Under the pieces are notes generated by a model that had not been told where the DNA came from, ran no database searches, and worked only from the letters and a program-made list of their open reading frames with translations. A program made the translations under genes and the position numbers. A DNA stretch of 55,092 nucleotides, taken from assembly GCA_964372275.1 (NCBI GenBank), contig CAYJRR010000009.1:1-55092 (forward strand). The letters run 5' to 3'. Below, piece by piece: positions 1 through 55,092 of the stretch (position 1 is its first letter; each line of letters opens with the position of its first letter). This stretch comes from an uncultured bacterium. GTDB taxonomy: Bacteria; CAYJRR01.

Positions 1-4774
<4,774 letters not shown>

Positions 4775-5015
4775 CGTCCCTCCTGGCGAGAAGGCTCGAA
4801 CGTCCGAATGTTCGGCGAGCGGAAGAGGGGCACCCGGCGGAACGGCCGAGCGGACCGACCTCTATTGTAAGTCCGCAGAAAAGATCAGAAAACCACCCGA
4901 TTCAACCCGTCGCAATTTTTATGAATCGTGTAAGTCTGAGAGGAAGTTCTATGATCTTTCAATATCTTATGTCAGCGCCAACATGGCGCAGTGCCAGGTT
5001 GGCGTCCCGCGGGCG

Positions 5016-5414
5016 CTACCCCGGCAGGACCGCCGTCGCCTCGATCTCGACGAGCGCGCCGTTCTCCAGCAGGTCGGCGACCTGCACCAGGCTCATCGCC
5101 GGAAAGACGCCGCCGAGGATCCGACGCCACGCGTCGCCGATCGTACGCTGCGCCGCGCGATACGCCGTCTTGTCGGTGACGTAGACGGTGACCCGAGCGA
5201 GGTGCGCCGGTTCGCCACCCGCCGCCGCAAGCACCGCCGCCACGTTCTCCAACGCCTTCTCGAACTGCGCGGCGAAGTCGTCGGAGACGAGGCGACCCTC
5301 GAGGTCCCAACCGATCTGGCCGGCGATGAAGAGGAGCTCCCCGCGTGCGGCGATGCCGTTCGCGTAGCCGCGCGGCCGCGGCCATCCCTCCGGTTGCACG
5401 ACCCGCGCCTTCAC
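5016..5414 (-). CDS. RidA/YjgF family enamine deaminase
   Basis: PEGWPRPRGYANG, FIAGQIGWD, FPAMSLVQV and LVEIEATA motifs. GTG start overlaps the SDR stop (GTGA). Confidence 0.9.
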   Translation of the reverse strand: MKARVVQPEGWPRPRGYANGIAARGELLFIAGQIGWDLEGRLVSDDFAAQFEKALENVAAVLAAAGGEPAHLARVTVYVTDKTAYRAAQRTIGDAWRRILGGVFPAMSLVQVADLLENGALVEIEATAVLPG

Positions 5415-6214
5415 GACTGCAACCCTCCGCCGTCGAGGTTGATCGCCTGCGCGGTGATGCCGCCCGCGGCGTCCCCGGCGAGGTAGGCGATCAACGCGGC
5501 GACTTCGTCGGCGGTCATCAGTCGATTCTGCGGGCTCAACCGTTCCAGGGTGCGGCGGGCATCCTCGGGCGTGAGCGTCGTCTTGTCGACGATGTTCGCG
5601 ATCGATCCGTCGGTCATCTCCGTGTCGACCCAACCCGGGCAGACCGCGTTGACGGTGACGCCGCGCGGCGCCGCCTCCAGCGCCACGGCGCGCGTGAAGC
5701 CCAGTACCCCCGCCTTCGACGCGCAATAGGCCGAGGTGTACCGGTAGCCGACCTTTCCGGCGACGGAGGCGACGTTCACCACGCGGCCATAGCCCGTCTC
5801 CATCATCGCCGGAAGGTAGGCGCGCGTGCAGAGGAACGTCCCGGTCAGGTTCACCGCGATCGTTTCGCTCCAGAGCCTATCGTCGGTCTTCGCCAGCGGC
5901 GCGCTCCGCGCCACGCCGGCGTTGTTCACCAGCACGGAGACCGGTCCGGTCGATCGGGCGAGCGCGTCGACCTGCGACGGATCGGCGACGTCGCATCGCA
6001 CGGCGGTCGCCGATCCTCCCCGAGCGGTGATCTCGGCGACGACCCTTTGCAGCGCGTCGAGCCGACGGCCGGCGACCGTCACCTGCATGCCGGCCGCCGC
6101 GAGCCTTTCGGCCGTCCGGGCGCCGATCCCGCTGCCGCCGCCGGTGACGACCGCTCTCCGATTCGCAGGCGGGAACTGGGGGGATTCCCCCCGGGAGCGC
6201 GAAGGCGCGGACAT
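5411..6214 (-). CDS. Short-chain dehydrogenase/reductase (SDR)
   Basis: TGGGSGIG, NNAG, YCASK and VNAVCPGWVDT motifs. Start placed at ATG 6214. Confidence 0.9.
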   Translation of the reverse strand: MSAPSRSRGESPQFPPANRRAVVTGGGSGIGARTAERLAAAGMQVTVAGRRLDALQRVVAEITARGGSATAVRCDVADPSQVDALARSTGPVSVLVNNAGVARSAPLAKTDDRLWSETIAVNLTGTFLCTRAYLPAMMETGYGRVVNVASVAGKVGYRYTSAYCASKAGVLGFTRAVALEAAPRGVTVNAVCPGWVDTEMTDGSIANIVDKTTLTPEDARRTLERLSPQNRLMTADEVAALIAYLAGDAAGGITAQAINLDGGGLQS

Positions 6215-6238
6215 GGCGGGTCGTATATCATCGCTTCG

Positions 6239-6646
6239 ATGGGGTTTCACTGCGCGGTCAAGGTGCGATTCGCAGACGTGGACAATGCGGGGATCGTCTA
6301 CTACCCGCGTTTTTTCCACTACTTCCACGTCGCGTTCGAGGAGATGTTCTCGGACCGGTTCGGGATCCACTACGTCGACGTGCTGGGCCGGGAGCGGATC
6401 GGCTTTCCGGCGGTGAAGGTGGAGAGCGAGTTCAAGGCCCCCCTCCGTTTCGGCGATGTCGCCGACGTCGAGGTCGAGGTCGAACGCATCGGAACCAAGT
6501 CGATCACCTGCCGCTACACGCTGCGGCGGGGTGCGGCCGGACCGGTCTGCGCCACCGGGCGAGTCACCGTCGCGACGGTCGACATGGACGGCTTTCGCGC
6601 CATCCCGATCCCGGAGAAGTACCGCCGCCTCTTCGAACAGGTCTGA
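6239..6646 (+). CDS. 4-hydroxybenzoyl-CoA-type (hotdog) acyl-CoA thioesterase
   Basis: C-terminal part of ORF 5345..6646: VRFADVDNAGIVYYPRFF and PLRFGD. Confidence 0.9.
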   Translation: MGFHCAVKVRFADVDNAGIVYYPRFFHYFHVAFEEMFSDRFGIHYVDVLGRERIGFPAVKVESEFKAPLRFGDVADVEVEVERIGTKSITCRYTLRRGAAGPVCATGRVTVATVDMDGFRAIPIPEKYRRLFEQV

Positions 6647-6656
6647 CCCAGGCGGC

Positions 6657-7046
6657 TCAGTCGCGCAGCGAGACCGCGACGTCGAGGAGCCGGTCGAACT
6701 CGTCGGACTCGAGCTTCTGGTCCTTCGTCGCGCGATCGAACTCGCGCTGGAGCTCCTCCGCTTCGTGCCGCGTGACCTTCCCGGCGGCGGCCGCGTCCAG
6801 CAGGTCGTCGTAGACCGACCGGGCGCGCGCGCGGCGGTCCGGATCGCCTTCCAGGTAGCCCTCCAACACTTCGGACTGGAGCGTCAGCTGCAAATCGATC
6901 ATCGAATGGTCGACCTCTCGTCCCGTCCGCCGGGAGGCACGGACCGAGAGGTAGGCGTAGACCGCCGCGGCGATCAGCGCGCCGAGAAGGAACCCGGCGA
7001 CCCCTTTCCGGACGAGCGTGAAGGTCCGTGGCGCGGAACGGTCCAT
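6657..7046 (-). CDS. Hypothetical protein with one N-terminal transmembrane helix
   Basis: 129 aa with hydrophobic GVAGFLLGALIAAAVYAYL. Fills the gap between neighbouring genes. Confidence 0.65.
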   Translation of the reverse strand: MDRSAPRTFTLVRKGVAGFLLGALIAAAVYAYLSVRASRRTGREVDHSMIDLQLTLQSEVLEGYLEGDPDRRARARSVYDDLLDAAAAGKVTRHEAEELQREFDRATKDQKLESDEFDRLLDVAVSLRD

Positions 7047-7055
7047 CGCCAGAGT

Positions 7056-7916
7056 CTAGTCGGCGTCCCAGCGATAGAAGCCCTGCCCGGTCTTCTTCCC
7101 CAGCTTTCCGGCGCGAACCAGACGGCGCAGGAGCGGCGGCGGGCGGAACGCCTCGCCGATCTCTTCGAACAGGTGCTCGGCGATCGAGAGGCGCACGTCG
7201 AGGCCGACCAGGTCGGTCAGGCGAAGCGGCCCCATCGGGTGGTTGTAGCCGATCTCCATCGCCCGATCGATGTCCTCGGCCGACGCGACGCCGGTTTCGA
7301 GCATCCGGATCGCCTCCAGGCCGAGCAGCACGCCGAGCCGGGAGGTGGCGAAACCGGGGGAGTCCTTCACCCGGATCGTCTCCTTCCCCATCCGCCGGGC
7401 AAGCGCGGTCACCGCCTCGACCGTCCCCTCGGAAGTCTGATCGGCGACGACGATCTCCACCAGCTTCATCAGGTGGGGCGGATTGAAGAAGTGCATGCCG
7501 ACGACCTGCGACGGTCGCGCCGTTTTCGCCGCGATCGCCGTGATCGGGAGGCTCGAGGTGTTGGTGGCGAACAGGAGATGCGCAGGACCGGACGTGAAGC
7601 ACAGCTGCGCCAACTCGGCCTTCACCGACAGGGTTTCGGGGGCGGCCTCGATCACCGCGTCGGCGTCAAGCACGGCGCCCGAAAGTTCCGGCGCCGGAAG
7701 GAGGCGGCCCAGCGTCGCGTCCCGGTCGACCGCCGTGATCTTCCCCTTCGCGACGCCGCGCTCGAGGTTCTGGCGGACGCGATCCATCCCGCGGGCGATC
7801 AGCCTGTCGTCCACATCGTGCAGGCGCACATGGCAGCCGATCTGGGCCGCGACCTGCGCGATGCCGTGCCCCATCGTCCCGGCGCCGATGACCACGATTC
7901 GGTCGATCGGCGTCAC
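7056..7916 (-). CDS. 3-hydroxybutyryl-CoA / 3-hydroxyacyl-CoA dehydrogenase
   Basis: VIGAGTMGHGIA, ATNTSSL, GMHFFNP, PMGPL and GKLGKKTGQGFY motifs. GTG start overlaps the upstream stop. Confidence 0.93.
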   Translation of the reverse strand: MTPIDRIVVIGAGTMGHGIAQVAAQIGCHVRLHDVDDRLIARGMDRVRQNLERGVAKGKITAVDRDATLGRLLPAPELSGAVLDADAVIEAAPETLSVKAELAQLCFTSGPAHLLFATNTSSLPITAIAAKTARPSQVVGMHFFNPPHLMKLVEIVVADQTSEGTVEAVTALARRMGKETIRVKDSPGFATSRLGVLLGLEAIRMLETGVASAEDIDRAMEIGYNHPMGPLRLTDLVGLDVRLSIAEHLFEEIGEAFRPPPLLRRLVRAGKLGKKTGQGFYRWDAD

Positions 7917-8683
7917 TTCCGCTTCCCCTTGTCGAGGAAGGCGGTCATTCGCCGGGCCTTCTCGTCGTCTTCGAACAGGATCGCCTGCCCCAGGTCCTCG
8001 ATCGTGCGCCAGGCGTCGACGCCGCCGCGCGCGCCGGCGTTGACCGCAAGCTTGGCCACGCGGACGGCGAGCGCGCTCTGGGCCAGGATTTCGGCCGCGA
8101 GCGTCCTTGCCTCGTCCATCACCGCGTCGTCGGCGACGACGCGGTTGACCAGGCCCCACTCCAATGCCTCGCGCGCGGAAAGACGACGGCCGGTGAAGAG
8201 CAGCTCCTTCGCGCGCGCGATCCCGACGAGACGGGGCAGCCGGTAGGTGCCTCCGGCGGCGGCGAGGATCCCGAGCCCGGCCTCTGGTTGGCCAAAAACG
8301 GCCCCCTCTCCGGCGACGCGAAGGTCGCAGGCCATCGCCAGCTCACATCCGCCGCCGAGCGCGTACCCCCGGATCGCGGCGATCGTCGGGCGCGGGAACT
8401 CCTCGATCCGTTTGAACAGGGAGGCGTTGATCCCGCGGAGCGCGTCGTCACGCCGGCGCGCCGAGAGCTCCCCGATGTCGGCGCCGGAGACGAACGCCTT
8501 TCCGCCGGCGCCGGTGAGGATCAATGCGTGGACGTCGTCGCGCGACGCGAGCTCGGACAGACGCTCGTCGAGCTCGCGCGCCGTCCGCTTGTCGATCGCG
8601 TTGCGCGCCTCCGGGCGGTCGACGGTGAGAACGGCGAGCCGATCGGAGGTTTCGACGCGGATCCGCGGCGTGGTTTCGGCCAT
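7913..8683 (-). CDS. Enoyl-CoA hydratase/isomerase
   Basis: AFVSGADI, GYALGGGCELAMACDLR and FGQPE motifs. Confidence 0.93.
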   Translation of the reverse strand: MAETTPRIRVETSDRLAVLTVDRPEARNAIDKRTARELDERLSELASRDDVHALILTGAGGKAFVSGADIGELSARRRDDALRGINASLFKRIEEFPRPTIAAIRGYALGGGCELAMACDLRVAGEGAVFGQPEAGLGILAAAGGTYRLPRLVGIARAKELLFTGRRLSAREALEWGLVNRVVADDAVMDEARTLAAEILAQSALAVRVAKLAVNAGARGGVDAWRTIEDLGQAILFEDDEKARRMTAFLDKGKRK

Positions 8684-8735
8684 CTCGCCCTCCGGGCTTG
8701 ATCGGAGACCTCCCCGACCCCCTGCGCGCCGGATC

Positions 8736-10703
8736 CTAGCGCATTCCGTGGCGCGCGAGCTTCATCTTCAGGCCGTTCCTCGACAGCCCGAGGGCGCGCG
8801 CGGTGCGCGAAAGGTTTCCGCCATGGCGCGCGAGGGATTCGAGGAGGCTCGCATGCTCGGTTGCTTTCAGTCGATCGTCGAGGGTGGCCCGCGCGGCCGC
8901 GCCCGCCTTGGGAAGCGGTCCCTCGACCGACGTCCACGGGGTCGACCGGACGAGGGATCTCCGGTCCCGTGCGTCGGCCGAGGCGGCGGCGAGCTCGGCG
9001 ACCACCTCCACGAGGCGTCGCTCCTCGCGCGAGAACCGTGGATCGCTCTCCCGCCGATCGAGCACCAGGCGGCCGATCTCGAGCCCGGAGCGACTGCGCA
9101 GAACGACCGGCAGCCGAAGATCCCCCGGACCGGGCACCGCCGCGAAAAGCGCCCGACCTCGCAGGGCGACGACGCGATGGAACTCGGGCGAGCCGAGCGC
9201 GACCGACCCACCGCGGGCCGGCACCAACGCCAGCGCGACCTCGAGCGCGCGGGAGGCCGCCTCCTCCGGTGACTGCGCGTCGAGCATCGGCAGCAACGCT
9301 TCGAGCGTTTCGGGTTGGCCGCGCGCGCCCCGGGCACTCAGGCCCTCCGAAAGGAGACGGTCGACGGTGGCCGCGGACTCGACGTTCCCGCTCCGGCTCC
9401 ACGCGGCGCGCGCGAGCGAGAGAAGCTCGAGCGCGCGCGGCATGTCGGCTGCCGTCTCCGCGGCGGCGGCCGCGTCCATCCAGGCCCGTCCGGCGAGGAG
9501 GTGCCAGCCGTACCGTTCGAGACGGCGCGCGGCGCTCGACAGGCGTGCGACGGGCGATCCGATCTGAGCGAACCGGTCGCCGAGCCCGCCGATCCACTCC
9601 TCGATGGCCCCCGCCGCAATCGAGCCGGCGCGCGCCAGGTCGGAGAGCTCCCGGCGGGCCGACTCCGCCTTGACCCCGTCGCGCGCGCGAAGCGCGCACT
9701 CGGCGGAGAGTCCGAGGCGCAACGCGGCGAGCGCGCGGGGGAGCAGATGCGCACCCGACTTCGCGCGATCCGCCGCCACCTGTCCCCGATGGAGATCTCC
9801 GGCGGCCGTCGCGGCGATGCACGTGGTCAACTGCGTCGCTGCGATCCACCGGGGATCTCCGGCCAACTCGGCGGCCACGACGGCGTCGTCCAGGCGCTCC
9901 CGCGAATCCGGCGCGCCGCAGCCGAGCGCCGCGACCGCTCGCGCGACGGCCGCGGCGGCGTCCGCAACGAGGTCGTCCGCGGACTCGGCCGCCTCCTCGG
10001 CGCGCAGCGCCAGGCGCTCGGCCTCCGAGGTCCGGCCATCGATCGCCGCGGCGGCGGCTCGCATTGCCCAGCCGGCGGCGCGATTCGATCGGTCGACACG
10101 TCGCACGGCGCGAAAGGCTCCGCTCGGGCGTTGCTCCGGTCCCGGACGGCGGCGGGGAGCCTCGGCCGGTTCGACGCGCACGCGGCGCAGCCGGATCTGC
10201 GCGCCGAGCGCGCGGTCGGCGAGGTCCCAGGGGTCGTTCTCGCGGGGAGGATGAGAGAGAACCGCCACCGAGACCGCCCTCGACGAAGGGCCGGGGACCG
10301 CCAGGCGGCGTGCCAACGCCCACCAGGCGCGCACGGTGGCGTGGTCGGCCCGTTGCGCCTCCTCGAGCACCAGGACCAACGGACCTTCGGCACGCTCGAT
10401 GACCGACATCGCCGCGCGCGCGAACGCGGCCGGCCCCGATCCGGGGGGAAGCGAGCGGGCGAGGGAAGGGGACAGCAGGCGCAGCAGCGCGCGCGCGGCG
10501 AGCGGTTCCTCCTCGCCGGGAACGGCGAGCCCCTTCACCCGGGCCGTGACGACGCGGCCACCGTCGCCGCCCACGGCCGCCGAGAGCTCGGCGAGCGAAC
10601 TCCCGATCGCAGGGTGCGCCTCGACGATCAGGATCCGCTCCGCGGCCTCGTCCCCCTGCCACGCGCGCAGCGCCGCTTCGCGAATCCGTTCGAGCCAGAG
10701 CAC
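8736..10703 (-). CDS. Putative transcriptional regulator: degenerate STAND/TPR-like region, GAF-like segment and C-terminal Fis-type HTH
   Basis: C-terminal HGGNLSRTARALGLSRNGLKMKL (HTH_8). LVLVLEEAQRAD resembles an AAA_16 Walker B. IGRLVLDRRESDPRFSREERRLVE resembles a GAF C-terminus. Start uncertain. Confidence 0.6.
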   Translation of the reverse strand: MLWLERIREAALRAWQGDEAAERILIVEAHPAIGSSLAELSAAVGGDGGRVVTARVKGLAVPGEEEPLAARALLRLLSPSLARSLPPGSGPAAFARAAMSVIERAEGPLVLVLEEAQRADHATVRAWWALARRLAVPGPSSRAVSVAVLSHPPRENDPWDLADRALGAQIRLRRVRVEPAEAPRRRPGPEQRPSGAFRAVRRVDRSNRAAGWAMRAAAAAIDGRTSEAERLALRAEEAAESADDLVADAAAAVARAVAALGCGAPDSRERLDDAVVAAELAGDPRWIAATQLTTCIAATAAGDLHRGQVAADRAKSGAHLLPRALAALRLGLSAECALRARDGVKAESARRELSDLARAGSIAAGAIEEWIGGLGDRFAQIGSPVARLSSAARRLERYGWHLLAGRAWMDAAAAAETAADMPRALELLSLARAAWSRSGNVESAATVDRLLSEGLSARGARGQPETLEALLPMLDAQSPEEAASRALEVALALVPARGGSVALGSPEFHRVVALRGRALFAAVPGPGDLRLPVVLRSRSGLEIGRLVLDRRESDPRFSREERRLVEVVAELAAASADARDRRSLVRSTPWTSVEGPLPKAGAAARATLDDRLKATEHASLLESLARHGGNLSRTARALGLSRNGLKMKLARHGMR

Positions 10704-10852
10704 CGTCGACGCGAAGCGTACCGAGCGGTCGAGGCGATGGTCAAGGGATGACCACGGTCGCCGGCGGCGGATTTCGTTCCGGGAGGGTCACCGCGAGGTG
10801 CACTAGAATCGGCACCGGTTCGGGGAGACCCCCGGCCCAGAGGTGGAATGAG

Positions 10853-11878
10853 ATGCGCGCGGTCGTTCTCCCCCGGCACGGTGGTCCCGAGGTCCTGGAA
10901 GCGGCCGAGGTCGCCGATCCGACGCCGGCGCCCGGCGAGGTGGTGGTGCGGGTCCGCGCGGTGGCGCTCAACCACCTCGACCTCTGGGTTCGGCGCGGAC
11001 TGCCGACGTTGAAGCTCGACCTGCCGCACGTGCTCGGCTCGGACATCGCGGGAACGGTGGAGTGGTCGGACACGCCGGGGATCGAGGTCGGAAGCGACTG
11101 CCTTCTCGCGCCGGGCGTCTCCTGCATGCGGTGCCGCGAATGTCTCTCCGGTCGCGATCATCACTGCCGCGCCTACGGGATCTTCGGCGAGCACCGCTGG
11201 GGCGGTTACGCGGAACGCATTCGCGTCCCCGCGGTCAACGTCTTTCCCAGGCCGAAGCGCCTGTCGTTCGCGGAGGCGGCCGCCGTGCCGCTCGTGTTCC
11301 AGACCGCGTGGCAGATGCTCGTCACCCGTGCGCAGATTCGGCCGGACGAGTGGGTGCTGGTGCACGCCGCCGGTTCGGGCGTCGGAAGCGCGGCCGTGCA
11401 GATCGCGAAGATGCGCGGGGCGGTGGTGATCGCCACCGCGCGGGGCGAGCGCAAGCTCCTGGCGGCGCGCGAGCTCGGCGCCGACCACGCCATCGACTAC
11501 GAGAAACAGGACTTCCTCGCGGAGGTGAAGCGGCTGACCGGAAAGCGCGGCGTCGACGTCGTCTTCGAGCACGTCGGCCGGGCGACCTGGGAGAAGTCGA
11601 TCCTCTCCCTCACCGCCGGCGGACGGCTCGTCACCTGCGGCGCCACGACCGGCCACGACGCGGAGACCGATCTGCGCTACCTCTTCTACAAGAAGCTGTC
11701 GCTCCTCGGCTCGACGATGGGACCCAAGGCGGAGATGTTCGAGATCCTGAACGGCATCGAGGCCGGCCGGCTCAAGCCGGTGGTGGCGAAGGTCTTCCCG
11801 CTCGCGGAGGCGGCCGAGGCCCACCGGTACCTCGAGCGGCGGGAGGGGTTCGGCAAGGTGGTGCTCGATGTCCAGTAG
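10853..11878 (+). CDS. Zinc-binding alcohol dehydrogenase/quinone oxidoreductase (MDR family)
   Basis: PHVLGSD, structural-Zn motif CMRCREC...C, HAAGSGVG and GFGKVVL. Start at ATG 10853. Confidence 0.92.
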   Translation: MRAVVLPRHGGPEVLEAAEVADPTPAPGEVVVRVRAVALNHLDLWVRRGLPTLKLDLPHVLGSDIAGTVEWSDTPGIEVGSDCLLAPGVSCMRCRECLSGRDHHCRAYGIFGEHRWGGYAERIRVPAVNVFPRPKRLSFAEAAAVPLVFQTAWQMLVTRAQIRPDEWVLVHAAGSGVGSAAVQIAKMRGAVVIATARGERKLLAARELGADHAIDYEKQDFLAEVKRLTGKRGVDVVFEHVGRATWEKSILSLTAGGRLVTCGATTGHDAETDLRYLFYKKLSLLGSTMGPKAEMFEILNGIEAGRLKPVVAKVFPLAEAAEAHRYLERREGFGKVVLDVQ

Positions 11879-12362
11879 GAGCGGCTCGGTCCCGAAGGGG
11901 AACCCGATCACCAAGGCCGGCTACCGCCGGCTGGTCGAGGAGCGGGACCGCCTCTGGAAGGTCGACCGAGCGAAGGTGGTGCAGGAGGTGGCCGACGCCG
12001 CGGCCCTCGGCGACCGGTCGGAAAACGCCGAATACATCTACGGGAAGAAGAAGCTGCGGGAGATCGACCGCCGCCTGGAGTTCCTGAACGACCGGATCGA
12101 GCGGGCGATGATCGTCGATCCGGCGACGCTCTCCGGGACGCGCGTGGTGTTCGGCGCCACCGTCACGGTGAAGGACGAGGACGGAAAGGCGTCCGTCTAC
12201 CAGATCGTCGGCCAGGACGAGGTCGATGCCGCGCAAGGAAAGATCAGCCACGTCTCTCCGATCGGCCGCGCGCTGCTGGGCAAGGAGGTCGGCGACGACG
12301 TCCTCGTCACCCGCCCTGCCGGAGAGCTGGAGCTGACGATCACCAGGGTCGAGTTCGTCTAG
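11868..12362 (+). CDS. greB: Transcription elongation factor GreB
   Basis: AAALGDRSENAEYIYGKKKLREIDRR and ISHVSPIGRALLGK motifs. Confidence 0.95.
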   Translation: MSSRSGSVPKGNPITKAGYRRLVEERDRLWKVDRAKVVQEVADAAALGDRSENAEYIYGKKKLREIDRRLEFLNDRIERAMIVDPATLSGTRVVFGATVTVKDEDGKASVYQIVGQDEVDAAQGKISHVSPIGRALLGKEVGDDVLVTRPAGELELTITRVEFV

Positions 12363-13276
12363 GTCGAATCGCGCGCGGTCGCCTTGCGCTCCTCCATCTC
12401 CTCGACGGTGCGCGGCCAATCGCCGCGAAGAAGCCGGGAGAGGGCGCGGTCGGCGAGCAGCTTCCCGCCGGTCTGGCAGCGGGGGCAGTAGTTCGTCTCG
12501 TTCTCGGCGTGCCGGATCCGGGCGACCGGGGTGCCGCAGGCCGGGCAGGGCTTGCGGTACCGGCCGTGGACCGCCATCCCCTCGCGGAAGGCGGTGACCT
12601 TTTGGGGAAAACGATCGCCCGTCTCGGTTCGAAGCCGGTCGGTCCAGAGGACGAGCGTCTCGCGCACGGCACGGTGGAGGCGCGCGGCGGCGGCGTCGTC
12701 GAGCGTGCGGGTGAGCGTCACCGGCGACATTCGCGCCCGGTGGAGGATCTCGTCGGAGTAGGCGTTGCCGATCCCCGCGATCAGGCGGGGATCGGTGAGA
12801 AAGCGCTTCAGCGTGTGGCTCTCGCGGCGCAGCGCCTCGGCGAACACCGCCGGCGTCGCCTCGAGCGGTTCGATCCCTCCCCGCGCGTGCTCCGCGAGAC
12901 CGGCCTCCCCGCGGACGAGGTGGATCGAGGCGCGCTTGTGGCTGCTGGCCTCGGTGAGGAGCAGCGTTCCGTCCCGGAAGTCGAACGCCGCGAGCCCGAT
13001 CTTCCCCGGCGGCTTGGCCCCGGGTCTCTCTTTCCAGTGGAGACGTCCGGCGATCATCAGATGGATCACGAGGAACAGGTCGTTCTCCAGCGCCACCACG
13101 ATCCGCTTCCCGAGCCGCCGCACCGCGAGGACGCGCCTCCCTTCGGCCGTCCGGATCGGAGGGTCGACGCTGCGAACCACGAAAGGGCTGGCCAGCCGGA
13201 TCCTGGCGATCGGCCGGTCACGCAGGCGCCGTTCGAGGGCTTCGACGTAGACGGTGATGTCGGGAAGCTCCGGCAT
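12359..13276 (-). CDS. mutM: Fpg/Nei family DNA glycosylase
   Basis: N-terminal MPELP, H2TH motif GIGNAYSDEIL and a C-terminal CPAC...CPRC zinc finger. Confidence 0.93.
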   Translation of the reverse strand: MPELPDITVYVEALERRLRDRPIARIRLASPFVVRSVDPPIRTAEGRRVLAVRRLGKRIVVALENDLFLVIHLMIAGRLHWKERPGAKPPGKIGLAAFDFRDGTLLLTEASSHKRASIHLVRGEAGLAEHARGGIEPLEATPAVFAEALRRESHTLKRFLTDPRLIAGIGNAYSDEILHRARMSPVTLTRTLDDAAAARLHRAVRETLVLWTDRLRTETGDRFPQKVTAFREGMAVHGRYRKPCPACGTPVARIRHAENETNYCPRCQTGGKLLADRALSRLLRGDWPRTVEEMEERKATARDST

Positions 13277-13321
13277 TCGGACCGAGGAAGCCCGCCTTCG
13301 GCGAGGCCACGCCGCGGGATT

Positions 13322-13570
13322 CTAGTCGAGGGCTTCCCGCACCGCCGGCGGAACGAAGATCCCCGACAGGTCGACCTTGCGCAACGCGTCGAGGAGGAGG
13401 TGGCACTCCTCGACCGCCGGGGTCGCGGGGTCGAGGACGACGACCACCGTGCCCTTCAGGACGCAGACGCCGGTGGGGCGCGCATCGCCGGCGGCCCGTT
13501 CCCGGACCACGCGCACGCCCGCCGGCCCGGCGAGCTGCCGCAGCAGCGGAAGCAGCGTCTCGGTCGACAT
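13322..13570 (-). CDS. Small hypothetical protein (82 aa)
   Basis: MSTETLLPLLRQ...GVCVLKGTVVVVLD...DLSGIFVPPAVREALD. Co-oriented between the ECH gene and mutM. Confidence 0.65.
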   Translation of the reverse strand: MSTETLLPLLRQLAGPAGVRVVRERAAGDARPTGVCVLKGTVVVVLDPATPAVEECHLLLDALRKVDLSGIFVPPAVREALD

Positions 13571-13589
13571 CGGTCGTGCCGACGCCACG

Positions 13590-14372
13590 CTAGCGCGCCT
13601 TGAACGAGGGTGCTCGCTTCTCGACGAAGGCGCGGAACCCTTCGCGCGCGTCGTCCGACGCGAACAGCCCCGCCTGCAGCTCGCGTTCGAGCGCCAGGCC
13701 CTGCTCGAGTCCCACCTCCAGGCCCGACTGCACCGCGCGCTTGATCCGTCCGACGGCGAGCGACGCCTTTCCCGGCGGGCAGAAGCCGCGGGCATACTCG
13801 ATCACGCGCTCCCGGAAGCGCTCGCTCTCGAACAACTTGTCGACCAGCCCCGCCTCCTTGGCTTCGAGCGGCGACATCGTTCGACCCTCGACCATCATCT
13901 CGATCGCGCGCGAGCGGCCGACGATCCGCGCCAGCCTCTGCGTTCCGCCGGTTCCGGGCAGCACCCCGAGCGTCACCTCCGGAAGCCCGATCTTCCCGGC
14001 CTCCTTGCGGGCGATACGGAGGTCGGCCGCCAGCGCGATCTCGAGTCCGCCGCCGACGGTGTGCCCGTTGAGCGCCGCGATCACCAGCTTCGGCGTCTGC
14101 TCCAGCCGCAGGAGCGTCTCGTTGGCGTGGAGGCAGAAGTAGTACTTGTACGTGGGGTCGGCCTTCGACAGCATGTCGATGTTCGCCCCCGCGCAGAAGA
14201 ACTTCTCGCCGTTCCCGGTCAGCACCAGCACGTGCACCGCGGGGTCGAAGCGCGCCCGCAGGATCGCGTCGTCGATCGCGCGGAACATCTCGTAGGAGTA
14301 GGCGTTCGCCGGCGGGTCGTTCAGCGTGAGCAGGGCGACGCCGTCGCGGGACTCGTACTCGCAAAGAGGCAT
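13590..14372 (-). CDS. Enoyl-CoA hydratase/isomerase
   Basis: C-terminal part of ORF 13590..16904: FFCAGANI, GHTVGGGLEIALAADLR and GLPEVTLGVLPGTGGTQRL. Confidence 0.92.
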   Translation of the reverse strand: MPLCEYESRDGVALLTLNDPPANAYSYEMFRAIDDAILRARFDPAVHVLVLTGNGEKFFCAGANIDMLSKADPTYKYYFCLHANETLLRLEQTPKLVIAALNGHTVGGGLEIALAADLRIARKEAGKIGLPEVTLGVLPGTGGTQRLARIVGRSRAIEMMVEGRTMSPLEAKEAGLVDKLFESERFRERVIEYARGFCPPGKASLAVGRIKRAVQSGLEVGLEQGLALERELQAGLFASDDAREGFRAFVEKRAPSFKAR

Positions 14373-15439
14373 GCGGGAGAGGTAGACGACGGGGATCCGA
14401 GTGTCAACGTGTCGTCCGCGCCGCCGGCGGCCGCGATGGTGATCGCGGAATGGCGGACGGAACCGGCGGCGGCCCGGTCCTCGACGTCGAGCCAGAACGC
14501 CATCCCCGGATTGACGAGCTCCACCATCCCCACCGGTCCGTCGAATCCGTTGGGATAGCTCTCCTCGGCGACCCGCACGCTGCCGGTCACGAATCCGGCG
14601 AGGACGCGGCGGATCCCCGGGTCGTCCGACGCGGGCCGTTCCCACACGACGTCCTGGGAGAAGACGAGGTGCCAGGCGTACTCCGCCTGCTCGAAGACGA
14701 CGGACGATCCCTGGGCCGATCCCGGGAACGGAGCCGTCTCGAAGCCGTTGTCGACGAACGCGGCGTCGTCGCCGGTGGTGATCCGTCCGCCTCCCGTCGA
14801 GGCGAGCGAAAAGAGGCGCAACGACTGCCCGCGGGGTCCGAGCCCCCCTTTGGGGACCATCGGCAGCGGGCCGATGTCGAGGAACCAGACGAACCGCGTC
14901 CAGTCGCCCGCGGCCTCCGCGTCCTTCGCCGGATCGAGCGTCGCTCCGAGGTCCCGGGGCCGGGTGGTGAACCAGGCGACGCTGCTGGGGGAGATGTCGC
15001 ACTCCCCGTGCTCCGGATCGTGGTACCGGCCGGAGACGATCGTGCCGACCAGCGTCCGCTCGTGGAAGCGGAGATCGTCGCGGATCCGGCCGCGGAAGCG
15101 CCAATCGACTGGCGCCGAGAACGGATCGGGACGGAGGAACCGGAGCGACACGACGTCGCCGAGCCGTTCCCCGAAGGCCACCTGCCGCCCGGCCCACGTG
15201 ACCCGGACCTGCCCGCGCGACTCCTCGAACCGGAACGTCTGCCCTTCGACGTTGACGGGGTAGAGGAGGTCCCGCGTGTGCAGCTCGTCCGGATCGTCTT
15301 CGCAGGCGACGGCGAGGTGGAACGCGGCCCGCAAATACTCCCCGTCGAGCGGGAGCCGCTCGCCGCCGCCGCACCCCGTGGCCAGCGGAAGCAGGAGAGC
15401 CGCGGCGTTTCGTCGCGGGACCGGGGAGGCACGGCGCAT
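14321..15439 (-). CDS. Hypothetical lipoprotein
   Basis: Signal MRR...AAALLLPLATG-C. No recognised domain. The 3' end overlaps the ECH gene by 52 nt. Confidence 0.6.
   Translation of the reverse strand: MRRASPVPRRNAAALLLPLATGCGGGERLPLDGEYLRAAFHLAVACEDDPDELHTRDLLYPVNVEGQTFRFEESRGQVRVTWAGRQVAFGERLGDVVSLRFLRPDPFSAPVDWRFRGRIRDDLRFHERTLVGTIVSGRYHDPEHGECDISPSSVAWFTTRPRDLGATLDPAKDAEAAGDWTRFVWFLDIGPLPMVPKGGLGPRGQSLRLFSLASTGGGRITTGDDAAFVDNGFETAPFPGSAQGSSVVFEQAEYAWHLVFSQDVVWERPASDDPGIRRVLAGFVTGSVRVAEESYPNGFDGPVGMVELVNPGMAFWLDVEDRAAAGSVRHSAITIAAAGGADDTLTLGSPSSTSPACLFASTSPATASPCSR
14379..14407 (-). promoter_or_regulatory. Sigma-70-type promoter giving a leaderless ECH transcript
   Basis: Minus strand reads TTGACA-N17-TACCTC-N6-ATG(14372). 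Confidence 0.55.
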
Positions 15440-15494
15440 CGACGTTCGAGTCTACCGCAGCGGCCTGGCGCCCACGGGTGGTATAACGCAGGCC

Positions 15495-17006
15495 TTGCGC
15501 ATCCACGTCGGCAACTCGAGGCCCGCCAGCCTCCTCTCGATCCTCCTCCGTCCCGTCCCCCCGGAGACGAAGGCGAACCTCGCGCGCGCCTGGGCGCGGC
15601 TCCCGGAGTGGCTGCGGACGGCCCAACAGATGTACGGACGCCACGCGGAAGGGTGCGGCGCGACGATCGGCGCGATGCCGCGCTGCGACTTCGCCTGCAC
15701 CGGCTGCTACCTCGGCGAGGAGGCGAATCAGATTCCGCCGCAGCCGATCGAGGAGATCAAGGCGCAGATCCGTCGGCTCCGACCCACGCTGGGCTACAAG
15801 GGGAACCTGCAGCTCACCGACGGCGAGATCACCCTCCGGCCGGCCGAGGAGGTGATCGAGCTCCTGCGGTATTCGTACGAAATCGGACTGATCCCGATGG
15901 TGATGACCCACGGCGATACCTTCCGTCGCCAACCGGGGCTCTTGAAGCGCCTGGTCGCGGAAGGCGGGATGCGCGAGGTCTCGATCCACGTCGACACCAC
16001 GCAGCGTGGGCGGAAGGGGGCGGCCTACAAGAACGCGCGGACCGAGGAGGCGCTCAACCCGCTCCGGGACGAGTTCGCCGGGATGCTGCGCGCCGTCCGC
16101 CGCGAGACCGGCGCGTTCGTGCAGGCGGCGACGACGATGACGGTCGAGCCCGGGAACCTCGACGGCGTGCCGGCCGTGATGCGCTGGCTCACGCGCAACG
16201 CCGACGTCTTCAAGATGATCAGCTTCCAGCCGATGGCGCAGGTCGGGCGGACGGTCGACGGGCTGGGGGGCGGGGTCGAGGTCGACCGGCTCTGGGAGAA
16301 GATCGCCGAGGGCCTCTACGGTCCGGAGGCCGATCCGCGGGAGCTGACCCGCGGTCAGATGTGGTTGGGTCACTCGGCCTGCAACCGTTACGTTCCCGGC
16401 TACGTCGTCCGGCAGGAGGGGAGCGAGCCGGTCTTCCGTCCGGCGCGCGTCTCGGGGGACCCGATCGACGAGGCCTCCGGCGAGCGCTTCTGGCGGAGGT
16501 TCGGCGGATTGAGCTTCCGTGGCGACTCCCGCGCGCAGGCGATGGCGCGCGCCGTCGGGGTGGTGGCGCGCGCGGTCGACCTGATCGTCCGCGATCGTGG
16601 GCGCTACGTACCGCACCTGTTGCGCCGCCTCGATCCGGCGCGCCCCGGTCGACTGCTGCTCCGGTGGATCCGGGGCCGGGCGAAGGTGAACGGCCTGCTG
16701 ATCGTCAGTCACCACTTCATGGGGAAGGAGCAGGTCGCGACGCCGGCCGGCCGGGAGCGGATCGACCTGTGCGTCTTCCACGTGCCGGTCGGCGATCGGC
16801 TGGTCTCGATGTGCGAGGTCAACGCCACCGGAATCCGCGATGCCTACTACGAGGACATCCGCGCGGGGCGGGTTCCCGGTTCGACGCCGGTTCTGCGGGG
16901 ACATCCGGCCTTGCCGGTCTTCGTCGCGTCGGCAGCCGGACCGGGCGGCGCGGCCGGGACCGCGGCCGCGGCCGACTCCGATACCGCGACTGCGGCCGAG
17001 GGATGA
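15495..17006 (+). CDS. Radical SAM protein, distantly Tes/GDGT-MAS (MJ0619)-like
   Basis: CDFACTGC cluster motif plus SFQPMAQVGR, GHSAC, HHFM and ERIDLCVFHV...SMCEVNA. Start (TTG 15495, just after TGGTATAAC) is uncertain. Confidence 0.85.
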   Translation: MRIHVGNSRPASLLSILLRPVPPETKANLARAWARLPEWLRTAQQMYGRHAEGCGATIGAMPRCDFACTGCYLGEEANQIPPQPIEEIKAQIRRLRPTLGYKGNLQLTDGEITLRPAEEVIELLRYSYEIGLIPMVMTHGDTFRRQPGLLKRLVAEGGMREVSIHVDTTQRGRKGAAYKNARTEEALNPLRDEFAGMLRAVRRETGAFVQAATTMTVEPGNLDGVPAVMRWLTRNADVFKMISFQPMAQVGRTVDGLGGGVEVDRLWEKIAEGLYGPEADPRELTRGQMWLGHSACNRYVPGYVVRQEGSEPVFRPARVSGDPIDEASGERFWRRFGGLSFRGDSRAQAMARAVGVVARAVDLIVRDRGRYVPHLLRRLDPARPGRLLLRWIRGRAKVNGLLIVSHHFMGKEQVATPAGRERIDLCVFHVPVGDRLVSMCEVNATGIRDAYYEDIRAGRVPGSTPVLRGHPALPVFVASAAGPGGAAGTAAAADSDTATAAEG

Positions 17007-17890
17007 CCCTCCTGCAGCGGCCGACGCCGGAGGGTCCTCGCTCGGCCGCCGGAACGGTCTCCGTGGCGACCGCGGCGCCGCTCTTCGTCAGTTCCGACAA
17101 CGGACTCGGCAGTCCGTTCGGCGATGTCGACGACGCCTTCGCGATCGCGGCGCTGCTCCGGGGAGGCGCGCCGATCGCCGCGCTGGCGAGCGTCTTCGGG
17201 AACACCTCCGAGCGGAGAGCCGCCGCAAACCACGCGCGCCTGGCCGCCCTGTGCGGCTATGCCGGTCCGCTTCTTCGGGGCGCGGGCCGACGCCGCGTCC
17301 GGTCGAGCGAGGCCGCCCGTGCCCTCGCCGGCAGCCCGACCGCGGTTCGCGTTCTCGCCCTCGGTCCGCTGACCGACGTCGCCGCGGCGATCGACCTCGG
17401 CACGGCGGCCGTTCGCGGCGCCCTCGCCGAAGTGATCGCCGTCGGCGGCAATCGCACGTCGCACGGCCGCTGGCCGCCGGTCTGGCCGCACGAGTTCAAC
17501 TTCACGCAGGACCTCGCGGCGACCCGGGCGCTCGTCGAATCCGACGTGCCGTGGACGATCCTCCCGCTCGACGTCACCCGGCGGCTGCGAGCCGGACCGC
17601 GCGATCTTGCGATGGTGGGCGGCGCCGTCGGCGACTACTTGCGCCGCGGCGCGCGCAGGTGGCTCTGGCGCGCGCGCCTTCTGAAGGGATCGAACGCCTT
17701 TCCGGTCTGGGACCTGGTCGCGGCGCTCTACGCCCTCGACCCGGCGCCGTTCCGCGTCGAGCGCGATCGCGTCACCTGGCACCGCGGCGGCTGGCTCGAG
17801 TTCGGGCGGGGCTCGCGGGAGGTCTCCGTCGTCGCCGGCTTCGATCCGATCGCCGCGTGGCGTCGGGCCGCCGATCTCCTCGGCCGGTGA
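17003..17890 (+). CDS. Inosine/uridine-preferring nucleoside hydrolase family protein (divergent)
   Basis: DVDDAFA, SVFGN, LALGPLTDVA, EFNF..D, PLDVT and VWDLVA motifs. ATGA overlap with the radical SAM stop. Confidence 0.8.
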   Translation: MTLLQRPTPEGPRSAAGTVSVATAAPLFVSSDNGLGSPFGDVDDAFAIAALLRGGAPIAALASVFGNTSERRAAANHARLAALCGYAGPLLRGAGRRRVRSSEAARALAGSPTAVRVLALGPLTDVAAAIDLGTAAVRGALAEVIAVGGNRTSHGRWPPVWPHEFNFTQDLAATRALVESDVPWTILPLDVTRRLRAGPRDLAMVGGAVGDYLRRGARRWLWRARLLKGSNAFPVWDLVAALYALDPAPFRVERDRVTWHRGGWLEFGRGSREVSVVAGFDPIAAWRRAADLLGR

Positions 17891-17908
17891 CGCGCGCCGC
17901 CCGGAGGG

Positions 17909-18994
17909 TCACTCGCGGCGGACGGCCCGCCGCAGCGACCGCACGTAGTGGAGCGGCTGTCCTCGCCAGGCCCTCTCGCTGGAGCTCTTGCCGAAGCGGC
18001 CGCCGAGTTCGCCCAGGAAGGTGTAGACGATCCGCGTCCTCCCTGGGCCGTCCGGCTCGATCCGGGTCTCCCCTTCGACGCGCTCGATGCGCACGCCGAC
18101 GCCCGGTGGATCGTCGCTCCGGGCGTCGTTGCGCCAGCGAAGCGTGGCTCGGTCACCGGATGGGTCCCGCGTCCACGAATACGCGACGACCGCATCGCGG
18201 GGACGAAGCGGCCACGGATAGGGCCAGACCAGGTGCAACCGGGCCCCTTCGCCTTCGGAGAGCGGACCGAGGACGGTGACCGCCTTCAACACCGGGTCGA
18301 ACGTCGCCCGGTAGCGCGCGAAGTCGGCGAGGTGGGTCGCGACCGCCGCGGGGGGCGCATCGATCGTGGCGGTGGCGCGAATCCAGGGAGCTCCCTCCGG
18401 TACGCGGGCGATCTCCACCGCGATCCCGTCCTCTTCGAACCACGGGCGGAAGTCGCCGGCCGGCGGTTCGGCCCCGGCGGGCGAGGAGGCGGCCGCGAAT
18501 ACCCCGAGCATCGCGATCGTCGCCGCCGGCCCCGCGCCGCGCGCCGGCCCTCGCGGCGCCAGCCGCCACAGCAGACCGGAGAGCAGGACCAGCACCACGT
18601 CCTCCAGCGGCGAGTACCAGCGGAGCGGCCGCGCGAGGAAGACGCCGAAGCAACCGCAGTTCGGGATCTCGAGGCCGCGGGCGAGCGCGATCGAGAGCCA
18701 CGCGCCGTACCCCGCGTTGGAGGCGACGAGCAACAGGGCCGCCTCGCGTAGCCGGAAGCCGGCCAGGGTCCAGAGCCCGAGCGCGATCTCGACGGCGGCG
18801 ACCGCGACGGCGAGCGGCAGCTGGGCCGCCGGCGGGAGGACGCGATAGGTGTCCAGCACCGCCGCGAACCCGGCGAGGTCGAGCGCCTTCCCCACCCCCG
18901 CGCCGAGCGTCACCACCCCCAGGACCGCGCGGAGCCCCGTGCGCGTCCAGGCCGTGCGGCGTGTCTCCGGGATGCCGCCGATCGCGGAGGTCAC
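17909..18994 (-). CDS. MauE/DoxX-like membrane domain fused to a START/SRPBCC lipid-binding domain
   Basis: N-terminal transmembrane helices with LARGLEIPNCGCFG. C-terminal PWPLRPRDAVV and ELGG START motifs. Confidence 0.75.
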   Translation of the reverse strand: MTSAIGGIPETRRTAWTRTGLRAVLGVVTLGAGVGKALDLAGFAAVLDTYRVLPPAAQLPLAVAVAAVEIALGLWTLAGFRLREAALLLVASNAGYGAWLSIALARGLEIPNCGCFGVFLARPLRWYSPLEDVVLVLLSGLLWRLAPRGPARGAGPAATIAMLGVFAAASSPAGAEPPAGDFRPWFEEDGIAVEIARVPEGAPWIRATATIDAPPAAVATHLADFARYRATFDPVLKAVTVLGPLSEGEGARLHLVWPYPWPLRPRDAVVAYSWTRDPSGDRATLRWRNDARSDDPPGVGVRIERVEGETRIEPDGPGRTRIVYTFLGELGGRFGKSSSERAWRGQPLHYVRSLRRAVRRE

Positions 18995-19749
18995 GGGCGG
19001 TTCAGCGTCCAGTCGTAGGGGATGAACTCGACCCGGTAGTCGCCGGGGATCTTCCGCTCGCGGTAGCGGTTCGCGTAGGCGATCAGCGACGGCTCGGCCG
19101 CGAGGAAGTCCTCGGTGTAGAACTTCAGGATCGACGAGAGCCTCACGGTCTTGCGTCCGTCGTCGACCTGGACGTTCCGCTCCTCGTTGAGGAACAGGAC
19201 CGCGCCCTCCTCGAGCTGCTTCTCCAGCGACGCCGCGCGATACGGTTCCTGCGGGAGCCGCGGGCAGCCGCGCACCATGCAGTTGAGGGCGAAGTGGATC
19301 CGCGGCTCACCGAACGGGCGGATGACGTCGTTCTCGTACGCGTAGAGCGACATCGGCGCGCCGTCGATCGCGAGCGTCGTCAGGAAGAAGAAGCGGATCT
19401 TGTCGACCGGCCGGACGTCGTTGGTGACGGCGTTGAACATCGCCAACGCGTTGTAGGTGTTCAGGTGATAGGCGAGCGCGTCCTCCTTGGACGGAAAGGC
19501 CGCCGGCGTCGAGCGCGGGCCGTTCGCCGCCGCCCACGCGACGTAGGCGTGGAGGTCGGCGGGCTCGCGCGTCACCCGGTCGAAGTCGATCCGGCCGCGC
19601 CCGTCGACGTTCGCCGCCAGCACGCGACCCCAGGCCTGGTACGCGGCATCGGCCGAGGGAAGGGGGGCGTGCGCCGGGACCGGCGGCGGCAGCCGGCGGA
19701 CGCATCCGGCGAGCGACAGGAACAGTGTCAGCGCGGCGAGGAGCCTCAC
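18991..19749 (-). CDS. DUF547 domain lipoprotein
   Basis: Lipobox LAGC plus LAYHLNTYNA, EPRIHFALNC..GCP, LSSILKFY.EDF and YDWTLN. GTG start overlaps the ALDH stop. Confidence 0.88.
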   Translation of the reverse strand: MRLLAALTLFLSLAGCVRRLPPPVPAHAPLPSADAAYQAWGRVLAANVDGRGRIDFDRVTREPADLHAYVAWAAANGPRSTPAAFPSKEDALAYHLNTYNALAMFNAVTNDVRPVDKIRFFFLTTLAIDGAPMSLYAYENDVIRPFGEPRIHFALNCMVRGCPRLPQEPYRAASLEKQLEEGAVLFLNEERNVQVDDGRKTVRLSSILKFYTEDFLAAEPSLIAYANRYRERKIPGDYRVEFIPYDWTLNRP

Positions 19750-21218
19750 GACAGATCGATCCAGACGCTCTTGGTCTCGGTGTACTGCTCGAGCGCGTGC
19801 GCCCCCAGCTCGCGGCCGAAGCCGCTCTGCTTGAAGCCGCCGAACGGAAGCCCCGGATCGTAGAGGTTGTAGGCGTTGACCCAGACCGTTCCGGCGCGAA
19901 TCGCCTTCGCCGCGCGGATCGCCTTCTTCACATCGCGGGTCCAGATCCCGGCAGCGAGCCCGTAGACGGTGTCGTTCGCCTGGCGCACCACGTCGTCGAA
20001 GTCGTCGAAGGGGATCAACGTCGCCACCGGCCCGAAGATCTCTTCGCGGGCGATCCTCATCGCGTTGGTGGCGCCGCCGAAGACGGTCGGCTGCACGAAG
20101 AAACCCTTGCCGGTCCCGGCCCGCTCTCCCCCCGCCAGGAGCTTCGCCCCCTCCTTCTTCCCCGACTCGATGTAGGCGAGCACGGTGTCGAGCTGCCCCT
20201 TGGAGATCACCGGCCCCATCCGGGTCCCCTTGTCGCGTGGATCGCCGACCGTCATCGCGGCCGCCTTTTTCGCGATCCCCTCGGCGACCGGCTCGTAGAC
20301 CGCCTTCTCCACGAAGATGCGCGATCCGGCGGCGCACACCTCCCCCTTGTTGTAGAAGATCCCGGTCAGTGCGCCGCGGACGGCGGCTTCGGCGTCGGCG
20401 TCGGCGAAGACGACGTTGGGGCTCTTCCCGCCGAGCTCGACCGATACGCGCTTGATCGAGTCGGCGCACCCGCGCAGAACCCCTTTGCCAACTTCCGTCG
20501 AACCGGTGAAGGCGATCTTGTCGATCCCCGCGTGCTTCACCAGCGCCTCGCCAACCGATCGTCCGGGACCCGGAAGGACATTTAGAACGCCTTCCGGCAG
20601 CCCCGCCTCGAGCGCGATCTCGCCCAGCTTCAGCGCGGTCAGCGGCGTCAACTGCGCCGGCTTGAGCACGCAGGTGTTCCCCGCCGCGAGCGCCGGCGCG
20701 ATCTTCCAGGTGGCGAGCATCAGGGGGAAGTTCCACGGCGTGATCATCCCCACGACGCCGACCGGCTCGCGCAGGGTGAAGGCGAGTGCGTTTCCGCGCA
20801 CCGGGATCGTCTCGCCGTAGACCTTGTCGGCCCAGCCTCCGTAGTACTCGAAGATCTCCGCCGCCAGAGGCACCTCGACCTTCCCGGAGTCGAACAGCGT
20901 CTTTCCGGTGTCGGCCGTCTCGAGGTCGGCGAACAGCGGCAGATTCTTGCGGATCCCGTCGGCGATCCGCCGCAACACCTTTCCGCGCTCGACCGCCGCC
21001 ATCTTCGGCCACGGACCGGCATCGAACGCCTTCCGCGCCGCCGCGACTGCCCGCTCGACGTCCTCGCCGCCCGCCTCCGCGACCCGCGCCGTCACCTCCT
21101 CGGTGGCGGGGTTCACCGTCTCGAAGGTGCGGCCGGTGGAGGCGTCGAGCCACTGTCCGCCGATCAGGAGCTTGGTGGGGGGGAGGGCAAGCGGCGCGGC
21201 GGGGGAGGGGGCGGACAT
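19746..21218 (-). CDS. Aldehyde dehydrogenase
   Basis: PWNFP, FTGSTEVG, ELGGKSP, catalytic GEVCAAG, EEIFGPV and PFGGFKQSG motifs. Confidence 0.95.
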   Translation of the reverse strand: MSAPSPAAPLALPPTKLLIGGQWLDASTGRTFETVNPATEEVTARVAEAGGEDVERAVAAARKAFDAGPWPKMAAVERGKVLRRIADGIRKNLPLFADLETADTGKTLFDSGKVEVPLAAEIFEYYGGWADKVYGETIPVRGNALAFTLREPVGVVGMITPWNFPLMLATWKIAPALAAGNTCVLKPAQLTPLTALKLGEIALEAGLPEGVLNVLPGPGRSVGEALVKHAGIDKIAFTGSTEVGKGVLRGCADSIKRVSVELGGKSPNVVFADADAEAAVRGALTGIFYNKGEVCAAGSRIFVEKAVYEPVAEGIAKKAAAMTVGDPRDKGTRMGPVISKGQLDTVLAYIESGKKEGAKLLAGGERAGTGKGFFVQPTVFGGATNAMRIAREEIFGPVATLIPFDDFDDVVRQANDTVYGLAAGIWTRDVKKAIRAAKAIRAGTVWVNAYNLYDPGLPFGGFKQSGFGRELGAHALEQYTETKSVWIDLS

Positions 21219-21245
21219 GAGGGACCTCCGGAAAGGGGACGGAGG

Positions 21246-21274
21246 TTTGTAGCGGGAGGATCCGGGTGGGTCAA
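21246..21274 (-). promoter_or_regulatory. Putative sigma-70 promoter of the ALDH-DUF547-MauE/START operon
   Basis: Minus strand reads TTGACC-N17-TACAAA, followed by a GGAGG RBS. Confidence 0.4.
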
Positions 21275-21358
21275 GGAACGCGGCTGCGAGACCCCGCACG
21301 CCAACCGCAACCGGCGCGATGCTTGGCGCATCGCCCGAATTCGAAGATCCTCTCCATC

Positions 21359-21925
21359 GTGAAGAAGAGGAAGAGAACCGTCGCGCCGCGGACCGCCGCG
21401 GGACCCGCCGCACGCGCTTCGACCGCCCCGGCCAAGGAACCGCTCGTCGTCCTCCCCGGCCGCCCGCCCCGCGACTCCTTCGTCACCAAGACGGAGTTCG
21501 TGCTCCCGTCCGACGCGAACGCCCTCGGCACCGTCTTCGGCGGGCGGGTGATGGAGTGGATCGACATCGCCGCCGCCATCTCCGCCCAGCGTCACTGTCG
21601 AGGCACCGTCGTGACCGCCTCGATGGACGACCTGCACTTCGTGGCGCCGATCAAGGTCGGGATGGTGGTGGTGCTCAACGCGCAGGTGAACTACGCGGGG
21701 AGTACCAGCGTCGAGGTGGGGGTCGAGGTCTTCTCCGAGGACGCGCACTCGGGCGAGCGCCTGCGCTGCTGTCACGCCTTCCTCACCTTCGTCGCACTCG
21801 GCGATGACGGCCTCCCTCGCCACGTGCCGCCGCTGCATCCGGAGACGAGCGAGGAGCGCCGCCGCTACCAGGAGGCCGAGGAACGGCGCCGCTTCCGCTT
21901 GGAACGGCGCGACCGCTTCCGCTAG
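21359..21925 (+). CDS. Acyl-CoA thioesterase (YciA-like hotdog fold)
   Basis: VLPSDANALGTVFGGRVMEWID, VVTASMD and GSTSVEVGV motifs. Start uncertain. Confidence 0.9.
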   Translation: MKKRKRTVAPRTAAGPAARASTAPAKEPLVVLPGRPPRDSFVTKTEFVLPSDANALGTVFGGRVMEWIDIAAAISAQRHCRGTVVTASMDDLHFVAPIKVGMVVVLNAQVNYAGSTSVEVGVEVFSEDAHSGERLRCCHAFLTFVALGDDGLPRHVPPLHPETSEERRRYQEAEERRRFRLERRDRFR

Positions 21926-21938
21926 GATCGGCCCTTCC

Positions 21939-23201
21939 GTGACCGCTCCGACCGACTCCACGCCGACCGATCCCCGCCGACGGTGGTGCCTGGGGTTGCT
22001 TTCACTGGCGATCGTCGGCGCCGCCCTCGGCGGTCTGCTCACCTGGGAGCACTACGAACACCCCACGCTCCCGGGATGCGGCAAGGACGCCACCTTCGAT
22101 TGCGCGGCGGTCAACGCCAGCGAATATTCCGAGATCCGCGGCGTGCCGGTCGCCTTCCTGGGCCTGGTCGGCTACGTCGTCACCGCCGTTCTCGCCTGGA
22201 TGCGACTCCGCAAGGGCCCCCGTGAAGGGGGACCGTCGGTCGCCTACGCCTTCCTCTTCTCGGTCGGAGCGGTCGCCTTTTCGGGCTTCCTCTTCTACGT
22301 CTCGAAGTTCGTCCTGAAGAAGCTGTGCCTCTACTGCCTCGCGCTCTACGGCGTGAACCTCGGGCTCCTGATCACGAGCTGGGGGGCTCTCGGCGGGCCG
22401 TCCGCGCTTCTGCCCGCGCTGAAGGAGGACTGGGATCGGCAGCAGGCGAAGCGGCCGCTCGCCTACGGACTCGGGCTTGTCGTCGTCGCGCTCGTGCTCT
22501 GGGCGATCCTCCGGCCGGGGCCGTTCTTCAACGGTCCGGGCGAGACCCAGATCGCGGGTGCCGGCGCCAAGAAGGAGGTGGCCGAGCTGGCGCGTGAAGA
22601 GATCCTGGAAGCTCCGTATCTCGATCCGGGCGCCGCCCGCGCGCACGCAAAAGGCTCCTCCGGCGCAAAGCTGGTGATCGTCGAGTTCTCCGACTTCGAG
22701 TGTCCGGCCTGCAAGCGCGCGTCGACGGTGCTCGCGGAGTTCGTGAAGGAGCACCCGGGCGAGGTGCAGCTGTTCTACCGGCACTACCCGCTCGACATGG
22801 CGTGCAATCCGAAGATCACGCGTCCGAAGCACCCGAACGCCTGTCTCGCGGCGGCGGCGGCCGAGGCGGCCGGCCGGCAGGAGAAGTTCTGGCCGATGCA
22901 CGACCTGCTCTTCGCCGCGCAGCCGGACGTCTCTCGCGCCAAGATCCTGGAGATGGCCAAGTCGCTCGCGCTCGACCTGCCGAGGTTTGAGAAGGACATG
23001 GCCGACATGGACATCGCGGCCAAGGTCGCCGACGACGTCGTCATCGCCGACCAGGTCGGCGTCGCCTCCACGCCGACCCTGTTCGTCAACGGCCGGATGA
23101 TCGCCGGCGGTCGACCCAAGGAGATCCTCTCGATCTGGTTGTCGATGGCGGCGTCGGGCGAGCTCGACCCCCCGACGGCACGGGCGTCGGCCACGCCGTA
23201 G
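21939..23201 (+). CDS. VKOR-DsbA fusion (disulfide bond formation)
   Basis: VKOR loop cysteines (GC...FDCAAV..SEYS) and CLYC, then a DsbA domain with EFSDFECPAC and STPTLFVNG. Confidence 0.9.
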   Translation: MTAPTDSTPTDPRRRWCLGLLSLAIVGAALGGLLTWEHYEHPTLPGCGKDATFDCAAVNASEYSEIRGVPVAFLGLVGYVVTAVLAWMRLRKGPREGGPSVAYAFLFSVGAVAFSGFLFYVSKFVLKKLCLYCLALYGVNLGLLITSWGALGGPSALLPALKEDWDRQQAKRPLAYGLGLVVVALVLWAILRPGPFFNGPGETQIAGAGAKKEVAELAREEILEAPYLDPGAARAHAKGSSGAKLVIVEFSDFECPACKRASTVLAEFVKEHPGEVQLFYRHYPLDMACNPKITRPKHPNACLAAAAAEAAGRQEKFWPMHDLLFAAQPDVSRAKILEMAKSLALDLPRFEKDMADMDIAAKVADDVVIADQVGVASTPTLFVNGRMIAGGRPKEILSIWLSMAASGELDPPTARASATP

Positions 23202-23393
23202 GGCGGGACCTCGGACCGATGTCCGACGGTGGAAGAGGGTACCGTCACTTTCCGAATCGCCGCTGCGCCAGGATGGCGTGGTCCTGGAGCGACCTCGTCG
23301 CCACACCGATCACTTCGCCGTTCAACCGTGCGTTTCGGCGATCGTTGCGACGAGCACCCATTCAGGTTGGATGGCGACTCGGTGCCGCAGTCG

Positions 23394-23414
23394 ATCGCGA
23401 CACTCTGTCGCGAT
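23394..23414. promoter_or_regulatory. Palindrome, candidate enhancer (UAS) for a sigma-54 activator
   Basis: ATCGCGACA-CTC-TGTCGCGAT, about 90-110 bp upstream of the -24 element at 23501. Confidence 0.35.
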
Positions 23415-23499
23415 GTCGCCGGGCTCGACGGCCTCGGTCGGCGCAGCGGAAAAGCTCCAGTCTTTTCAAGCCTCTTTGGCGGATGGATTCAACCGTAAC

Positions 23500-23515
23500 C
23501 GGTACGGTAGTTGCT
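23500..23515 (+). promoter_or_regulatory. Putative sigma-54 (-24/-12) promoter
   Basis: CGGTACGGTAGTTGCT (GG-N10-GC with TTGC), 14 nt before ATG 23530. Confidence 0.5.
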
Positions 23516-23529
23516 GCGGTCGAAGGGCA

Positions 23530-24564
23530 ATGAAGAACCCCCACCTGTCGCTCTTTCTCACCGCGCTCCTCTCGATCGCCGCCCTCGGGTGCAACGACAA
23601 CGAGCTCGAGACGACCCCGATCCCGGAAGGGATGGGATCGATCCGCGGGCGCGTCTGCGGCCCGAACGGCGACATCTGGCTCGCCGAGGCGCACGTCTTC
23701 GTCGTCCGCACCGACGAGTCGGTCAACGAGACCTACACCGACCTCGACGGCCGTTTCCGGCTCACAAACGTCGACGCCGGAACGCAGACGCTCCACATCG
23801 AGAAGGGGTCGTTCACCTCGTCGCAGGAGGTGGAGGTGATCGAAGGACAGGAGACGGAACTCCCCGAGCCGACCTGCCTCGACTCGGCGTCGGCCCACGT
23901 CGCCGTCGTCACCGGCGATTGGGACTCGATCCAGGACATCCTGGCCGACGTCGGGATCACCGACGTGACGCTCTACGACGGGCTCAACGGCACCTCGCCG
24001 ACCGACGCCGACCTGCTGACCAACCTCTCGTTGATGTCGGAGTACGACATCGTCTTCCTCAACTGCGGGATCTACGAGGCGAGCTTCTTCACCAACCAGA
24101 CGGTGATCACCAACCTCCAGACCTACGTCGACGCCGGCGGATCGCTCTACGCCTCCGACTGGGCCTACGACTTCGTCGAGGTGGCGTTCCCGTCGTCGAT
24201 CGACTTCTACGGCGACGACAACGTGCGGAACGCCGGCGCCGTCGGCGAAGACGGTCCGCTCACGGCGACGGTGGTCGACCCCGCGCTCGAGGAGGCGCTC
24301 GGTTCGACGACGGTGAACCTCAACTACGACCTGCCCTCGTGGGTGATCGCCACCTCGGCGGCATCGGGTTCGCGGGTGCTGGTGAAGGGGGACCCCTCGG
24401 CCTTCAGCTGGGAGACGTTCGAGATGGAGCCGGTCCCGGAAGCCCCGCTCGCTGTCCAGTTCGCCGCCGGCGCGGGCTCGGTCATCTACACCACGTTCCA
24501 CAACGAGAGCCAGTCGACGCAGGACATGGATCTGCTCCTGAGCTACATGGTCTTCGAGTTGTAG
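23530..24564 (+). CDS. Lipoprotein with a carboxypeptidase-regulatory-like (CarboxypepD_reg) domain and an acidic alpha/beta domain
   Basis: Lipobox ALG-C plus GSIRGRV, TDLDGRFRLTNV, YDIVFLNCG, GGSLYASDWAY and VIYTTFH. Confidence 0.8.
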   Translation: MKNPHLSLFLTALLSIAALGCNDNELETTPIPEGMGSIRGRVCGPNGDIWLAEAHVFVVRTDESVNETYTDLDGRFRLTNVDAGTQTLHIEKGSFTSSQEVEVIEGQETELPEPTCLDSASAHVAVVTGDWDSIQDILADVGITDVTLYDGLNGTSPTDADLLTNLSLMSEYDIVFLNCGIYEASFFTNQTVITNLQTYVDAGGSLYASDWAYDFVEVAFPSSIDFYGDDNVRNAGAVGEDGPLTATVVDPALEEALGSTTVNLNYDLPSWVIATSAASGSRVLVKGDPSAFSWETFEMEPVPEAPLAVQFAAGAGSVIYTTFHNESQSTQDMDLLLSYMVFEL

Positions 24565-24597
24565 CGCCTGGGCTTTCGTCCGCTATCGTCGCCGGCG

Positions 24598-25623
24598 ATG
24601 ATCGACCTTCGTAGCGATACGGTCACCCGGCCGGTTCCCGCGATGCGACGGGCCATGGCCGAGGCCGAGGTCGGCGATGACGTCTACGCCGAGGACCCGA
24701 CCGTCCGCCGCCTCGAGGAGCGCGCGGCGGCGCTGCTCGGCAAGGAGGCGGCGCTGTTCGTGCCCAGCGGTTCGATGGCGAACCAGGTGGCGATAGGCAG
24801 CCTCACGCGCCCCGGCGACGAGGTGATCGCCGGCGAGGGCTCCCACTGCTTCCTCTACGAAGGGGGCGCCGGGGCGGCGTTGAGCGGCGTCCAGTTCCAG
24901 GCGGTTGGGAAGGGGGGGACGTTCGAACCGGCCGACGTGCGCGCCGCGTTCAAGGAGGACAACCACCACTACGCGCCGACGACGCTGGTCGCCGCCGAGA
25001 ACACCCACAATCGCGGCGGGGGTCGGGTCTGGAGGCTCGAGACGCTGCGCGACGTGGTCGCCACCGCGCGTTCGCTGGGGATGAAGGCGCACCTCGACGG
25101 CGCGCGGATCTTCAACGCGCAGGTGAAGACCGGCATCCCCGCCGCCGACTGGGCGTCGGGGTTCGACACGGCGACCTTCTGCCTGTCGAAGGGGCTGGGC
25201 TGCCCGGTCGGCTCGGTGATCGCGTCGACGCGGGAGACGATCCACCGCGCCCACCGCCTGCGGAAGATGTTCGGCGGAGCGATGCGCCAAGCCGGGATCC
25301 TCGCCGCCGCCGGTCTCTACGCCCTCGACCACCACGTCGCCCGCCTGGCGGAGGACCACGCACACGCGGCGCGGCTCGCCGAGCGGCTGGGCGATCTTCC
25401 CGGGATCGACCTCGATCCGGCGTCGGTCGAGACCAACATCGTGATCTTCTCCCTGAAGGAGGGGGCCCCGGACGCGGCGACGCTCGTCGCGCGCGCGCGC
25501 GAGGCCGGCGTCCTGGTGAACGCCGTCGCCGTGCGGAAGGTCCGCGCCGTCACCCACCTCGACGTCGACCGCCGGGCCGTCGATCAGGCCGCGACGCTCC
25601 TCGCGGCGGCGCTTCGGGTGTGA
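24598..25623 (+). CDS. ltaE: Low-specificity L-threonine aldolase
   Basis: [28 protein letters not shown] and CLSKGLG motifs. Confidence 0.95.
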
Positions 25624-26381
25624 AGCGCCACGCCGCCGCCGCCCTCCTCGCGGCCCTGCTCGGGCCCGCGGCCGGCCTCGAGTCGAGCGCCTTCGCCCAG
25701 TTCGGCGAGACCCCGGCCGAGATCGCGGCCCGCGCCGGCCGCGTCGGGGTCCACGTCGAGCGGCGCGGCGACGTGATCGTCGTCGACGAGGTCGATGCCG
25801 GGACGGCGGCGGAGAGGGCGGGTCTCAAGGTCGGGGACCAGGTGTTGCGGATCGACCTGGCGGCGACCGACCGGTTCTCCGCGTCCGACGCGATGGCCGC
25901 GCTGCGCGGACTCTACGGAAGCCGCGCCCTGCTGACGGTGCTCCCGCGCGCGCAGATGCTCCCCCGTACGGTCGAGGTGGAGCGGGACGTGCGCGTCTAC
26001 CTCGACTCGCAGGGGCCGTCGAAGGGGGCCGCGGAGTCGGTCGCGGCCGCCACGCCGACCCCCGGCGCCCCGTCCGTTCGGGTTCGCCTGGAGTCGGTCG
26101 ACGTTCCGCCGGAGGCCGATCGCGAAGCGTTCCGCGCCGCGATCGACCGCGGGGCGGCCGACGTCTCCGCGTGTCTCTCGGCGGTGGCGGAGCTGTTGCC
26201 GTCCGACCTGGCGGGCTTCTCCGCGACCCTGTCGATCGCGCCGGACGAGATCCGCGTCCGCACCCAGCCACCGAGCGCCGACCTCGCCTCCTGCCTGGGG
26301 CGAAAGGCGGCGGGATGGTCGATTCCGCGGCGCGTGCCGCTCGCCGTCGGCGCGGCCTGGTCGATCAGCCGCTCGCCGTGA
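25620..26381 (+). CDS. Secreted PDZ-domain protein with a C-terminal AgmX/PglI-like domain
   Basis: Signal peptide, PDZ motif [19 protein letters not shown], and C-terminal V.AC...LASCL...GWSIP. Confidence 0.7.
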
Positions 26382-26796
26382 GCAGGCCGGTCACCACCAG
26401 CACCGCGATCCCGATCCACAGCGACAGGTCGACGAGGTCCCTCTCCGAGGACGCGGCGCGGGGCCGGCGCATCGTCAACAGGATGGCGACCAACCCGAGG
26501 AAGAGCGCGTGTTTGGCCGCCAGGAGCTTCGACCATGCGTTCGGCCACCGGCCGAATCCCTCGAACCGGTCGTCGGTGACCATCATCATCAGACCCGACG
26601 CGGCGAGCACCACGGCGGCGACCGCGGCCAGGCGGACCAGGCGCCGGTGGACGGCGGCGAGCAACCGCGCGCGCTCGGCGTCGTCGGGGATCGACCGCGT
26701 CAGCGCCGGCCGCACGCCGAGCACGACGATCCCGAGCCCTCCGATCCACAGGACGGCCGCCAGCAGGTGGACGGCGTTTCCGAGCCCTTCGAACAA
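26365..26796 (-). CDS. CopD/DUF4149-like membrane protein
   Basis: VHLLAAVLWIGG and LLAAKH motifs, about 4 transmembrane helices. TTG start follows GGAG. Confidence 0.7.
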   Translation of the reverse strand: MFEGLGNAVHLLAAVLWIGGLGIVVLGVRPALTRSIPDDAERARLLAAVHRRLVRLAAVAAVVLAASGLMMMVTDDRFEGFGRWPNAWSKLLAAKHALFLGLVAILLTMRRPRAASSERDLVDLSLWIGIAVLVVTGLLTASG

Positions 26797-26816
26797 GCTC
26801 TCCGGATTATCCGCTC

Positions 26817-27065
26817 CTAGCGCTTCCCGCCATCGCACTTTTCGCGCAGGAAGGCACGCAGGCGCGCCTGGACCTCCGACGGCACCGGGACGTCGCAGGC
26901 CTTCCGGGAGACCGCGATCGTCGCGCGGTAGGTCTGGAGGAAGTCGACGCACGGCGGGCAGTCGGCGATGTGGGCTTCGAAGGCGGCGCGCAGCGAGGCC
27001 TCCATCGACCCGTCGACGTATTCGGCCAGCAGCTCGACCGCCGACTCGCACGTCACGTTTTTCAT
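26817..27065 (-). CDS. Zinc-finger (zf-HC2/ZAS) anti-sigma factor
   Basis: C...LAEYVDG...HIADCPPC motif. ATGA-coupled to the sigma gene. Soluble, 82 aa. Confidence 0.88.
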   Translation of the reverse strand: MKNVTCESAVELLAEYVDGSMEASLRAAFEAHIADCPPCVDFLQTYRATIAVSRKACDVPVPSEVQARLRAFLREKCDGGKR

Positions 27066-27730
27066 CGGTAGGGCCTCGTCTCCACGCCTTCCTCTTCCAG
27101 GTGCCGTTGCAGCCGCTCCCGCAGGAACAGCCGCGCCCGGTGGAGCCGGCTCTTCACCGCCGGCACCGTCATGTTCACGATCTCGCCGATCTCCTCGTTC
27201 GACAACCCCTGCACGTCCTTGAGCAGGAAGATCAGCTTGAACCGGTCGGGGAGCTCCGCGATCGCCTGGTCGATCCGCGCCTTGAGCTCGCCGCGCTCCA
27301 TGCGCTCGTCCGCCGCCTGCGACCAGTCGCCTCGCGGAAAGCTCGCGATCACCTCGGGCAGCTCGTCGGCCGCGGGATCGGCCGCCGCCTCGCGGTACTC
27401 GACGGTCGACCGTTTCCGCCGGTCCCGGAGCTTCATGAAGGCCGCGTTGGCGGTGATGCGGTAGATCCACGACGACAGGAGCGACTCCCCCCGGAACTGG
27501 TCGAGCTTCTGGTAGAGCGTGAGGAAGACCTCCTGGGCCACCTCTTCGGCGTCGTCCGGATTTCCGGTCAGCTTGAGACCCAACGCGTACACCTTGCCTT
27601 CGTAGCGGTCGACCAGCTCCTCGAACGCGGAGAAGTCGCGCTGCCGGATCCGGTCGAGGAGATCCTGGTCCCGCTCCTTTGGAGCCACGGGTGGCGAAGA
27701 CGATTCGTCGGCCAAGGTGCCGGGGAGCAT
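27062..27730 (-). CDS. ECF RNA polymerase sigma factor
   Basis: DAEEVAQEVF, SWIYRITAN and TVPAVKSRLHRAR motifs. Confidence 0.93.
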   Translation of the reverse strand: MLPGTLADESSSPPVAPKERDQDLLDRIRQRDFSAFEELVDRYEGKVYALGLKLTGNPDDAEEVAQEVFLTLYQKLDQFRGESLLSSWIYRITANAAFMKLRDRRKRSTVEYREAAADPAADELPEVIASFPRGDWSQAADERMERGELKARIDQAIAELPDRFKLIFLLKDVQGLSNEEIGEIVNMTVPAVKSRLHRARLFLRERLQRHLEEEGVETRPYR

Positions 27731-27799
27731 AGGCGCGTGCTACGGTGGTGGGAAGCTGCTATGGTTTGCGCGCCTTTCACTTAGGGACGTGAAGCGACC

Positions 27800-28261
27800 G
27801 TGAACACCGCCAAGCTGAAGCTGGTCGTCGGCGGCGTGCTGATTGCGACCGGGCTGGGAACGCTCGGTTTCTTCAGCGTCCAGGAGACGGCGCAGTACGC
27901 CGTCGACGTCCGGGAATACCTCGCGCGGCCGCAGGCGTTCGGGGGCCGGGGGCTGCGCCTGTCCGGCATCTCCGCCAAGGACACCTGGCAGGTCGAGCGC
28001 AACCTGCATCGTTTCGACGTCGCCGAGCGGACCGACCTCTCGCAGGCGATCCCGGTGCGTTTCGAGGGGACGATGCCCGACACCTTCCGGGAAGGGGCGG
28101 AGGTGATCGTCGAAGGGAAGATGGGAGCCGACGGCACCTTCGTCGCGACCCAGGTGATCCCGCAGTGCGCGTCCAAGTACGAAGGAGTACCCGACGGCTT
28201 CGCTCCGCCGGACGCGACGGGCTATCCCGCCGCCGCCCGCCCCGCCGAGGGGCCGCCGTGA
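27800..28261 (+). CDS. ccmE: Heme chaperone CcmE, cysteine (CxxxY) type
   Basis: N-terminal transmembrane helix, MPDTFREG, VIVEG and CASKY. Confidence 0.88.
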   Translation: MNTAKLKLVVGGVLIATGLGTLGFFSVQETAQYAVDVREYLARPQAFGGRGLRLSGISAKDTWQVERNLHRFDVAERTDLSQAIPVRFEGTMPDTFREGAEVIVEGKMGADGTFVATQVIPQCASKYEGVPDGFAPPDATGYPAAARPAEGPP

Positions 28262-30603
28262 GCTTCCCGTTCCTCGGCGCCGCGTCGGTGAAGCTCGCCC
28301 TGTTCCTCGCCGCGTACGGGCTCACCGCCTCGATCTGGGGGGCGCGCGTACGGCGCGAGGACCTGATGGCGAGCGGACGGCGCGCCGCGGTGGCGGTGTG
28401 GGGGCTGCTCCTCGTCGCCGTACTTTGCCTCGAGCGCTCGCTGATCGCCCGCGACTACTCGCTGGAGTACGTCGCGGAGGAGATCGACAACGCCATGCCG
28501 CTCCACTACCGCATGGCGGCGCTGTGGGGCGGGATGAACGGGTCGCTCCTGTGGTGGTCGCTGATCTGCGCCACCTTCACCGTCGCCTGCCTGCGCATCA
28601 ACCGCGACCGGTTCCGGGAGCTGATGCCCTGGGTGACGGCGGTCTGCTGCTACGTCCTCCTCTTCCTGACGGTGCTGGTCGGCTTCTTCTGCGATCCGTT
28701 CCTTCCGCTCGCGCAGTCCGATCCGTCCAAGGGGCTGATCGAGCTGGTGCAGCAGACCGGCGACGGAAAGGGCCTCAATCCGCTGCTCCAGACCTACTGG
28801 ATGATGATCCACCCGCCGTCGCTCTACGTCGGGTACATCGGATTCACGATCCCCTTCGCCTTCTGCATTGCCGCCCTGGTCACGCGCCGCATCGACGGGG
28901 AGTTCCTGCGCGCGACGCGGCGCTGGACCCTGTTCGCCTGGGCGGTCCTCGGATTCGGGGTGCTGCTCGGCTCCAAATGGGCCTACGAGGAGCTGGGCTG
29001 GGGGGGCTACTGGGGGTGGGACCCGGTCGAGAACGCCTCCTTCATGCCGTGGCTTGTGGCAACCGCCTACCTCCACTCGGTGATGATCCAGGAGAAGCGC
29101 GGGATGCTCAAAGGGTGGAACGTCTTCCTCATCCTGCTGACGTTCCTGCTCACCTACTTCGGCACCTTCCTCACCCGCTCCGGCGTCGTGCAGTCGGTCC
29201 ATGCCTTCGGCAGCGGCCCGGTCGGATGGCTGCTCGGCGGGTTCATCGGCAGCCTCGCCGCGCTGTGCGCCTATCTCGTCTGGACGCGGCGGCGCGTGCT
29301 GGCCGCGGAGAACGAGATCGAGGCGGTGATGAGCCGCGAGGCGACCTTCCTCTACAACAACGTCGGCCTGCTCGGCTTCATGCTGATGGTGATGGTGGGG
29401 ACGATGTTCCCGGTCCTCTCCGAGGCGGTGAAGGGGAACAAGGTGGTGGTCGGGCCGCCCTTCTTCAACCCCCTTGCGGGTCTTCTCACCTTCGGCCTCC
29501 TGGTGCTGATGGGGATCGGGCAGCTTGTCGCTTGGCGCAAGACCTCCGCCTCCGCGCTGAAGAGGAACTTCACCGTGCCTCTGTGGGCGACCGGGATCCT
29601 GGCCCTAGCGCTCGCGGCGCTCCTACCCAAGACGAAGAGCTTCGCCGGGATCCCCTGGCCCGACCCCTGGGCGGTCGCGCTCTGGACGGCGTGCGGGTTC
29701 GTCACCTTCGGGATCGTGTGGGAATACCGGCGCGGCGTGCAGGCGATCCTCGGCTCACACCGGGGCGACCTCGACGCGGCGTGGAACGACGGCCGGCGAG
29801 CGCCGCCCGAGCTGCTGGTTGCGATCGGCGTGGTCGTCTCGCTGCTCGGTTGGGCGGCGGCCGGGGTGCTCGTCGCCACCGCCGCCGCCTGGATCCGGCT
29901 GGCGCTGGGGGCGGCTCTCGGAATCGCCGCGATGGTCGCCGCCGCGCTCGCCGCCAACGGGCGCGCCGTCGCCGACCTTCAGAACGCGATCGTCGTCCTG
30001 TTCGTCCGCAACCGCCGGCGCTACGGCGGCTACGTGGTGCATCTCGGTCTCGTCCTGGTGGTGGCGGGGATCGTCGGCAGCTCGCTGTTCAAGCTGGATC
30101 GCACGGTGACGCTGAAGGAAGGGGAGCGGGCGACGATCGGCGCCTACGACGTCACCTTCACCGGCCTCGACCTGAAACGCGAGCGCGGCTACTGGAGCGT
30201 GACCGCCTTCCTCCGGCTCGACCGCGCGGGGAAGAAGGTCGGCATGGCCTATCCCCAGAAGCGCCACTACGACAAGGGCGAGCAGCCGACGACCGAGGTG
30301 GCGATCCACGAGAACGCCTTGCGCGACTACTACACCATCCTCGAGAGCTTCGCCGACGAACGGCTCGGCAACCGAGGCGAGTCGCGGTCGGCGACGGTAC
30401 GGGTGCTGGTCGCGCCGATGGTGACCTGGTTGTGGGCCGGTGGACTGGTGATGCTCGCCGGGACGTTGCTCTCCGCCTGGCCCGCCCGGCGCCGCGCGGA
30501 GGCCGCCGTTCCGGAGGCCGCCAAGTCTGCGACTGCGCCGGAGGCCATCATTCCGAACGCGACGACCGCTCGGGTAGGGACGACCGCTCGGGTGGGCAGG
30601 TAG
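28258..30603 (+). CDS. ccmF: Cytochrome c heme lyase CcmF
   Basis: GLNPLLQ, IHPP, WAYEELGWGGYWGWDPVENAS and TRSG..SVHAF motifs. Confidence 0.95.
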   Translation: MSFPFLGAASVKLALFLAAYGLTASIWGARVRREDLMASGRRAAVAVWGLLLVAVLCLERSLIARDYSLEYVAEEIDNAMPLHYRMAALWGGMNGSLLWWSLICATFTVACLRINRDRFRELMPWVTAVCCYVLLFLTVLVGFFCDPFLPLAQSDPSKGLIELVQQTGDGKGLNPLLQTYWMMIHPPSLYVGYIGFTIPFAFCIAALVTRRIDGEFLRATRRWTLFAWAVLGFGVLLGSKWAYEELGWGGYWGWDPVENASFMPWLVATAYLHSVMIQEKRGMLKGWNVFLILLTFLLTYFGTFLTRSGVVQSVHAFGSGPVGWLLGGFIGSLAALCAYLVWTRRRVLAAENEIEAVMSREATFLYNNVGLLGFMLMVMVGTMFPVLSEAVKGNKVVVGPPFFNPLAGLLTFGLLVLMGIGQLVAWRKTSASALKRNFTVPLWATGILALALAALLPKTKSFAGIPWPDPWAVALWTACGFVTFGIVWEYRRGVQAILGSHRGDLDAAWNDGRRAPPELLVAIGVVVSLLGWAAAGVLVATAAAWIRLALGAALGIAAMVAAALAANGRAVADLQNAIVVLFVRNRRRYGGYVVHLGLVLVVAGIVGSSLFKLDRTVTLKEGERATIGAYDVTFTGLDLKRERGYWSVTAFLRLDRAGKKVGMAYPQKRHYDKGEQPTTEVAIHENALRDYYTILESFADERLGNRGESRSATVRVLVAPMVTWLWAGGLVMLAGTLLSAWPARRRAEAAVPEAAKSATAPEAIIPNATTARVGTTARVGR
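30561..30596 (+). repeat. 18-bp tandem duplication at the end of ccmF
   Basis: GACGACCGCTCGGGTAGG followed by GACGACCGCTCGGGTGGG (encodes TTARVG twice). Confidence 0.8.
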
Positions 30604-30622
30604 CGTGCGGACGTACGACCCC

Positions 30623-30773
<151 letters not shown>

Positions 30774-30779
30774 CGTTGT

Positions 30780-31313
30780 TTGCGCCTGGCGGTGACATCG
30801 GCCGTCCTCGCCGTCGCCGCCGTCCTACCCGCGCCCGCCGCCGCGCAGGACCATCCCTCCTACGGCGGCGCGATGCCCGACACCGGCGGCGTCGATCCGC
30901 GCACCGATCCGCGCGTCCTGGAGGTCACCCGCGGTTTGGCCTGCAACTGCGGCACCTGTCCCCACGAGCCGGTCAACACCTGTACCTGCGGTACCGCGGC
31001 GCGCCTGCGGGCCGAGGTCGCCGCCTTCGTTTCGCAGGGGAAGGTGCGGGAGCAGATCGTCGCCGCGATGGTCGACCGGTACACCGAGGCGATCCTTCCG
31101 CGTCCGCCGTTCGCCGGATTCAACCTGCTCGCCTACCTCGGGCCGTTCGCGGCGATCGCCGTCGCCGTTTTCGCGCTCCAGCGCTCGATCGTTCGGTGGC
31201 GGGACCGCGCGACCGCAACGGCCGGGTCGACGCCGCCGCCGGCGACGGCCGCCGCGCCGGACCCGTACCTGGAGGCGGTCGAGGCCGAGCTCGCCCGCAA
31301 GGGGGACGCGTGA
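30780..31313 (+). CDS. ccmH: Cytochrome c biogenesis protein CcmH (Cys-rich type)
   Basis: Signal peptide, LACNCGTC...CTCG, MVDRYTEAIL..P and a C-terminal transmembrane helix. Start is ambiguous: ATG 30636, TTG 30780 and GTG 30792 are all in frame. Confidence 0.8.
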   Translation: MRLAVTSAVLAVAAVLPAPAAAQDHPSYGGAMPDTGGVDPRTDPRVLEVTRGLACNCGTCPHEPVNTCTCGTAARLRAEVAAFVSQGKVREQIVAAMVDRYTEAILPRPPFAGFNLLAYLGPFAAIAVAVFALQRSIVRWRDRATATAGSTPPPATAAAPDPYLEAVEAELARKGDA

Positions 31314-31347
31314 GAACCGTGCCGGCGGAACGCCGGGGGGAGGGCTG

Positions 31348-31839
31348 ATGGAGCCGATCTCCGCGCTCCTGTTCTTCGCGCTCTTCGTCGTCGCGTTCGG
31401 CTACGTCGCGTGGCCCCTTCTGCGGCCGCGAATGGCCGGGGAGGGGGCGAGTGCCCGGGAGCTGCGCCGCACCCAGCTGGCCGAGGAGAAGGATCGACTG
31501 CTCGGCGCCGTGCGCGATCTCGAGCACGACCGCGAGACCGGGAAGATCGACGACGCCGATTTCCAGGCTCTGGCGTCGCGCCTGAAGCTCGAAGCGGCCA
31601 AGGTGCTGCGGGACCTCGACGTCAACGAAGGCCGCCGCCTGCGCCGGACGGAGCGCCCGTCGGAGGCGTCGGCGGGTTCGGCCGCGGCGGCGTTCGGGTC
31701 GTCGGGGGGCGGCACGACGGCGCCGGAGGCGCCCGCCGGGTCGGAGCACCGGTTCTGCACGCGGTGCGGGCGCCGCGTGGCGATCGACGACCGCTTCTGC
31801 GGCGGATGCGGCGTCCCACTTTCTGGCCGCGCGACGTGA
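31348..31839 (+). CDS. CcmI-like N-terminal domain protein with a C-terminal zinc ribbon
   Basis: Transmembrane helix + WPLL, RDLEHDRETGKIDDADF and FCTRCG...FCGGCG. Confidence 0.75.
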   Translation: MEPISALLFFALFVVAFGYVAWPLLRPRMAGEGASARELRRTQLAEEKDRLLGAVRDLEHDRETGKIDDADFQALASRLKLEAAKVLRDLDVNEGRRLRRTERPSEASAGSAAAAFGSSGGGTTAPEAPAGSEHRFCTRCGRRVAIDDRFCGGCGVPLSGRAT

Positions 31840-32588
31840 TCGACGGCAATCCTCGTGTGGTCGAAGCCGAGGGGATCCGGAAATCGTTCGGACCGTTCGA
31901 GGCGCTCCGCGGCGTCGACCTCGCCATCTCGGCCGGCGAGCGGTGCGCCCTCTTCGGTCCGAACGGCGCGGGGAAGACGACGCTCCTGAAGATCCTCTCC
32001 GGCCTCGCCCGCCCGACGGCCGGCGGGGCGCGCGTCCTCGGTCGCGATCCTCGCGACCCGTCGGTCCGTGCACGCGTCGGCTATCTGGGGCACGGTGGGT
32101 GGCTGCACGACGCGCTCAGCGCCGAAGAGAACCTCGCCTTTTATGGCGCGCTCTATGGAACGGGCGACCTTCCGGCGCGGATCGGCCGCGTGTTGGCGGA
32201 GGTCGGTCTGGAGGCGCGCCGCCACGACCGCGTCTCGACCTATTCGCGAGGACTTCGCCAGCGGCTGGCGATCGCCCGCGCCCTGCTTCACGAACCGACG
32301 CTGCTGTTCCTGGACGAGCCGTTCACCGGCCTCGACCGCGCCGCGGCGCTCGCGCTCGCGGAGTTCCTCCGTCGCATCGCCACCGAGGGGGGGCGAACCG
32401 TGCTCGCCGTGACGCACGAGCTCGACGTCGGGCTCGACCTGGCGTCCCGCGTGCTGGTCCTGGCCGGTGGGCGCCTGGTCCTGGACCGGCCGTCGGCGGG
32501 TCTCCGCCGCGACGAGCTCGAGTCGGTCTACCTCGACGCGGTGGCCGGCGAGAGCCGAGCCGCTTCGCGGACGGGGAGGGCGGTGTGA
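31836..32588 (+). CDS. ccmA: Heme exporter ATP-binding protein CcmA
   Basis: GPNGAGKTT, YSRGLRQR and LDEPFTGLD motifs, plus operon context. Confidence 0.9.
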   Translation: MIDGNPRVVEAEGIRKSFGPFEALRGVDLAISAGERCALFGPNGAGKTTLLKILSGLARPTAGGARVLGRDPRDPSVRARVGYLGHGGWLHDALSAEENLAFYGALYGTGDLPARIGRVLAEVGLEARRHDRVSTYSRGLRQRLAIARALLHEPTLLFLDEPFTGLDRAAALALAEFLRRIATEGGRTVLAVTHELDVGLDLASRVLVLAGGRLVLDRPSAGLRRDELESVYLDAVAGESRAASRTGRAV

Positions 32589-33289
32589 GCCGCCGGCCCG
32601 CCGCGGCACCCGCGTTCACGCGCCAGCTCGGCGCGCTGGTGGCGCGCGATCTCCGCGCCGAGCTCCGCACGCGCGAAGTGCTGGCGACGACCGTCGTCTT
32701 CCCGCTGCTCGTCCTCCTGGTCTTCCGCTTCGCGTTCGAGGTGGGCGACGCCGTGGGACTCCGGGCCGCCGCCCCCGGCGTGATTTGGGCGTCCGCGCTG
32801 TTCGCCTCGATCCTCTCGCTCACGCGGTCGTTCGCCACCGAACGGGAGGACGACCGCCTCCACGGACTCCTGTTGGCGCCGGTCGACCGCGGGACGATCT
32901 ACCTGGCCAAGCTCTTCGCCAATCTGCTCTTCCTGCTGCTGGTGCAGGCGGTGACGCTGGCGGCCTTCGCGCTGTTCTTCAACGTGAGCCTCCTCCCCGG
33001 ACTTCGCACGCTGCTGCCGGTGGTGCTCCTCGGAAGCGTCGGAATCTCGGCGGTCGGGACGCTGTTCGCCGCGATGTCGGTCAACACCCGTGCCCGCGAG
33101 GCCCTCCTGCCGCTCCTGCTCTTCCCGGCGTTGACCCCGGTGCTGCTGGCCGTGCTCGAATACACGCGTCGCTCGTTGGGTGCGGCGCCCGATGGCGGCG
33201 GCGCCCGGTGGATGGCGACGTTGATCGCATACGATCTCGTCTTCGTCACCGCCGGCTGGCTCCTGTTCGAGCACGTGGTGGAGGAGTAG
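32585..33289 (+). CDS. ccmB: Heme exporter protein CcmB
   Basis: RDLRAELRTRE, SFATEREDD.L.GLLL and REALLPLLLFP motifs. Confidence 0.92.
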   Translation: MSRRPAAAPAFTRQLGALVARDLRAELRTREVLATTVVFPLLVLLVFRFAFEVGDAVGLRAAAPGVIWASALFASILSLTRSFATEREDDRLHGLLLAPVDRGTIYLAKLFANLLFLLLVQAVTLAAFALFFNVSLLPGLRTLLPVVLLGSVGISAVGTLFAAMSVNTRAREALLPLLLFPALTPVLLAVLEYTRRSLGAAPDGGGARWMATLIAYDLVFVTAGWLLFEHVVEE

Positions 33290-33304
33290 GACCCTCGTCG
33301 ACCG

Positions 33305-33985
33305 ATGCGCGGATCTTCCCGACTCCTGCTCGTCCCGCTCGCCCTGGCAGGCATGGGCCTGGCGGTGGCCACGTCGTGGCTGGCGCCGGTCGAGCGGACG
33401 GAGGGGATCGTCCAGAAGATCATGTACGTCCACGTCCCCTCGGTCTGGACGGCGTATCTCGCGTTCCTGGTGGGGGTGGTGGCATCGGTCGGATTCCTGG
33501 TGAACAAGCGGCGGTCGTGGGACCGCGTCGCGCTCGCGTCGATCGAGGTCGGCGTCCTGTTCTGCACGCTGGTGCTGATCACGGGACCGCTGTGGGCGCG
33601 GCCGGTGTGGGGCGTCTGGTGGCAATGGGACGCCCGGCTCACCAGCACGCTGGTCCTCTGGTTCCTCTATGTCGGCTGCCTGGTGGTTCGCGTCCTGGCC
33701 GCCGATCCGGCGCAGGCGGCGCGTTGGTCGGCGGTCGTCGCCATCGTCGCCTTCCTCGACGTGCCGATCGTCCATGGGTCGGTGACGTGGTGGCGAACGC
33801 TGCACCCGCTTCCGAAAGCGCTCACCCCCGAACGCCTCAACGCCGGCCTTGGCCCCGGGATGGGCCGCGCGCTGTGGGTCGGGCTCCTCGGATTCACCTG
33901 CCTCTACCTCCTCCTGTTCGCCCTTCGGCTGTCGGTCGAGCGCCTGACCGACGCGGTCGATTCGGTCGAGGAACCCCGTCGATGA
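33305..33985 (+). CDS. ccmC: Heme exporter protein CcmC
   Basis: IMYVHVP, TGPLWARPVWGVWWQWDARLT and WWRTLHP motifs. Confidence 0.95.
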   Translation: MRGSSRLLLVPLALAGMGLAVATSWLAPVERTEGIVQKIMYVHVPSVWTAYLAFLVGVVASVGFLVNKRRSWDRVALASIEVGVLFCTLVLITGPLWARPVWGVWWQWDARLTSTLVLWFLYVGCLVVRVLAADPAQAARWSAVVAIVAFLDVPIVHGSVTWWRTLHPLPKALTPERLNAGLGPGMGRALWVGLLGFTCLYLLLFALRLSVERLTDAVDSVEEPRR

Positions 33986-34116
33986 AAAACGCCGGATACT
34001 TCTACGCCGCGTACGGTCTGGTTTGGCTTGCCGTCGTCCTCTACGCCGGATGGCTCGCGTCTCGGATCTCCGCGCTCGAAGAGCGTCTCGCCCGCCGCGA
34101 CGACCGACGCCCGTGA
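33982..34116 (+). CDS. ccmD: CcmD-like small membrane protein
   Basis: MKNAGYFYAAYGLVWLAVVLY...RISALEERL. ATGA-coupled to ccmC. Confidence 0.8.
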   Translation: MKNAGYFYAAYGLVWLAVVLYAGWLASRISALEERLARRDDRRP

Positions 34117-34260
34117 CTGCCCCCGTCATGTCGCGGCTGGGGGGCAACCCCTCCACCGGCGATCGCCCAACGGCGATCGCTCGACCCGCGGCGAACCGGA
34201 AAAGGGGCACGGATCCGGCCGGTTGCGGGGCCACCCCCGGATGTGATCTTCGCGTCACGC

Positions 34261-34276
34261 CGGCATGCCCGCTGCA
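34261..34276 (+). promoter_or_regulatory. Possible sigma-54 promoter
   Basis: CGGCATGCCCGCTGCA (GG-N10-GC). Confidence 0.35.
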
Positions 34277-34281
34277 TCGAC

Positions 34282-34297
34282 TGTGACCCGGGTCACA
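34282..34297. promoter_or_regulatory. CRP-family operator-like palindrome
   Basis: Perfect 16-bp palindrome TGTGA-CCCGGG-TCACA. Confidence 0.5.
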
Positions 34298-34299
34298 CG

Positions 34300-35493
34300 A
34301 TGAGAGTTCCCTCCTGCGTCGTGTCGTTTCGCGCGTGGATCGCCCGGCCCTACGGGCTCCTGGCGCTGGCGATCCTCGCCGCGGGCTGCAACGACGCGGG
34401 GCTGGAAGAGCGCCCCGACACCTTCCACGAAGAGCACAGCCAGGCGAACTCGGTTCCGCCGGTCGACATCCTGTGGGTGGTCGACAACTCCGGCTCGATG
34501 GAACAGGAGCAGGAAAAGGTCGCCGACGGGTTCGCCGCCTTCATCCAGTACTTCCTGGCGCTCGAACTCGACTTCCACATGGCGATCACCACCACGGACA
34601 CCGATCCGACCGGCGCCCGTGGAGCGTTCGTCGGGGCGACGCGAATTCTCGATCCGGCCACCCCCGACCTGGTGAACACGTTCATGGCGAACGCCCAGGT
34701 CGGAATCGACGGAAGCGGCGACGAGCGCGGACTCGAAGCGGCTCGCCTGTCGTTGTCGGAACCGAACGCGAGCGGCGCGAACGCGGGGTTCCTCCGTCCG
34801 GACGCGCTGCTGGCGGTGATCATCGTGAGCGACGAAGAAGATGTCAGTGCGGATCCGGTCGACACCTACGTGAACTTCTTCCGCTCGCTGAAGGCGAACG
34901 ATCCGGCGCGGGTGAGCCTGTCCGGCATCGTCGGCGACGTCCCGAACGGCTGCGAGAACTCCGAGGCGCACGCCGATCCGGGCGTTCGCTACCACCAGGC
35001 GATCCAGGCGCTGAACGGGATCGCGGGGAGCATCTGCGCCGACGACTTCACGGCCATCCTCGACAGTCTCGGGAGCCTGATCTCCGGGATGACGGTGGCG
35101 CTCGAGCTCAAGCACGAGCCGACGGCGGAGTCGATCCGCGTCCGCGTCGACGGCGTGGAGGTTCCGAACGATCCACTGTACGGTTGGACCTGGAGCGCGT
35201 CCCAGAACGCGATCGTATTCGCGACCCCGGCCGCCCCCGAGGAGTGCGCGCGCATCGAGATCGACTACGTCGTCTCGCGCTGGCGGGAGGCGGACGAGCA
35301 GCCGGAGGTGGAGCCGGCGCCGGAGGGCTGCACCAACGGCGTTACGAACTCCGTCGGATCGCTCGACGGCGGCACGATCGAAGGATGCGCGATCGGCCGA
35401 TTCGGCGGTCGGCCACGGGCCGTGGCGGGGTCGGTCGCGGCGGTGCTGGCGGTGCTGCCCGTGGCGGCGGCGCTCCGCCGCCGTCGCCGCTGA
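34300..35493 (+). CDS. vWA-domain lipoprotein with a MYXO-CTERM-like C-terminal tail
   Basis: Lipobox LAAG-C, MIDAS DILWVVDNSGSM, VSDEED, and C-terminal GC + hydrophobic stretch + RRRRR. Start uncertain. Confidence 0.85.
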   Translation: MRVPSCVVSFRAWIARPYGLLALAILAAGCNDAGLEERPDTFHEEHSQANSVPPVDILWVVDNSGSMEQEQEKVADGFAAFIQYFLALELDFHMAITTTDTDPTGARGAFVGATRILDPATPDLVNTFMANAQVGIDGSGDERGLEAARLSLSEPNASGANAGFLRPDALLAVIIVSDEEDVSADPVDTYVNFFRSLKANDPARVSLSGIVGDVPNGCENSEAHADPGVRYHQAIQALNGIAGSICADDFTAILDSLGSLISGMTVALELKHEPTAESIRVRVDGVEVPNDPLYGWTWSASQNAIVFATPAAPEECARIEIDYVVSRWREADEQPEVEPAPEGCTNGVTNSVGSLDGGTIEGCAIGRFGGRPRAVAGSVAAVLAVLPVAAALRRRRR

Positions 35494-35782
35494 CGGAAAT
35501 CGCTGGCACGGCGCCCGAGTTCCGGCCCTCCAACGAGGCGCTTCCACGCCGCATCGATCGGCGGTTTAATAGCGTTCGGGTCGCGCAGGGGAGGGCGGAC
35601 GGCGGCGTCGCGTTGGGCCGCGGCAAGGGGGAGGATGTGCAGTTCGCTGCCCATCGCAATGGGCAGCACCATGCACGAGGCCGGTGGGGCGGAACTCTCC
35701 GCCTGCGCCGGCCTGTCGCGGAGCCAGGGAATTCGAGAGGTCCGGGGCGAGCTTGCCGGGGGGTTGATCGTCGTCACAACTC

Positions 35783-35798
35783 TGGCCTCCGGCATGCG
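35783..35798 (+). promoter_or_regulatory. Possible sigma-54 promoter
   Basis: TGGCCTCCGGCATGCG (GG-N10-GC), about 60 nt before ATG 35858. Confidence 0.35.
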
Positions 35799-35857
35799 TA
35801 GGATGGGTGGTTGGATCGCTGTCGTCAGGCGCTAGGCGCCTGGGAGGACGTCGAGTC

Positions 35858-37285
35858 ATGAACCGTCTCGTTCATCGCAGTCTCCTTTCGGCGGTCGTCG
35901 CGACGGGGGCGATCGCCCTGGCCGCGTGCGACGTGGCGAAAACCGACAAGCCGGCCGAGTCCCCGGAGCCGACGCCGGAGCCGACGGCCGTCTACTCGAA
36001 CGACACCTACGTGGCGGCGCTTCGCGCGGCGAGCCTCCGCCTGCGGGCGAGGCTTCCGTCGACTGCCGACCTCGACAACGTCCGCGCCAACGGCCGGATC
36101 GCCTACGAGCCGATCATCGACCGCTACCTCGATCCGGGGCAGAACACCTACCTGCAATCGCAGATGCAGGGCTTCTACCAGAGCCTTTTCCGGATGGCCG
36201 GCACGATCAGCGGGGACACGGTCAACTACAACGAGCCGTCGAACCTCGGCGTCTACCTGTTCCTCAACGATCGCCCCGTCCAGGAGATGATGACCGCCGA
36301 CTACTGCATCGGCGACAACCTCCAGACGACGACCTGCAGCGGCGGCACGCCCCAGGACAAGCGGGCCGGCGTCGTCACCAGTCAGGCCTTCCTGAAGACC
36401 TACGGAAAGAAGAGCAAGTTCAACTTCCGTCGAACCAGCGCGATGCACCAGATCTTCGCCTGCGGCGTCTACGAGGACTCGACCGATCCGGCGAAGTGGA
36501 TGCGAAGCAACGTCGCCGAGAATCTCTGGCCGTGCAACAAGGGTCAGAACGCCGCGTTCGAATCGGCCGGCGCCAGCTCGGCAAACGGTCCCGATGGGAT
36601 GCCCGGAACGTCCGACGACCAGCCGACCATGAACGTGCAGCCGTGCGCCGGCGACGACTACGTCGATCCGTCGATCATCCCTTGGCAACAGGACGGTGCC
36701 AGCCCTCGGCGCGTCAGCAAGAAGTACCAGGGCTTGCAGGCCGGGATCAATCGCCCCTGCCAGACCTGCCACGGATCGATTCTGCCGCGTCGACTGCTGT
36801 TCACCCCGTGGACGATGACTTCCGATCCGCCGACGGCGTCGGACGGCACCTACGACGCGACGCGCACCATCAAGCATGTCGAAGACTTTGTGCTGAACGC
36901 CAACAAGGACTACTGCGGCCTGGAGACGCCGGGGGACGCGACGGACGACATCGACCCCAACGCGGCCGACTGCGCGGTGGACGCGATGGCCGAATACAAC
37001 GGCATCCGGTTCGCGACGATGCGGGAGTTCTCGCAGTGGTTCACGGGGACCGAGCGATACGAAGAGTGCATGACGATCCGCCACTACAATTTCGCCCTCG
37101 GAAAGTCCCAGGGAACCTTCGGTTTGCAGGCCGGTGTCGGCGTCGAACCGGCAAGGCCGGCACAGGCGACGATCCTTCGCTATCGGCTGGTCTACGAGTC
37201 GAACGAGTGGAGCACCCGGGCCCTTTTGGGAGAGATCTTCAAGGGGAGCGAGTTCCTCGCCGCCCAGGAGGCCCAAGGGGACTAG
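35858..37285 (+). CDS. Cys-rich lipoprotein with one CxxCH motif; DUF1549/DUF1588/DUF1585-like
   Basis: GGAGG RBS, lipobox LAA-C, LRAASLRLRARLPS, EMMTADY, RAGVVTSQAFL...FAC, CQTCH and EECM...YNFALG. Confidence 0.8.
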   Translation: MNRLVHRSLLSAVVATGAIALAACDVAKTDKPAESPEPTPEPTAVYSNDTYVAALRAASLRLRARLPSTADLDNVRANGRIAYEPIIDRYLDPGQNTYLQSQMQGFYQSLFRMAGTISGDTVNYNEPSNLGVYLFLNDRPVQEMMTADYCIGDNLQTTTCSGGTPQDKRAGVVTSQAFLKTYGKKSKFNFRRTSAMHQIFACGVYEDSTDPAKWMRSNVAENLWPCNKGQNAAFESAGASSANGPDGMPGTSDDQPTMNVQPCAGDDYVDPSIIPWQQDGASPRRVSKKYQGLQAGINRPCQTCHGSILPRRLLFTPWTMTSDPPTASDGTYDATRTIKHVEDFVLNANKDYCGLETPGDATDDIDPNAADCAVDAMAEYNGIRFATMREFSQWFTGTERYEECMTIRHYNFALGKSQGTFGLQAGVGVEPARPAQATILRYRLVYESNEWSTRALLGEIFKGSEFLAAQEAQGD

Positions 37286-37310
37286 CTTCGATCGGGTGAT
37301 CGCCTCACGC

Positions 37311-37348
37311 GCGAAAGGCCGGGCAGATGCCCGGCCTTTCGCCATTTT
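37311..37348 (+). terminator. Hairpin, probable intrinsic terminator
   Basis: GCGAAAGGCCGGGCA-GA-TGCCCGGCCTTTCGC followed by CATTTT. Confidence 0.65.
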
Positions 37349-37542
37349 CCGGCTCGGAGGACGGTCGCGAGGAGGGTTCGTGGGAGGAGGGCGGTTCGGG
37401 GGTCCGGTCCCCCGAAAAATGGGCATCCTCCCTCTCAACCCCGACCCTCCGGAAAGTCACAGTTGAGAACAGTTGGCGCACTTTTCGGGAAAGTGAAATC
37501 GTTTTCAATATCTTCACGATTTGGCGTTAGGATGAATGTAGC

Positions 37543-37558
37543 TGGCCCTCGTATTGCT
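37543..37558 (+). promoter_or_regulatory. Sigma-54 (-24/-12) promoter
   Basis: TGGCCCTCGTATTGCT. Upstream are an IHF-like TTTCAATATCTT (37503-37514) and the dyad CACTTTTCGGGAAAGTG (37479-37495). Confidence 0.6.
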
Positions 37559-37620
37559 CTTATCTGTGACGACTCGCACGCGCGGTTCGACGCGCGAAGC
37601 GTCTCTTTGGAGGGGGCTCC

Positions 37621-38289
37621 ATGAATGCTACGAAGCTTGTGACGGGCTTCATCGCGGCGCTGGCGACGGTCACCGTGATCGGCTGCGGCCAGGAGTACAT
37701 GCCGCAAAGCGCCAATCCGGACCTCCCCGATCCGGACATGCCCGACCAGGCATTCCAGCTGGTGGGCGACCAGGCCCCCTACCGGTTCGTCAGCTACGAC
37801 TTCCTGCGGGCGATCCTAACCGACGTGCTGATGGTCCCGCCGGACGGGACCCCGAGCCCGAACAATCCGATGGTCGATCCCACCGGGTACTTCGAGGCGA
37901 ACAAGCTGCTCCTGGGTGCGCCGAACTACCAGGCCGATCCGACCCAGACGACGACGGCGGCGCCGATGTCGTCGGGCGGCTTCAAGGTGTGGGTGATCGC
38001 GGCGACCTCGGCGTGCGGCGAGTCGATGACGGCCGATCCGTCGCGCCTGTTCCCCGCGGGGATCGACAACTACGACCACATCTACAACGTCACCGTGGGT
38101 CGCGCCCCGACGGCCGAGGAGGAGCTCAACCTCGACGCCCTCGCGAACGCGGTGTGGCTTGACACCAAGCCGGCCACCACCACGCCCGCGCATACCATGG
38201 GTCAGCCGGTCTTCACCACCCAGGAGAAGAAGGCGGCGGCGCTGTGCAGCGCGGTCCTCGCCTCGCTCGAATTCCTCGGCGACACCTGA
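37621..38289 (+). CDS. Lipoprotein, probable partner of the DUF1501 protein
   Basis: GGAGG RBS, lipobox VIG-C, VGRAPTAEE and LCSAVLASLEFL (resembles DUF1595/DUF1553-type helices). Confidence 0.75.
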   Translation: MNATKLVTGFIAALATVTVIGCGQEYMPQSANPDLPDPDMPDQAFQLVGDQAPYRFVSYDFLRAILTDVLMVPPDGTPSPNNPMVDPTGYFEANKLLLGAPNYQADPTQTTTAAPMSSGGFKVWVIAATSACGESMTADPSRLFPAGIDNYDHIYNVTVGRAPTAEEELNLDALANAVWLDTKPATTTPAHTMGQPVFTTQEKKAAALCSAVLASLEFLGDT

Positions 38290-38358
38290 TTCGACGGCGA
38301 ACCTTCGAACGACTCTCGATCAAGATCCTTCGACGCTACGCGGAAAGGCAGGGAGAGC

Positions 38359-39897
38359 ATGGCGAACCACCCGTTCAAAGTCTCGCGGCGGTCGTTCATC
38401 TGGAGAACCAGCCAGCTCCTCTCCACACTGGGTCTCGCCTCGTCGGTGCAGGCCGGGTTGATGGACAGGATCAACCGCAAGGCGCTGCGGAAGTGGGGGC
38501 CCGAGGCCCTGGCGCATGCGGGTGACCACGTCGACTTCAGCGTGGAGATCCTGATCCGCGCCGGGTTCCAGGTGAACTGCATGTTCCCCTCNNNNNNNNN
38601 NNNNNNNNNNNNNNNNNNNNNNNNNNNNNNNNNNNNNNNNNNNNNNNNNNNNNNNNNNNNNNNNNNNNNNNNNNNNNNNNNNNNNNNNNNNGGGGCCGAG
38701 AAGCTCATCCCCTACGCGCACATGATCGCGGCCAGCGAGTGCGTGGTGCTGACCAACGGTCACACCGATGACTGGCGAAGCCGGGCGCCGAACACCACGA
38801 CGGCCGCGTGTCCCGCGGCGCTGCACACGCTCGTCGCGCCGCCGGCCGACGTGCGGGCGATCGAGTTCAACCAGTTCGGCGCCGGTCAGTCGCTGAACCG
38901 CACCGGCATGGTGACCGGGCTGACCTTCTCGAAGGTGGCCAACCGGAACGCGTTCCTGCAGCTGTACCAAGACCTGCCGATGTACTTCAACAAGGACGAG
39001 CTGCAGTTCATCATCGGCGACATCTACCAGGGCGCCTACGTCAACGGCCGCAAGGGAACGGTCGGTGCGTTGGACGACATCTTCAAGGTGCGCGAGGTGA
39101 CCGGCACCAACGAGGTGTTGGCGCTCTCGCTGGCGGGGCGCGGGCAGGCTCAGATCTCCAAGAAGGAGCAGCTCGCGATCTCCGGCTCGACGGGGACCAA
39201 CCCGATGGGCGATCCGAGCGACTTCGTCGCCAGTCCGCAGGACCGGGCGGTCGGTGGCTACGACGACACCATGATCGCCGACTTCGGCGGGGTTGCGGAG
39301 ATCAACCGGGAGATCGACGGAAACCGGGCGATCGGCAAGACGTTGGCGACGATCGCCAAGGCGTTCCGAGCCGGTGCCATGACGACGGCGACGATCACGC
39401 TCGACTCGGCCGATTGGCACAGCTTCGACAACCCCAATTCCCGCGACATGGCTACCAGCCACCAGGGACGGTGGAACATCTGGCTGGGGAACGCCATCTA
39501 CGGCTTCCTCAAGACGCTCGAGCGGACCGACAACCCGTACCGGCCGGGCGAGAAGATGATCCAGAGCTTCCTGCTCTCGGTGAGCACCGAGTTCACCCGG
39601 ACCCCGGTCCGGACCTCGGCGCCCGCACCGGTGAACACCAACAACGACGACGGCGGAACCCAGGCCTTCTTGTTCATGGGAAGCAAGGTGCGCGGCGGGT
39701 GCTACGGCAACATCACCGGGACCGGAAGCCTGATGGGGTTCAACTCGACCACCGGTCTGGTTTCCTCGGGGGACCGGCCGAACGAAGCGTCGATCTGGAA
39801 GGCGCACGGCGACTTGATGGGGGTGCCGGTCGCCACGTTGAACTCGCAGGTGTCGACGGGATCGACGATCCCGATCTTGCGGCGTCCCGGGGTCTAG
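38359..39897 (+). CDS. Tat-exported DUF1501-like protein, interrupted by an assembly gap
   Basis: Twin-arginine motif SRRSFI, C-terminal STEFTRTP and VRGG.YG. Both sides of the N run read in one frame. Confidence 0.75.
   Translation: MANHPFKVSRRSFIWRTSQLLSTLGLASSVQAGLMDRINRKALRKWGPEALAHAGDHVDFSVEILIRAGFQVNCMFPXXXXXXXXXXXXXXXXXXXXXXXXXXXXXXXXXXGAEKLIPYAHMIAASECVVLTNGHTDDWRSRAPNTTTAACPAALHTLVAPPADVRAIEFNQFGAGQSLNRTGMVTGLTFSKVANRNAFLQLYQDLPMYFNKDELQFIIGDIYQGAYVNGRKGTVGALDDIFKVREVTGTNEVLALSLAGRGQAQISKKEQLAISGSTGTNPMGDPSDFVASPQDRAVGGYDDTMIADFGGVAEINREIDGNRAIGKTLATIAKAFRAGAMTTATITLDSADWHSFDNPNSRDMATSHQGRWNIWLGNAIYGFLKTLERTDNPYRPGEKMIQSFLLSVSTEFTRTPVRTSAPAPVNTNNDDGGTQAFLFMGSKVRGGCYGNITGTGSLMGFNSTTGLVSSGDRPNEASIWKAHGDLMGVPVATLNSQVSTGSTIPILRRPGV
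38592..38691. other. Scaffold gap (100 N, true length unknown)
   Basis: Run of N. Confidence 1.
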
Positions 39898-39917
39898 GGG
39901 TCGGGTCGAGAGGGGTC

Positions 39918-39958
39918 ACCGGCCGTGGCGGGCAACCGCCGCGGCCGGTTGTTTTTTT
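39918..39958 (+). terminator. Rho-independent terminator
   Basis: ACCGGCCGTGGCGG-GCAA-CCGCCGCGGCCGGT followed by TGTTTTTTT. Confidence 0.9.
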
Positions 39959-39963
39959 CCGGA

Positions 39964-39991
39964 TTGACTCCCGGGGTGGGCCGAGTATCTT
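39964..39991 (+). promoter_or_regulatory. Sigma-70 promoter of rpsK-rpsD-rpoA-rplQ
   Basis: TTGACT-N16-TATCTT directly after the terminator. Confidence 0.55.
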
Positions 39992-40054
39992 TGCGGCTCT
40001 TTTGCCCGGTTCCGGCAGGTCCGGAATCGGGTTCCTCACGTCCCGGGGAGTTTC

Positions 40055-40441
40055 GTGGTAACGGCCAAAGGCGCGAAGAAGAAGGTCAAGAAGAACGTTT
40101 CGACCGGAAACGTATTCATCCGCTCGACGTTCAACAACACGATGGTGACGATCACCGACCCGGCGGGGAACACCCTGTCGTGGTCGTCGGCCGGCACGCG
40201 CGGATTCAAGGGTTCGCGCAAGTCGACCCCCTTCGCCGCGCAGCTGGCGGCAGAAGATGCCGCCAAGAAGGCGATGATGCACGGCTTGAAGAACGTTTCG
40301 GTCTTCATCGCCGGGCCGGGCGCGGGTCGCGAGGCGGCACTGCGGGCGCTGTCGCACGCGGGCCTTCGGGTGTCGATCATCAAGGACACGACGCCGATCC
40401 CCCACAACGGTTGCCGGCCGCCGAAGCGCCGCCGGGTCTGA
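40055..40441 (+). CDS. rpsK: 30S ribosomal protein S11
   Basis: [20 protein letters not shown] and [15 protein letters not shown] motifs. Confidence 0.98.
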
Positions 40442-40456
40442 TCCCAAGGAGAATTC

Positions 40457-41083
40457 GTGGCTCGCTATTCCGGTTCCGTCTGCCGCCTGTGCCGCCGTGA
40501 GGGATTGAAGCTCTTCCTCAAGGGGGAGCGCTGCTACACCGACAAGTGCGCCATCGAGCGCAGGCCCTATCCTCCCGGGCAGCACGGCCAGGCGCGGGTC
40601 AAGCACTCCGACTACGGCGTCCAGCTTCGCGAAAAGCAGAAGGTGAAGCGGATCTACGGGGTGCTGGAGAAGCAGTTCCGGAACACCTTCGCCCTGGCGG
40701 CGAAGAAGAAGGGCGTCACCGGCGAGCTCCTGCTCCAGCTGCTCGAGCGGCGGCTGGACAACGTGATCGTTCGTCTCGGCTTCTCCTCGTCGCACGCGGA
40801 AGCGCGCCAGCTGGTGCGCCACGGACACTTCACCGTGAACGGGAAGAAGGTGAACGTCCCCTCCTACGAGGTGTACGAAGGGGACGTCGTCTCGGTTCGC
40901 GAGAAATCGCGCAAGGTGGCGCGCATCACCGAGTCGTTGGAGGCGGTCGAGCGCCGGGGGGTCCCCGGTTGGCTCAACCTCGACAAGGAGGCCTTCACCG
41001 GTACGGTGCGGGCGCTGCCCACGCGTGGCGACACCACGATGCCGATCAACGAGCACCTCATCGTCGAGCTCTACAGCAAGTAA
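40457..41083 (+). CDS. rpsD: 30S ribosomal protein S4 (Zn-binding type)
   Basis: [14 protein letters not shown]...KC, QLREKQK, LERRLDN and IVELYSK motifs. Confidence 0.98.
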
Positions 41084-41158
41084 CCCCCGGCGGGCCTGCG
41101 TGCCCACCACGAACAACGAGCGGTCGGGGACACCCCCCGATCCCGGGAGAACGAACGA

Positions 41159-42196
41159 ATGGCCACCCAAGTCAACGCCCAGAACTGGCGAGACCTCATC
41201 AAGCCCTCCGCGCTCGAGGTGGAGAAGGACTCGCTCACCGACACCTACGGGAAGTTCGTCGCCAAGCCGCTGGAGCGCGGCTTCGGTCAGACGCTCGGGA
41301 ACTCGCTGCGCCGCATCCTCCTCTCCTCGATTCAAGGTGCGGCGATCACCTCGATCAAGATCGAGGGGGTGCTGCACGAGTTCTCGTCGATCCCGGGCGT
41401 GGCCGAAGACGTCACCGACATCATCCTGAACCTCAAGGAGCTCTCGTTCGTGAACCACACGAACGAGGAGAAGAAGTGCTTCGTCAAGCTCAGCGGTCCG
41501 CGCGAGGTGACCGGGGCCGACCTGGAGACCGACGGAACGTTCGAGGTCCTGAACCCCGAGCAGCACGTAGCCACCCTCGGTGAAGGGGCGACCCTCAACA
41601 TGGAGCTGACGATCAAGAACGGTCGCGGCTACGTGTCGGCCGAGCGGAACAAGGCGGAGGAGATGCCGGTCGGGACGATCCCGATCGACTCGATCTTCAC
41701 CCCCATCCGCAAGGTGAACTATTCGGTGACCAACGCCCGAGTCGGTCAGATCACCGACTACGACAAGCTGGTGCTCGAGATCTGGACCAACGGCGGCGTC
41801 CGGCCCGAGGACGCGGCGGCCTACGCGGCGAAGATCATGAAGGAACAGCTGCAGGTCTTCATCAACTTCGAGGAGGAGGTCGAGCCGCGCTACGAGCCGA
41901 CCGCCACCGTCGACAAGGAGACGCTGAACATCAACCTGCTCCGTCCGGTCGACGACCTGGAGCTGTCGGTGCGCTCGGCAAACTGCCTGCAGAACGCCAA
42001 GATCAAGTACATCGGAGACCTGGTCCAGAAGACCGAGGCGGAGATGCTGAAGACCAAGAACTTCGGCCGCAAGTCGCTGAACGAGATCAAGGAGATGCTG
42101 GCCGAGATGGGGCTTTCGCTCGGGATGAAGCTCGAAGCGTGGCCGCCGAAGGAGTTGATCGAGAAGGAGCGGCAGCAGAGCCAGCCGACCGAGTGA
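41159..42196 (+). CDS. rpoA: RNA polymerase alpha subunit
   Basis: [32 protein letters not shown] and [11 protein letters not shown] motifs. Confidence 0.98.
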
Positions 42197-42246
42197 CGAT
42201 CGCCGCCCCGCCGCAAACGCCGTAGAGCAAGCACCGGAAAGAAGCC

Positions 42247-42858
42247 ATGCGCCACAATACGCTCAAGAACCGCTTCGGTCGGACCACGTCGCATCGCGAG
42301 GCGATGATCCGCAACATGGTCACCAACCTGTTCCGCCACGAGCGGATGGAGACGACCATCCCCAAGGCGAAGGAGGTTCGCCGCCACGCCGAGAAGGTCA
42401 TCACCCTCGGAAAGCGGGTGACCCTCGGGCGCCTCAACGGGGCCAAGGCCGATGAGAAGGCGAAGCTGGCGGCCGAGCGGGTGCATGCCATCCGGCTGGC
42501 CGGCCAGGTGGTGCAGGACAAGGAGGTCCTGACCAAGCTGTTCGACGAGCTGGCGACGCGCTACGAGTCGCGCAACGGCGGATACACCCGGATCCTGCGG
42601 AAGGGCTCGCGGCTGGGGGACGGAACCGAGGTCGGGATCCTCGAGCTGGTCGACCGCCCGGAGAGGACGCAGACCGAGCTCGCGGGCAAGGGCAAGGCGA
42701 AGCAGAAGGCCAAGTCCGACGAGAAGCCGAAGCGGCCGCGCTCCGAACGCAAGGCGGCGGCGCCGAAGGCGCCGACGGCCGGGCCCAAGCCGAGCCAGGC
42801 GCCGAAGGGCGGCGGATTCGACGCGAGCCGCGGCCGTGGCGGCAGCCGCGGAAGCTGA
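42247..42858 (+). CDS. rplQ: 50S ribosomal protein L17 with an internal insertion and C-terminal extension
   Basis: MRH...[15 protein letters not shown] and RNGGYTRI motifs. Confidence 0.97.
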
Positions 42859-42878
42859 GAAACGGCCGATCGGCGGGC

Positions 42879-43142
42879 ATGGAGTCGGTGACGGCGCCGA
42901 TCCGGATCTACAGTCGCCGCGAGTGCGGACTGTGTGACGAGGTCAAGACGGTCGTCGACGCGGTCGCCGGTCCTCGCGGCGTCCCCGTCGAGGTCGTCGA
43001 CGTCGACGGCGACCCGGAACTGGCCGGGCGCTTCGGGCTCGAAGTCCCGGTCGTCTTCGTCGATGGCCGGAAGGCCTTCAAATATCGGGTCGACCCGGCT
43101 CGCCTGCGGGCCCTCCTCGATCGGCGCGGAGGCACCGAATGA
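42879..43142 (+). CDS. Glutaredoxin-like protein (DUF836)
   Basis: [19 protein letters not shown] and EVPVVFVDG motifs. Confidence 0.85.
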
Positions 43143-43774
43143 CGGCCCGGGACGGTCGCGTCGAGTCGTCGGCTCCGCCGGGGCCCGACCCGCCTCGGCG
43201 CGACGGCGGCGACCCGGCCGCCTCCGCGGCCGGAGTCGACGCGGCCGCGCGGTGGAAGACGCTGGCCGTGCTCGCCGTCTGCGGACTGCTCGCCCTGGGG
43301 CTGGTCCTGGAACGGACCGTCTTTCGGGATCGCGCCCCCTCCCGCCGCGCCGCGCCGGAGGCGATCTTCCTCAACCGTCAGGGACGCCCGGTCGCGCTCT
43401 CGGACTACCGCGGAAAGGTGGTGCTGCTGAACTTTTGGGCGACATGGTGTCCGCCATGCGTGGAGGAGGTCCCGTCGCTCGAGCGGCTGGCGGCCGAGCT
43501 CAAACGGTCGGCCCCCGGCGTGGAGGTGATCGCTCCGGCGCTCGACGACCAGGGCTTCTCGGTGATCGATCCGTTCGTGAAACGGATGGGGGTGCAGTCG
43601 TTCACCGTCCTGCACGACCGGAACAAACACGCGTTCCGGTTCGGGACCCGCAAGCTTCCGGAGACCTGGCTGATCGGACCCGACGGCGAGATCCTGGACC
43701 GGTTCGTCGGTCCCCGCGAATGGGACGACCCGCGCTTCGTCGCGATGCTTACGAAGGCGAGCCGTAGTCGATGA
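43139..43774 (+). CDS. TlpA/ResA-like membrane-anchored thioredoxin
   Basis: Transmembrane helix, LNFWATWCPPC, LPETWLI and GPREW. Confidence 0.9.
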   Translation: MTARDGRVESSAPPGPDPPRRDGGDPAASAAGVDAAARWKTLAVLAVCGLLALGLVLERTVFRDRAPSRRAAPEAIFLNRQGRPVALSDYRGKVVLLNFWATWCPPCVEEVPSLERLAAELKRSAPGVEVIAPALDDQGFSVIDPFVKRMGVQSFTVLHDRNKHAFRFGTRKLPETWLIGPDGEILDRFVGPREWDDPRFVAMLTKASRSR

Positions 43775-43961
43775 TCACGACCCCGCGCGTGGGGGCCGGC
43801 GGTTCCGCGTGGGGGGCGCCGCGCTCCTCGGGCGAGGGGATCTGGAGCGGCGTCGGTTCCCACTCCCGGTCCCGTCGGGGGGCGCGGATCCGGGCGTCCG
43901 GGCGCCGGACGGCGGCCGGTGTCTTCGAGGCCGGTCGGATGGGCTTCTCCTTGCTCTGCAT
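43749..43961 (-). CDS. Small hypothetical protein (70 aa)
   Basis: MQSKEK...PLQIPSP...RGVVIIDY with a GGGGGA RBS and a sigma-54 motif upstream. Confidence 0.5.
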   Translation of the reverse strand: MQSKEKPIRPASKTPAAVRRPDARIRAPRRDREWEPTPLQIPSPEERGAPHAEPPAPTRGVVIIDYGSPS

Positions 43962-44013
43962 GGGTAGGTCCCCCATCGGCAATTCGAACCGTCGCTTCTC
44001 CACCCCATTGTAA

Positions 44014-44029
44014 AGCAAGCGGCAAGCCA
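44014..44029 (-). promoter_or_regulatory. Sigma-54 (-24/-12) promoter
   Basis: Minus strand reads TGGCTTGCCGCTTGCT. Confidence 0.6.
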
Positions 44030-44164
44030 CCCAAGCGCTTCGGTGTCGCACCGGGAAAAAATGTTCAACCCATTGACATTACTGGACATTGGTGGCCGTG
44101 AACGATCCGCGAATCCGGCGCGTACGGGGCCTCGTGGGGTGCCTTTGGGGGGTGGCTGACGCCG

Positions 44165-44911
44165 ATGTCGGGGCGGCAAAGCGAACGGGACCGATTGGAC
44201 GTGACGCTCGTCACACGGGGCCTGGCGCCGTCCCGGGAGCGTGCCCAGGGCCTGATCCTCGCCGGGCGCGTCCGCGTCGACGGGCGGCGGGTCGACAAGG
44301 CGGGATCCCGCGTCGCCTCCGGGGCGGCGATCGAGGTGGCGGGTCCGGAGGTGCCGTTCGTCTCCCGTGGGGGGGTCAAGCTCGCGCACGCCATCGATGC
44401 CTTCGGAGTCGATCCCACCGGACGGGTCGCCATCGATCTCGGAAGCTCGACCGGAGGGTTCACCGACTGCCTCCTCCAACGCGGAGCCGCGAAGGTCTAC
44501 GCGGTCGACGTGGGTCATGGCCAGCTCGATCCCAAGATTCGCGGGGACCGCCGCGTGGTGGTGATGGAGCGCCAAAACGTGCGACACCTCGAGCGCGGTC
44601 GGTTTGCGGAGGCTCCGTCGCTGGCCGTCGCCGATCTCTCTTTCATTTCGCTCACGTTGGTGTTGCCGAAGATCCGCGAGCTCACCGCTCCCGACGGGGA
44701 CGCGATCGTGCTGGTGAAACCGCAGTTCGAAGTGGGGCGCGGCAAGGTCGGGAAGGGGGGCGTGGTGAGGGACGAGCGCGCCCGCGCGGAGGCCGTGGAG
44801 GCGGTCGAGCGGGCGGCGCTCGCGGCCGGATTCACCGTCCGGGGAAAGATCGAGAGCCCGATCCGCGGAGCGAAGGGGAACGTGGAGATCCTCCTGCACC
44901 TCGGCGGGTGA
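44165..44911 (+). CDS. tlyA: TlyA family rRNA 2'-O-methyltransferase
   Basis: S4 domain RLD, FVSRGGVKL, STGGFTDCLLQRGA, DLSFISL and VKPQFE motifs. Confidence 0.96.
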   Translation: MSGRQSERDRLDVTLVTRGLAPSRERAQGLILAGRVRVDGRRVDKAGSRVASGAAIEVAGPEVPFVSRGGVKLAHAIDAFGVDPTGRVAIDLGSSTGGFTDCLLQRGAAKVYAVDVGHGQLDPKIRGDRRVVVMERQNVRHLERGRFAEAPSLAVADLSFISLTLVLPKIRELTAPDGDAIVLVKPQFEVGRGKVGKGGVVRDERARAEAVEAVERAALAAGFTVRGKIESPIRGAKGNVEILLHLGG

Positions 44912-44930
44912 GTGCTACCATCCCGAGGAC

Positions 44931-45449
44931 GTGAAGCGTCGCGCGAGATGTTGGGTCTGCGGTCTGCTGTTCGAGGCCGATCGCGGCTCGCTGCCGAAAG
45001 GTGCGCGGTTCGCCTGCGGGGAATGCGTCGCCGACGGGCTGCAACCGCCCGACGGTGCGCCGCCCGACCATCGGGTGCTCGCGCGCGTCCTCTACGAGCG
45101 CCACGGTGTCCCCTATGCCGACCTGCGCGAGGTGGCGGTCGAAGAGCCGGTGCTCCGGCTGGTCGCGGAGGAGTTTGCCCTGCACCACGCCGTGCTGCCG
45201 CTGTCGGTTCGCGCCGCCGGACCCCGCGGACGGGCCGGGCGTGCCTCGCGATCGGGGCCGGCGCCCGGGCGCGCAATCGTCCTGGCGATGTGCGATCCGG
45301 GGAACGCCTTCGCGATCGAATCGGTGAAGCGGCGGACGGGTCTCGCGGTTCAGCCGGTCGTCTCCACTTGGGCGGAGATCGTCGAAGCGATCGAGGAGCA
45401 GTATCTACGCGTCGCCGTCGCCGATGGACCGGCGACCGACCCGGAGTAG
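44931..45449 (+). CDS. Stand-alone GspE/PilB N-terminal-like domain with a zinc-finger head
   Basis: CWVC...CGEC, then GVPYADL, EEFALHHAVLPL, LAMCDPGN and AIEEQY. Confidence 0.65.
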   Translation: MKRRARCWVCGLLFEADRGSLPKGARFACGECVADGLQPPDGAPPDHRVLARVLYERHGVPYADLREVAVEEPVLRLVAEEFALHHAVLPLSVRAAGPRGRAGRASRSGPAPGRAIVLAMCDPGNAFAIESVKRRTGLAVQPVVSTWAEIVEAIEEQYLRVAVADGPATDPE

Positions 45450-45452
45450 CGC

Positions 45453-48230
45453 GTGTTCGGACGAGCACTCCGAGCCGCCGGTCCGCTCGCCATCGCCGCG
45501 ATCGTCGTGGTCGGGTCGCACTCGCGTGGCGGCGCCTTCCAGTCCGGTCATCCGGGAGCGAAGGCGGGGCCGAACGCGGCGGGCAGTCCGGTCCGCACCG
45601 ACCCGCCGCGACGGACGCGGACGCTGGTGCCGATCGGCGGGACCGGAGCGAACCTCCGTGACGCGGCCGCAAGGTCGCTGGCGGCCCTTCCCGGTTGGAC
45701 GGCGGTGGTGGATGCGACGACGGGGCTTCCCGCGCGGGCGTTCGGTCCCGGGATCGCCGTTCCGCGCCAGGGCACGTGGGAGGCGGACCTCGCGCGCTTT
45801 GCGGACGAGTTCCTTCGGCGGAACACCGCGCTGCTGGGGTTCGTTCCGTCTCCGGACGGCACCGACCTGAAGGCGCGTCCTCCGGTACGCGGAGGTCGGA
45901 CCTGGTATCGCCTCTACGACGCCTTCTGGAAAGGGGTGCCCGTCGAGGGGGCCCGGGTCGAGCTTCGATTCGTCCGGGAGGCGCTCACCCTGGTCCGGAT
46001 CGAGCTTCCGGGCACGCTCGATCTTTCGACCGTTCCGGCGGTCGATCGTGAGTGGGCGCGACGCGCGGCGGAGCGCGATGCGAGACGCCGTGGTCGTCCG
46101 CCGATCGGAGACGCCCGGATCCGCGCGCGCGACCCTCTGGTCGTCGTCGCCGCCGACGACGCGTGGTCGCTCGCCTGGGCGGCGGAGGTCGACGTCGACG
46201 GCCCGCGAGGCCGGCTCACCGTGTGGATCGACGCCGGGACGGGCCGCGTGATCGCGGCCCGGGATGCGTTCCGACACGGAGGGGGGCCGGTCGACACCCC
46301 GCTCACCGTGACCGGATCGTTCGAGGCGCGCAAGGCCGGCTCGGCGCTCTCGAGCGCCCCGTTCGCCGACCTCTTCGCGAGCGTCGGCGGCGACCTTTCG
46401 GTGACCGACAGCGCGGGGGTGGCGACCGTGGCGGTATCGGCCCCGGCGACGGAGGTTCAACTCGGGCTGCAGGGACCGTTCACGAGCGTGCTCCTCTACG
46501 AGGGATCGAGCGCCACCGCGACCGCGTCGGTCGACCCCGGCGTTCCGGCGTCGTTCGCATGGGGGGATGCCGACAGCCTGCTCGTCGAACGCGACGTCTT
46601 CCATTCCCACGCGGTGGTGCGCGCACGAATGAAGCGGATGGCCCCCGATGTCGAATGGCTCGACACGCAGGTCCCGCTGACGGTGGAGGTGTCCGACGCC
46701 GGCGGCTGCAACGCGTTCTGGGACGGAGAAGGGGCGCAGTTCTTCGCCGAATCGGCCACGTGCAACGCCACCGGCCGGGTCGCCGACGTCGTCTACCACG
46801 AGATCGGACACGGACTGCACCAGCACCTCTCGGCCGGCGGGTTCCTCGCGGGGGACATCGGCGAGGGGAGCTCCGACTACCTCGCCGCGACGATCAACGG
46901 CGATCCCGACATCGGTCCCAGCTTCTTCAAGGCCAATCCCGAAGGGATCCGCAACCTCGAGCCGGATCTCCGGTACCCCGACGACGTCGACGGAACGGTT
47001 CATCACGACGGATTGATCTGGGGGGGCGCGTTCTGGGACTACCGCGCGTCGATGATCGCCACGCTCGGAACCGACGCCGGCGTGGAGATCGCCGACCGTC
47101 TGCTGGCCGACGCGCTGCGGAACGATCCGTCTCTCGAGGAGGGATTCTACGACGTGCTGTTCGCCGCCGACGACGACGGCAACGTGACGAACGGAGTCCC
47201 CCACCTTTGCGAGATCGTCGGCAGCTTCGGCGCGCACGGCCTCGGTCCGGGGGACGGGCTGGCGGTCGACCACGTGCCGTTGGGCCTCCAGCCCCCGGAG
47301 CGGAACGGATACGTCGTCCGCGTGCACATCGGCGCCGCCTACCCGCAATGCGCGCCGAGCAACGCGGGGGTGGCGACGCTCGAGTGGCGGGTCGGGGACC
47401 AGGGGCCGTTCGCGTCGCTGGAGATGTCGTCGGAGCTGGTTCCGGGCTGGCGCACCGGCACGATCCCTCCACAATCGGCCGAGACCCGCGTCGAATACCG
47501 GGTGCGGGCCGTCGACCCGCTCGGGCGCGAGGCGACCTCGCCGCCGCGGAACTTCGAGACGACCCCCTTCTCGTTCGCCGTCGGACGACCGGCCGTGCTG
47601 TTCCGGGATGATTTCGAGGCGGACCGGGGGTGGACCCACCGGCTCGTCGACGGACCCGATCAGCAGGGGGCCGACGACTGGCAGATCGGCCCGCCGAACG
47701 GCGCTTCCGGAGATCCGCCGTCGGCCTTCTCCGGCGCGAACGTGGCCGGAAACGACCTCGGGGTCGATCCGTTCAACGGCGCGTACCAGCCGAATGTGAT
47801 CAACCGGTTCGAATCGCCGGAGATCGACTGCCGGAATTGGGCCGGCGTTCGCCTGCAGTTCCGGCGCTGGCTGCAAGTGGAGGAAGGGGAGTACGACCGG
47901 GCGACCGTCTACGTCGGGGACCGCGCGGTCTGGACCAATCCGACGGACGAGGCGCTTCGCGACGAGGCCTGGCGATTCGAAGAGGTCGACCTCTCGCGAT
48001 ACGCGGACGGGAAGAAGATCCGCATCGCCTTCGAGCTCGCCTCCGACGGCGGCGTCCAGCTCGGTGGATGGACGCTCGACGACGTGACGGTGGTCGCCGA
48101 CGGACCGCTCGACGAGGTGATCCCGGCGTGCGGCTGCTCGCTGACCGGCCGGCGCGGCCCTGCCGCGGGCATCGTGGTCGCCGTCGCGCTCGCCGCGCTG
48201 GCGATCGCCCTCCGCCGGCGAGCGGCATGA
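45453..48230 (+). CDS. Secreted M4/M36-like zinc metalloprotease with a MYXO-CTERM-like tail
   Basis: Propeptide-like N-terminus, CNAFWDG, VYHEIGH, GEGSSDY, VHHDG, and C-terminal CGC + hydrophobic stretch + RRR. Confidence 0.85.
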   Translation: MFGRALRAAGPLAIAAIVVVGSHSRGGAFQSGHPGAKAGPNAAGSPVRTDPPRRTRTLVPIGGTGANLRDAAARSLAALPGWTAVVDATTGLPARAFGPGIAVPRQGTWEADLARFADEFLRRNTALLGFVPSPDGTDLKARPPVRGGRTWYRLYDAFWKGVPVEGARVELRFVREALTLVRIELPGTLDLSTVPAVDREWARRAAERDARRRGRPPIGDARIRARDPLVVVAADDAWSLAWAAEVDVDGPRGRLTVWIDAGTGRVIAARDAFRHGGGPVDTPLTVTGSFEARKAGSALSSAPFADLFASVGGDLSVTDSAGVATVAVSAPATEVQLGLQGPFTSVLLYEGSSATATASVDPGVPASFAWGDADSLLVERDVFHSHAVVRARMKRMAPDVEWLDTQVPLTVEVSDAGGCNAFWDGEGAQFFAESATCNATGRVADVVYHEIGHGLHQHLSAGGFLAGDIGEGSSDYLAATINGDPDIGPSFFKANPEGIRNLEPDLRYPDDVDGTVHHDGLIWGGAFWDYRASMIATLGTDAGVEIADRLLADALRNDPSLEEGFYDVLFAADDDGNVTNGVPHLCEIVGSFGAHGLGPGDGLAVDHVPLGLQPPERNGYVVRVHIGAAYPQCAPSNAGVATLEWRVGDQGPFASLEMSSELVPGWRTGTIPPQSAETRVEYRVRAVDPLGREATSPPRNFETTPFSFAVGRPAVLFRDDFEADRGWTHRLVDGPDQQGADDWQIGPPNGASGDPPSAFSGANVAGNDLGVDPFNGAYQPNVINRFESPEIDCRNWAGVRLQFRRWLQVEEGEYDRATVYVGDRAVWTNPTDEALRDEAWRFEEVDLSRYADGKKIRIAFELASDGGVQLGGWTLDDVTVVADGPLDEVIPACGCSLTGRRGPAAGIVVAVALAALAIALRRRAA

Positions 48231-48255
48231 TCCCGTTTTCGGATATCGTCCGCCC

Positions 48256-48597
48256 ATGGCCGACTGTCTGTTCTGCGCCCTGATCGCGAACCCCAAGCCG
48301 GGGATGTTCCTCCACGACGACGGGACGGTCGTCGCGTTCCGTGACATCCACCCCCAGGCGCCGACCCACCTCCTCGTCGTTCCGCGGGAGCATTTCGCCG
48401 ACCTGACGCGGATGGAGGGGCGCACCGAGGTGGTGGCGAAGATGTACGACGCCGCGTTGACGCTCGCCCGGGAGCACCGCTTCGACGACGGCTTCCGGAC
48501 CGTGATCAACACCAAGGAGAAGGGCGGGCAAACCGTCTTCCACGTGCACATGCACGTCCTCGGCGGAAAGCCGATGGGACCCGCCCTCGCCGGCTAG
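48256..48597 (+). CDS. hinT: HIT family nucleotide-binding protein
   Basis: DCLFC, AFRDIHPQAPTH and HVHMHVLGG motifs. Confidence 0.93.
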   Translation: MADCLFCALIANPKPGMFLHDDGTVVAFRDIHPQAPTHLLVVPREHFADLTRMEGRTEVVAKMYDAALTLAREHRFDDGFRTVINTKEKGGQTVFHVHMHVLGGKPMGPALAG

Positions 48598-48635
48598 TGG
48601 CCCGGGAAGGCCCCGGGGAAACCCGACGGGCGGAC

Positions 48636-50444
48636 CTAGTCGAAGGCGGGCGGAGGGAGGATCGGCGGCTTGCGTTTCTGCGAGCTCGAGCGTTGCAGCT
48701 CCAGCTCCTGCAGAAGGACGGCCGGAGCGACGGTCGAGACCGGGATGTAGCCGCTTTCGGCGCCACAGAAGCCGTTGAAGACGTCCACCTCGTCGCCGGT
48801 GGCGAGGATCTTTGAGACGGCGGTGAGCGGCGTGCCGATGAACTCGGCGCCGCGCACCAGCGTGCGTCGGCCGGTCCTCGCGTCGACCTTGAACATCCGG
48901 GTCGGGATGCCGTGGAACGCCTGGACGTCGCCCCGCTGCGTGCTCGTTTCGCCCCCGCCGACCTCCTCGATCCAGATTCCGAACGGCTTCCCTTGGCGCC
49001 TCGCCTCCGCGATCAGCCGCCGCTCCAGCTCGGCACGCGAGACGGGCTTCGCCCCGCGGACCACCAGGTTGGCCATCCGTCCCATCGGGTCCTCGAACGA
49101 CGCATTGCGACCATGGCCGTTGCTCTTCGCGAACCCTTCGATCGGCGAACGGCCGAGGAGGAAGTTCCGCAACACGCCGCGCTCGACCAGTGTGACCGGG
49201 CGCGCCGGAACCCCTTCGTCGTCGAACGGATAGTGACCGTTCAGGTCGACCGTTCCGAACCGCGGCAGCGAAGGGTCGTCGACGACGGTGAGGAACGACG
49301 GCAGGATCGGCTGCCCGAGCTTGTCCTTGAACGTCTGACCCTCTTTGTCGCTCCGTTGCCGCTTGCCCTCGAGCCGATGACCGATCGCCTCGTGGAAGAA
49401 GACGCCGGTGACCTTCGGGGCCAGCACCGCCGGCCCGCTGTAGGGAGGCAGCACCTCGGCGGTGCGAAGCGCGAGGAGGTCCGCCGCCATGGCCTCCACC
49501 TCGCGATGGATCGCGGCGCGATCGGCGAACGCCTCCGGCGAGCGCGCGTAGAGGACCCGTCCACCCTCAAGCAGTTGTCCGTCATCGGCCCGCGTCAGGG
49601 CGGTGGCGGAAAAGGCGAAGAGCGTCTCGTCGTAGACGATCGAATGTCCTTCGTTGCTGACGAAGTATTTGGTCGAAAGCTGCGCGGTGGCGGTGATCCC
49701 CGAATCGAAGATTTCGGGGTATCGTTTGAGGTAGGCCCCCTCTTCGCGGACGATCGCCTTCCACCGCTCCTCGTCGAGCGAGGTCTTTGCGGGCGGGCCT
49801 CGGAACTTCACCGCCTCTTCGCGGGAGAAGTCGGCGAGAGGCTCCTTGCGGGCGACGGAGTAGACCGTCTTCCCCTTCTTCCGCAGGTAGCTCTGCAGCG
49901 CTTCCTTGTACTTGTAGTCGGTCAGGAGCCACAGTGCATCCCGGAGCGCGTCGGGGTCGTCGTCCACGGGAGCGCGGACGTAGTTGTAGAGCGAGCCGTA
50001 GTCGGCGTCGGGGTCGTAGTTGAACTCGAACCCCCCTTCGCCGGACGAATCGAGGTCGTAACTTCCGACGCGAACGTCGGCGAAGAGATTCCGCGCGCGG
50101 GTCATCGACGATTCGTAGACGGCGCCGTACTTGCCGGTGACGTTCATGCGCGTCACGTCGCGCAACAGGTAGCTGACGAAGTAGGGTGGATCGAACCCTT
50201 CGGCCGCCAGGCGCTTGGAGCGGAGCAGCTCGCGATGAAGGCTGTCGAGCACCTTGGAGCGGGGATCGGTCGCGGCCGCCGATTCACCCGGCGGCGCGGC
50301 CGGCTTCGCCGCCACGAGCAGGAGGACGAGGAGCGCGGCAGCCGGCGTCCGGCGGCGCAGGGGTCCGGGAGGGGAAGCGGGGGCGTCCCCCGAAGAGCGC
50401 GGAAGCGCGGAACGATCCCCGCGGGAGCGCGAATGCGCGGACAT
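48636..50444 (-). CDS. TldD-like metalloprotease with a signal-peptide-like N-terminus
   Basis: FFHEAIGHRLEG, DDEGV, SNGHGR, RMANL and GFCGAESG motifs. Confidence 0.88.
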   Translation of the reverse strand: MSAHSRSRGDRSALPRSSGDAPASPPGPLRRRTPAAALLVLLLVAAKPAAPPGESAAATDPRSKVLDSLHRELLRSKRLAAEGFDPPYFVSYLLRDVTRMNVTGKYGAVYESSMTRARNLFADVRVGSYDLDSSGEGGFEFNYDPDADYGSLYNYVRAPVDDDPDALRDALWLLTDYKYKEALQSYLRKKGKTVYSVARKEPLADFSREEAVKFRGPPAKTSLDEERWKAIVREEGAYLKRYPEIFDSGITATAQLSTKYFVSNEGHSIVYDETLFAFSATALTRADDGQLLEGGRVLYARSPEAFADRAAIHREVEAMAADLLALRTAEVLPPYSGPAVLAPKVTGVFFHEAIGHRLEGKRQRSDKEGQTFKDKLGQPILPSFLTVVDDPSLPRFGTVDLNGHYPFDDEGVPARPVTLVERGVLRNFLLGRSPIEGFAKSNGHGRNASFEDPMGRMANLVVRGAKPVSRAELERRLIAEARRQGKPFGIWIEEVGGGETSTQRGDVQAFHGIPTRMFKVDARTGRRTLVRGAEFIGTPLTAVSKILATGDEVDVFNGFCGAESGYIPVSTVAPAVLLQELELQRSSSQKRKPPILPPPAFD

Positions 50445-50492
50445 CCCGCGATTCCTAGCACAGGGCGGAGGGTTGGACTATCGTCGGAGGCC

Positions 50493-50957
50493 GTGGCGCG
50501 ACGGTTCACGGCGGCGATCGCGGCGGCGCTCCTGTTCGCCACGGCCGGCGCGCTCGGCGGCTGTTCGGCGCGCACGCCGGTGCGAGACACGATCCCGATC
50601 CGTTTCGGCGAGCACGTCCTTCACGCCGAGGTGGCCGACGGCGAGCCGGCGCGTGAACAGGGATTGATGTTCCGGCGCGATCTTCCGAAGGACGGCGGGA
50701 TGTTGTTCGTCTTCGACGAACCGCACCGCTCGAGCTTCTGGATGAAGAACACGCCGTTGCCGCTTTCGATCGCCTTTCTCGACGCCGATCGGCGCATCCT
50801 GAACGTCGAGCAGATGGCCCCCTTCGACGATCGGACCTTTCACCGCTCCGCCGGACTGGCGCTCTACGCCGTCGAGGCGCACCGCGGTTGGTTCGAAGCG
50901 CGCGGGATCGGGGCGGGCGTTCGCGCCGAGTTCGAGTGGCCGCCCGCCCGACGGTAG
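50493..50957 (+). CDS. DUF192 family lipoprotein
   Basis: Lipobox LGG-C, GLMFR, GMLFVF and FWMKNTPLPLSIAF. Confidence 0.9.
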   Translation: MARRFTAAIAAALLFATAGALGGCSARTPVRDTIPIRFGEHVLHAEVADGEPAREQGLMFRRDLPKDGGMLFVFDEPHRSSFWMKNTPLPLSIAFLDADRRILNVEQMAPFDDRTFHRSAGLALYAVEAHRGWFEARGIGAGVRAEFEWPPARR

Positions 50958-51167
50958 GACGTGCGCCCCGAGCGGATCACGAAGATGGCTGCGAGGACGT
51001 TGGAATTCCACTCCGGGGTGTCGCGTACGTGCCTCAGGACCGACCGGACCTGTTGCGGTGTCGCAACGCCTGCGCACCGGAACGAAGCTCGAGGACCACT
51101 CGAAGGAGTATAGAAAAATAAAGCAATTACATATATTTACGGAGGCGGGCCGAGGGGGGCGCCTCGA

Positions 51168-51183
51168 CGGCACGGGCGTTGCT
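51168..51183 (+). promoter_or_regulatory. Sigma-54 (-24/-12) promoter of lpxC
   Basis: CGGCACGGGCGTTGCT, with an AT-rich tract at 51109-51139 and the dyad GTTGCG-GTGT-CGCAAC at 51052-51067 upstream. Confidence 0.65.
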
Positions 51184-51197
51184 CCTTCCCCGCTCGC

Positions 51198-52124
51198 ATG
51201 GCTCCCAGTCGCGCGGTCATTCGCCAACAGACGCTCCGCCGAGAGGCGCGTTTCGACGGCGTCGGACTTCACAGCGGGGAACCGATCTCCGTGCGGCTCC
51301 TTCCGGCGCCGGCGAACACCGGGATCGTCTTCCACCAAGGTGCGGACGCGGTGCGCATCCCCGCCCGGGCCGAGAACGTCGTCTCGACCGTGCTCGCGAC
51401 CACGCTCGGACTCGAAGGGCAGCGGATCTCGACCGTCGAGCACGTCGTCGCCGCGTTGGCCGGCCTCGGTCTCGACAACGCCTTCATCGCGGTCGAAGGG
51501 TCGGAGTTGCCGATCGTCGACGGCTCCTGTCGTCCGTTCGTCGAGCGGATCCTGGAGGACGGGGTTTTGGAGCAGCGCGCCGAGCGATGGGTCCAGGTCG
51601 TCCGCCGGCCGTTCACGGTGCGCGATGGCGTGAAGGAGGCGACGCTCTGGCCGGCGCCGACCTTCCGCATCTCCTACTCGATCGACTTCGCGCATCCGGC
51701 GATCGGCGAGCAACGGTGGAACGGCGTGGTGAGCCCGGCGGTCTTCGCCAGGGAGATCGCGCCGGCGCGCACCTTCGGATTCCTGCGGGACGTCGAGCGC
51801 CTCAAGGCCGCGGGGCTCGCGCTCGGCGGGTCGTTGGAGAACGCCGTCGTTCTCGACGACGAGCGGGTGCTGAATCCGGGCGGACTGCGCTTCGCCGACG
51901 AGTTCGTCCGCCACAAGGTGCTCGACGCCATCGGCGATCTGGCGCTCGCGGGCCACCCGATCGTCGGCCATCTGGTCGCCCACCGATCGGGACACGACCT
52001 CAACCAGCGGCTGGTCCGTGAACTGCTGGCCGATCCGGCCAACGTGGAGATCTGCTCCGCCACCGAAGCGATCGAGCGGGGGCTGGGCTACGTCGAGTCC
52101 CCCCGCATCGCCCGCGCCATCTGA
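51198..52124 (+). CDS. lpxC: UDP-3-O-acyl-N-acetylglucosamine deacetylase
   Basis: GVGLHSG, TVEH, ARTFGF and EFVRHKVLDAIGDL motifs. Confidence 0.97.
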   Translation: MAPSRAVIRQQTLRREARFDGVGLHSGEPISVRLLPAPANTGIVFHQGADAVRIPARAENVVSTVLATTLGLEGQRISTVEHVVAALAGLGLDNAFIAVEGSELPIVDGSCRPFVERILEDGVLEQRAERWVQVVRRPFTVRDGVKEATLWPAPTFRISYSIDFAHPAIGEQRWNGVVSPAVFAREIAPARTFGFLRDVERLKAAGLALGGSLENAVVLDDERVLNPGGLRFADEFVRHKVLDAIGDLALAGHPIVGHLVAHRSGHDLNQRLVRELLADPANVEICSATEAIERGLGYVESPRIARAI

Positions 52125-52184
52125 CCATCCCCTTGCGCGGAAGGCGGGCGGCGGCGTTGAATCGCCCCTTTGCGGGGAGATCGG

Positions 52185-54509
52185 TTGTCCGAGCCACTCG
52201 ACGGTCAGGAGGAACGTCGCCGCCGGCGTGAGCGCTGGCTGATCGGGATCTTCTCGATCCTGATCGCGGGGTTCACCTATCTCGAGATCCGCCTCTCGCG
52301 TTTCAGCGAGGGGCTGCCGGTCACCAACAACCTGCTGTTCTTCGGGCTCGTCAACGTCAACGTCATCCTGACGCTGGCGCTGGTCTTCCTCGTCTTCCGG
52401 AATGTCGCCAAGCTGGTCTTCGACCGCCGGACGGCGGGGGGGACGCCGCTGCGGAACAAGCTGGTCCTGGCCTTCGCCGGGTTCACGCTCGTCCCGTCGG
52501 TGCTCCTCTTCTCGGTCGCCACCGGCTTCGTGGTGAACAGCGTCAACTCCTGGTTCGACCCGATCGTCGAGTCGAGCCTTTCCGACGCGCTGGAGGTGGC
52601 GCGCCTCTACTACCAGCGGGCCGAGGACGACGTGAAGGAGGCCGCGGTGCGGATCGCGACGGCGGTCGGGGAGTCGGGCCAGATCGAGCGGCCGACGCCG
52701 GGGGGGTTGCCTTACATCGCGGAGGAGCGGCGCGGGGAATGGCGCATCGACGCGGTCGAGATCTTCGGCAGCTCCGAGGCCTCGCTCGCGCGGTCGGCCG
52801 ACGCCACCACCACCGCGGAGCTCAAAGCCATCGAGCCGGCCTTCCTCGCCATCGGGCTGGACGGAACGGTGCAGACCCGCACCCAGACGTTCGGGCGAGC
52901 CGACCTGGTCTCCGGGATCGCGCCTATCTGGCCGCGCGACTGCCCCGAATACTCGAGGCACAACGACCAGTCGATCCGAGGGTGCCGGCCCAGCGGGGCG
53001 GTGCTGGTGCAGAAGATCCTGCCCGAGAGCGTCAAGGCCAAAACCGGGAACATCTACACCGGATTCGCCGGCTACCGGCAGGTCAAGATCTACAAGTCTC
53101 CGCTCGAGACCTCCTACGTGGCGATGCTCTCGACGATCACCCTGCTCGTGATCTTCGCCGCCACCTGGCTCGGCATCCTGCTGGCGCGCGGAATCTCCGG
53201 GCCGCTCAAGACTCTCGCCGACGCGACGCGGGAGGTCGCCGCGGGGAATCTCGACGTCGCGGTGCCCGAAACCGGCGGAGACGAGATCGGCCAGGTCGTT
53301 CACGCCTTCAACCGCATGACGGGCGAGCTCAAGTCGAGCCGCGAGCGGGTGGAGAAGGCGAACGCCGACCTCCTGCGATCGAACGTGGAGCTCGAGCAGC
53401 GCCGCCGATACATGGAGGTCGTGCTCAAGAACATCGCGGCCGGCGTGGTCGCCTTCGACCGCGAAGGGCGGATCAGCGCCATGAACGACGCGGCGGCTCG
53501 CCTGCTGGCCGTCCCCGACCTTTCGCGCGTGCTCGGGCGTCGATACGCGGACGTGCTGCCGGAGAGCTACCGCGACATCGCGGGCCAGCTTCTCGCCGAG
53601 CTGGAGGCGGCCCCTTCGGGGTCGGCGTCGAAGCAGGTGACGATCTCGATCCAGGGGGAGACGCGGACCGTCCTGGTGACGATCAACGCCCTGCGCGAGC
53701 GCGATTCGGGGGAGGCGCGGCCGCGAACGCTCGGCATGGTGGTGGTGCTCGACGACCTGACGCCGATCCTTCGCGCGCAGCGCGCCGCCGCGTGGCGGGA
53801 GGTGGCGAGGCGCATCGCGCACGAGATCAAGAATCCGCTCACGCCGGTGCAGCTGTCGGCGCAACGCCTGAAGCGACGCTTCGCCGACCAGATCGCCGAG
53901 GGGCGCGAAGTGTTCGACGAGTGTACCGATACCATCGGGCGGCAGGTGGAGGAGCTACGCCAGCTGGTGAACGAGTTCTCCGAGTTCGCGCGGATGCCGG
54001 AGGCCCGTCCCCTGCCGAGCGACCTCAATGCGACCGTCGCCGAGGCGGTGGCGCTGTTCCGGAACGCCCATGCCGGGATCTCGATCCGGCTCGATGCCGA
54101 TCCGGCGATGCCGGTCTTCGACCTCGATCGCGAGCAGATCAAGCGCGCGGTGATCAACCTCGTCGACAACGCCTGCGCCGCAGTCGATGGAGGGCAGGGG
54201 TCGGCGATCGACGTCTCCACCGACTACGAGCCGGGGTTGGGGATCGCGCGCGTGACGGTCTCCGACGACGGTCCGGGGATCGCCCCCGACGCCAAGAGCC
54301 GCCTGTTCGAGCCCTACTTCTCCACCAAGAAGACCGGCACGGGACTCGGACTTTCGATCGTGCATCGCATCGTCGCCGACCACGAGGGATTCATCCGGGT
54401 GCAGGAAAACAGGCCGCGGGGCACCCGTTTCGTGATCGAATTGCCGGTCAAAGGTGCGGACGAGTCCCGGCGGCGAGCGGCCGACGCGGGCGGAAAGAAC
54501 GGACCCTAG
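52185..54509 (+). CDS. ntrY: NtrY-like sensor histidine kinase (HAMP-PAS-HisKA-HATPase)
   Basis: AAWREVARRIAHEIKNPLTPVQLSA, FSEFARMP and GTGLGL motifs. TTG start follows GGGGAG. Confidence 0.9.
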   Translation: MSEPLDGQEERRRRRERWLIGIFSILIAGFTYLEIRLSRFSEGLPVTNNLLFFGLVNVNVILTLALVFLVFRNVAKLVFDRRTAGGTPLRNKLVLAFAGFTLVPSVLLFSVATGFVVNSVNSWFDPIVESSLSDALEVARLYYQRAEDDVKEAAVRIATAVGESGQIERPTPGGLPYIAEERRGEWRIDAVEIFGSSEASLARSADATTTAELKAIEPAFLAIGLDGTVQTRTQTFGRADLVSGIAPIWPRDCPEYSRHNDQSIRGCRPSGAVLVQKILPESVKAKTGNIYTGFAGYRQVKIYKSPLETSYVAMLSTITLLVIFAATWLGILLARGISGPLKTLADATREVAAGNLDVAVPETGGDEIGQVVHAFNRMTGELKSSRERVEKANADLLRSNVELEQRRRYMEVVLKNIAAGVVAFDREGRISAMNDAAARLLAVPDLSRVLGRRYADVLPESYRDIAGQLLAELEAAPSGSASKQVTISIQGETRTVLVTINALRERDSGEARPRTLGMVVVLDDLTPILRAQRAAAWREVARRIAHEIKNPLTPVQLSAQRLKRRFADQIAEGREVFDECTDTIGRQVEELRQLVNEFSEFARMPEARPLPSDLNATVAEAVALFRNAHAGISIRLDADPAMPVFDLDREQIKRAVINLVDNACAAVDGGQGSAIDVSTDYEPGLGIARVTVSDDGPGIAPDAKSRLFEPYFSTKKTGTGLGLSIVHRIVADHEGFIRVQENRPRGTRFVIELPVKGADESRRRAADAGGKNGP

Positions 54510-54521
54510 GGGAGCCCTCTT

Positions 54522-55092
54522 TTGCGAGCGCTGGGCGCCAAGCAGACGATCCTGGTGGTCGACGACGAGGACGCGATCCTCCGTTCCCTGTCGGGGGTCC
54601 TGGGCGACGAGGGGTTCCAGGTCGCCACCGCCAAGGACGGTGAGACGGCGCTCCGGCTGCTCGAATCGGCCTCCCACGACCTGCTCCTGCTCGACGTCTG
54701 GATGCCCGGGATCGACGGCCTGGAGGTCTTGGGCCGGCTCCGCGAGCGGGGCCATCGCGTGCCGGTGATCGTGATGAGCGGTCACGGCACGATCGAGACG
54801 GCGGTCAAGGCGACGAAGCTCGGCGCCTACGACTTCATCGAGAAGCCGCTTTCGATCGAGAAGGTGATGCTCGCGGTCGATCACGCGCTCGAGCGGAAGC
54901 TGCTCCAGGCGGAGAACGAGGAGCTCAAGGCCAAGGTCGAGCGCCGCTACGAGATGATCGGCGAAAGCCCGTCGGTCCGGGACCTCCGGGAACGGATCGC
55001 CACCGTCGCGCCGTCGAACGGGTGGGTCCTGATCCGGGGCGAAAACGGCACCGGCAAGGAGCTGATCGCCCGGGCCGTCCACCGCGAGAGCC
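54522..55092 (+). CDS. ntrX: NtrX-like sigma-54-dependent response regulator (runs off the right edge)
   Basis: Read by hand: ILVVDDE, LLDVWMPG, MSGHGTIETAVKATKLGAYDFIEKP and VLIRGENGTGKELIA. Confidence 0.9.
   Translation, partial: MRALGAKQTILVVDDEDAILRSLSGVLGDEGFQVATAKDGETALRLLESASHDLLLLDVWMPGIDGLEVLGRLRERGHRVPVIVMSGHGTIETAVKATKLGAYDFIEKPLSIEKVMLAVDHALERKLLQAENEELKAKVERRYEMIGESPSVRDLRERIATVAPSNGWVLIRGENGTGKELIARAVHRES

Follow-up and report, generated by a model that had tools for sequence, protein, structure and literature searches.

A rubredoxin-less radical SAM enzyme of the Tes/GDGT-MAS fold and its DUF547-linked gene system in an uncultured bacterium

The best-described system close to the enzyme reported here is the tetraether synthase Tes, also termed GDGT-MAS (MJ0619; PDB 7TOL and 7TOM; NCBIfam NF045702), in which a terminal lipid carbon lies 3.5 Å from C5', a cluster sulfur traps the radical, and amphipathic helices line the lipid pocket (PMC9433317). 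Gln268 and Arg275 of GDGT-MAS bind 5'-deoxyadenosine and close the site; Tyr459 is strictly conserved in archaeal homologs, and the variants M439A, Y459F and Y459L are active (PMC9433317). The residue numbers of GDGT-MAS are those of the PDB chain, which equal the M. jannaschii numbering plus 20, as checked with Cys102, Cys105, Phe106 and Asn108 (PMC9433317). Among other radical SAM enzymes, ArsS and ArsL form C-As bonds, ArsS by adding the adenosyl group to DMAs(III), and the cysteines of ArsL bind As(III) (PMC13598754). Lipid cross-linking is attributed to Mss and Gms, for which a radical coupling involving an auxiliary cluster has been proposed (PMC13459092). The reactions of bacterial GDGT-MAS homologs were left open by Lloyd et al. 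(PMC9433317), and PMC7345539 calls what is known of arsenolipid metabolism limited.

The window, i.e. the whole stretch of DNA that was analysed, comprises 55,092 nucleotides of contig CAYJRR010000009.1. The enzyme gene (15495..17006, plus strand) encodes 503 amino acids, is open throughout from a TTG start codon at 15495 to a TGA stop codon at 17004-17006, and is preferred by a codon-model gene caller to the overlapping shadow frames. A promoter scan found no sigma-70 consensus promoter; a TG-n-TATAAC element noticed by eye at 15477-15488, just 5' of the TTG, could be the extended -10 of a leaderless transcript. No Rfam families were detected between positions 10000 and 26000 of the window. 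The protein carries, in this order, Cys54 (15654..15656), a further conserved cysteine, located where the first barrel strand begins; the CxxxCxxC radical SAM cluster motif CDFACTGC (residues 64-71, C64/C68/C71; 15684..15707); the loop SFQPMAQVGR (residues 243-252, with Q245 and R252; 16221..16250); GHSAC (residues 292-296; 16368..16382), in which C296 is the first predicted ligand of an auxiliary cluster; amphipathic, basic, aromatic-rich helices (residues 346-394; 16530..16676); HHFM (residues 406-409, with His406; 16710..16721); and ERIDLC...SMCEVNA (residues 421-444; 16755..16826) with R422, N443 and the second and third predicted ligands, C426 and C440. An unconserved Ala/Gly-rich tail (16881..17003) was excluded from the structural model. 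The order of motifs from CxxxCxxC onwards is the one given in the original prediction, and the ORF translation bears it out.

The Pfam match to the protein is confined to the radical SAM core, with no SPASM match, and no transmembrane segment was found in the enzyme. The top NCBIfam matches were Tes (NF045702; 47.6 bits, cut-off 450 bits) and TrsS (NF045646; 38.7 bits, cut-off 490 bits), whereas the ArsS profile TIGR04167 was unlisted at E-values up to 1. Judged by profile score, the enzyme is not Tes. Zeng et al. counted Tes homologs at E < 1e-50 and an identity > 20-30% (PMC8941075); the values found here, E 6.4e-6 and 19%, lie outside these limits, with the M. jannaschii protein as reference in place of MA_1486, their query. 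GDGT-MAS 7TOL was nevertheless the sole PDB sequence match at E < 0.5 (phmmer with the single sequence, E 6.4e-6), and chain residues 112-506 of GDGT-MAS were matched at E 9.6e-27 when a profile built from 18 diverse members was used. The matches in the ESM Atlas were unnamed radical SAM clusters only, and phage records yielded no match to the enzyme.

An AlphaFold2 model of residues 1-462, based on an alignment of 146 sequences, had a pLDDT of 96.0 and a pTM of 0.93. Its top Foldseek matches were 7TOM and 7TOL (E 3.5e-15), followed by the next family at E 6.7e-8. VIA-align superposed 337 residues on GDGT-MAS, across the radical SAM core and the C-terminal domain (Z 28.2, rmsd 3.5, chain range 59-487, identity 19%); the runners-up were viperin (Z 17.5), MoaA (16.1) and SuiB (15.7). 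The likeness to Tes that had been read from the motifs is thus beyond chance, and we are highly confident that the enzyme has the Tes/GDGT-MAS fold with an auxiliary cluster. An identity as a MoaA/SPASM-type enzyme was rejected on the basis of these Z scores and the missing SPASM match. The structural match begins at chain residue 57-59 of GDGT-MAS. The modelled helices at residues 346-394 occupy the stretch where Tes carries helices between its cluster ligands; their net charge averages +1.8 to +2.5 per helix over the family, and a mean of 3.6 aromatic residues falls within residues 361-379. A membrane- or lipid-binding face is probable, and the helices would give the enzyme a membrane role.

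Common to the enzyme and Tes are the CxxxCxxC motif and three C-terminal cysteines with a helical insert between them; Gly145, Asp199, Gln268 and Arg275 of Tes are kept as G110, D167, Q245 and R252. C296, C426 and C440 are invariant in all 146 aligned homologs, as the prediction of conserved C-terminal cysteines requires, and in the 80 genome loci the counts were 79/79 for C296 and 76/76 for C426 and C440 among those reaching the sites. By alignment C296 corresponds to Cys338 and C440 to Cys470, whereas C426 faces Cys456 ungapped in one alignment and Cys455 with a gap in two others; Cys456 is favoured because a Chondrinema Tes-like protein has that cysteine alone. The three residues are expected to cluster in space and, together with His406, probably ligate an auxiliary [4Fe-4S] cluster. 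His406, present in 145 of the 146 homologs and in 120/120 of an actinobacterial/algal set, takes the position of the labile fourth ligand Met439 of GDGT-MAS, a replacement that the original prediction passed over, as it did the additional Cys54. Tyr459 is not kept, H429 or V430 standing opposite depending on the register, and tyrosine is absent from the commonest residues of the family at either site. The original prediction had stressed EVN in place of a Tyr-Asn of Tes; the difference exists but says little, because the tyrosine under discussion in Tes is Tyr459 and not Tyr472, the one in 'YN', and Y459F/L variants are active (PMC9433317). It had also cited HPxC as a motif of the MJ0619/Tes family; MJ0619 itself reads H-Q-H-C.

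The N-terminal part departs further from Tes. As predicted, the CxxC of a rubredoxin-like region is missing (0/146 homologs and 0/120 of the actinobacterial/algal set have a CxxC upstream of the radical SAM motif), and with it the rubredoxin site C9/C12/C33/H36; the [4Fe-4S]N site of Tes (C73, C77, C80 and a His; PMC9433317) is absent from the enzyme as well. The sole cysteine N-terminal to the radical SAM motif is C54, found in 80/80 loci, 141/146 homologs and 120/120 of the actinobacterial/algal set. It lies opposite Ile88 of GDGT-MAS, and non-GDGT Tes-like proteins have a cysteine at the same place. The near family reads DGE where Tes reads GGE, and relative to Tes polar residues were gained in the barrel interior (Cys54, Asp109, His139 and His165).

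By sequence, the enzyme belongs to a large clade to which no named Pfam or NCBIfam family corresponds. Among 8000 candidates each, the near family yielded at least 972 hits (791 representatives at 50% identity, distant ones included), and the actinobacterial/algal branch at least 2412 hits, which overlap those of the near family. In a midpoint-rooted tree of 48 rows, 44 rubredoxin-less proteins were split at 100/100 from four rubredoxin-bearing Tes-like plasmid proteins, which served as outgroups in trees containing no authentic Tes sequence; their Tes scores were 286-324, with the cut-off at 450. This separation, with the conserved auxiliary-cluster cysteines, agrees with the prediction of a distinct, divergent subfamily. 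[quoted passage not shown] The open-licence literature searched contained neither a description of the clade nor any link between Tes and arsenic, and the clade could be among the 2,525 network sequences of Supplementary Fig. 5 of PMC9433317.

The clade is widespread, its hosts including Gemmatimonadota, Planctomycetota, Proteobacteria, Streptomyces and red algae. In a quick tree, six algal rows formed a group inside a mainly actinobacterial subclade (SH-aLRT 100); named members come from Porphyridium (on a 5.7 Mb contig), Rhodosorus, Chondrus, Agarophyton and Gracilariopsis, in addition to a 'Mesvir1' protein, which we take to be from Mesostigma. Of the algal members P0248, P0273, P0274, P0392, P0394 and P0395, several have long N-terminal extensions that resemble targeting peptides. 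For the arsenic reading preferred below, the named red-algal members count in favour; against it counts that no brown alga or chlorophyte was named among the 120 rows listed, most of which are nameless. All seven cysteines and His406 are retained in 120/120 of this set; the exact reaction of the algal and actinobacterial proteins need not equal that of the window's enzyme, because the identity is 33% over 226 residues.

In the window, the enzyme gene is translationally coupled to a nucleoside hydrolase gene (PF01156; 17003..17890, plus strand), whose start codon overlaps the radical SAM stop codon (ATGA). Two genes on the minus strand face this pair: one (17909..18994) encodes a protein that combines a MauE/DoxX membrane domain with a lipid-binding domain of the START type, and the other a DUF547 protein (18991..19749) whose lipoprotein-like leader was recognised by eye and whose invariant residues, H-F-A-L-x-C-x-x-x-x-C-P-x-L, include a CxxxxC pair. 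The model of the DUF547 protein had a pLDDT of 84; its best fold match (Z 6.0) was not a clear one among the solved folds and therefore gives no hint of function. ArsS, ArsM, TIGR04282, TIGR04283 and VTT proteins were not found in the 55 kb window, which of the linked set DUF547/VTT/PRK06370 holds DUF547 only. Elsewhere in the window, a divergent 372-aa lipoprotein-like ORF (14321-15439, minus strand) has no Pfam or NCBIfam match and was not seen in related loci, a long, repetitive, surface-protein-like ORF occupies 2-4666 (minus strand), and a series of lipoprotein-like genes extends over 34321-39894.

The gene context was compared in 80 genome loci, the best 80 of 142 relatives (63 from Gemmatimonadota, 7 from Planctomycetota, 5 from Alphaproteobacteria, 4 from Acidobacteriota and 1 from Binatia). 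Loci were counted by tblastn; the codon-model gene caller missed the enzyme gene in 5/80. DUF547 was the steadiest partner, present in 62/80 loci (in 52 within 500 nt) across four taxa, and in 36 of the 41 loci having 4 kb on each side, leaving five fully flanked loci without it. Further partners were VTT (31 loci), a PRK06370-type flavoprotein (27), rhodanese (10), TIGR04283 (10), Nterm_to_SelD (10), CDP-alcohol transferase (9), a PrdB-like protein (7), TIGR04282 (6), TIGR04169 (3), ArsS (2) and an ArsM-like protein (2). One locus (L031) has the radical SAM gene, the hydrolase, DUF547 and then MauE, i.e. the window's four genes in one run, and MauE and DUF547 also lie near the sister-clade homolog of Roseomonas, where the order is TIGR04282-DUF547-rSAM. 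DUF547 is fused to the enzyme in P0156 (the fusion in P0216 is internally deleted), and a TIGR04283 glycosyltransferase scoring above its cut-off is fused to it in P0084 of the near subclade and in P0245 and P0358, so that the fusions cover the near, sister and actinobacterial subclades. In plasmid loci of the sister clade, DUF547 was adjacent in 4/4 and arsS present in 3/4; the Cupriavidus locus reads arsS, FAD oxidoreductase, VTT, TIGR04283, TIGR04282, MTA phosphorylase and then rSAM-DUF547, and the Burkholderia locus arsS...rSAM-DUF547. We regard it as very likely that the enzyme is tied to an 'arsenosugar-associated' DUF547/VTT/TIGR04283/ArsS gene system. The notion that it replaces ArsS was rejected, as the two co-occur in some loci.

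For the Tes-fold enzyme in this gene system, we infer lipid C-H activation with arsenic capture as the simplest role. The preferred reading, to which we assign a probability of roughly 0.38, is that a membrane-associated radical enzyme of the gene system activates a lipid C-H bond and that a heteroatom, most likely arsenic, traps the radical; the chemistry is put forward tentatively. Of the enzyme's two [4Fe-4S] clusters, one would cleave SAM and the other would be auxiliary. The amphipathic helices would hold a lipid chain or a lipid-linked intermediate, from which the 5'-deoxyadenosyl radical would remove hydrogen. The substrate radical would be captured by the heteroatom, most likely the arsenic of a methylated As(III) species that is held close to Cys54 or to the auxiliary cluster, and the outcome would be an organoarsenic lipid and not a C-C bond between two tails. 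The nucleoside hydrolase coupled to the enzyme may take adenine off an adenosyl intermediate or dispose of 5'-deoxyadenosine; a phosphorylase, or hydrolase plus kinase, followed by TIGR04282 and TIGR04283, might move an ArsS-derived sugar to an acceptor. The VTT protein presumably has a flippase-like role, in a system that also comprises a membrane glycosyltransferase, an exported DUF547 protein and enzymes of thiol redox chemistry. ArsS and ArsL, although likewise radical SAM enzymes, belong to other families and transfer pieces of SAM to arsenic, as opposed to the lipid C-H activation proposed here.

Terminal dimethylarsinoyl fatty acids and hydrocarbons are known structures. In a narrower form of the preferred reading, which we consider unlikely, the clade would be the missing arsenolipid synthase, abstracting hydrogen from a terminal methyl group through the Tes tunnel and joining the carbon to dimethylarsenic, with terminal dimethylarsinoyl fatty acids or hydrocarbons arising from an acyl chain or a hydrocarbon, respectively. 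The arsenic reading is weakened in general because any of the four arsenosugar-named families occurs in only 12/80 loci, ArsS in only 2/80 and none in the window. The names themselves appear to rest on co-occurrence, and we know of no biochemical test behind the label 'arsenosugar' for TIGR04282 and TIGR04283. A further point against the reading is that 63 of the 80 loci come from one phylum, Gemmatimonadota.

Sulfur or selenium is indicated equally by the rhodanese (10/80), UGA-containing PrdB-like (7/80) and Nterm_to_SelD (10/80) genes. Insertion of either element is unlikely but the most probable of the alternatives. The reaction would go no further than an S-C intermediate of the Tes type, from which a lipid or sugar-lipid would be set free in thiolated or selenylated form; rhodanese and a disulfide reductase would resupply the cluster in the manner of lipoyl or biotin synthase. 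Tes does make a lipid-S bond at its C-terminal cluster (PMC9433317), the rhodanese gene usually lies directly downstream of the enzyme, and the PRK06370-type flavoprotein (27/80) and Nterm_to_SelD would fit such a cycle. The rhodanese, however, occurs only in loci of Gemmatimonadota and falls short of the NF045521 cut-off, the enzyme gene has no in-frame TGA in any of the 80 loci, and the TIGR04283 fusions and arsS neighbours are left unexplained. In the PrdB-like neighbours, an in-frame TGA within a UxxC-like motif (VPV-U-P-x-C) was seen in 4/4 genes checked (L021:3626-4363, L026:1700-2438, L027:5750-6492 and L028:7020-7766, all on the minus strand); these are probably selenoproteins, which speaks for this alternative.

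The nucleoside hydrolase bears on a further alternative, judged improbable, in which a lipid or an arsenical would take up the 5'-deoxyadenosyl radical; the neighbouring hydrolase or phosphorylase would then cut off adenine, so that a ribosyl product remains. HpnH and HpnG act likewise on hopanoids, by adenosyl addition and adenine removal, and ArsS is the parallel for DMAs(III). Besides its translational coupling here, the hydrolase lies directly 3' of the enzyme in 6/80 loci according to protein clustering (4 by the tblastn-based count), two of which continue with an MTR-kinase-like gene; the Cupriavidus homolog is directly preceded by an MTA phosphorylase, and sugar transfer is consistent with the glycosyltransferase fusions. 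Yet the hydrolase occurs in those 6/80 loci only, nucleoside hydrolases of this kind also merely clear 5'-deoxyadenosine, and the presence of ArsS alongside in some loci implies that the enzyme is no simple substitute for it.

The original prediction had assigned the auxiliary cluster to C(sp3)-C(sp3) coupling of lipid tails, which is unsupported as stated because of the histidine at the labile Met site, the red algal and Streptomyces hosts and the DUF547/TIGR04283/ArsS context. To our knowledge, neither red algae nor Streptomyces make membrane-spanning lipids. A Tes-like coupling of two lipid chains into bacterial spanning lipids is thus a poor candidate, even though fold and C-terminal cysteines are as in Tes, the N-terminal metal sites that the enzyme lacks have no assigned role (PMC9433317), and the losses at Met439 and Tyr459 need not abolish coupling, because the M439A and Y459F/L variants of Tes are active (PMC9433317). 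In addition, 4/80 loci are from Acidobacteriota, whose spanning-lipid enzyme awaits identification (PMC13159169). Against this stand the score of 47.6 versus 450 bits at 19% identity, the merely scattered lipid genes nearby (CDP-alcohol transferase in 9/80 loci) and the assignment of the known bacterial synthases to another family, Mss, in PMC13159169. Gms has a SPASM domain (PMC13459092), which the enzyme lacks by Pfam.

Least probable is that the enzyme acts on a small soluble compound or on a cofactor belonging to the gene system, with the helices merely a membrane tether: the polar residues gained in the barrel (Cys54, Asp109, His139, His165) and PhnD-like transporters near relatives of the enzyme would suit it, but partners such as START/MauE, VTT, CDP-alcohol transferase and the membrane GT2 suggest lipid-linked substrates.

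The fold and the gene linkage are well supported, the preferred chemistry is a tentative proposal, and the novel radical chemistry on a lipid that had been predicted is plausible. As a natural minimal Tes, the clade bears on the need for the two N-terminal metal sites and on the effect of a histidine in place of the labile methionine. Weak Tes matches should not be tallied as GDGT producers. Members occur in Chondrus, Gracilariopsis, Porphyridium and Streptomyces, and because the candidate enzyme has cultured hosts, arsenolipid metabolism becomes testable; the arsenolipid-synthase reading, if true, would mean that soil bacteria and edible red seaweeds alike arsenylate C(sp3)-H bonds of lipids directly.

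Several neighbourhoods deserve separate mention. Near the enzyme, another radical SAM family recurs that resembles Rv1681 but scores below the cut-off (L004:14800-16608, L006:2318-3295, L018:11638-12522 and L081:11311-12258), twice with a metallophosphoesterase-like gene. In four Gemmatimonadales loci (L001, L005, L009 and L016), phytoene synthase-like and acyltransferase genes lie 5' of DUF547-rSAM-rhodanese, with a phytoene desaturase in three. Tes itself differs from the enzyme in hosts and gene context, whereas some rubredoxin-bearing Tes-like proteins share neighbours with it: of the four outgroup loci, one has DUF547 (Haloarcula), one an ArsC-like gene and methyltransferases (Halorarius), one an Rv1681-type cluster (Mycolicibacterium) and one none of these. 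On the Mycolicibacterium plasmid (L086:350-7351), the Tes-like gene has as neighbours an acyl-CoA dehydrogenase gene, a PhnD-like gene, a second radical SAM gene and CcdA/thioredoxin genes. Haloarchaeal Tes-like genes (L085:5191-8539 and L088:4076-7093) adjoin ArsC-like, methyltransferase, DUF3179 or DUF547 genes, and these neighbourhoods offer a lead on the lack of GDGT from halobacterial Tes homologs reported in PMC8941075.
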